43,475 nt of DNA from Spirochaetota bacterium (GTDB lineage: Bacteria > Spirochaetota > GWE2-31-10): the NCBI GenBank assembly GCA_022361115.1, contig JAKSBL010000286.1, forward strand, positions 1-43,475, in the 5' to 3' direction. Below are positions 1 through 43,475 of this stretch, piece by piece (within the stretch, counting starts at the first letter, position 1; each line of letters opens with the position of its first letter). Made by a program: the position numbers and the translations under genes. The notes beneath the pieces were generated by a model. The model did not search any database, was not told where the DNA came from, and saw nothing but the letters and a program-made list of their open reading frames with translations.

Positions 1-79
1 AACCTGGACTTGTGTATATGCTCATACTTCCAATGCCTCCTGGTATCCTGGTGCACCAGGCTTATGGTTTTGGGAATAA
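1..79 (+). CDS. 3' end of an upstream gene (truncated by window edge) ending in a CBM5/12-like chitin-binding module
   Basis: The frame starting at base 2 reads TWTCVYAHTSNASWYPGAPGLWFWE-TAA, identical to the C-terminus of the chitinase at 120..1997. Confidence 0.85.
   Translation, partial: TWTCVYAHTSNASWYPGAPGLWFWE
1..79 (+). repeat. 79-bp exact direct repeat, copy 1 (may extend left of the window)
   Basis: Base-by-base identical to 1919..1997; identity ends exactly at the TAA stop. Confidence 0.95.
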
Positions 80-119
80 TAAAATATAATATCAATTCAA
101 AGAAAAGGAGTAATCAATC

Positions 120-1997
120 ATGAAGTTAAAATATAGTTTTATCAGCACGATATTCATCTTATTAATGCTGTTTTCCTGTTCTTTTAACTCAACCAATGGA
201 AATAAAACAAACCAATCTGATAATCATACTAAAGGATTAGAGAATTTAAAGCAGTCTTCCAGAATGCCTGGTGGTTTTAAAGTTGTTGGTTATATGCCTT
301 CCTGGAGTGGAGATGTCAATCAAATTCAATATGATAAATTAACTCATATCAATTATGCTTTTATACTACCTACTGCTTCCGGGGGAATCCAAGCTGTGGA
401 AAATCCTGCAAAATTAGAATCCTTAGTTTCTCTGGCTCATGCCAGTGGAGTTAAAGTGCTCATTGCTGTTGGGGGATGGAATAATGGTAATGATAGTGCA
501 TTTGAAACTTTGGCAGCCAATGCACAAACACGAACAACTTTTGTTAATAATTTAATGAATTTTGTCCATACTTATAATTTAGATGGTGTTGATATGGATT
601 GGGAATATCCAGATCCAGGTAATTCTGCTACAAATTATGCTCTTTTGATGGATGAACTAGGCCAAAGTCTGCATAGCGAAGGAAAACTCTTAACCGCAGC
701 TGTTGTTGCTTTAGGCTATACAGGAGGCGGGGTTTTAACAGAAGTATTTGACGATGTGGATTTTTTAAACTTAATGGCTTATGATGGAGGAAATGGTGCA
801 GATCATTCTCCTTATAGTTATGCAGTTGAGTCTTTGAACTATTGGAAAGGAAGAGGATTACCTGCAAGTAAAGCTGTAATTGGTGTCCCTTTTTATGGAA
901 GACCAAGCTGGGAATCCTATCGAGCAATCGTTGCTAGAGATCCGGATGCACCAAATAAAGATATTTCTAATGGTGTTTATTACAATGGTATTGCAACAGT
1001 CAAAGCAAAAACCAATCTTGCTTTAGAGCAGGCTGGTGGAATAATGATGTGGGAGTTAAGCCAGGATACTACAGATCATACTTCACTGTTAACTGCCATG
1101 AGTGAAGCAATCCATGGCGGTAATATTTCTCCGGCAGTGAGTGTCACCAGCCCAGCTGATGGAGCACATTTTGCTGAGAATTCCAATATTACTATTACTG
1201 CTGATGCTAATGATAGTGACGGATCGATATCTCAAGTTGAGTTTTTTCAGGGCTCTGTTTTTCTAGGAGTGGATTATTCTGCACCTTATAGTGTAATCTG
1301 GAATAATGTGAGTGAAGGAACTTATACCATTTCAGCTGTTGCTACTGATAATGAAGGGGCTACTGGAACTTCCGGGATCATAACGATATATGTAGGGGAA
1401 TCCAACCCGGGGATACCTGCCTGGGATAGCTCAGAAACCTACTTAAAGGATGATGTAGTAACTCACAATGGCCGCAAATGGCGAGCCAGATGGTGGACCC
1501 AGGGTGAAGAACCTGGTACAACCGGTGAATGGGGTGTTTGGGAAGATCTGGGACCGATTGGTACCCCATCCAATAATCCTCCCAGTATCAGTATTGTCAG
1601 CCCTGCAAATGACAGCAGCTTTGCTGAAAATTCCAATATTACTATCGAAGCTAATGCCGGTGACAGTGATGGTACAATCAGTAGTGTTGAGTTTTTTCAA
1701 AATGGTAATTCTTTAGGCAGTACAACTTCCGCTCCCTATAGTATGACCTGGACTAATGTCGGAGCCGGATCATATACTCTTACTGCAGTAGCGACAGATG
1801 ATGATGGTGCTTCCACAACATCTGGTTCTATTTCTATAACAGTTGGTTCTAGCGGAACTGATACCTGGGCTCCTGGAGTCTATTATGAACTGGGTGATCA
1901 GGTGGTTTACGGCGGGAGAACCTGGACTTGTGTATATGCTCATACTTCCAATGCCTCCTGGTATCCTGGTGCACCAGGCTTATGGTTTTGGGAATAA
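120..1997 (+). CDS. GH18 chitinase lipoprotein: GH18 + Ig-like (Big) + CBM5/12 + Ig-like (Big) + CBM5/12-like
   Basis: Lipobox-like LLMLFSC; GH18 catalytic motif DGVDMDWEY (DxxDxDxE); LIAVGGW and MMWELSQD motifs; two homologous P.(V/I)S(V/I).SPA...DSDG.IS.VEFF..G Ig-like repeats; AWDSSETY...WRARWWTQGEEPG chitin-binding motif; AAGGAG RBS at ~105-110. Confidence 0.93.
   Translation: MKLKYSFISTIFILLMLFSCSFNSTNGNKTNQSDNHTKGLENLKQSSRMPGGFKVVGYMPSWSGDVNQIQYDKLTHINYAFILPTASGGIQAVENPAKLESLVSLAHASGVKVLIAVGGWNNGNDSAFETLAANAQTRTTFVNNLMNFVHTYNLDGVDMDWEYPDPGNSATNYALLMDELGQSLHSEGKLLTAAVVALGYTGGGVLTEVFDDVDFLNLMAYDGGNGADHSPYSYAVESLNYWKGRGLPASKAVIGVPFYGRPSWESYRAIVARDPDAPNKDISNGVYYNGIATVKAKTNLALEQAGGIMMWELSQDTTDHTSLLTAMSEAIHGGNISPAVSVTSPADGAHFAENSNITITADANDSDGSISQVEFFQGSVFLGVDYSAPYSVIWNNVSEGTYTISAVATDNEGATGTSGIITIYVGESNPGIPAWDSSETYLKDDVVTHNGRKWRARWWTQGEEPGTTGEWGVWEDLGPIGTPSNNPPSISIVSPANDSSFAENSNITIEANAGDSDGTISSVEFFQNGNSLGSTTSAPYSMTWTNVGAGSYTLTAVATDDDGASTTSGSISITVGSSGTDTWAPGVYYELGDQVVYGGRTWTCVYAHTSNASWYPGAPGLWFWE
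1919..1997 (+). repeat. 79-bp exact direct repeat, copy 2
   Basis: Identical to 1..79. Confidence 0.95.
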
Positions 1998-2022
1998 ATG
2001 AATAAAAAAGTAACTTAAAAAC

Positions 2023-2070
2023 AAAAGGAGGTTGCTTCATTGTTTTGAAAACACCTCCTTTTTTATTTTT
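2023..2070 (+). terminator. Intrinsic terminator after the chitinase
   Basis: AAAAGGAGGT (2023-2032) pairs with ACCTCCTTTT (2053-2062), followed by a T-rich tract. Confidence 0.8.
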
Positions 2071-2358
2071 ATGAAATCATTAAAAATAATATAAAAGACT
2101 GTGATTAGATTCTAATATTAAAAACTTTAGTCGTAACCAATAGCATAATTATCGCTCCAACTAGTAATAATAAATTAAATACAATATACAATTCATCACT
2201 AACCATGAAAAATATACCAGATAATGTGTACTCTGAAATTTAAAATCCTTTTGTAATATCAAAATTTAAATAAATTTTGCAAATAAATATCAAACTTTTA
2301 CTCCTCCTGTCATTTTTATAGCACTTTTTTTCATTAATATTTATAGAAGGGAGTATTA

Positions 2359-3954
2359 ATGAAAAAAATCACATTATTCATTAGTAAAAAGAGCCGGCAA
2401 ATCACCTTTCCAGTTTTATGTCTTCTCTTTTTAATGTTAATCAGTTTTGGGCATACAAAAAAAATTTTCATTTTTATTCCATTAATCCTCCTGATCTTGA
2501 TTTATGGGATTTGTATGACATGGATTACAAAAAAAACTAAGTTTCTCCTATTAGTTTTGCTATTGATTTTGATTCTTACAGCCTATTGGTTTCGCTTAGT
2601 CAGAATGGAAAAGCATTACCAATTCAGTAAGAAACAGGTTTTTAACAGCTCTATGGTATTTGGTCAAGTAATATCTTTTCCCCAAAGAAAAAAAATGAAT
2701 ACGCATTTTATGATGAAAGTGCTCGCTGTAAAAAAAGATACCAATACAGATTATCAAAGAATTGAACCTTTTCATATTTTAGTTAAAGGAAAAGAAATCC
2801 AGGTTGAAAAAGGGGATTATCTTTGTATTGAGAAAAACCTTTATCTCCCTGTGAAAAAAATTGGGAATTTTGGGTACCGGCAATATTTAAGAAACAAAAA
2901 TATTTATGCAATGGTTCAATTAAAAAATAATCAATATAGAAAGATTTTTAATAATAGTTATCAAAACATTGAATTAAAAACAGGAAATCAATTTAGAACC
3001 CAGATTATCAGCAAACTGCGAAGTCATTTAAGAGTTGAAGCCTACAGTTTTTTGCTTTCTATTTTTTTTGGAGAAAAGGGAGAGCTGGATAAAGATTTAT
3101 TTCTTGCCTATAAAAATACAGGCATGATTCATTTATTGGCGATTAGTGGCTTACATATTAGTTTTATTGGATTACTTTTTTTTAAGTTTTTTCATTTATT
3201 GTTGTCCAGAAGTAAATCCTTTATGCTTAGTTTACTGGTTTTATTTGGGTATCTCACCTGGATTCAGCCAGCAGCTTCGAACCAGCGAGCTTTTTTAATG
3301 TATGCAATTCAAGGGCTTTATTTACTTTTAAACAGAAAAACCACTGGTCTGACCGTTTTATCTTTTGCTGGTATTTGTCTTTTATTTTTTCGGCCCTTGT
3401 ACCTATTTGATCTGGGATTTCAGTTTTCTTTTTTAGCTACAGCAGGTATTTTGATATTTGCTCAACCCCTTCAGTATTATCTTGAGAAAAAAATGTGTCG
3501 GCTGAATTGGGGCATATTATATCCTTTAGTATTAAAAGCAATCAAAGGATTTAGTGTTAGCGGATCGGCTTTTGCTGCAATTGTTAGTTTACAATGGATT
3601 TACTTTCAGCAAATTCCCTTTTTCTCATTACTGAGTTCCCTAATAATGGTTCCGCTTTTTAGTATACTATTTACCTTCTTATTTTATCTTTTGCTATTGG
3701 TAATTTTTATACCCCATTGGTTTTTGTTTCAACTGATGGATTGGTCTGTCTTCATTTTTAATCAATGCATTTTACTTTTAGATCATATACCAGCTTGCCG
3801 GATGCCTTTACTTCCGCCTACAGTCAGTCTTTTAATATATATTTTTTTCCTAGTGAGTATCAGGTTTTGTTTAAAGTTAATTGATAAAATGGGTTCTAAT
3901 TTAAAGAAAAGAAAACTTGAGAGTCAATTAAATAATATTCGATTAAGATCATAA
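2359..3954 (+). CDS. comEC: ComEC/Rec2 family DNA uptake channel (no C-terminal metallo-beta-lactamase domain)
   Basis: TGMIHLLAISGLHI and DLGFQFSFLAT competence-domain motifs; N-terminal TM segments plus OB-like region with FGYRQYL; multiple TM helices. Confidence 0.9.
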   Translation: MKKITLFISKKSRQITFPVLCLLFLMLISFGHTKKIFIFIPLILLILIYGICMTWITKKTKFLLLVLLLILILTAYWFRLVRMEKHYQFSKKQVFNSSMVFGQVISFPQRKKMNTHFMMKVLAVKKDTNTDYQRIEPFHILVKGKEIQVEKGDYLCIEKNLYLPVKKIGNFGYRQYLRNKNIYAMVQLKNNQYRKIFNNSYQNIELKTGNQFRTQIISKLRSHLRVEAYSFLLSIFFGEKGELDKDLFLAYKNTGMIHLLAISGLHISFIGLLFFKFFHLLLSRSKSFMLSLLVLFGYLTWIQPAASNQRAFLMYAIQGLYLLLNRKTTGLTVLSFAGICLLFFRPLYLFDLGFQFSFLATAGILIFAQPLQYYLEKKMCRLNWGILYPLVLKAIKGFSVSGSAFAAIVSLQWIYFQQIPFFSLLSSLIMVPLFSILFTFLFYLLLLVIFIPHWFLFQLMDWSVFIFNQCILLLDHIPACRMPLLPPTVSLLIYIFFLVSIRFCLKLIDKMGSNLKKRKLESQLNNIRLRS

Positions 3955-4047
3955 ATACTAAGGATTTTTCATTTAATATGTTTTAAGAAGATTTAAAATA
4001 ACAGCATCATTTATGTATTTACTGATAACTGTGTTAATAGGATTTTT

Positions 4048-6129
4048 TTAATGGATAGACAAAGTATAAATATTAGAATTTAAATCTATAAAATAAAGTA
4101 CATTTCCTAATTTTAGTGGCGTACATATTAAAGGGTTATTTGATTGGTTTCCTGGTATTTTTAAAAATCTTGTCTCAGTTGTTTTTAAATCATATGAAAA
4201 TAACTTGCCTTTATCCGAGCAGTAATAAATGCTATTTTCAAATAAAACTGGTTTTTTAACAAGGTAATTGTTGGAGTCAGGATTTTTATCTACTTGGATA
4301 ATAAATTGGGGGAGATCAAATGAGTTGCTGTTTAATTTATAGAATACACCATCATTTCCAATGAAATAGCAAAATGGTTTATGATAAATGATTTCTGAGA
4401 CAACTCCTGCAGGTAATTTTAAAGTTATTGAATTCTGATCATTAAAAGTGGTATCAAAACGATAAATGTTTTCAATACTATCTGCAATGAAAATATAGTT
4501 ATTTGCAAATACAGGTTTCATAAATGCCCTATGCTTTAATGGTGTAGATTGATGGGTAACAATGTTTTTATTTAAATTGTACATTGCTAATTTTTTTGAA
4601 TTAATATTATAGAAGTATAAAATATTGGGTTTTGCTTTTGTAATATATAACTGTCCACTCGTATTAAATATATTATTTGTTTTTTCCAGGCTATTTCCCT
4701 TTAGTATGTATAGAATATCATTTGCTGGAATCAGCAAGCTATCATTGTGAATTTCTGGTTTAGCCCAGTATACAGGACCATCATTGATATTTAAAAGTTT
4801 TAATAATTTTCCTTGCTTAGAAATAATAAAAACATGATTTGAAGTGCTGATTATTAAATTTTTTTGATAGATAAGGGCCGGGGAAGTTAATTTAGAGATT
4901 AAGTGGTGAGTAAATTTCCAAAGTAATTTACCGCTCTTTATGTCAACAGCAGTTAGAGATTTATTAGAATCACTAGTGATATAAATATTATTATTATCAA
5001 TTGCTAAAGATGTTTCTTTTTCATCAAGTTGTAATTGAGGATTAAATGGCAATTTACGAATTATTACCTCTTTTTTTCCTTCCTCTTCATTGTTATGAGT
5101 ACTTTCTATTCTCTGATCAATTGTTTTTTCAGTATTACTATTTGAGACTTGTTTATTATTTTCATCTTTATCATGAGATAGTGGAATGATCAGAGCCTGA
5201 TAACTTTTTTTTAATTGAAAAAGCTTTTTATCCAATTCAGCCATAATCTTTTTTTGTGTATCGGGATCATTTTGATTAGAAAAGTCAATGTTTTTGATAA
5301 ATAGTATTGTTTCCTTTAGCATAATATCAAATTTTTTCACATCACTGCTATTAATAATGATGCTTTGATCCTTAGTTAAAACGACTTTCTCATTGATAAT
5401 TTTGTTAATCTGACTATAGAGATTTTTTTTTAATAGTTCTTTTTGTATAGATTGATCAAGATTAGGCTTTATCCAGATTTTTCCTTCTATTACAGTAATA
5501 GTTGTTTCATCTATTGATTTATTAACTTCAAATTCTGTTCCAATAACATTGATGATCAATTCAGTTGTTGTTATTTTAAATAATGAACCTTTGATAAGTT
5601 TAGCTAGTCTGACCTTAATCATTCCCTTTTTTAGATAAAATGAATTATTAATTATTTTTTTATTTTTTTTCAAACGATTAATTTTTATCTCTGACAGCTG
5701 ATTTAATTCCAACCTTGATTTTTTATCAATTTCTAATTGAATTTGTGAATCATTTTCAGTATAAACTGAAGTTTTTTCTTTGATAATATCGTCTTGATGT
5801 AGTAAATATTTTTTACCCTTTACTATTTTGTAAGCTTTACCATCGATTTTTATTACCTTACACATTGAATAAAATCGATGGTAAAGAAAGGTATTTCTGC
5901 CAATTAATAAACCAATAAGTAAAATAATAATAATTGTAAAACTGAAAACAAACTGGAAAACTAGTGTTTTTCGTTGTGCTTTCTCAGACTCATGATCAAA
6001 ACGTTTTGTCATATACTTCAGTTTTATTTTTAAATTTTCAGGCATTTCATCTAAAGCTGTCTGGTTATTTAAAAGAAAATCAAGAGTTTTATCATCTAAT
6101 TTATCAATCCAGTCTTTTTTTGAAATCAT
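4048..6129 (-). CDS. FecR-domain anti-sigma-like membrane protein with C-terminal PQQ/BamB-like beta-propeller
   Basis: Short N-terminal region, one TM helix (LVFQFVFSFTIIIILLIGLLIG), FecR-like segment (LKKG...VIGTEFEV...VIEGKI), then propeller repeats (LTAVDIKSGKLLWKF, GKLFSYDLKT); ATGA overlap with the ECF sigma gene. Confidence 0.75.
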   Translation of the reverse strand: MISKKDWIDKLDDKTLDFLLNNQTALDEMPENLKIKLKYMTKRFDHESEKAQRKTLVFQFVFSFTIIIILLIGLLIGRNTFLYHRFYSMCKVIKIDGKAYKIVKGKKYLLHQDDIIKEKTSVYTENDSQIQLEIDKKSRLELNQLSEIKINRLKKNKKIINNSFYLKKGMIKVRLAKLIKGSLFKITTTELIINVIGTEFEVNKSIDETTITVIEGKIWIKPNLDQSIQKELLKKNLYSQINKIINEKVVLTKDQSIIINSSDVKKFDIMLKETILFIKNIDFSNQNDPDTQKKIMAELDKKLFQLKKSYQALIIPLSHDKDENNKQVSNSNTEKTIDQRIESTHNNEEEGKKEVIIRKLPFNPQLQLDEKETSLAIDNNNIYITSDSNKSLTAVDIKSGKLLWKFTHHLISKLTSPALIYQKNLIISTSNHVFIISKQGKLLKLLNINDGPVYWAKPEIHNDSLLIPANDILYILKGNSLEKTNNIFNTSGQLYITKAKPNILYFYNINSKKLAMYNLNKNIVTHQSTPLKHRAFMKPVFANNYIFIADSIENIYRFDTTFNDQNSITLKLPAGVVSEIIYHKPFCYFIGNDGVFYKLNSNSFDLPQFIIQVDKNPDSNNYLVKKPVLFENSIYYCSDKGKLFSYDLKTTETRFLKIPGNQSNNPLICTPLKLGNVLYFIDLNSNIYTLSIH

Positions 6130-6692
6130 GAGAAAAAATCCCTATTATTTTTTTTTAGTTCAGTTTTAAGTTTTTTTCTGGCCTTAAATAATAAGCTTTC
6201 AACAGCAACAACTGATTTATTGATGATTTGAGCGATTTCTTTTTGTGATTTATGTTCTATATATTTTAATTTAATAACTTTTTTATACTGGTCATTAAGA
6301 TTTTCCAATGCCATATTGAGCATTAGTATTTTTTCCTTTAACATTAAATCATCCAAATGATCATTAGATAAGGTTTGCTGGCCATTGGATTTCTCAATGA
6401 TTATTTTTTCCTTATACTTTTTTCGAAGGTGATCATTAAACCGCCGGGAAGCAATTTGAAATATCCAGGCTTGTAGTCCTTTGATTTTTTTTAATTTTGG
6501 AGCTGATTTTAAAACAGAATAAAATGTCTCTGCTGATAATTCTTCTGCTGCATCCTGATCTCCATTTGTTTTAATTAAAAGATAATTATAAATTTTTTTT
6601 CCATATTCTTCATATATTTTCTGAAATATTATCGGATCACGTTTTTTGATTTTTTTTAGATCGTCATCTGCAAAAAAAATAATTATTATCAT
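6126..6692 (-). CDS. ECF-type RNA polymerase sigma-70 factor
   Basis: Region 2 (DAAEELSAETF...WIFQIASRRFNDHLRK) and region 4.2 (KSQKEIAQIINKSVVAVESLLFKARKKLK); 188 aa. Confidence 0.93.
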   Translation of the reverse strand: MIIIIFFADDDLKKIKKRDPIIFQKIYEEYGKKIYNYLLIKTNGDQDAAEELSAETFYSVLKSAPKLKKIKGLQAWIFQIASRRFNDHLRKKYKEKIIIEKSNGQQTLSNDHLDDLMLKEKILMLNMALENLNDQYKKVIKLKYIEHKSQKEIAQIINKSVVAVESLLFKARKKLKTELKKNNRDFFS

Positions 6693-7750
6693 TTTTTTGT
6701 ACTATTTCTTTTTATTTTTCTTTTGAAATGAATTATATACCCTAAATCAATGGTGATGCAATGAAAAAAAGTCTGTTTTGAAAAATCGAAATTACTCCAG
6801 TTAACTAATGCATAGCCAATTTTACAGGAAAAGCCTTTTATAAAAAAACCAGTTTTAAACCCAAATAACAATAAACCACCAATATCAAATAAAAATGCAA
6901 TCCTTTTATGTTTTAAATCGCCAAACATAAATTGCATAAGTAGTAAAGTACTACCATTTGAACCTATATCATTGTTATCACCCATGTTGCTAGAATGAAA
7001 TAAAATGAGAAATCCTGAAAAACCGGAACCAAAAGCAAAATAAGGAGTAAATCCATATAAATAACCGAAACTTCCTCCAAAGGCTCCACCATTTCCTTGA
7101 ATACCAGAATACTCATTTGTATAAGTATTATTTAGTTGATAAATTCTAGTATAACATCCCAGCAAAGAAATATTTAAAAAATGACGTTTCCAGTAAACCG
7201 GATGATCATTTTCTGACATTTTTAACCGCATCATTTCATCAAAATAGCTTTTATCTACCATCTTGATATTTTGATTCATTTTTTGAGCAATGTCTTTTGA
7301 GGATTCATCAACAACCCTGAAGACATCAATTCCTAGTTCACCTGTAACGGTACTTCCAGCAACAATCTGATTTTTGAAAATATCAATTGCAGAAATCGTA
7401 ATTAAAATATGATCCTCAATTATTGTATATTTACCAATCACTATAACATCAGATTTAAGTTCCATAGCAAGTTTTTGGGCTTTTTCTTCATTAATGAAAA
7501 TCTTCAATCCTAGTGTTTCTATTTTTTTATCTATAAGAGAAAAATCAGTATACAGATACTGGCCTGTATTGACTAATTGACTGCGAAGAGCATCCCTGAG
7601 TATTCCTGAGAGGTACTCATATTCTTTATTATCATTAACATTATAAAATGGTAAAATTAAAACGGTTCTTTTAACTAGATCATCTGAGTAAAGCTGAACT
7701 GAACCTAAAATAAAGATCAGAAAAATGATTATTATTAAATATGTTTTCAT
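6689..7750 (-). CDS. Exported protein with TolB-N/CsgG/FlgO-like domain and C-terminal Gly/aromatic-rich beta (outer-membrane-like) region
   Basis: Signal peptide; VLILPFYN...YLSGILRDALRSQL...LKSDVIVIGKY...ISAIDI pattern; C-terminal alternating hydrophobic strands ending IDLGYIIHF; ATGA overlap with the sigma gene. Confidence 0.6.
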   Translation of the reverse strand: MKTYLIIIIFLIFILGSVQLYSDDLVKRTVLILPFYNVNDNKEYEYLSGILRDALRSQLVNTGQYLYTDFSLIDKKIETLGLKIFINEEKAQKLAMELKSDVIVIGKYTIIEDHILITISAIDIFKNQIVAGSTVTGELGIDVFRVVDESSKDIAQKMNQNIKMVDKSYFDEMMRLKMSENDHPVYWKRHFLNISLLGCYTRIYQLNNTYTNEYSGIQGNGGAFGGSFGYLYGFTPYFAFGSGFSGFLILFHSSNMGDNNDIGSNGSTLLLMQFMFGDLKHKRIAFLFDIGGLLLFGFKTGFFIKGFSCKIGYALVNWSNFDFSKQTFFHCITIDLGYIIHFKRKIKRNSTKK

Positions 7751-7783
7751 GTAATCTTCCCCAAAAATACTTCTTACTTGATT

Positions 7784-7809
7784 AGTCGACTCGATTTATG
7801 AAATCTTGC
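7784..7809 (-). promoter_or_regulatory. Candidate ECF-dependent promoter, copy 1 (GCAAGATTT-N13-GACT)
   Basis: Minus strand reads GCAAGATTT CATAAATCGAGTC GACT, ending 33 nt before the ATG at 7750. Confidence 0.6.
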
Positions 7810-8048
7810 CTGTTTGCGTATAGTATTTATTTGATTTAGAATTTTAAAAAAGTACCAGTTCAATGTTAATCAGGAAAGCCATTAATAAGATTATAAAATA
7901 AATTTATTAAGTAGCAAGAGTATTAATTTTTTTAAACAATTCTCACTATTTATTTTTAAAATATCTAAAAATAAATAAAGGAATTCTATCTTTTAAAATA
8001 CCTCTTAATGCTATTGTTACGAACACATTCTAATTTTGGATAGTTAAT

Positions 8049-8618
8049 TTAATGTGGAAGAACAGGTAAAATAACTTCAGGCTCATATAATTTAATATTA
8101 AAATCGATTTCAAATGTAATTTTTTCAATTTCTGGTAAAGCACTTGTATTCGTAAGAACACCAATATATAAACCCCAAACATAACCTGGTATACGAGAAT
8201 AATTAAGAAGAAGAGTTCCATCACCTTCTAATGATAAATAGCACTGATTAGTTGTATAACTAATAGAAACTAATGGATCATGACCAACTGGAAAATTACC
8301 ATCTGTAATTGAATCAACAATAATCCAAATATCAAAAGATAAGGTTCGATGCTTAATTTGTATTTGTGTGTTTTCCTTATCAAGAATAGCAAATAAATTG
8401 GGCGTACAAAGATCATCTGGTTCATTATAATATACTTGTTCTGGTAAACCATTAAAAGAAATATGCATTTCACTATTGTTTTCAATACTACAAAGTGAGG
8501 ATTTCTCAGAATTTGGTATATCTTCAAGCTTATTACCAATAAAATCACAGTTTATCAATAACAAAGAAATAAAGAATAATAGCATCCAGGTCATTTTTTT
8601 GTAAATAATATTTATCAT
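8049..8618 (-). CDS. Hypothetical lipoprotein
   Basis: Hydrophobic N-terminus ending in LLINC; AGGAG RBS upstream; 189-aa ORF, no family recognised. Confidence 0.7.
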   Translation of the reverse strand: MINIIYKKMTWMLLFFISLLLINCDFIGNKLEDIPNSEKSSLCSIENNSEMHISFNGLPEQVYYNEPDDLCTPNLFAILDKENTQIQIKHRTLSFDIWIIVDSITDGNFPVGHDPLVSISYTTNQCYLSLEGDGTLLLNYSRIPGYVWGLYIGVLTNTSALPEIEKITFEIDFNIKLYEPEVILPVLPH

Positions 8619-8712
8619 TTTATAACTTCTCCTTGTTATAAGATTTTTTTAAAAATTTGACAGGAGTAAATAAAAAAATCTTTATAATTGGTTATTTGGC
8701 TGTTATTCACTA

Positions 8713-8738
8713 AGTCTGTTTAGTAAAAAAAATCTTGC
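8713..8738 (-). promoter_or_regulatory. Candidate ECF-dependent promoter, copy 2
   Basis: Minus strand reads GCAAGATTT TTTTTACTAAACA GACT, pointing into the gene starting at 8618. Confidence 0.55.
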
Positions 8739-8773
8739 TAATTTTTTTAAAAAATTTTAGCAAGATTTTTTTT
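8725..8773. repeat. 17-bp perfect inverted repeat with 15-bp AT spacer
   Basis: AAAAAAAATCTTGCTAA (8725-8741) / TTAGCAAGATTTTTTTT (8757-8773). Confidence 0.9.
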
Positions 8774-8785
8774 GTTTCTGCGACT
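8760..8785 (+). promoter_or_regulatory. Candidate ECF-dependent promoter, copy 3
   Basis: GCAAGATTT TTTTTGTTTCTGC GACT, ending 32 nt before the ATG at 8818 (AAGGAGG RBS in between). Confidence 0.6.
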
Positions 8786-8817
8786 TTCTTTTTATTAAAC
8801 TTCAAGGAGGTGTCTTT

Positions 8818-10005
8818 ATGAGACATAATTTTAATCTTTTATTTTTATTCACTTTGTTTTGTTTATTGGTAAGCGGTTGTTCAGTTGCTGAAAATAGTGA
8901 AGAGAATAGTTATCAGACTATTGATGCTAATATTCGCAATAAGGTTAGTGATTTTGATGAAACTAGCATAATTACCGCAATTGATTCTGATGATTTCGTA
9001 GGAGAATACACGTCTATTGCAGTGAATGGTGACAATATTTATATTTCCTATTTTGATCATACAAATGGGGATTTAAAGGTGGCTAGATCAAATAATAGAG
9101 GAATTTCTTGGGATACAAAAACAATTGATTCTTATGGTACTGTAGGCTGGGATACCTCAATAACAGTTGTAGATGAAAATATTTATGTAGCTTATTATGA
9201 TTTAACCAATCATGATTTAAAGTTTGCTAAATCAACTAATGGAGGTAACTTATGGGACCCTCTTGATATTAGAACAGTTGATGAAACTGGTTATGTTGGG
9301 AAACATACATCAATAACTGCTGATCATAATTATATTTATATTTCTTATTCTGATCATACAAACAGGGATTTAAAATTTGCCAGATCAGATGACAATGGAG
9401 ATACCTGGGAATTACAAACAGTAGATTCAATAGGTGTTATAGGTACTTATACTTCTATAAAAAATGAAGGCTCAAATGTATATATATCTTATTATGATAT
9501 AACAAATAGAGATTTGAAGCTGGCTGCTTCTGCTGATGAAGGACTCACATGGGAAAGAATTATAGTAGATGGTATAGGGAATGTAGGTGCAGATACATCA
9601 ATTGCAGTAGATGAATCAGATTTATACTTTTCATACCGGGATACAGTGGGTAGAGATTTAAAGTTTGCAAAATTAACCAAAAAAGAAGGCATTTGGCACC
9701 ATATCTATGTTAAAACCATTGATTCTATAGATGATGTTGGTTATGCCACATCCATATCCTTAGAAAATAATTATGTTTATATTTCCTATTATGATCGAAC
9801 AAATGGGGATTTAAAGTTTGCAAAATCAAGAGATTGGGGTAAAACCTGGCTTCTTGGTGATATTATAGTAGTGGATTCAACAGATAATGTTGGCGAGCAT
9901 TCGTCCATAGCTTGCTACTTTTCTAATGTATATATTTCATATTGGGATCACACAAATAGAGATTTGAAGTTTGCAAAATCAGTGGATAGAGGAAGTACCT
10001 GGTAA
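8818..10005 (+). CDS. BNR/Asp-box repeat lipoprotein, seven-bladed beta-propeller
   Basis: Lipobox LVSGC; seven ~50-aa repeats VG..TSI......YISYYD.TN.DLKFAKS.D.G.TW; strong RBS. Confidence 0.85.
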   Translation: MRHNFNLLFLFTLFCLLVSGCSVAENSEENSYQTIDANIRNKVSDFDETSIITAIDSDDFVGEYTSIAVNGDNIYISYFDHTNGDLKVARSNNRGISWDTKTIDSYGTVGWDTSITVVDENIYVAYYDLTNHDLKFAKSTNGGNLWDPLDIRTVDETGYVGKHTSITADHNYIYISYSDHTNRDLKFARSDDNGDTWELQTVDSIGVIGTYTSIKNEGSNVYISYYDITNRDLKLAASADEGLTWERIIVDGIGNVGADTSIAVDESDLYFSYRDTVGRDLKFAKLTKKEGIWHHIYVKTIDSIDDVGYATSISLENNYVYISYYDRTNGDLKFAKSRDWGKTWLLGDIIVVDSTDNVGEHSSIACYFSNVYISYWDHTNRDLKFAKSVDRGSTW

Positions 10006-10111
10006 TGAAATTACAAGCTCTCGGTATAATTTTCAATACTTTATCTTATTCTCACTTCTTTTATTAAGTCTGTAGCTGTACTTGTATCCATCATTATAAT
10101 TCTAATAAAAT

Positions 10112-10158
10112 GGGCGTTTTCCATAAATAATCTTATTGGAAATCGCCCTTGATTTTTT
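10112..10158 (+). terminator. Probable terminator after the BNR lipoprotein
   Basis: GGGCGTTTTCCA (10112-10123) / TGGAAATCGCCC (10137-10148), one mismatch, followed by TTGATTTTTT. Confidence 0.5.
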
Positions 10159-10228
10159 ACTACAATTATATTTTTCAAAGAAAAATAAAAATATTATAAT
10201 AACTAAAACTTTGGAAGAAAGATAGTTT

Positions 10229-12832
10229 ATGACAATCAGAGAACATGCAGATCAAACAGAAAAGAAATTTGGTATCCGGGCAGTTGATATTCATAAATGG
10301 ATAGATGGATTTTTTGATGCAGAAAGTTTTGAGTTATTTATCAAAGGAAAAACAGGAGTTGATTTTAATCCCTATGAACATCGCAGATATCGTCATTGCC
10401 GGGAAGCATTAAAAGAGGCTTATCAGGAATTCCAGTCGAAATATAGTAAGGATCAGATTAAAGCAGTATTTGAATCTCACTTAAAGGATGATTATAACGG
10501 ATATATCCCTTGCCGCAATGATTTCGAAAATGGCCTGTTTCGGGAAAAATATCATGAAAGAGGGGATTTTCAGGATAAAGTCCTGACTTCAGTTGAATTA
10601 TCTGAATATTTCAAGGGTAAAAATTATCAAATTTCAAATAAAAATAAACAGAAAACAGATTTTAAATTTTTACTGCGGATTATTCTTCCTGTTTTAATCG
10701 CTTTGGTATTATTTTTAGGAACAGGTTTAATTTTCATCATTCCGGTTTATTATGATATTATGATGAATAATAAAAAAATCCTGATTAAAGAACTGGTCAA
10801 TACAGCTGCCAGTTCTATAAGTTATTATATACAAGAAGAAAAAAATCATAATTTGACCAGGCAGGAAGCCCAAAAAATGGCTCACTTAGAAGTAGAAAAA
10901 ATGCGTTATGGAGTTGATGGAAAAGATTACTTTTTTATAACGGACATGCACCCTTTTATGATTATGCATCCCTATCGAAATGATTTGGTAGGTGAGGATT
11001 TAAATCATTACAAAGACAGTGAAGATAAAAGCGGGAAAAAAATCTTTGTAGAGTTTGTTAAAATTGTGAAAAATTATCAGGAAGGCTATCTTGAGTATTG
11101 CTGGCAATGGATGGATGATACAGATCAAAAAGCATTAAAACTATCTTATGTGAAGGGTATTCCTGAATGGAACTGGATAATAGGAACCGGTATTTATATT
11201 AACGATATAGAAGAAGAAATTAATGCATTTACTGATAAATTACTTCTTGTTTTTAGTATTATCTCTTTAATGATTTGCTTGGCTCTCTTTTATGTCATCA
11301 TGCAGAGTAAAAAAATTGAAACAAATCGGCAATACTTTGAACTCGGTTTAATTGAAGCAAAAAATCGGTACCGGGCATTAGTTGAATCTGCCAATGAAGG
11401 TTATATTCTGGAAATCGGCGGAGAGCATGTTTATTCCAACCATACTTTACAACGTTTGTTAGACTATAATGAAGAAGAATTGACTGAGCTAAAACTTTTT
11501 GATTTATTAGATAAAGTCTATCCTGCTAATTTAGATCCCAAAGAATATTTAACAAAATTATATCAGTCCTTTGTAGAGCCAAAAAAGTTTGAAGCCAGAT
11601 TAATAACGAAAGGGGGTTATCCAATTGATTTAATTATCAGTGTTTCTAATTTGTTTTTTTCTCAAAAAAATGGACATGTTATTTCGTTTAGAGAAAAGCA
11701 ACAAAATAAAGAACATATATTTTCCCGGTTAGCCCATTTCCCTTTATTAAAAAGCAGTTTTAATTCTAAGCAAGACCATTCTGTTTTAAATATCCAATCA
11801 ATAGTGAAAAATATAATAGAAAGCAATGAATCAACTCAGATAATCAAGTTATTAAACCAGCTGCCTCAACAGGTTTCTCATATGCTGAATACAGGGTTAG
11901 ATCCCCAAATCATTAGAAGTTATGTGAATGAGAGCTATCAAGCAGCAAGTCAAAAATTTATAGAAATAGCAGTCAAAGCATTGGGACAACCACCAGTAAA
12001 ATTTTGTTTTTTTGCCTTAGGCAGTAGTGCAAGAGGAGAAATGACTCTGTTTTCTGATCAGGATAATGCTCTGGTCTATCAGGATGTTTCTGTAGCAAAT
12101 AAAAATGAAGTTGAAAAGTATTTTTTAAAGTTGTCATCTAATGTTAATCAAAATTTAGATCAAGCAGGGTTTCATATTTGTCCAGGTGGATTAGTTGCTT
12201 CAAACAGCAAGTGGTGTTTAACCCTCTCTCATTGGCAAGCCTTGTTTCAAGACTGGTTTGAAGCAATGAATCCTGAGGCTTTTTTAAAAATTAATGTTTT
12301 TGCAGATACAAAATATGTTTATGGTAACCAGGAACTATTAATCAATCTGCAGGAAAATTTTAGAAATTATTCTCAAAATAATACCCCTTTTTTTAATCTT
12401 TATGTGAATAATTCCTTACTTTATAAAGTCCCTATGAATTTATTAGGGGGAATCAAAACAGATAAAAAAAAAAAAAAAAAAAATATCAATATTAAAGCCT
12501 GTTTAAAACCATTGGAAATTGGTTCCAGGATTTATGCATTAAAAAATGAAATCACCGCAACCAGCACAAGCGACCGTTTATATGCATTGCTGAACAAGAA
12601 AAAAATCTCATCTAATCTTTATCAAAATAGCATCTATGCTTTTTATTATCTCTGGAATTTGCGATTTTATAATCAAATTATTTTGAATGCTGATCTGGAG
12701 AAATTAAATGATGAACTGGATTTAAGTCGGCTTTCTGAAATTGAAGTTGAGAATTTAAAAACAGTTCTAAATCAAATTCAGAATTTTCAAAACAGGTTAA
12801 ATAGTGATTTTATTGGCAGAGTAAGAATATAA
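10229..12832 (+). CDS. Membrane sensor-nucleotidyltransferase: His-rich N-terminal domain, TM, single Cache 2, TM, PAS, DUF294 nucleotidyltransferase, DUF294_C
   Basis: Cache signature RYG..GKDYFFITD....MIMHPY..DLVG...GYLEYCWQW...KLSYVK.IPEWNWIIGTGIYI between two TM helices; RYRALVESANEG PAS start; pol-beta-type motif LGSSARGEMTLFSDQDNALVY (G598, S599, D610, D612), CPGGLVASNSKWC and the C-terminal NIK...RIYAL...TSTSDRL segment typical of DUF294 proteins. Confidence 0.85.
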   Translation: MTIREHADQTEKKFGIRAVDIHKWIDGFFDAESFELFIKGKTGVDFNPYEHRRYRHCREALKEAYQEFQSKYSKDQIKAVFESHLKDDYNGYIPCRNDFENGLFREKYHERGDFQDKVLTSVELSEYFKGKNYQISNKNKQKTDFKFLLRIILPVLIALVLFLGTGLIFIIPVYYDIMMNNKKILIKELVNTAASSISYYIQEEKNHNLTRQEAQKMAHLEVEKMRYGVDGKDYFFITDMHPFMIMHPYRNDLVGEDLNHYKDSEDKSGKKIFVEFVKIVKNYQEGYLEYCWQWMDDTDQKALKLSYVKGIPEWNWIIGTGIYINDIEEEINAFTDKLLLVFSIISLMICLALFYVIMQSKKIETNRQYFELGLIEAKNRYRALVESANEGYILEIGGEHVYSNHTLQRLLDYNEEELTELKLFDLLDKVYPANLDPKEYLTKLYQSFVEPKKFEARLITKGGYPIDLIISVSNLFFSQKNGHVISFREKQQNKEHIFSRLAHFPLLKSSFNSKQDHSVLNIQSIVKNIIESNESTQIIKLLNQLPQQVSHMLNTGLDPQIIRSYVNESYQAASQKFIEIAVKALGQPPVKFCFFALGSSARGEMTLFSDQDNALVYQDVSVANKNEVEKYFLKLSSNVNQNLDQAGFHICPGGLVASNSKWCLTLSHWQALFQDWFEAMNPEAFLKINVFADTKYVYGNQELLINLQENFRNYSQNNTPFFNLYVNNSLLYKVPMNLLGGIKTDKKKKKKNINIKACLKPLEIGSRIYALKNEITATSTSDRLYALLNKKKISSNLYQNSIYAFYYLWNLRFYNQIILNADLEKLNDELDLSRLSEIEVENLKTVLNQIQNFQNRLNSDFIGRVRI
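12464..12483 (+). repeat. A20 homopolymer inside the coding sequence
   Basis: GAT-A20-TATC encodes DKKKKKKNI; the frame is currently intact. Confidence 0.9.
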
Positions 12833-12851
12833 CAGCTTTTTTTAATTTCTG

Positions 12852-12879
12852 TTGACAATTTCCAAAAAATTGTTATTAT
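12852..12879 (+). promoter_or_regulatory. Sigma-70 promoter of the pullulanase gene
   Basis: TTGACA (12852-12857), 16-nt spacer containing extended -10 TG, TATTAT (12874-12879). Confidence 0.7.
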
Positions 12880-12920
12880 GTATTGTAAACCGGTTTAGTA
12901 AACCGGTTTACAATACATAA
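12876..12920. promoter_or_regulatory. 45-bp perfect palindrome containing two tandem LacI-family-like operators
   Basis: 22-bp arms TTATGTATTGTAAACCGGTTTA-G-TAAACCGGTTTACAATACATAA; contains TAAACCGGTTTA twice, 13 bp apart, over the expected transcription start. Confidence 0.75.
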
Positions 12921-12931
12921 AAGGAGAAAAA

Positions 12932-15436
12932 ATGAACAAAAAAGTAATATTAATCATTCTTGTCTTTTTTTTAAAATTATCTATTTTTGCAGCCAATGGA
13001 CCAGGGCAATTAGGGGCAAAATATACTCCTGAGGAAACCACTTTTTCTATTTGGTCTCCTGATACCAGCAATGTAGTCCTGCTGTTGGACGGAGTGGAGT
13101 ATCCTTGTTCCAGGATTTCTGACTTTGATGGTTACACTGATATCTATTCTGTTACTGTTTCCGGGGATCGGAAAGACCAGGTTTATCAATTTAAAATAAA
13201 TGGGCAATCTGTTCGAGATCCTTATGGAGTCATGTTATCAGAAGCTGAATCTAATTTTAATGTAGTAATGGATTTAGAGGAAACAAATCCTGATAATGGC
13301 TGGTATGATCGCCCTGATTTAGTAGAAAGGGAAGACGCTGTTATTTATGAAATACATATTCGGGATTTTACTATTGATGAAAATTCCGGGATTCCAACTG
13401 ATAAAAAAGGGAAGTTTCTGGGCATGGTTCATTCCGGCAGTACTTATAATGGGTTAACTACAGGAATCGATCACTTAATTGAATTAGGAGTTACTCATGT
13501 TCAAATTCTCCCTTTTTATGATTTTGCTACCCGTCATTATAACTGGGGATATGATCCAGCAAATTATAATATTCCTGAAGATCAATATGTTTCTGATCCC
13601 GATGATTCGGTAAAAAGGATAAAAGAACTAAAAACCATGATCAATGAGTTTCATAATGCTGGTATCAGAGTCATTATGGATGTAGTTTACAATCACACTT
13701 ATATGCCATTGGAAAAAGATGGGCCGATTCCAGAATATTTACAGGACTATATTGATGTTTTTGAACCAATTACCAGAGATTATTATTTAACTGACAGTAA
13801 TGGAGATCTCATTGATTTGTCTGGCTGTGCCAATACTCTGGATACTCAAAATGCCATGGTGAACCGCTTTATCAGGGATTCTTTAGAGTACTGGGTTGAG
13901 GAATTTCATATTGACGGCTTTCGTTTTGATCTCTTTGGTACAATGATGTACCAGGCTGTGGATGAGTGGGCCGATTATTTAAATAGCCAATTTGCCGATG
14001 CAAATTTGCTGATCTATGGAGAACCCTGGCAGGGTACTGGTGACAACACATTAGGTAGTAATAAAGTCCGGCTAGGTAAAATGCCTTTATTGGCTGATTC
14101 ACATGTAGGCGCCTTTAATGATCAGTTTAGACAAGCCATTAAAGGGAGTTCCGACAATGGAGATTGGAATGGTTATATGTGTAACGAGAGTGACGCCTAT
14201 GGTGTTGAGCAAGGAATTCGAGGCTCTTTATTGGAAGTGAAGAGTAAAACTGCTGTTGATGATTGGAGTGACCGCTTTGCATATGATCCGGAACAGACCA
14301 TAAATTACGCTGCAGCTCATGATAATCTTTGTCTTTGGGATAAACTAATTGCTGCAGGCCATGAAGATAATTATGGAAAAAGAATCGTGAAATTTGTCAA
14401 TGGGATATTAATGACTTCCCAGGGAATACCTTTTATCCATGCTGGAGATGAAATGCTGCGAACTAAATTAGGGGATGATGCGAATTGGGAATATGCAGAA
14501 AACAGTTATAAGGCCCCGGATGAGTATAATAAAATTCGCTGGCAATGGAAAGAAAGCAATCTGGAGGTTTTTGAGTATATAAAAGCATTAATTAGTTTAA
14601 GAAAATCTCATCCGGGATTAAGATTTAACACCTGGGATGAGATCAATAATAATATGACTACAGAAGTTGTGAATAATGGAAAGGTCATTATTTCCCAAAT
14701 CAATGCAGCAGCCAATAATGATCAATGGAGTAAAATTCTGGTGATTTATAATAGTGATAATAATTATTGGTACCAGCTGCCGTCTGGTAACTGGTATATT
14801 GCTGTAGAAAAGGAAAATGGTAATGCCAATGATATTTTGGCTGGTGAATGGGTGGAAGTGGAAGGGACTTCGATTACTGTATTATATCAGCTTCAGGAAG
14901 AATGGGAGCAAGCTTATCTAAGAAGTACTGAAAATAATTGGGGGACAACAAATATGGAAAAAGTTGGTCCCAATACCTGGGAAGCAACCGTTACTTTTAC
15001 AGATACTGGGGATAATCCCCCCCGTTTTAAAATCGATCATTATGGAGATTGGACAGAGAGTTATCCCAGTGTTGATTATGTTGTAGAAGCCAATCAAACC
15101 TATAAAATTACTTTTCATGACATTACAAAAGAGGTAAATGCTGAACTGGTTGATCCTGTAACTTCAGTGACCATTTATTATTCAGAATTTGAATATGCTT
15201 CATCCTATATTTTACATTGCTGGAATGGATTAAGTGAAGACTATACCATGACTTATGATGGACCATTTAATAATATCCATTGGTGGAAGATAACTTTAGC
15301 TAATGTACCAGCTAATTTTAATTTTTGTTTTACGAATAGCAATGGGAACTGGGATGGTGTAAACCGTTTATATTCTGAACAGGGTGAGCATTTATATATC
15401 TATTATGGGGATAGCACAGTCTACACATCCAGGTAG
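12932..15436 (+). CDS. pulA: Secreted type I pullulanase-like GH13 enzyme with N-terminal CBM48-like and C-terminal starch-binding-like modules
   Basis: Signal peptide; TTFSIWSP, IYEIHIRDF, YNWGYDP (type I pullulanase signature), MDVVYNH, GFRFDL, YGEPW and AHDN catalytic motifs; AAGGAG RBS. Confidence 0.88.
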   Translation: MNKKVILIILVFFLKLSIFAANGPGQLGAKYTPEETTFSIWSPDTSNVVLLLDGVEYPCSRISDFDGYTDIYSVTVSGDRKDQVYQFKINGQSVRDPYGVMLSEAESNFNVVMDLEETNPDNGWYDRPDLVEREDAVIYEIHIRDFTIDENSGIPTDKKGKFLGMVHSGSTYNGLTTGIDHLIELGVTHVQILPFYDFATRHYNWGYDPANYNIPEDQYVSDPDDSVKRIKELKTMINEFHNAGIRVIMDVVYNHTYMPLEKDGPIPEYLQDYIDVFEPITRDYYLTDSNGDLIDLSGCANTLDTQNAMVNRFIRDSLEYWVEEFHIDGFRFDLFGTMMYQAVDEWADYLNSQFADANLLIYGEPWQGTGDNTLGSNKVRLGKMPLLADSHVGAFNDQFRQAIKGSSDNGDWNGYMCNESDAYGVEQGIRGSLLEVKSKTAVDDWSDRFAYDPEQTINYAAAHDNLCLWDKLIAAGHEDNYGKRIVKFVNGILMTSQGIPFIHAGDEMLRTKLGDDANWEYAENSYKAPDEYNKIRWQWKESNLEVFEYIKALISLRKSHPGLRFNTWDEINNNMTTEVVNNGKVIISQINAAANNDQWSKILVIYNSDNNYWYQLPSGNWYIAVEKENGNANDILAGEWVEVEGTSITVLYQLQEEWEQAYLRSTENNWGTTNMEKVGPNTWEATVTFTDTGDNPPRFKIDHYGDWTESYPSVDYVVEANQTYKITFHDITKEVNAELVDPVTSVTIYYSEFEYASSYILHCWNGLSEDYTMTYDGPFNNIHWWKITLANVPANFNFCFTNSNGNWDGVNRLYSEQGEHLYIYYGDSTVYTSR

Positions 15437-15454
15437 GATGAAAAAAATATTGAT

Positions 15455-15492
15455 GGGCTGGATAATGTTTTTTGATCCAGCCTTTATTTATT
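15455..15492. terminator. Hairpin terminator between convergent pullulanase and acylphosphatase genes
   Basis: GGCTGGAT (15456-15463) / ATCCAGCC (15475-15482), followed by TTTATTT. Confidence 0.6.
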
Positions 15493-15513
15493 AAAAAATC
15501 ACTAAAGTGAAAT

Positions 15514-15789
15514 TTAAAACTGGTAGTCTCCGCTGATGGTTCCTGAATATTTTTGTTTATCAATATGATTAATCTTTCCATAAAACATGTAATTTTGCGG
15601 ATTGGTTTGTAAAGCCAGACAATACTGATTAATTCTTTGTGAATCATCACAATCCAGCAATACTTCAACAGTACCATCAAAAAGATTAGATGCTGCACCA
15701 TGGATTTGAAAATATTGTGCATAAAGGCTGCAATAATAACGACAACAAACCCCTTGCACCATACCATGCAGATTTAAGCGAACCGGCAT
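15514..15789 (-). CDS. acyP: Acylphosphatase
   Basis: 91 aa; GMVQGVCCR (cf. G.VQGVGFR) and NLFDGTVEV (cf. N..DGSVE); GGAGG RBS. Confidence 0.85.
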   Translation of the reverse strand: MPVRLNLHGMVQGVCCRYYCSLYAQYFQIHGAASNLFDGTVEVLLDCDDSQRINQYCLALQTNPQNYMFYGKINHIDKQKYSGTISGDYQF

Positions 15790-16100
15790 ACTCTATCCTC
15801 CATTTTAAAAAATGAATGATGATAACCAATATTTTATCAATTTGAATAATAAATTTCAACTTTATTTCTTCTTTGGTTAATCAGGTTTGGCTTTTCTCTG
15901 GATAAATTTATTGTCCTTAATACCCATTATTGACAGAAATAAATGATTAACACGATAATCAAATTCAGCTTCTGGAAAAAGGATTATCCACCATTCATTA
16001 TAAACAATGAAAATCGGTTCTTTTATAGCGTGAATCACTTATTTATAAGATAATAAAAAATCACATTTTTTACAATTCAATCGATAAACCAGCTCTTTGC

Positions 16101-16129
16101 TTGACATTGAATAGGGAATTTACTATATT
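16101..16129 (+). promoter_or_regulatory. Candidate sigma-70 promoter of the def-fmt operon
   Basis: TTGACA (16101-16106)-N17-TATATT (16124-16129). Confidence 0.55.
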
Positions 16130-16270
16130 TAGTGCACAGTCAGCATATGTAAAATAAAATTCGTATTTATATATAAAAATTAGTAATAAATTGTGATCTT
16201 TTTGATCATCATAAGTGGTTTAGATGAAATTATGTAAGCGATGTAACAGTTTTAAACATAAGGAGGTTTT

Positions 16271-16759
16271 ATGTTGAAATTACAGACTTATGATAATAAA
16301 GTTTTAGAAAATAAATCTGAAGAAGTAAAAAACATAGATAAAGACTTGGAAAACTTAGTCAATGAAATGTTTAAAATCATGTATGAAAATAATGGAATTG
16401 GCTTGGCTGCGGTTCAAGTTGGTGTTTTAAAAAGGCTATTTGTAATGGATGTTCCCAAACAGGGACGTTATGTTATGATAAATCCTGTAATAAAAGACTT
16501 TTCTAAAGATAAATCAATCTACGAAGAAGGATGTTTATCAGTTCCTGGAATTTTAGCTGAAGTAGAACGTCCTGCCGAAGTTACAGTTGAATATACAGAC
16601 TTAAAAGGTAAAAGAAAAACCTTAAAAGCCTCAGGAGTGTTAGCTACCTGCATTCAACATGAAAATGACCATTTAGATGGTGTATTGTTTATTGATCGTA
16701 TTGATCCTGTTGAAAAATTAACAAAAATGCGAGAATACCGGAGTATGCTGCAAGTATGA
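16271..16759 (+). CDS. def: Peptide deformylase
   Basis: GIGLAAVQ, EGCLS and QHENDHLDG motifs; AGGAGG RBS. Confidence 0.97.
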   Translation: MLKLQTYDNKVLENKSEEVKNIDKDLENLVNEMFKIMYENNGIGLAAVQVGVLKRLFVMDVPKQGRYVMINPVIKDFSKDKSIYEEGCLSVPGILAEVERPAEVTVEYTDLKGKRKTLKASGVLATCIQHENDHLDGVLFIDRIDPVEKLTKMREYRSMLQV

Positions 16760-17703
16760 AAATCATCTTTCTGGGAACACCGGAAATAGGGGTGCCTGTC
16801 TTAAAAAAAGTTGCCTCTCAACATGATGTTGTAGCTGTTATCACCCAACCGGACAAACCTGCTGGCCGTTCAAAAAAACGAATACCATCCCCCATTGCTG
16901 TAACAGCAAAGGAATTGCAAATCCCGGTGTTTAAACCACTAAAAATAGATCCAGCCGTTCTCGATGAGTTAACCGCATATCAAGCAGATATTTTTCTGAC
17001 TTTTGCCTTTGGTATGATTTTGAGAAAAGATTTCTTTGCCGTTACCAAACAGGGGGGGATGAATATCCATCCTTCCTTACTTCCTCTGTATCGCGGCCCA
17101 TCTCCTCTCCAAACCGCCTTGTTTAATGGAGAGAAAAAATCTGGCATTACTATTCAGCAAGTTGCTTTAAAAGTTGATTCTGGAGATATTCTCTGGCAAG
17201 AAGCCTTTGATATTTCAGATAATATCAATGTAGTTGAATTAAAACAACAGGTTAGTCAGCGTTCAGCAGAAATCATTCTCCCTTTTTTAGCAGATTGGGA
17301 AGCAGGAAAGATCACACCGCAGCCGCAATTACAGGAACAGGCAACTTATTGCCATATGATTTCTAAAGACCAGGGCTTGATTGATTGGAATCAGTCTGCT
17401 GTACAAATACATAACCAGGTTCGAGCATTTATGCATTGGCCAATTGCTCATACTTTTTTAGATGGGATTAAGTTAAATATTTATCAATCCCATCTTGTTG
17501 ATCCTGAGGATTATGAATGGAATCAAGATGTCGAAAACGGGACTATCGTCAATGCTTGTCACAAAAAAGGGGTTATTATTAAGACAGGTGCAGGTTTTAT
17601 CGCAATAATCTCTTTACAATTAGCTGGAAAAAAAGTATTAAAATGTAATGACTTCTTAAATGGATGTAAAGATTTAAATTTAAAAAAACTAGGTATGGAG
17701 TAA
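16756..17703 (+). CDS. fmt: Methionyl-tRNA formyltransferase
   Basis: MKIIFLGTP, TQPDKPAGR, NIHPSLLPLYRGPSP and DSGDI motifs; ATGA overlap with def. Confidence 0.96.
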   Translation: MKIIFLGTPEIGVPVLKKVASQHDVVAVITQPDKPAGRSKKRIPSPIAVTAKELQIPVFKPLKIDPAVLDELTAYQADIFLTFAFGMILRKDFFAVTKQGGMNIHPSLLPLYRGPSPLQTALFNGEKKSGITIQQVALKVDSGDILWQEAFDISDNINVVELKQQVSQRSAEIILPFLADWEAGKITPQPQLQEQATYCHMISKDQGLIDWNQSAVQIHNQVRAFMHWPIAHTFLDGIKLNIYQSHLVDPEDYEWNQDVENGTIVNACHKKGVIIKTGAGFIAIISLQLAGKKVLKCNDFLNGCKDLNLKKLGME

Positions 17704-17711
17704 CATTTAAA

Positions 17712-18788
17712 ATGAGTTTTTTTCTTGAATTCTTAACCAATATCAAAGAGCGGATTTTTATTTCATCAAAAGATACAGAAGTAATAAAAGCTAAAAAAAT
17801 CATCTGGTATGCTTTTTTTGGAGCAATCATTATGATTTTTATTGTATCTTATTTTTTGTTTGTTACTCTTACTTTTCAAGCCAATCACGTAAAAGTCCCT
17901 CATATCAATGGGGATAATGTTTATGTCGCTCTCAATAAACTTGCAGATAAAAATCTGGTTGCTAATGTTACTCCCCGCTACTCAGAAGAATTTGAAGAAG
18001 GAATGGTTTTTGAGCAGAAAGAAGGGCAGGGTTCTATTGTAAAAAAAGGGAGAACCATTTCGTTCTTTGTATCTTTAGGTCAGCCTCAAACCTCTTTACC
18101 CGATTACAGCGGTTACTCTCTTTTTCAATTAGTGGAAGCTTTAGATAAAAAATATGTTAATGCTGAACTACCCTTTATCATTAATGCACCAATTTATGAA
18201 TTTAATGAAAGACTGGAAAAAGGCAAAATTATTCGTCAATCACCAGAAGAAGGAACTCCCATTAGTAAGGTAAAAGAAATTTCTCTCTGGGTTTCCAATG
18301 GCCCAAAAGAGGAAGGTAAAAAAATACTCAGTTCTTTTGTAAAACAGCATCTGAATGAAATCATGGCTGAGTTATCCGATTATGAGATATTTTATACACT
18401 CAATTTTACCCCTGTTAGCAGAGAAAGAAATGACTTGATTATTACCGAACAATCTATTGGTGAAGGTGCTCTGGTAGATGATATAATCAAAGAAAACAAA
18501 ACCCTGACCTTAGCAGTTAATAAATATGTAAAGAAGCCGGAGGAAAATGAGGTTTCCAATGTTTTTATATATGATTTACCTGAAAAACCAATTCCCTATG
18601 ATTTTGTGGTAAAAGTTACAGATGCAGAGGCATTGGAAGAAACTTTACTAGCCATTCAAACAAAAGGAAATATCTCTCTTTCTATTCCTTATACAGCTCC
18701 AAAGTTTTCAAAAATTATGGTTCATATTGATGATGAGAAAGTGAAGGAAGAAGAAGTTGTTGCCAGAGAAGTTGAAGCAACAAATTAA
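17712..18788 (+). CDS. Membrane-anchored PASTA domain protein (no kinase or PBP domain)
   Basis: One TM helix followed by PASTA-like repeats (KVPHING...EGMVFEQ...VKKGRTISFFVSLG; KGKIIRQSPEEG...LWVSNG). Confidence 0.85.
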   Translation: MSFFLEFLTNIKERIFISSKDTEVIKAKKIIWYAFFGAIIMIFIVSYFLFVTLTFQANHVKVPHINGDNVYVALNKLADKNLVANVTPRYSEEFEEGMVFEQKEGQGSIVKKGRTISFFVSLGQPQTSLPDYSGYSLFQLVEALDKKYVNAELPFIINAPIYEFNERLEKGKIIRQSPEEGTPISKVKEISLWVSNGPKEEGKKILSSFVKQHLNEIMAELSDYEIFYTLNFTPVSRERNDLIITEQSIGEGALVDDIIKENKTLTLAVNKYVKKPEENEVSNVFIYDLPEKPIPYDFVVKVTDAEALEETLLAIQTKGNISLSIPYTAPKFSKIMVHIDDEKVKEEEVVAREVEATN

Positions 18789-18863
18789 TTTTTCATCTGC
18801 TATTTTTTTGATAAGTATAGATTTTTTTAGTTTATTCCGATAAAGTAGTAAACAAACTATTAT

Positions 18864-20555
18864 TTGGGAAAACTAATTTTGCTTAGTATTCGTTTTAAAC
18901 TACTATTAGTGGTAATCCCTCTATTAACCGTAAGCTTGATTCTCCTCACTATCTTATCGATTGGATTTGCCCGTACTGGTATTACTAAAGTTGCTACAGA
19001 GTTTTTAGGCTATAAAATGAATGAAATTGTTCAAAAAGCTACCAATGAGATGGAAAACCTGGATAGCATTAATTTTGAAATTGAAGGTGCTGGGTCCAGA
19101 GTAACCTTTGTTGAAGAAATTAAAAACTCTATTAGCCTTTATGCTGCCAGTATTACCAAACAAAACATCGAATCTTTTATGGCAATAGACTCTAATGGTG
19201 TGGTTAAACTTTCCACAGACTCTCTAATCAAAGTAGATACTCAAGTCGATTTTTTTGATGTTATCAAGTCTAGTGAAAGCAATTGGATTAAATTTAAGAG
19301 TAATGGCATCGAAAGGGTAGGATTTAAAAAATATTTTGAAGAATGGGATTACTTTTTTTTATTGTCTGTTTTTGCTCCCATGTTTTATAAAGATGCTAAT
19401 ATCATTGTAAATTCCTCTTTGTTTATGCTGATTGTCAGTATTGTAGTTATGGGGTTGATTTTGTTTTTTACCATTAATTATATTCTTAAACCCTTAAAAA
19501 ATATTGTATCAGCCATGAACGAGATTATTAGAATGAATGATTTTTCCAACCGGGTGGAAGTTCAATTTAATGATGAAATTGGTGAAATGGCCTTTACTTT
19601 TAACAATATGTTGACTGAGCTGGAAGGTGCATATAACACGATTAAAGAGTATGCTTATCAATCGGTTTTAGCTCAAAAAAAAGAGGAACGGATAAAACTG
19701 ATGTTTCAAAAATATGTTCCTCAGGATGTTGTAAATGAAATTGTCCATAATCCTGATTCTGCTTTAGTGGGAAAAAATGCTAATGTAACAGTTCTTTTTT
19801 CAGATATTAGAAGTTTTACAACAATATCTGAGTCAATGGAACCAGAAACATTAGTAGAATCGTTAAATCGCTATTTTACAGTTATGGTAGATATTATTTA
19901 TAAGCGAAAAGGGGTGATCGATAAGTATATTGGCGATGCTATTATGGCAATTTTTGGTGCACCCAAAGAATATGGTGATGATGTTCAGCAAGCTGTTTTA
20001 GCAGGCTTGGAAATGGTCGATAACCTGGAACGATTTAATGAACAACAGCGGAAATTAGGCCTAAAAGAGTTTAAAATTGGTATTGGAGTAAATTATGGCC
20101 CAGTAACAGTAGGAAATATCGGCACCTCTCAGAAAATGGATTATACGGTAATTGGTGATGCCGTTAACCTGGCTTCCCGTTTAGAAGGATTAACAAAAGA
20201 ATATCGGACTACTTTGATTATTTCTGAAGGAACATATATGGCAGTTAAGGACTTCTTTTATGTTCGAGAAATTGATCGTGTCAGGGTAAAAGGCAAGTTA
20301 AAGCCGGTAAAAATATTTCAACCTGCTCGAAAACTCACTCCTCAACAAAAAAAAGGGTGGAAATCCTATAATGATGGAATGAAATTCTTTTTAGAACGCC
20401 AATGGGATAATAGTGAAAAATGCTTTAAAAAAGCTATTAAATTTTTGGAAAACAATGATTACTTATCAGAATTATATTTAGAAACCATTGAAGATTATCG
20501 TCAAAATCCGCCTGATGAAGATTGGGATGGAACACGAACTATGACCCACAAATAA
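18864..20555 (+). CDS. Class III adenylate cyclase with extracytoplasmic Cache-like region and HAMP domain
   Basis: Two TM helices; HAMP (PLKNI...DEIGEMAFTFNNM); FSDIRSFT, IDKYIGDAIM and YTVIGDAVNLASRLE motifs (Lys/Thr indicate ATP specificity); TTG start uncertain. Confidence 0.92.
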   Translation: MGKLILLSIRFKLLLVVIPLLTVSLILLTILSIGFARTGITKVATEFLGYKMNEIVQKATNEMENLDSINFEIEGAGSRVTFVEEIKNSISLYAASITKQNIESFMAIDSNGVVKLSTDSLIKVDTQVDFFDVIKSSESNWIKFKSNGIERVGFKKYFEEWDYFFLLSVFAPMFYKDANIIVNSSLFMLIVSIVVMGLILFFTINYILKPLKNIVSAMNEIIRMNDFSNRVEVQFNDEIGEMAFTFNNMLTELEGAYNTIKEYAYQSVLAQKKEERIKLMFQKYVPQDVVNEIVHNPDSALVGKNANVTVLFSDIRSFTTISESMEPETLVESLNRYFTVMVDIIYKRKGVIDKYIGDAIMAIFGAPKEYGDDVQQAVLAGLEMVDNLERFNEQQRKLGLKEFKIGIGVNYGPVTVGNIGTSQKMDYTVIGDAVNLASRLEGLTKEYRTTLIISEGTYMAVKDFFYVREIDRVRVKGKLKPVKIFQPARKLTPQQKKGWKSYNDGMKFFLERQWDNSEKCFKKAIKFLENNDYLSELYLETIEDYRQNPPDEDWDGTRTMTHK

Positions 20556-20685
20556 TGAAAAATCTGGCCTGAAAAATTTAAAAACTTCCAAAAAGTGTTA
20601 AAACTTAGTGAATAAATTTATATAAATTTAATTTCAAATTTATAAGGCGTTTTTTGTAAATATATTAAAAAAAATAACAAAATAC

Positions 20686-20713
20686 TTGACTTTTTCTAAA
20701 AAATGATTAAACT
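20686..20713 (+). promoter_or_regulatory. Candidate sigma-70 promoter with no downstream ORF
   Basis: TTGACT (20686-20691)-N16-TAAACT (20708-20713), with A-tracts upstream. Confidence 0.55.
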
Positions 20714-20719
20714 ATATTG

Positions 20720-20800
20720 TAAAGAGATCTGTTATTTCAAACAGTCAAAGCGGATGGATTAGATTATTCCCCTCCCCAAATCAAAATCCGTCCGTTTTTT
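20720..20800 (+). ncRNA. Candidate ~80-nt small RNA with C-rich terminator loop
   Basis: Promoter directly upstream; hairpin CTGTT/AACAG (20729-20744); long stem AAAGCGGATGGATT/AATCCGTCCGTTTT with two G-U pairs that work only on the + strand; loop ATTCCCCTCCCCA; U-tail. Confidence 0.55.
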
Positions 20801-20855
20801 ATTTTACTGCACTATATATAATACTTTTGCTTTTATACCAGTCACTTTCTTATTT

Positions 20856-21860
20856 CTAATAAATTTTAATTTCAATTTTATCCTTTAAATCTTTTACTAG
20901 ATCTGTACGAATTTGCCTTTTTCTTTGAATTTCCTGCAATTTGAGCATAAAATCTTCTGCTTTCATTCTTGCCTCTTCTACAGAGAGTTGCTGAGGTTCT
21001 ATTTTACTGAGAACTTGAAAAATATATAATCCATATACAGTTTCAAAGACCTTTTTAATCAACCCTTTAGAATTTTTTAAAGCCGTTACTATTTCTTCAG
21101 AAAATTTTTCAGTTACTCTGGGATCATCTAATGTTAATATTCCCACAAATCCGGGAGGATTGCTATTTAAAGAAATCAAATCATCTGAATATCTGGGAAC
21201 TAATTCATCAAAAGGAACCCCTTTTTTTAAATCTTCCAAACAGACAGAGGCTTGAAGTCTTTTCTTTTCTTCTTCATATTCCCCGATTCTATTGCCATTA
21301 GCATTATAAAAAGAGAAATATATCATGGAAAGTTCAACCCCTTCTTTCTCATAACCTAATTCAGGGAATTTTTCAAGAGTTCGGGTAATATCTTCATCAC
21401 TGATAAACAAAGAAGCATTAGGACCCCGATCATAGTGATCGTTTAAAAAACGTTCTATCCAGAGGCTTTTTTTTATGTTTGCTTTATAGGTGGTCATGGA
21501 AAGGTTATTATTCAAAATAATGGAAATAAATTCTTCATCTGATAAATCTTGGTTTTTTCCTTTATATTTCAAACTAAGTATTTTTTTTTCTTTAGTAACT
21601 TGATTCTCAATATCTTCAATAGTAGGTTCATCAATATAAATAGTTGCACCAACATAGAGTAATTCCTCTTCCAGGAGGTGCTCGAATGCCTGGTCATAAC
21701 TGATCTGATAAAGTTCTGCATGCTTTTTCACAGTACTTTTAAGGATGACCTGATCAGCGACTCTAGCAGCTCTTTTGTTAAATAATAAAGTTTGGCTATA
21801 CAAAAAAAATGTATTGGCTATTATAATTAAAAATAATATTTTTTTGATCATTTCATTCAT
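20856..21860 (-). CDS. SurA/PrsA-like exported peptidyl-prolyl isomerase (parvulin type)
   Basis: Signal peptide; ARVADQVILKS SurA-N-like start; FDELVPRYSDD...GFVG...FETVYGLYIFQV rotamase-like motifs. Confidence 0.8.
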   Translation of the reverse strand: MNEMIKKILFLIIIANTFFLYSQTLLFNKRAARVADQVILKSTVKKHAELYQISYDQAFEHLLEEELLYVGATIYIDEPTIEDIENQVTKEKKILSLKYKGKNQDLSDEEFISIILNNNLSMTTYKANIKKSLWIERFLNDHYDRGPNASLFISDEDITRTLEKFPELGYEKEGVELSMIYFSFYNANGNRIGEYEEEKKRLQASVCLEDLKKGVPFDELVPRYSDDLISLNSNPPGFVGILTLDDPRVTEKFSEEIVTALKNSKGLIKKVFETVYGLYIFQVLSKIEPQQLSVEEARMKAEDFMLKLQEIQRKRQIRTDLVKDLKDKIEIKIY

Positions 21861-22063
21861 TCCATTTCTTGTAAAAATTTCTCATGTGAGATAGTAGATA
21901 TTTTATTAATGAAGTCAGTGAATAGACTCTCTGTTTAACTATTCTTATGATTAGAGCTTCTTTTACCATACCCTATCTTATTTTTCAATAAATTGCTGAT
22001 TTTTTTAATATTTTTACATTTTTAGGGTGTGATTTTAATTTCTGGTAGATATACAGGGACAAA

Positions 22064-22087
22064 GTTATTCTCGCGAAGGCGGGAATC
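22064..22087. repeat. Single degenerate REP/dRS3-like palindromic element
   Basis: GTTATTCTCGCGAAGGCGGGAATC resembles ATTCCC-N8-GGGAAT; a GC-rich island in AT-rich intergenic DNA, with a GGAATGAC remnant ~120 nt downstream. Confidence 0.5.
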
Positions 22088-22428
22088 TATGCTGACTGAT
22101 CAAAGTATCAAATTTTAATGCTCTATTGCGTGAAATTTAAATGGACTGATTAATCATTTTTTACTTCTTTTTTTAAATCTTTGACTGTTTAATATTAAAA
22201 TCTTTTGGAATGACATTTATTTTGCAGTATTTATCCGATATTAAAAGTCGGTGGAAAAATAAAATTGACTTTTTATAAAAAAATTGTTACTTTTGGATTA
22301 TAATTTTGTGAATATTTAGCTTTTATACTTATTTCCTATCTATGGCTTCTCATGATAAATATGGGTATTCTGATTATATAGATAAAGGTTATTAAAAAAG
22401 GTTAAAAGGATCAATAAAATACTTTTCT

Positions 22429-22456
22429 TTGCTACACTTTTTAGTTAATCTATAAT
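22429..22456 (+). promoter_or_regulatory. Candidate sigma-70 promoter of the tig-clpPX-lon operon
   Basis: TTGCTA (22429-22434)-N16-TATAAT (22451-22456). Confidence 0.5.
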
Positions 22457-22553
22457 TATGGTATGAAAAAATCTTTTGGTAAATTAAATTGAGTAAAATA
22501 CTCATTTTCAATATTGGGAAAACCCAAAACTTATTTAAAAAACAGGATCGAAT

Positions 22554-23906
22554 ATGCAATTAAATTTTGAGACAGAAAACAAAGAGAATTCACAGGTATT
22601 ACTAAAAATTACTGTTGACAAGGGTGAAATCAAAACTCATTATCAGGACTTTTTACAAAAAGCACAAAATGACGTGATGATCAAGGGTTTTAGAAAGGGA
22701 AAAGCTCCACTTTCAATCCTGGAAGCGAAATTTAAAAAGAACATTTTAGCAGAAGTGTCGAATAAAGTGATTGATGAAGCTTTCAAAGATATTTATGATA
22801 AGTTGGAAAGAAAGCCATTAAGTTATACAACTCCCAGAATGGAAAAATTTGAATTACCTGAATTGGAAAATGATTATACTTTTGAATTAATTTATGAAAC
22901 AGAACCAGAAGTTAAAATTGGACAATACAAAGGACTTGCTATTCCTGAAAGAAAAATCGTTAAAATCAAACCAAAAGATTTAACAGAAAATTTAACTCGT
23001 TATCAAAAACAATTTGCTACCATTGAAAAAAAAGATGGCCCGATTGGAGAAACCGACATTGTTCAGGTAGAATATAAAGCTTTTGATGGTGAAGAAGAAA
23101 TAGATACCAAAGATAACGAATATATTTATATGGACAAAGATTATGACACTTATAAATTAGCGAAAGATTTAATTGGCTTAAAAGAAGGTGAGGAAAAAGA
23201 ATTTGAGAAAAAGTTTGATAAAAAAGCTATTGAACGAATTGCCGGAAAAACCATTAAATTTAAAGTAAAAATTAAAGATGTAAAATCTGAGTTATTGCCA
23301 GAGTTAAATGATGAATTAGCACAAAAAGTTGATAAAGAGGTCAAAACTCTGGATGAACTGAAAGAAAAAGTAAAAGGCCAGTTAGAATCAGTTGCTGAAG
23401 ATATTACCAGACAAAAAATATCTGATGAAATATTAGAAAAAATCATTGAAACACTGGAAGCGGATATTCCTCAATCTATGATTGATTACCAACTAGACAG
23501 CTATGTAAAACAAGCGGCTCAGCAAATGGGTGGTGATGAAAAAAGACTGGAAATGTATTTAAAATATCAGAATAAAACCATTGATTCTTACAAAGAAGAG
23601 ATGAAAGATCAGGCAGTTAAAAATATCAAAAGCAGCTTAATTCTGAAAAAAGTAATTGATGAAGAAAAAATCGATGCTACTGAAGATGAAGTAAAAGATT
23701 ATTTAGGGAAAATTGCCGAAAAATATAAAATGAACAAAGATGAAATATATGAAAGCTATAAAAAGATGGGAACTTTAGAAATGGTAAAAAATGAAGTAAA
23801 TACCAATAAAGCCCTGGATTTTTTAATAGATAGTGCTAATGTTAAAAAAACAACGGAACTTTCTTTATCAGAATATGAAGAAAAGGAAGCAAAGGAGCAA
23901 GCATGA
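22554..23906 (+). CDS. tig: Trigger factor
   Basis: Ribosome-binding motif [10 protein letters not shown]; 450 aa; position upstream of clpP. Confidence 0.96.
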
Positions 23907-24541
23907 TTATCTCCACATATTCTTCAGTCTTACAGCCACAGATGAGCCATGGATATTATCTGCCCAAGATTATTGAAAAAACCAGCCGCGGAGAAGAGGT
24001 CTGGGATATTTTTTCCCGTTTACAAAAAGATCATATTATTTTTCTGGGCGGTCAGATTGATGATTGGCAGGCTGATGTTGTGATGGCGACCCTTTTATTT
24101 ATGGATAGTCAGGATCCGGATAAAGATATTTATCTTTATATTAATTCTCCTGGCGGATCTGTAACTGCAGGATTAGCAATTTATGATACCATGAAGTTTT
24201 TGTCTGCAGATGTTTGTACTATTTGTATAGGTCAGGCGGCCAGTGCAGCAGCACTTATTTTGTCCAGTGGAACCAAAGGGAAGCGATTTGCCCTTCCTCA
24301 CTCACGGATGATGATTCATCAACCCTGGGGTGGTGCTGGTGGCCAGGCTACAGATATCCAGATTCAAGCAACAGAAATCAATAGAATAAAAAAACAAATT
24401 AATAAAATCTTAGCCGAAAATACGGGAAAACCAGAATCTCAGATTGAAAAAGATATTCAAAGGGATTTCTTTTTGCCTCCTCAAGAAGCAATTGAGTATG
24501 GTTTAATTGACCGCATTATGGTAAAGGAAAACGATAAATGA
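23903..24541 (+). CDS. clpP: ATP-dependent Clp protease proteolytic subunit
   Basis: [20 protein letters not shown] and MIHQP motifs. Confidence 0.97.
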
Positions 24542-25809
24542 GTTGGTACCGAGACATGGAAGTAGAAGACTTATGTTCTTTCTGTGGCCGCAATTCTGAA
24601 GAATTTGAGTTGCGGCTGGTTCGTGGTTTTAATTCAAATATCTGTAGTGATTGTATTGAAAAAGCCTATGAAGCAATCAAACAGAATAATATCAAAAAAA
24701 AGCAAAAACATACCCAGGAAGATTTACCAAAGCCTGTTGAAATTAAAGAATTTTTAGATAATTACATTATTGGTCAGGAAGATGCGAAAAAAGTCCTGTC
24801 TGTAGCAGTTTATAACCATTATAAGAGAATATCTTTTGGTGAAATCTTAAACAGTGAAGATAAATTTAAAGACCTGGAACTAGAAAAATCTAATATTTTA
24901 ATAATTGGACCTACCGGTTCTGGTAAAACTCTCTTTGCCCGGACATTAGCTAAGAAGCTAAATGTCCCCTTTGCAATTGCTGATGCTACAACATTAACTG
25001 AAGCTGGTTATGTAGGTGATGATGTGGAAAACATCTTATTAAAACTCATACAAGCTGCTGATTATGACATTGCACAGGCTGAACGGGGTATTATCTATAT
25101 TGATGAAATTGATAAAATAGCTAAAAAGAGTGAAAATGTTTCTATTACCCGGGATGTTTCCGGGGAAGGTGTACAGCAGGCTCTCTTAAAAATTATTGAA
25201 GGAACAGAAGCGACTGTACCTCCGCAAGGGGGGAGAAAACATCCTAATCAAGAACTCCTCCATATCAATACTAAAAATATACTTTTTATTTGTGGTGGTG
25301 CTTTTGTCGGACTTGATAATATTGTGGAGACCAGAGCAAATCGTAAAACTGTCGGCTTTGGGTCCGGCAATAAAAAGGGAGAGAAAAAAGATCTGGTTGA
25401 TTTATACAAAGATCTCCATCCCGAAGACCTGATTAAATATGGTCTTATTCCTGAATTTGTGGGACGATTACCAATTACCAGCTCTCTCAATTATCTAACA
25501 GAGCCAGATTTAATCCGTATTCTAAAAGAGCCTAAAAATTCCATATTAAAGCAATTTGAGTGGGCCTTGTCCATTGAGAAGGTAGAATTGGAATTTCAGG
25601 AGGAGGCTATTGTTAAAGTAGCAGAAGAGTCTCTTAAAAGGAATACAGGGGCTCGAGGTTTGCGTTCCATAATTGAACGGATTATGTTAGATGTTATGTA
25701 TGAAATTCCTTCACAAAAAGATATTAAAAAAGTGATCATTGATAAAGATGTAATTGAAAACAATAAACCTGTACATATAATAAAAAAGGGTTCTGAAAAG
25801 AGTGCATGA
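24538..25809 (+). CDS. clpX: Clp protease ATP-binding subunit
   Basis: CSFCG...ICSDC zinc finger; GPTGSGKT; GYVG pore loop; IDEIDK; RKH; VGF loop. Confidence 0.98.
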
Positions 25810-28241
25810 AAATACTAAGAGAAGTCTCATTTGATAAAAAAAACATTTTGCCATTAATTCCTTTAAGGGAAATGGTAATTTTCCCTGGTACCTATCGAAA
25901 TTTTTATGTCGGCCGGGAAGAATCAATTATTGCGGTTAATACAGCAAATAGTGATTACAATAAACTTATCTTTCTGTCTACTCAAAAAAAATCAAATATA
26001 GAAAATCCGACAAAAGATGACATTTATCCAACTGGTGTGGTTGCTAAAATTATCGAGGTAAAACCTACCAATGATAAAAGAGTGATCAAACTGTTGATTG
26101 AAGGATTGTTTCGGGCTAATATTGAAGATTTTAAGGAAGATGAAAAATTTAAAAAAGCCACTTTTTCTGAAATTACTGTTGAGGAAACCGAAGATCTGGC
26201 AGCTAAAGATGCTTTAATCAATTTGATTATTAAAGAATTTAAACGGTTTTCTGTCCTTTCTAAAGTACCTAATGATGCCATTAAAGTGATTAGTGAAGCG
26301 AAGGATGAAGAAAATCTGGTCAATTATATCATGCAGTATTTAAAAGCTAGCATTGATAAACAGATAGAAATACTGAAAGAAGAATCTTTAGAACGTCGTT
26401 TAAAGCTCATTGCAGAATTAATCTATTCTAATCTGGAAAATATTCAACTGGAAAAAAAGATTACCCAGCAAGTGAGAAAAAAAATGGAAAAATCTCAGAA
26501 AGAGTTTTTTCTTAATGAACAAATGAAAGAGATCCAGAAAGAACTGGGTACATTAAATGATGAATCTGATTTTTCTGACATAAAAGATTTTGAAAAAAAG
26601 CTGGATGACAAAGGAATTCCCGAATCGACAAAAGAAAAGTTGATAAAAGAACAAAAAAGACTGATCAAAATGTCACCCATGTCGCCTGAGGCAAGTATTA
26701 TCCGGAATTATATTGATTGGTTTATGGAACTCCCCTGGGCAGAAAAATCTCGTGATGCCGATGATTTAGCTCATGCTAAACAGATTTTAGATGAAGAACA
26801 TTATGCTTTAAGAAAAGTTAAAAATCGTATTTTAGAATTTCTGGCTGTACGGCAGTTAAATCCCCAGACAAAAGGGCCAATTTTATGCTTTGTCGGACCA
26901 CCAGGTATTGGTAAGACTTCTTTAGCCAGGTCGGTTGCTCATGCCATTGGAAGAGAATTTGTTCGTATTTCTTTAGGTGGTGTAAGAGACGAAGCTGAAA
27001 TTCGAGGCCACCGGCGAACTTATCTGGGAGCATTGCCTGGTAAAATTATTCAATCTATGCGCAAAGTAAAGTCTTGTAATCCTGTGTTTTTACTGGATGA
27101 AATTGATAAAATGAGTTCTGATTTTAGAGGAGATCCTTCTTCTGCTTTGTTAGAAGTATTAGATCCTGAACAAAATTGTCAATTTACGGATCACTATTTA
27201 GAAGTTCCTTATAATCTCAGTGAAGTTATGTTTATTGCTACTGCAAATAGTTATCAGGGTATTCCCTATCCTTTGTTAGACAGGATGGAAACTATTTATC
27301 TCAGCAGTTATACTGAACAGGAGAAATTGAACATAGCCAGAAACTTTCTGATTCCTAAAGAAAAAAAGGAAAATGGAATAGAGGATATTGAGTTACAGAT
27401 AGATAATGCTATCATTATTGAAGTCATCCGTTCTTATACCATGGAATCTGGAGTAAGGGGTTTACAAAGACAAATAGCTTCGATTTGTAGAAAAGCTGCT
27501 CGACAAATTGTTTTAAAAAAAGAGAAAAAAGATAAAATAATCGTTACCCAGAAAAATTTAACCAAATTTTTGGGGAGAAAAAAATATATCAAACCTTCCT
27601 TACATAAGTTGTTAGATGTTGGGGTTTCTCATGGTTTAGCCTGGTCAGAATTAGGCGGTTCTTTGCTGCCTATTGAAATTGTCCTTTATCCAGGTAGTGG
27701 TAAAATTAGCTTGACTGGAAAATTGGGTGAGGTGATGAAAGAATCAGCCCAGGCAGCCTTTTCTTATATCCGGGCAAATGCTTTTAAATTTGATATAAAG
27801 TGGGAAAATTTTTATAAAGAATTTGATGTTCATATCCATTTTCCGGAAGGGGCTATTCCAAAAGATGGACCTTCTGGCGGAATTGCTATTACTTGTGGCA
27901 TATTGTCTGCATTAACTCAAATTCCAATTAAATCATCCATAGCTATGACAGGTGAGATTACATTGACCGGAAGGATACTGCCGATTGGCGGATTAAAAGA
28001 AAAAACTTTAGCTGCAATCCGTCATAACAAAAAAGAAATCATTCTTCCTTTTGAAAATAAGAAAGATATTGAGGATCTCCCCCAAACTGTGAAAAAGAAG
28101 CTAATTTTTCATTTTATTCAAAAAGCAGAAGAAGCGTTTTCTTTGGTATTTGAAAAAAGTATTTACAAGGATATGGATGAAAATCAACTTGCAAATTTGA
28201 AAAACCGGGATAGCGATATTTCTCCCAATGTTGTTTTTTAA
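25806..28241 (+). CDS. lon: Lon (La) protease
   Basis: LPLIPLR N-domain; GPPGIGKT; RGHRRTY; LLDEIDK; PKDGPSGG and GGLKEK catalytic dyad motifs. Confidence 0.98.
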
Positions 28242-28247
28242 ATATTT

Positions 28248-29216
28248 ATGACTGCTGATTTTGTTAAAATTCTTATCACCGCTCCTTTTCATGAACAAAC
28301 CCTGGATAAAATGAAAAATAATTATCAGGTTGATTATTTTCCGGAATTAGCAAAATCTGAAATTGAAAAAATTATTCATGATTATCATATTTTTGTCATC
28401 AGTACCATCCCGGAAATTGATCAAAATCTATTAAAAAAAGCACGGAATCTTCAATTAATTATCCGAATGGGCATTGGGGTCGATCATATTGATCTGGACT
28501 ATTGTTTAAAGAAACATATTAAAGTTCATATTACACCTCGTGCTAATATTTTGCCTGTAGTCGAATTAGTCATGTCTCAGCTGATTCATATCATGCGCAG
28601 ATTACAACCAGCTGAAGAGCATTTAAGAGCCGGCCAGTTTCGCAAAGCATTAACACCAGGATCGGTTTTATCTGGTAAAACCATTGGTGTGATCGGAGCA
28701 GGAAGAATTGGTAGCCGGATCTGTCAGGTTGCCCGTTTTTTTGAAATGAATGTATTAGCCTGTGATCCATATTTATCCCAAACAAAAAAAAACCATATAC
28801 CAGCCCATCAATGGGTAGATGTAAATACTATAATCCAGCAAGCTGATATTGTTACTTTCCATGTTCCGTTAACTTCAGAAACTCATCACATGGTAGATGA
28901 AGTTTTATTAGGTAACCTCAAAAAAGGGGGTGTTTTGATTAATACTGCCAGAGGAAAAATCATTGATTTAAAGGCAGTCGAGGCATTTATGCAGAAACGG
29001 CAGGATATTCATTTTATTTTTGATGTCTATGAAAATGAACCTGAAATTCCGGAATTTATGTTAAATCAGCAGGAAAACTTCACACTGACTCCACATATTG
29101 GAGCTTACTCAATCGAATCCAAACAGAAACGGAGTGAAGAGTGTTTGGAACAAATTCATGCCTATTTCTCTGGAAAAAAGGTACATGGCAGGATTGATCT
29201 AAAACGGGGATACTGA
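28248..29216 (+). CDS. D-isomer-specific 2-hydroxyacid dehydrogenase (SerA-like, no ACT domain)
   Basis: GIGVDHID, GVIGAGRIG, HVPLT, INTARG, DVYENEP and TPHIGA motifs. Confidence 0.92.
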   Translation: MTADFVKILITAPFHEQTLDKMKNNYQVDYFPELAKSEIEKIIHDYHIFVISTIPEIDQNLLKKARNLQLIIRMGIGVDHIDLDYCLKKHIKVHITPRANILPVVELVMSQLIHIMRRLQPAEEHLRAGQFRKALTPGSVLSGKTIGVIGAGRIGSRICQVARFFEMNVLACDPYLSQTKKNHIPAHQWVDVNTIIQQADIVTFHVPLTSETHHMVDEVLLGNLKKGGVLINTARGKIIDLKAVEAFMQKRQDIHFIFDVYENEPEIPEFMLNQQENFTLTPHIGAYSIESKQKRSEECLEQIHAYFSGKKVHGRIDLKRGY

Positions 29217-30905
29217 ATCTTTGTCTCCTGTTTTTGCAAGAACTGTAGTGATTTTGAAACAATAATCTCCAATATGTTCTAAGTGTTTTAAAATATCCAG
29301 GAAAATCATTTCACCCTTAATATCTGCACCCTGAGAGATGTTTTTTCGGCTGGTTTTCTTTAGTGTTTTTTTCTTTTCATCAATTTCATTTTCCATTTCT
29401 GCGGCAATACTCACATCAGGATATACAGATCTTCTCTGTAAATGATCTGAAATAAAGTTAATAAAGTCTAGTATTTCATAAGTATAATTTTCTATTTCTG
29501 TATTCGCATTTTTGTGAAATTTTAACTTCTTTCTTAACTTTTTATCTAATTGCTCATAAAGGGCTCGAATCGTTTTAGTCATTAGATCTAATTCAAAAAG
29601 TATCATTAAATTGGAAGAAATTAACAGGGCTTCTGGTTCACTCAATGATTCTGTTGTAACATCAACAATTGATTTGGTGATATCATCCCGCCTGGTTTTT
29701 AGTTTTCTATACATTCCTAACATTGTTTCATTTAAATCTTCCAATTCATTTTCATCAAAAGTTAATGCATTGATAAAATTCAGCAATAATCCATGATTTG
29801 ATAATGAAATTTCAGATATTTCATGATTGATATTAATGATTTTTACATCTGAAGAATGAGGAATGATGTTTAAAGTGTAGGGAGTGGATAAAATAGTCTT
29901 TTTATCTGGATATTTTTCCGGCCAAATCTTTACTAAAAGATCTTTAAAGTGGTTTACAAACCATACAAGGAGTAATACATTTACTACATTGAAAAAGGTA
30001 TGAAATGCTGATAAATGAAAAGGCAAATTAGCAGGATTATGAATACTTCCAGGGACGATCAGATCAATCATCCGGGTAAAGGGATAAAACAGGAGAACCA
30101 TCCAGAGAGTCCCAAAAATATTAATTAGCAAATGGGCAAAAGCTGATCGTTTTGCATTAGTTACCATCTGAATGGAGGCAATAATTGCAGTAATGGTTGT
30201 TCCTAAATTGGCTCCCAGGACAATGGCACAGGCAATATTGTAATCAATCCATCCTTTATAAGCTAAGGTAATGGTAATGGCTGATGTAGCACTTGATGAT
30301 TGTATAATAATGGTTAATAAAGCTCCAATGAGAATAAAAATAATGATGGATAAGTATCCTTGAGAAGTAAATAAGGTGAGAAATTCTAAAGCATGAGCAT
30401 ATTTATGGATATCTGGTAATTGATCTTTTAAAATGGACAAGCCAAGAAATAATAATCCAAAACCAAAGAAAAATTCTCCGATATTTCGCTGTGTACTTTT
30501 GGCACTAAATGACAAAGGGAGGCTGATTGCAATAAAAGGAAGAGTAAAATACATAATATCCATTTTAAAACCAAAAAAGGAAATGACCCAAGCGGTAAAT
30601 GTTGTTCCTATATTAGCGCCCAGTATCACATTGATAGCCTGTATTAAAGAAATCAATCCTGCATTTACCAAACTAACCAGAATAACAGTGGTGGCAGAAG
30701 AGGATTGGATAACAGATGTAAAAATAACTCCGGTTAAAATCCCGCTCAAGCGGTTTTTACTGATGAAATAGAGTGCTCTTTTTAAACGGTTCCCACTAGA
30801 TAATTGTAAACCAGTACTCATGATTCGCATGCCGAACAAAAAAAGGCCTAAACCACCAATGATGTAAATGATTTGCAGGAGTATTAAAAGTATATTAATG
30901 ATCAT
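29199..30905 (-). CDS. Na+/phosphate cotransporter family protein with PhoU-like C-terminus
   Basis: Duplicated QSSSAT and GAN(I/L)GTT motifs; GLGLFLFGM start; helical tail ending LEHIGDY. Confidence 0.93.
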   Translation of the reverse strand: MIINILLILLQIIYIIGGLGLFLFGMRIMSTGLQLSSGNRLKRALYFISKNRLSGILTGVIFTSVIQSSSATTVILVSLVNAGLISLIQAINVILGANIGTTFTAWVISFFGFKMDIMYFTLPFIAISLPLSFSAKSTQRNIGEFFFGFGLLFLGLSILKDQLPDIHKYAHALEFLTLFTSQGYLSIIIFILIGALLTIIIQSSSATSAITITLAYKGWIDYNIACAIVLGANLGTTITAIIASIQMVTNAKRSAFAHLLINIFGTLWMVLLFYPFTRMIDLIVPGSIHNPANLPFHLSAFHTFFNVVNVLLLVWFVNHFKDLLVKIWPEKYPDKKTILSTPYTLNIIPHSSDVKIININHEISEISLSNHGLLLNFINALTFDENELEDLNETMLGMYRKLKTRRDDITKSIVDVTTESLSEPEALLISSNLMILFELDLMTKTIRALYEQLDKKLRKKLKFHKNANTEIENYTYEILDFINFISDHLQRRSVYPDVSIAAEMENEIDEKKKTLKKTSRKNISQGADIKGEMIFLDILKHLEHIGDYCFKITTVLAKTGDKDSVSPF

Positions 30906-31563
30906 GGTGTCCTTCTGATTGAAAAATGTATTTATCAGAACTATTGTTTTTAAGAAATTTACTCAGTTCTTTCCCTAAACCCGGCAATTTAAAATACTTA
31001 TCCAGCATATTGAGTTTATCACTAAATTTAATGGCTCCTGATAACTCAAAATAATTATGAGCTGTATGTTGATCAATAATAAAGGGCAATTTATTCTGGC
31101 TTAATAAGATATAGTTCATTAGCAAATTACCTGTACGGTGATTTCCTTCGATAAAAAGCTGGGGTTGACTGAGCTGACGAAAATAAAATCCACTAGCCAA
31201 TTTATATCCTTTTAAACTGTTTTCTTCATTCTGATACCATTTAAACAAATGGACAATATTTTTTTGATACTTTGTTCGGGTTGCCATAATATGGCTGTGA
31301 TATTCATACTTTTTCTTAAAATTAGCACCACAGAGGACAATATGATTAAACTCTAATAATGAATAGAGACCAGCTTTTGAAAATATTTTAATATTACTGC
31401 GCAATAGTTGATTCAGAAAACGATAGGCTTCCACAATATTGGTAACCATACACTCAGTCATATCTTCTCTTTTAATTGATAATTTTGAATTAATTTGGTC
31501 AAAATTTTTATAAACTGAAAATAATGATTTTTCTATTTCTTCTAAATTAAATAAATACTTCAT
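30895..31563 (-). CDS. Fic/Doc-fold protein with degenerate active-site motif
   Basis: SQPQLFIEGNHRTGNLLMNYIL aligns with the HPFxxGNGRxxR helix-loop-helix; upstream LLEFNHIVL. Confidence 0.75.
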   Translation of the reverse strand: MKYLFNLEEIEKSLFSVYKNFDQINSKLSIKREDMTECMVTNIVEAYRFLNQLLRSNIKIFSKAGLYSLLEFNHIVLCGANFKKKYEYHSHIMATRTKYQKNIVHLFKWYQNEENSLKGYKLASGFYFRQLSQPQLFIEGNHRTGNLLMNYILLSQNKLPFIIDQHTAHNYFELSGAIKFSDKLNMLDKYFKLPGLGKELSKFLKNNSSDKYIFQSEGHHDH

Positions 31564-31745
31564 GATCCTACCAAATATAAAATCTCATTAATATATCATT
31601 TTCAAAGAACATTTAAAACAAGAATATGTCATATAATGCATTTTTACAATATTTTCAGCTGTTTTTTTTATTTTTAATACACTTAATAGGTAAGTAAAAC
31701 AGATAATTGTGAAGAATATGTTAATTTTTTTTAAGTGAATCAAAT

Positions 31746-32597
31746 TTATGAAATTTCCTGACGCATTTGATTATCTAATTCTATATATTTAGGGTGTAAA
31801 CGGTAATAGCTTTTTTCATTTTTTCTTCTTTGATCTCTGATGTCTAATAAAGCGGTAATCATTTTGTTACGGACATATTGAGATAACTCAGAGAGTTTCA
31901 TGTCCTGGTACTCTTCATAGGGGATCGGATCAAGTGTTTTTAGATGGACATGAGTATCCCGAATCCAGAATGAAAGGGGGCGAATGACATTCCAGCCATC
32001 AAAGATAACCGGTACAATATCCGCTTTAGTTTCTTTGGCAATCTTAAAAGATCCATTTTGAAATTTGCCAATCTTACTATCCTTGCTTTTTGTTCCTTCC
32101 GGATAAATTGCTAAGGAAGAACCATTTTCCAATTTATGAACCGTTTCATAATAAGCTTTTATCCGATCCTGGGGACTGGTTTTCATAATAATATTACCTG
32201 CCAGTAATGAAACCAATCCAACTAATGGAATTTTTAAATAGCTCTCTTTCATGACCGATTTGATGGCTCCAGGCAGAGCATACATAGCAATCACATCAAA
32301 AATGGAACAATGGTTGAGTACATATATTCGCCGCTCACCTTTAGCTGGAGCTTTTAAGTCACCAAAATCAAAATGATTTCTTTGTACAAAATTGAGAAAA
32401 TAGAAAATCTCACAAAAAAATTTTATCATATAAGCAATAACTTTGCGGTTTTTGTCAAAGGGTAAAGTAATCAAAAAGACAAAAGGGGCAATAATGATTT
32501 GCATGATATTAACCAATACAAACATGAGATATCCCCAGAATGTATAAAACCAGTGGAAAAAAGTTATTTTGTCAGGTACATCTTTTGGCATAATCAT
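31746..32597 (-). CDS. plsC: 1-acyl-sn-glycerol-3-phosphate acyltransferase family
   Basis: NHCSIFD (HxxxxD), YPEGTKS and IVPV motifs. Confidence 0.88.
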   Translation of the reverse strand: MIMPKDVPDKITFFHWFYTFWGYLMFVLVNIMQIIIAPFVFLITLPFDKNRKVIAYMIKFFCEIFYFLNFVQRNHFDFGDLKAPAKGERRIYVLNHCSIFDVIAMYALPGAIKSVMKESYLKIPLVGLVSLLAGNIIMKTSPQDRIKAYYETVHKLENGSSLAIYPEGTKSKDSKIGKFQNGSFKIAKETKADIVPVIFDGWNVIRPLSFWIRDTHVHLKTLDPIPYEEYQDMKLSELSQYVRNKMITALLDIRDQRRKNEKSYYRLHPKYIELDNQMRQEIS

Positions 32598-32749
32598 TCC
32601 TTATGGTAAAGCGTAAAAAAAATTTATTTTAAAAGATAGTGCATAAGAGTGTATAAGTATATTTTTTTGTAAAATATTAGTTGATTGGCTTAATGATTGC
32701 ACTTCATTAAAATTCTGCCTATTATAGCATATTTTATTCAGGAAATATA

Positions 32750-32776
32750 TAAAAAAACCTCCCCAAAGGGAGATTT
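32750..32776 (-). terminator. Intrinsic terminator after the REC-NrtA gene
   Basis: Minus strand AAATCTCCC-TTTG-GGGAGGTTT followed by a T run. Confidence 0.75.
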
Positions 32777-32816
32777 ATCACATTTGAAAGATATAAAGAG
32801 TTAAAATAACAAATGA

Positions 32817-34199
32817 TTAGTCTTTTTTTGCTTCATTAGCAAATCGAAAATCGATAAATTTTTCCAGATCGATGATCTTGCCGATTTCCATTTTTTCATG
32901 CATATAGCGCTGCATTCGATCCAGGTCGTCAATAACCGGATAGAGATCATTTAAAGTAATACCCATGGGTTCTTCCAGTACATTTTTTAAAACCTCAACC
33001 GTTAAGCCCAGTTTTTTTTGGGGATCTAAAAAGTCAACTGCGATTTCAGCTGCAACAGATTTGTTTGAATCGGCAAATTTACCGCATTCTGTTAAGTATT
33101 GCGTAAACTCAAACATGGCATCCGGGAATTGATCAATAATTTCCTGCCGCATAGCTACAATACAACATGGGTGATCTTTCCAGCGGGTTTTTGATAAAAA
33201 CTGGAGTTCTGCAATTCCTTTATTGATGGCATTTGACCCAATTGGTTCAGCAACAATAAAACCGGCAATTTCTTTATTCAACATCATACTTCGCGGCATT
33301 TGAATTGGCGGCACGACTTCAAAAGTAACATTGATTTCTGGATGTTCAGGGCCGGGAACACCAGGTTTTAAGCCTAATTCAGATAGAAATTCATGAGCCA
33401 GCATATTATGAATAGACATCTTATGAGGAATATTAACGATTTTATTCATATACGCCTCTCTCAATGATTCACTTTCTCTGATTTCTTTGTGTGTTGAGCG
33501 TACAAAAACACTGCCATTTTTATGTGCAAAGCTGATTAATTTAATAGGAACTTCATAGGCAAATAAATCCATGGCTATAGGAGCTAATACAAATGCACCA
33601 TCTATTGATTGGTTTTCAACTGCTTCAATAATAGGATTCCAGCCTGGCATACTTTGTGTGACTAAATCAAAATATTTTGGTTTTATTTCACCTTTAGCAA
33701 TGCGGTCTTTTAAAACGCCTAAAGCTAGGTGGTCTGTTATTTGAATGTGGCCAATTCTTAATTGCAATTTTCCATCAACAACAGAAGGAGCTTTAGCTGC
33801 TGGTTTTTCTTCTACTTCTTCTCCCAAAGCCTTTAATATAGCTGTTTTTAACTGATCTGCATTAAAGGGTTTTGCAATATGAGAATTCGCACCAGCATTG
33901 CGAGCTTCTTCAATTTTTGCTTTATCTCCCTGAGCTGTTGCCATAACAAAAGGGGTTTCTTTATACTGATCATTAGCCCGAGCCCATAGTAAGAGCTCTA
34001 ACCCATTTTTTTCCGGCATATTCCAGTCGCTAATTATCAGATCATATTTGGCTTCTTGCAATTTATCTATTCCATCTGCTCCGTCATTAGCAATGGTAAC
34101 CTCTTCTAATCCGATTTGTTTTAAATTGGAGAGAAATAGTTTTTTCATAAAACTGGAGTCTTCTGCAACCAGGACTTTTAACTTAGCATTTAAATCCAT
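32817..34199 (-). CDS. CheY-like receiver fused to a CmpA/NrtA (NMT1-like) solute-binding domain
   Basis: VLVAEDS, ISDWNMP (D58), T88 and K110-PF; C-terminal IGHIQITDHLAL, DGAFVLAPIAM, AHKNGS, IPHKMSIHNML, FIVAEP and HPCC; no signal peptide. Confidence 0.85.
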   Translation of the reverse strand: MDLNAKLKVLVAEDSSFMKKLFLSNLKQIGLEEVTIANDGADGIDKLQEAKYDLIISDWNMPEKNGLELLLWARANDQYKETPFVMATAQGDKAKIEEARNAGANSHIAKPFNADQLKTAILKALGEEVEEKPAAKAPSVVDGKLQLRIGHIQITDHLALGVLKDRIAKGEIKPKYFDLVTQSMPGWNPIIEAVENQSIDGAFVLAPIAMDLFAYEVPIKLISFAHKNGSVFVRSTHKEIRESESLREAYMNKIVNIPHKMSIHNMLAHEFLSELGLKPGVPGPEHPEINVTFEVVPPIQMPRSMMLNKEIAGFIVAEPIGSNAINKGIAELQFLSKTRWKDHPCCIVAMRQEIIDQFPDAMFEFTQYLTECGKFADSNKSVAAEIAVDFLDPQKKLGLTVEVLKNVLEEPMGITLNDLYPVIDDLDRMQRYMHEKMEIGKIIDLEKFIDFRFANEAKKD

Positions 34200-34263
34200 T
34201 ATCTGCTCCTTATCATTACATTACAAGTGTACTTTTTTAAAGTATTGATTATATCTATATAAA

Positions 34264-34292
34264 AGTGTAGTTCAAAAAAAAAAAACAGTCAA
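34264..34292 (-). promoter_or_regulatory. Candidate sigma-70 promoter with T12 tract in the spacer
   Basis: Minus strand TTGACT (34292-34287)-N17-TACACT (34269-34264); the spacer contains 12 consecutive T. Confidence 0.55.
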
Positions 34293-34363
34293 TACGGGAT
34301 TAGTAATTTATACTAATTCATAAAATAATTTGTGCTTTCCTTAAAATTTGGATTTAAACCTTA

Positions 34364-35635
34364 TCATACCTCTTTTTGTTCTTTCACCTGACTTAACAGG
34401 ATCGCACCAAATATAAAGAGGATAAAAATGCTCAATACACCATATTTTGAATCTCCTGTTTTTAAGCCCACATATCCCATTATAAAAGGGCCTAAAATAG
34501 CAGCAAATTTTCCAAAAATATTAAAGAAACCAAAATATTCTGCTGATTTTTCAGGAGGGATGAGTTTTCCAAATAATGAACGGCTTAAAGCTTGTATTCC
34601 ACCTTGAGAAGAAGCAACAAGAATAGATAGTACCCAAAAAAGAACTTTTTTTATTTCATTCGATGGAATGGCAGGTATGATAAACGCAACAAAAGTAATA
34701 ATTGAATAAACAATAATTCCAATATATATCATTGTTTTTGCAGAAAACAACTTTGCCAACTTCCCATATAGTAAAGCAAAAGGAAAGGCAACAATTTGTA
34801 TCACTAAGATAGCCAGGATTAGAAAGGTTGTACTTAAGCCTATATCTCTCCCATATGCAGTCGCCATGGTTATGATGGTTCCAACACCATCGATATAAAA
34901 AAAGTAGGCTAATAGAAAAAAGAAGAGATTTCTTTGAGTGAAGATAGATAATGCTGTTTGAATTAAATTACGAAAGCTGTCAATTATGAGATTTCCTCTT
35001 CTTTTTATATAATGTTTTTGCTTTACATTAAAAAAAAGGGGTAGAGAAAATAAAAACCACCACAGAGCAACTATGATAAAACTTAGTTTAGCTGCAGTTA
35101 ATGAAATAGCTCCAATTTGACCTGGTTCTTTGATCAATTGAACCAGGGCAAGCACACCGATAAAAGGGATACAGCTTCCAATATAACCCCATCCAAAACC
35201 ACTAGCAGAAATCCAGTCCATCCGGTCTTTGCTGGTAACATCAATTAGGAAGGAATCATAAAAGATATTTGCACCAGCCCAGCCAACTCTGGCTATAACA
35301 AAAAGAATCAGGCAGAATTGCCATTGTCCAGGTTTTATAAATAATAACAATAATGTAAATAAAAGACCTAGTAAAATAAAGGAGGTAATAAATTTCTTTT
35401 TTGACCCCTTGTGATCGGCAAAAGCACCTAAAACAGGAGCAATAAAGGCTAACAAAAGTGAAGCAATAGAATTGGCTCTTCCCCAGTTCCAGGTTGAAAC
35501 ATGCCCTTCAACTCCGGTAGAAGCAATATCCTTAAAAAAAATTGGCATAATAGCTGTTACCATGACCAGAACAAAAGCAGAGTTCGCTACATCATAAAGA
35601 ATCCAGCTGATTTCCTGTTTATCCATTTTACTCAT
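34364..35635 (-). CDS. MFS transporter, UMF1/Atg22 (YxiO-like) family
   Basis: SWILYDVANSAF, FYDSFL, GWGYIG, YIDGVGT, QALSRS and FGFFNIFGK motifs; ~12 TM. Confidence 0.92.
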   Translation of the reverse strand: MSKMDKQEISWILYDVANSAFVLVMVTAIMPIFFKDIASTGVEGHVSTWNWGRANSIASLLLAFIAPVLGAFADHKGSKKKFITSFILLGLLFTLLLLFIKPGQWQFCLILFVIARVGWAGANIFYDSFLIDVTSKDRMDWISASGFGWGYIGSCIPFIGVLALVQLIKEPGQIGAISLTAAKLSFIIVALWWFLFSLPLFFNVKQKHYIKRRGNLIIDSFRNLIQTALSIFTQRNLFFFLLAYFFYIDGVGTIITMATAYGRDIGLSTTFLILAILVIQIVAFPFALLYGKLAKLFSAKTMIYIGIIVYSIITFVAFIIPAIPSNEIKKVLFWVLSILVASSQGGIQALSRSLFGKLIPPEKSAEYFGFFNIFGKFAAILGPFIMGYVGLKTGDSKYGVLSIFILFIFGAILLSQVKEQKEV

Positions 35636-35696
35636 GAAAAAATCCTGACTTTTTTATATAACTATACAATAATTGTTAAAAAAAAGTGAATTTTTG

Positions 35697-36293
35697 TTAC
35701 CAATTACTGATTATTGGTAATTGAGCAATAATTATTAAAAATAGATCATTACAGTAAATCCAGATAAATTTAGCAAATAAACCAGATAACAGTCCAATGC
35801 ATCCACCGGCTAGACAATCAGAAAAATAGTGATATCCACAAACCATGCGGGCAAAGGCTGATAAAAAACTGAGTACTATAAATAAGGAAAAAATTATGGG
35901 AAAAAACCAAAAAGGAATGACAAAAGCCATTAATCTGCTGATATGACCAGAAGGGAAAGAATAGGGATCAAAATGGAGTAAAAAAGGATTATCATGATAA
36001 TTCATTCTTTTTCTTCTAATCGTATACTTTAATATAAATACCAGTATGGTTGTCAGGGTGAGAGCTAGTAATAGGGTAAAAAATACTTCTTTTTTTGACT
36101 GGAAAGATATAAAGAAGAGAAAAATCAAAAAAAGGGCGATACTGATTACCCCTCCGATTTTTGATACGTATTGAAATACTGGGTATTGAAATTTTTTTAA
36201 TTGCTGAATAAAAAAAAGATCTATCTTGTTGATTTTGTTTATCACTGTAAATGACCAGATACTCAATAAAAGATCACAGGCCGCTATTTCCAA
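35697..36293 (-). CDS. PAP2-family membrane phosphatase
   Basis: LKYTIRRKR, SFPSGH and ARMVCGYHYFSD motifs; start codon uncertain. Confidence 0.88.
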   Translation of the reverse strand: MEIAACDLLLSIWSFTVINKINKIDLFFIQQLKKFQYPVFQYVSKIGGVISIALFLIFLFFISFQSKKEVFFTLLLALTLTTILVFILKYTIRRKRMNYHDNPFLLHFDPYSFPSGHISRLMAFVIPFWFFPIIFSLFIVLSFLSAFARMVCGYHYFSDCLAGGCIGLLSGLFAKFIWIYCNDLFLIIIAQLPIISNW

Positions 36294-36311
36294 AAGGGCC
36301 TGTGATTATTG

Positions 36312-36590
36312 CTAATTTTTTTGTATTTTTTTAATAAAGCAATATGCAATAGCACTTTTTAAAATATAAAGTTCATCATGAAACTGAGTTTTTAAGAGGA
36401 TTCCATCAGGATAAATAGCCATTAAAGTACCAGATATTTTTAAATCAATTGTCGAAAGGGCGACGGAAATATCTTTGCCAACATGTTTTTCTAAAAATTG
36501 ATCCAGTCCAGTATTTTGATGACTCTCCCCAAAACAGATTGGAGGAACAAGGATTAAAAATACTAAAATTAAAAGTTGTGTTTTTCTCAT
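36312..36590 (-). CDS. Small hypothetical protein with signal peptide and Sm/LSm-like pattern
   Basis: ATGA overlap with the glgP stop; hydrophobic N-terminus; GKDISVAL...ISGTL...DGILL...YILKSAI pattern. Confidence 0.65.
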   Translation of the reverse strand: MRKTQLLILVFLILVPPICFGESHQNTGLDQFLEKHVGKDISVALSTIDLKISGTLMAIYPDGILLKTQFHDELYILKSAIAYCFIKKIQKN

Positions 36591-39052
36591 TTTTTTGTGT
36601 CTTTCATATTAATTTCTAAAGGTTTAACCCTCCAAATATCTTTGGCATATTCGCTAATCGTTCTGTCGGTAGAGAATTTTCCCATATTTGCTACATTAAA
36701 TATAGCTTTTTTGGTCCATTTTTCCTGATCCCGGTATTCTTCAGATATTCTTTTTTGGCACTCTAAGTAGGATTGAAAATCTGCCATATGCATATATGTA
36801 TCATTTTTTATTAAAATATCAACCAAAGGTTGAAAAAGGGCTGGATTTTCTGGAGAAAAAAAGCCGCAGGAGATGAGATCAACCACCTTCTTTAATAAAG
36901 GATTATTTTGATAGTAATCATAAGGATTGTAACCTTCTGCCCGGAGTTTTTCTACTTCTTCCACTTTTAAACCAAAGATAAAAATATTATCATCACCAAC
37001 TTCTTCAGCAATTTCAATATTTGCACCATCCAGAGTCCCGACAGTTAATGCTCCATTTAAAGCAAACTTCATATTTCCAGTCCCGCTGGCTTCTTTTCCT
37101 GCAGTTGAAATCTGTTCTGATAAATCAGAAGCTGGAAAAATTTTTTCAGCTAAAGAAACCCGGTAATTCGGTAGAAAAACAACTTTGATTTTGTTTTGAA
37201 TTGCTGGATCATGATTTACAATTGCTGCAATACTATTAATTAATTTAATAATAAGTTTGGCAATGTAATAACCTGGAGCTGCTTTGGCACCAAAAATAAA
37301 GGTTCTAGGAACAAAATTCGGATCAGGATTACTCTTTAAATCAATATACATAGCAACGATGTGAATAGCATTTAAAAGTTGTCTTTTATATTCATGAAGT
37401 CTTTTGACTTGAACATCAAAAATGGAATTGGTATCAACTTCAATCCCGGTTTCTTTCTTAATGATATCAGCTAAAATTTCTTTATTTTCTTTTTTGATTT
37501 TTTGCCATTCTTTCACAAAAGCCTTATCTTCAACTAATTTTTCTAAATTTTTTAGTTCATAGAGGTCTGTAATCCATTTATTGCCGATTTTATCAGTGAT
37601 TAGTTCAGAAAGCTTGGGATTGGATTTTAAAAGCCAGCGGCGTTGAGTAATACCGTTTGTCTTGTTATTAAATCGCTGTGGAAAAATTTCATAAAAATCT
37701 TTTAAAACTTTACTTTTTAAGAGTTCTGAATGGAGTTCTGCAACACCATTGGTCGAATGGCTGCCAATCATGGCTAAAAAGGCCATTCTAACATAACGTT
37801 CTCCGCTTTCATCAATAATGGAAACCCTTCTTAATCGATCCACATCTCCTGGAAACTGCATAGAAACATGGGTTAAAAAATCATAATTTATTTTATAAAT
37901 AATTTGCATAATCCTTGGGAGAAGCTGTTCCATCATACCAACGGGCCATTTTTCCAAAGCTTCTGGTAATAAAGTATGATTTGTATAAGCAAAAGTTTTT
38001 ATAGTAATATCCCAGGCTTCATCCCAGCCTAAGCGGTGTTCATCCACTAAAAGACGCATCAATTCTGGTACAGCAATTGCAGGGTGGGTATCATTTAACT
38101 GAATGGCAACTTTGTCCGGGAATTTTTTAAATTCATCATTATATTTTAAAAATCTTCGAATAATATCCTGAAGACTGGCACTAACAAAAAAGTACTGCTG
38201 CTGTAATCTTAAAACTTTTCCCATTACCGTTAAATCATTTGGATAAAGTACTTTGGAAATGTTTTCCCATTTATTTTTTTCTTCAACAGCTTCAATATAA
38301 TTTCCCATATTAAACTCATGAAGGTTAAATTGGTTCGTGGCCTTTGCTGTCCAGAGGCGGAGTGTATTAACTGTATCATTACCATAACCAGGGATAGGGA
38401 TGTCATAGGGGATGGCAAAAACATCTTCTGTATCTTCCCAGCGGTAGCGGGTAACACCAAAAGGGTCCTGAAACTCTTTTACCCAACCATAAAATCGAAT
38501 GCGCATTTCAAATTCTGGCCGTTCAATTTCCCAGGGGTTACCGAGTTTCAACCAATTATCTGGTTCTTCGACTTGATAACCATTGGTTATAGATTGATTA
38601 AAAATACCATAATCATAACGAATTCCATACCCATTACAAGGCAATTTTAACGTTGCCATGGAATCAAGAAAACAGGCTGCTAATCTTCCTAAACCCCCAT
38701 TACCTAAACCGGCATCTTTTTCTTCCTCCCGGATGATAGACAAATCCAATCCCAATTCTTTCATGGCTTCTTCACATTCCTCAAAAATGTCTAAATTGAT
38801 TAAGCTGTTTCCCAATGTTCGGCCCATTAAAAATTCCAGTGAAAGGTAATAGGCTCTTTTTTTGTTGGATTTATAATAGGTTTGCTGTGTTTTAATCCAG
38901 CGTTCGATCATCATGTCCCGAATCACTAAAGATAAGGCAAAAAAATTATCATGGTCTGTAGCAGTGTATTCGTCTTTTGCTAATGAATATTTACGGTGTT
39001 CCAAAAATTGACTTTTAATTTTCTCCACTATATCCTTTTTTAATGTTTTCAT
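36587..39052 (-). CDS. glgP: Glycogen/starch/alpha-glucan phosphorylase
   Basis: YLSLEFLMGR, GLGNGGLGRLAACF, QLNDTHP, KRLHEYKRQ and EASGTGNMKF (PLP lysine); start moved from the ORF-track 39097 to ATG 39052 because of the AGGAG RBS and promoter position. Confidence 0.97.
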   Translation of the reverse strand: MKTLKKDIVEKIKSQFLEHRKYSLAKDEYTATDHDNFFALSLVIRDMMIERWIKTQQTYYKSNKKRAYYLSLEFLMGRTLGNSLINLDIFEECEEAMKELGLDLSIIREEEKDAGLGNGGLGRLAACFLDSMATLKLPCNGYGIRYDYGIFNQSITNGYQVEEPDNWLKLGNPWEIERPEFEMRIRFYGWVKEFQDPFGVTRYRWEDTEDVFAIPYDIPIPGYGNDTVNTLRLWTAKATNQFNLHEFNMGNYIEAVEEKNKWENISKVLYPNDLTVMGKVLRLQQQYFFVSASLQDIIRRFLKYNDEFKKFPDKVAIQLNDTHPAIAVPELMRLLVDEHRLGWDEAWDITIKTFAYTNHTLLPEALEKWPVGMMEQLLPRIMQIIYKINYDFLTHVSMQFPGDVDRLRRVSIIDESGERYVRMAFLAMIGSHSTNGVAELHSELLKSKVLKDFYEIFPQRFNNKTNGITQRRWLLKSNPKLSELITDKIGNKWITDLYELKNLEKLVEDKAFVKEWQKIKKENKEILADIIKKETGIEVDTNSIFDVQVKRLHEYKRQLLNAIHIVAMYIDLKSNPDPNFVPRTFIFGAKAAPGYYIAKLIIKLINSIAAIVNHDPAIQNKIKVVFLPNYRVSLAEKIFPASDLSEQISTAGKEASGTGNMKFALNGALTVGTLDGANIEIAEEVGDDNIFIFGLKVEEVEKLRAEGYNPYDYYQNNPLLKKVVDLISCGFFSPENPALFQPLVDILIKNDTYMHMADFQSYLECQKRISEEYRDQEKWTKKAIFNVANMGKFSTDRTISEYAKDIWRVKPLEINMKDTKK

Positions 39053-39101
39053 TACAAGCTCTCCTGCTTTAATAGTTTGTTTTGTTAATAAATCCAAATT
39101 T

Positions 39102-39130
39102 ATTTTAAAAGAATGTCATAAAAAGTGCAA
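39102..39130 (-). promoter_or_regulatory. Candidate sigma-70 promoter of glgP
   Basis: Minus strand TTGCAC (39130-39125)-N17-TAAAAT (39107-39102). Confidence 0.5.
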
Positions 39131-39184
39131 CTTTTTTATTGTTTTTCTTGTGCACAAAAAAGCCATGCAATTTTTTTCCTAATT

Positions 39185-39754
39185 TCAGATTAATAAATTT
39201 GCTGGGATTACATCCTCAATTTTTTTAGTTTGATCATAATAATGATCGATTATTTTTTTTATAATGACTGAAAGCTCAGGATCTGTACCATAAGAGGAGT
39301 CTCTTAAATTCTCAATAATCTCCAAGGCAATATTTTGGATATTTTTATCAGTGTGAATCAGATATTTACCAATATGATAAAGATCAGAAACACTTAACTG
39401 ATATAATTGAAAACCAGAACGATCTGAATGATATTGTGAATCCAGTACACCTAAACAAGCTAAAATAGTATTGGGTAATAATGTGTGAGGCTGATGATGA
39501 ATTAAAAGACTTAAGGTCTGTTGGATTAAGTCTCCAGTAGCTTTAAATTTGCAAAAAAAGGAGAGAGCTTGTCGATTACTGAATAATTTTTCAGTAGCCT
39601 CAGGGATATTGCGATTTAATATTTTGATAAAAAGAGAATAATTAGTCTGGTTTATTGTCACTGTGGTAAGGTATCCGGCAAAAGCAATAATTCCAGACTG
39701 CGCTTCTTGACTATTGTCCCGAAGCATACTATCCAGCATTTCAGCAGAAAACAT
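39185..39754 (-). CDS. Hypothetical helical protein
   Basis: 189-aa ORF with GAGG RBS; Leu/Ile-rich helical pattern; no family recognised. Confidence 0.7.
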   Translation of the reverse strand: MFSAEMLDSMLRDNSQEAQSGIIAFAGYLTTVTINQTNYSLFIKILNRNIPEATEKLFSNRQALSFFCKFKATGDLIQQTLSLLIHHQPHTLLPNTILACLGVLDSQYHSDRSGFQLYQLSVSDLYHIGKYLIHTDKNIQNIALEIIENLRDSSYGTDPELSVIIKKIIDHYYDQTKKIEDVIPANLLI

Positions 39755-39814
39755 GGCAATCCTCTTCTGGTTGTAAAAAACTAGTTATTCTGATAATTCT
39801 TGAACATATTTTGC

Positions 39815-39842
39815 TTGACACTATACATTAATATTATATGAT
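39815..39842 (+). promoter_or_regulatory. Candidate sigma-70 promoter of lnt
   Basis: TTGACA (39815-39820)-N16-TATGAT (39837-39842). Confidence 0.5.
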
Positions 39843-39898
39843 GAGCTGTATTAGAATGGTAAAAAATTTAGTATTTTTTTTTGGAAAAAGTTAGGATT

Positions 39899-41992
39899 AT
39901 GGAAGAAATCGTAAAAAAATATATTTATGAAATAAAACCGGTTTATAAAATACTTGCCTTTTTTTTCTTTGGTTTTTTATGGGCCCTAGCCAATGTAGGG
40001 TATTCGGTTGCCTTGTTAACCTGGTTTGCATTTGTCCCTTTTTTGTTTTTGATTAAATATGAAAACATGAAAAGAGGAGTATTGCTTTCTTTTATCTTTG
40101 GCTTTACAGTCTATATTTTTAATCTTTGGTGGATGATGAATCCGTTTCTTGCTTATTTTGATTTAAATAATCAATTTTTAACTGGTTTAGCCTTAGGTTT
40201 ACTCGTTGTGTGTGGATTATCAGCTTATTTTGGTTTTTCCTACTCATTAATTTTTTTGATCTCTCGCTTTATCACCTACCGAAAAAATAAAAAACTCTTT
40301 TATTTGGTGGTCCCTGTTGTATATACAGTAGTTGATTATTTTTATCCTAAACTTTGGGCAGACCAATTAGGGTATTCTCAATATGTTTTTTTTCACTTTT
40401 CTCAGGTGGCAGATATTTTTGGGGTTTCCTTTATCTCATTATTAATTGTTTTTAGCAACTGTGCAATCATTGATTTGATAGAGGCAATCTGGTATAAAAA
40501 GAATGTTTTCAAACATGGAGCCATGTTTGTGGTGGTCATTGCTCTGGTTATTTCCAGTAGTATATATGGAATTTTTCGTTATCGTAATATTTTAGAAAAA
40601 ATTGAACAGAGTGAAAAGGTAAAAGTTGGCTTGGTTCAGGGAAATCTGACTGGATTTGACAAGATGACCATTCCTAATTCATTTACTATTGATAAATATA
40701 ACCGATTAGCTGAAGAACTATTAGAGGAAGACCTGGATATTATGGTTTGGCCGGAAACAGTTATTCCCGCAACTTATTCGTCAGCAAAAATGGATTTTAG
40801 TAATGTGAAAAAGTTTAAAAAATTTCCTCTTTTATTCGGTACGCATATTGTAGAAGAACATGAAGATGGGGACGATGAATATTATAATTCATTGGTTTTA
40901 TTATCTGAAAATCAACAAAAATTAGATTCCTATTATAAAATGCAATTACTGCCCTTTATTGAAGATATGCCTCTTGATTTTATCTTAGGTCCTGTTTTAC
41001 AACTTTATTCTGCCGGAGAGTTTTCACGAGGTAAAGATTATAAATTACTCCATTTAGATAAAATGAAAATTGCAGCAAATATTTGTTATGAAGCCCTCTT
41101 TGCCAATCATATTAGAAAATCACTCTCTGTCGGAGAAGAACGGGCAAATATTCTTATCAATGCAACCAATGACTCCTGGTATGGCCGGTCTATTGAACCG
41201 ATGATGCATTTGCACATTGCCGGTATGCGCGCTATTGAGAATCGAATTTTTTTAGTTCGTTCAACTTGTACTGGTCATTCAGCAGTTTTTAATGCTGCAG
41301 GAGAATTAATAAATCCAACTAATCAAAAATCAAAAGAATGGTTTGAAAAGCAAGGTGAAAATCTGATAAAAAAAGCGGAAAAATTGATTTCTTTAAGTTC
41401 TCAAACAGCTCAAACCCTTTTATTAAAGGAAAAAGAACTTATTATTAGTTTGAAACAAAAAGAAAAATTTAACAAAGAGGAACTGGTAAAGACTTTTCAG
41501 TTTCTTGATGAATTTTCCAGGCAAATCTTAATAAATTATCCGGAGTATAAAACAGAAGCTAAGCGGATTAGCAAGTATAAAGAAAGGCTTATCAATTTTT
41601 TAATAAAAATAGATTCTAAATCTGAAGTAAATCTTGAAAATCTGGTGTTAGATCGAGTTTTAAATATTAACAAATACATAAGCAGGATAGAGAAGAAATC
41701 AAAAGGCCTGAGAAAAACCGGAAAAAATCTTACGAACTTACGCGAATCCGATCTGGACCAATATATTTCACCCTTATTCTTTGAAGATACTACTGTTTAC
41801 CAGGCTGCTTTGATGGAAGATGAGACCATTTTTAACCTGGGCGGGTGGATTTTTATTTATATACTGGCCATTGGATTATTGATAAATTTAATCATTATTT
41901 TTGTGGTTCGCTTTTATAAAATTCAAGCAAAGCGTAGAGCTATTAAAGAAATTCAGGAGAGGAGAAAAATAATTCAACTCTGGCTGGATTAA
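39899..41992 (+). CDS. lnt: Apolipoprotein N-acyltransferase with a large insertion
   Basis: N-terminal TM bundle; LGYSQ, VQGN, VWPET, YYKMQLLPFIE, ICYE, TNDSWYG and RAIEN motifs; ATG 39899 preferred (AGGA upstream) over TTG 39881. Confidence 0.93.
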   Translation: MEEIVKKYIYEIKPVYKILAFFFFGFLWALANVGYSVALLTWFAFVPFLFLIKYENMKRGVLLSFIFGFTVYIFNLWWMMNPFLAYFDLNNQFLTGLALGLLVVCGLSAYFGFSYSLIFLISRFITYRKNKKLFYLVVPVVYTVVDYFYPKLWADQLGYSQYVFFHFSQVADIFGVSFISLLIVFSNCAIIDLIEAIWYKKNVFKHGAMFVVVIALVISSSIYGIFRYRNILEKIEQSEKVKVGLVQGNLTGFDKMTIPNSFTIDKYNRLAEELLEEDLDIMVWPETVIPATYSSAKMDFSNVKKFKKFPLLFGTHIVEEHEDGDDEYYNSLVLLSENQQKLDSYYKMQLLPFIEDMPLDFILGPVLQLYSAGEFSRGKDYKLLHLDKMKIAANICYEALFANHIRKSLSVGEERANILINATNDSWYGRSIEPMMHLHIAGMRAIENRIFLVRSTCTGHSAVFNAAGELINPTNQKSKEWFEKQGENLIKKAEKLISLSSQTAQTLLLKEKELIISLKQKEKFNKEELVKTFQFLDEFSRQILINYPEYKTEAKRISKYKERLINFLIKIDSKSEVNLENLVLDRVLNINKYISRIEKKSKGLRKTGKNLTNLRESDLDQYISPLFFEDTTVYQAALMEDETIFNLGGWIFIYILAIGLLINLIIIFVVRFYKIQAKRRAIKEIQERRKIIQLWLD

Positions 41993-42041
41993 AGGTTGTT
42001 TAAAATGATAAATCTTTAATAATTAATGATAGAGAAAGCAA

Positions 42042-43475
42042 ATGAAAAATAAAATCACTATTCTTATCTTTTTATTGATTATTCTTTTTCAAAATTATTC
42101 TGACCAGTGGCGGATTAATAAGAGTTCTAACTATCTAAGAATTACAGATTGTATTATCAGAGATATTGATGGGGATCAAATTGATGAAATTATCATAGCT
42201 TCCTATTCATTTAAAGGGAAGTTTATAGATATTTACCGTTTAAAAAATGGTCAGCTGTTATTATTAGATAAAAAAAAGGTTCCAAAGCAAACTATTTTTT
42301 TTGATGTAGGTGATATTGATAATGACAAAAAAACAGATATCGTTTTTTTAGCTAGTGATGGCCTCTATTTTTCACCGATTTCAGAAAATCTTCGTTTACC
42401 CAATGTGCCTGATTTTTATACAGAAACTCCAAAAGATCAGGTCAGTCAGTACCGTTATATTCCCCACATACACTCTGAACTGGTAGTTTCTCAACCAGAG
42501 TTGTTAGCTGATGTTCCTTTAGTTGTTGATTTAGATGGAAATGGAACGAATGAGCTGATAATAGAAAACATCCGGGCTATTGAGATTTATGATACTAAGA
42601 ACTTTAAGAAAACAGCTACTATAGATTTAGAGTCTATCCTGGAATTTTCTCTCGTTCCTGGTCAAATTTACCCCCATTATATCTTTTATACATTACCCAT
42701 TATTCAGATAACGGATATTGATAATGATAATAAAAAAGAAATTATTACAAAGTTTCCGCGTTCAATGAATATTTACAGCCATCAGGGTATTAACAATTGG
42801 CAATTAAAAAAAAGAGTGATAGTAAATGAGGATAATGTCTATTTTTTATCTGATTCATTTGTGAAATTTTCTTTCCCTGTGATTGAAGATTTGAATGGCG
42901 ATCACATAAAAGAATTGATTATCTCTTCTGCAAATTTGGATATGCCGCGCTTGAGATTTGAGGCAGTCGGAGATGTCTATTATTTTAATAAAGAAGATAT
43001 TTCTCGTCATACCAATAGCCGGATTGTGGTAAAGGGAATTCCTCTCAACCTTCCCCGTTTTTTTCATATCAGCAGTATGAAAAATAAAGATTTACTGGTG
43101 CCGGCTATTCCATTTAACCTGTTTTCCATATTTGGTATCCTTTCGGGACAGGGTAATATAGATGTGCCTTTTCTTTATTATCAACAATCTGATAATGGTT
43201 CTTATGAAGATTTTAAACCAAAAAAAGCCTTTGAAATTCCTTTTCGTATCGAAAATATTATGTCATTTGTAGAAGAAGTGCCTTTTGATCAATACCAAAA
43301 AGGGAAATTTCCTGATTTTTACTATTTTGATCATAAATTAAAAGATAAAAAAGTAAATATTTTACATTATTATTATGGTAAAAAATCATATGCTGATGAA
43401 GTGATTGCTACACTTGATATTCCTGCTTATACTCCTGAACTTCCGGCAAATTTGAAGTTAGGAAATTTTACGAAT
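42042..43475 (+). CDS. FG-GAP/VCBS repeat exported protein, truncated at window end (absent from the ORF track)
   Basis: MKNKITILIFLLIILFQ signal; repeats DIDGDQIDEII, GDIDNDKKTDIV, DLDGNGTNELI, DIDNDNKKEII and DLNGDHIKELI; the same frame reads PANLKLGNFTN at the window edge. Confidence 0.85.
   Translation, partial: MKNKITILIFLLIILFQNYSDQWRINKSSNYLRITDCIIRDIDGDQIDEIIIASYSFKGKFIDIYRLKNGQLLLLDKKKVPKQTIFFDVGDIDNDKKTDIVFLASDGLYFSPISENLRLPNVPDFYTETPKDQVSQYRYIPHIHSELVVSQPELLADVPLVVDLDGNGTNELIIENIRAIEIYDTKNFKKTATIDLESILEFSLVPGQIYPHYIFYTLPIIQITDIDNDNKKEIITKFPRSMNIYSHQGINNWQLKKRVIVNEDNVYFLSDSFVKFSFPVIEDLNGDHIKELIISSANLDMPRLRFEAVGDVYYFNKEDISRHTNSRIVVKGIPLNLPRFFHISSMKNKDLLVPAIPFNLFSIFGILSGQGNIDVPFLYYQQSDNGSYEDFKPKKAFEIPFRIENIMSFVEEVPFDQYQKGKFPDFYYFDHKLKDKKVNILHYYYGKKSYADEVIATLDIPAYTPELPANLKLGNFTN

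Follow-up and report, generated by a model that had tools for sequence, protein, structure and literature searches.

A bipartite motif that occurs three times on a contig of a Spirochaetota bacterium (GenBank assembly GCA_022361115.1, contig JAKSBL010000286.1) is very probably the autoregulatory promoter of the adjacent ECF sigma factor (6126-6692, minus strand), driving the sigma's own operon and two flanking lipoprotein genes. This reading comes from sequence comparison of the window, i.e. the entire 43,475-nucleotide stretch of DNA analysed, with related genomes. The operon, on the minus strand, consists of a FlgO-like gene, the sigma gene in second place and a gene for a FecR-propeller protein, joined by ATGA overlaps. 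Its first gene (6689-7750) encodes an exported protein of 353 aa with hydrophobic residues 1-23, an N-terminal domain of the FlgO/TolB-N/LpoB/PelC type (about residues 23-180; Pfam FlgO, 1.9e-06) and a low-confidence C-terminal region. The sigma has 188 aa and matches Pfam Sigma70_r2 and r4_2, with no region 3 hit; like many sigmas of its subfamily, it opens with a short hydrophobic run (6660-6692, minus strand). The predicted anti-sigma of 693 aa (4048-6129, minus strand) combines a membrane helix (residues 54-83), a FecR domain (122-218) and a C-terminal PQQ-type beta-propeller. The flanking genes encode a 189-aa predicted lipoprotein (8049-8618, minus strand; lipobox-like Cys by inspection), which has no Pfam or NCBIfam match and mostly unnamed Atlas neighbours, and a 395-aa predicted lipoprotein with BNR/Asp-box repeats (8818-10005, plus strand; weak BNR matches), a homologue of which lies beside the orthologous sigma at locus L067 of a relative. 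A scan of nine window proteins, with every neighbour of the operon among them, shows no TonB-dependent receptor family of Pfam. Near this module are an exported GH18 chitinase-like protein with CBM5/12 (120-1997) and a pullulanase-like protein (12932-15436), both without the motif.

A preliminary description of this DNA had reported three copies with identical spacing at 7784-7809 (minus strand), 8713-8738 (minus strand) and 8760-8785 (plus strand). A pattern search of the window returned precisely these as exact matches, and none of 100 window shuffles contained any exact copy. The genome-wide pattern search that it proposed gave the same three as the only exact matches in the assembly (5.3 Mb, 735 contigs). 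Because the pattern was picked post hoc, an extra null was applied, namely any 9+4 bipartite word with at least five G/C that occurs three times. No such triple word was present in any of 300 samples of shuffled intergenic DNA, and 3 of 39 real 1.1-kb tiles of the window had one; one of these is the present motif and the other two lie in mostly coding DNA. The two CGACT copies end 33 and 32 nt before an ATG, as described, and the distance for the AGACT copy is 94 nt. All three copies do point into genes, with the refinement that the copy at 7784-7809, said to aim at the sigma operon, enters the FlgO-like gene and reaches the sigma as the second.

We predict three promoters from these copies. 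P1 (GCAAGA-N15-CGACT; 7784-7809, minus strand) would serve the FlgO-like/sigma/FecR operon from a start at A7775 with a 25-nt leader, and P2 (8760-8785, plus strand) the BNR-repeat lipoprotein gene from A8794 with a 24-nt leader. P3 (8713-8738, minus strand), weaker and with an AGACT -10, would serve the 189-aa lipoprotein gene from A8704 with an 86-nt leader; it is likely, with less certainty than for the motif as a whole, that P3 is a promoter of the adjacent sigma. The copies of P2 and P3 are arms of a 24-bp, 92% inverted repeat (8725-8773), which holds their back-to-back -35s, T-tracts and a shared A/T tract, and are thus not independent. In RNA folding the leaders are unremarkable, and the only strong fold is at the 8720-8780 palindrome (z -6), outside which the predicted transcripts begin. 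No terminator-like sites were found within 3900-10300. The P3 leader also contains, on the plus strand, a perfect TTGACA and TATAAT 20 nt apart (8657-8688), a gap that exceeds sigma-70 spacing. This pair overlaps a second inverted repeat (8640-8651/8671-8682), whose dyad is off-centre in the spacer, and its spacing resembles that of MerR-type promoters.

The sigma belongs to a subfamily with a narrow distribution. Relatives 38-49% identical are found in seven other genomes of the same order, and in a search of 401 genomes of the phylum at 1e-30 all subfamily matches fell within the order. The protein search falls off steeply after 44 proteins, the subfamily is a clade in the tree (96/92), and the window sigma, L067 and four others form a sub-clade (100/99). 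Among the 25 NCBIfam families listed, only the general sigma-70 model scores above its cut-off. The closest orthologue, at L067, is 68% identical. Of 21 distinct relative loci, 16 have a FecR-type gene after the sigma, and 8 have a FlgO-like homologue next to it, with three more likely by alignment. One subfamily clade (L043, L045, L047 and L050) has neither an adjacent FecR gene nor a clear upstream site, and its sigmas may be controlled by other means.

Motif discovery upstream of orthologous sigmas, as the preliminary description had suggested, recovered a motif in the same register. The exact pattern is absent from 17 relative genome loci, and a variant in that register is plain there. When the 150-nt regions ahead of 19 related sigma genes were searched de novo, in a set that contained neither the window nor L067, a single motif emerged, CG.ATGA-N15-CGA(C/T), with a log-likelihood of 110 vs 70-84 in eight shuffles at equal effort. 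Thirteen of the 19 relatives have a clear site, 6-73 nt ahead of the start, in addition to L067; the six that do not include four sigmas without an adjacent FecR gene. A matrix was trained on the 13 with a site; L071 (a duplicate of L049) and L052 (a partial sigma) were not used. The six loci outside the matrix include L043 and L048, whose start coordinates in the search missed the codon by a few bases. In leave-one-out runs the same site was regained in all 13 cases (12.6-22.2 bits). A scan of genome contigs with the single sigma protein returned only distant ECFs (23-36% identical), which were used as controls together with distant metagenome hits; 1 of 62 such controls reached at least 12 bits. 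On this assembly, the relatives-only matrix ranks P2 13th (15.8 bits), P1 19th (15.4 bits) and P3 about 1798th (7.1 bits) among 10.6 million positions, and at least 15 bits are reached in 3 of 3428 gene-upstream regions. At L067, GCAAGAATA-N12-CGACT lies ahead of the sigma and GCAAGATTT-N12-CGACA ahead of a lipoprotein pair that includes the BNR homologue. The core, and the fuller form of the motif, is therefore GCAAGA-N15-CGAC. The context of P3 aligns with the lipoprotein promoter of L067; the gene that follows this promoter shows no homology to that of the 189-aa lipoprotein. GCAAGAWT-N13-CGAC gives eight matches in seven other genomes vs five in reversed controls, and the one inspected lies inside an open frame, so the family does not share these exact letters.

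These sites behave as promoters would. Across 22 loci, in which 18% of the DNA is non-genic, matches of at least 14 bits number 24 in intergenic and one in genic DNA, and 23 of the 24 strong sites point into a gene (10 of 11 for those outside the training set). Second sites resemble the site of their own sigma in the elements (93 of 108 letters alike vs 73 when permuted, p 1e-4) and not in the spacer (42 vs 39, p 0.29), with p-values that overstate the effect because sites and sigmas are kin. A pyrimidine-purine step at -2/-1 or -1/+1, which lies outside the matrix, is present in 24 of 26 sites vs 7 for the reverse step, and the three window sites all have TA at the predicted start (at -1/+1 for P1). 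Published criteria for ECF promoters include 16-18 nt from -30 to -13 and such a start step (Todor 2020, PMC7776599, as far as its available text goes); the motif has 16 nt. Together with a small sigma of regions 2 and 4 and a rigid bipartite motif kept in relatives, these are traits of ECF autoregulation. A-rich tracts lie immediately upstream of the -35. Several subfamily relatives have leaders too short for a ribosome-binding site. Leaderless sigma mRNAs in relatives were considered as a general claim, which was dropped, as three have their first ATG before the predicted start.

The inverted repeat raises the question of whether the 8725-8773 palindrome is itself the functional unit, as an operator at which a dimeric transcription factor controls the divergent lipoprotein genes. 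Two of the copies do form the 92% repeat, and the family motif is partly self-complementary (TCG...CGA), with one L037 site scoring on both strands. However, P1 and both GCAAGA-N15-CGAC sites of L067 have no palindromic partner, and the aim into genes, the start-site step and covariation with sigma residues are at odds with an operator, which we regard as very unlikely. If the copies are promoters, the palindrome would be two of them placed back to back around a common A-rich tract.

The covariation concerns sigma residues and promoter bases. Residues were mapped to E. coli RpoE numbers by alignment, in which the identities of RpoE residues other than Trp73 are partly what we take them to be. 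Trp73, which is named in PMC7776599, served as the anchor. All 44 subfamily sigmas have Asp at RpoE-84, and in the available part of Dataset S3 of Todor 2020 (PMC7776599) Asp84 favours CG, then AG, at -13/-12. The CG of the motif is consistent with this table, and the AG of P3 is the second-best pair. Only one of the sigmas with sites, L042, has Asn80; both of its sites read CGT, and its genome has a third site, GCAGGA..CGTC, ahead of a lipoprotein. In the remaining 24 of 26 sites, -11 is A. Where residue 172 is Ser or Thr, -34 is G in 17 of 17 sites, and where it is Gly, in 2 of 5. Other residues deviate from the published measurements: at Asn172 loci all three sites have G at -34, where Todor's Asn mutant prefers A, and Arg176 sigmas mostly have C at -35 and not the consensus G, which is off the published table. 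For Glu171, the accessible text of Todor 2020 (PMC7776599) gives only a weak G preference (0.33, SD 0.14), and Lys at RpoE-171 selects C at -31 in the same source. The independent events behind these correspondences are few: the Asn80-to-CGT switch counts once, and the three sigmas with Gly172 form one clade. The other ECFs found in this genome, three full-length and one fragment, all retain Lys171, and an AAC-type motif of their own lies ahead of two of them. The ECF at G000:C493:17608-18201 has TGAACC-N16-CGACT as its own candidate promoter, and that at G000:C628:3817-4392 has TGAAAC..GGTCT.

The preliminary description spoke of a local regulon, which holds for this genome and not for the subfamily. 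With one mismatch allowed, the 11-base core has 24 sites in the assembly, and the only intergenic ones are the three in the window. The assembly, in 735 contigs, is 85.8% complete, and other targets or another sigma may therefore be missing from it. The family pattern is scattered in family f3 (15, 9, 4 and 3 matches vs 0-1 in controls), and across genomes it has 32 matches in 8 that bear the subfamily vs 6 in 12 others. Five of those six are one repeated sequence in G004, which is without a subfamily sigma; four near-identical 34-nt matches there, on contigs C122, C134, C183 and C209, are likely a repeat. Genome G014 has two classes of site that mirror two of its own sigma sites, the CGCATGA class being partly one repeated element. 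Behind its seven CGCATGA-type sites (L120, L121, L124, L126, L127 and L128) come AT-rich leaders that contain short internal repeats, and after two of the sites a gene follows at about 290-300 nt, one matching HU-like DNA-binding families; these sites may belong to a multicopy element that an ECF controls. In relatives, most target genes encode exported proteins, including GH5, GH8, a cadherin-like protein and a secretin. The secretin gene (G016 L141:359-2694) has a CGATAGA-type site 91 nt ahead.

The incomplete assembly also bears on the possibility that a different sigma reads the promoter, either the C493 ECF, whose gene is itself preceded by a CGACT -10, or a sigma that the contigs do not contain. 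Against this, the -35 of C493 is TGAACC, the protein keeps Lys171, and the motif tracks the subfamily across genomes in the counts just given; we therefore hold this even less likely than an operator. Least probable among the alternatives is that local duplication in AT-rich DNA left these copies behind and that the genes are under sigma-70. Two 10/12 sigma-70-like sites do lie upstream of the sigma operon, the P3 leader has the TTGACA/TATAAT pair, and TATAAT-like letters directly follow CGAC in several relatives. However, sigma-70-like sites are at chance level (41 vs 44) with none in 8619-8817, the elements are kept while the spacers differ, and the shuffles gave no triple word; a basal sigma-70 promoter would in any case be compatible with an ECF one. 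The proposal of the preliminary description, that the adjacent sigma acts on the motif as its target promoter, is thus favoured by footprinting, L067, the start-site step and residue-base covariation, all of which are comparisons of sequence.

How does this promoter relate to known systems? The preliminary description had called the motif novel, which overstates the case, because TGCAAG (-35) and CGACA (-10) have already been predicted for three subgroups of ECF218, s41, s28 and s33 (Casas-Pastor 2021, PMC7826278, available part of the supplement). Compared by promoter and description and not by sigma kinship, these three have a nearly identical promoter and, as here, a single-pass anti-sigma in +1. 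In that part of the source, however, ECF218 comes only from Actinobacteria and has an RskA-like or unnamed anti-sigma without a FecR-propeller, whereas the homologues of the present sigma are labelled Spirochaetes and its anti-sigma has FecR and a propeller. The -35 TGTGATTTT and -10 GCGAAT(C/A)AT of ECF22 resemble the subfamily consensus (..TGATTTT, CGA), but ECF22 has a four-helix anti-sigma and the window -35 is GCAAGA instead (PMC7826278, in the part available); ECF225 is given as AAACTTTTT/CGACT in the same supplement portion. It had also been stated that the motif departs from the common ECF consensus. This is right for the non-AAC -35, but the spacing is standard and CGAC is the -10 of the autoregulatory promoter of Bacillus subtilis SigX, which also has a T-tract beside its -35, as do P2 and P3 (Gaballa 2018, PMC5758882, available sections); SigX promoters differ in having an AAC-type -35 and come from another phylum.

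A single-pass FecR-like anti-sigma in +1, as here, is described for ECF229, ECF239, ECF240, ECF242 and ECF243 and for Leptospira LIC_12757/LIC_12756 (PMC12155086). As in the window proteins scanned, a TonB receptor is absent from the spirochaete ECF242 subgroups, and LIC_12757 is autoregulated, but its -10 is CGT, unlike the CGAC of the window. The motifs of ECF240 and ECF242 are described as not conserved, that of ECF229 is ATTC and that of ECF239 (A/G)ACA/TAC, and in the text covered neither a C-terminal propeller nor a FlgO/TolB-N partner is described for any of these FecR-coupled systems. The locus therefore shares with FecI-like ECF239/240/243 the single-pass FecR-like anti-sigma in +1 and lacks their TonB-dependent receptor in +2. 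In the literature covered, neither the motif nor the subfamily is described and no paper joins GCAAGA with ECF, sigma factor and promoter; Datasets S1/S2 of Todor 2020, outside this coverage, may hold the motif.

By analogy with known ECF biology, the membrane FecR-propeller protein would hold the sigma in an inactive state until it is freed by a signal that lies outside the inner membrane, upon which RNA polymerase with the sigma would start at A7775, A8794 and A8704 and the autoregulatory copy would provide positive feedback. For the input we consider the FlgO-like protein. Its N-terminal domain models well, with a fold that matches TolB-N, LpoB, PelC and FlgT; a barrel or membrane location for its C-terminal half, at a pLDDT below 50, is not claimed. 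A complex model of this domain with the periplasmic part of the anti-sigma scores 0.73 vs 0.00 for the best of three controls, above a mark that 116 of 157 solved complexes attain, as do 2 of 215 mismatched pairs, with contacts that agree at least 80% between runs and a partner pLDDT of at least 81. This pass may stem from likeness, because both folds are combined within a single chain in TolB itself. Interface conservation is 0.43 vs 0.43 for the rest on the propeller and 0.56 vs 0.49 on the partner side. The FlgO-like domain is predicted to dock on the anti-sigma propeller, and the protein could pass on the signal from there. As a guess from the exported targets, the signal may be a carbohydrate or the state of the envelope.

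Autoregulation and small local regulons are already well known in principle, and the small-regulon class makes up 47.8% of ECFs (Todor 2020, PMC7776599, accessible text). The promoter alone is of this well-known kind; what is new is a subfamily with a FecR-propeller anti-sigma, a predicted TolB-N-fold partner and diversified non-AAC promoters. We tentatively suggest, at somewhat less than even odds, an order-specific, three-part form of envelope signalling without a TonB receptor, in which a TolB-N/FlgO-fold protein docks on the propeller of a FecR-type anti-sigma, like TolB split in two. The sigmas would then be an unclassified ECF group of paralogues with orthogonal non-AAC promoters (GCAAGA, CGAATGA, CGCATGA, CGATAGA, GCAGGA..CGT), and Arg/Asn at RpoE-80 a switch for -11 that is absent from the published table. 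The locus offers a bench-ready sigma-promoter pair with predicted starts from a lineage known here from assembled genomes only. The paralogues amount to a natural experiment on how ECFs recognise their promoters, chiefly through Arg vs Asn at RpoE-80 and the loss of Arg171, and are a possible source of orthogonal switches. Finally, through the predicted partner a FecR-type anti-sigma might receive its input without a TonB receptor, which would bear on the spirochaete ECF242 subgroups too.
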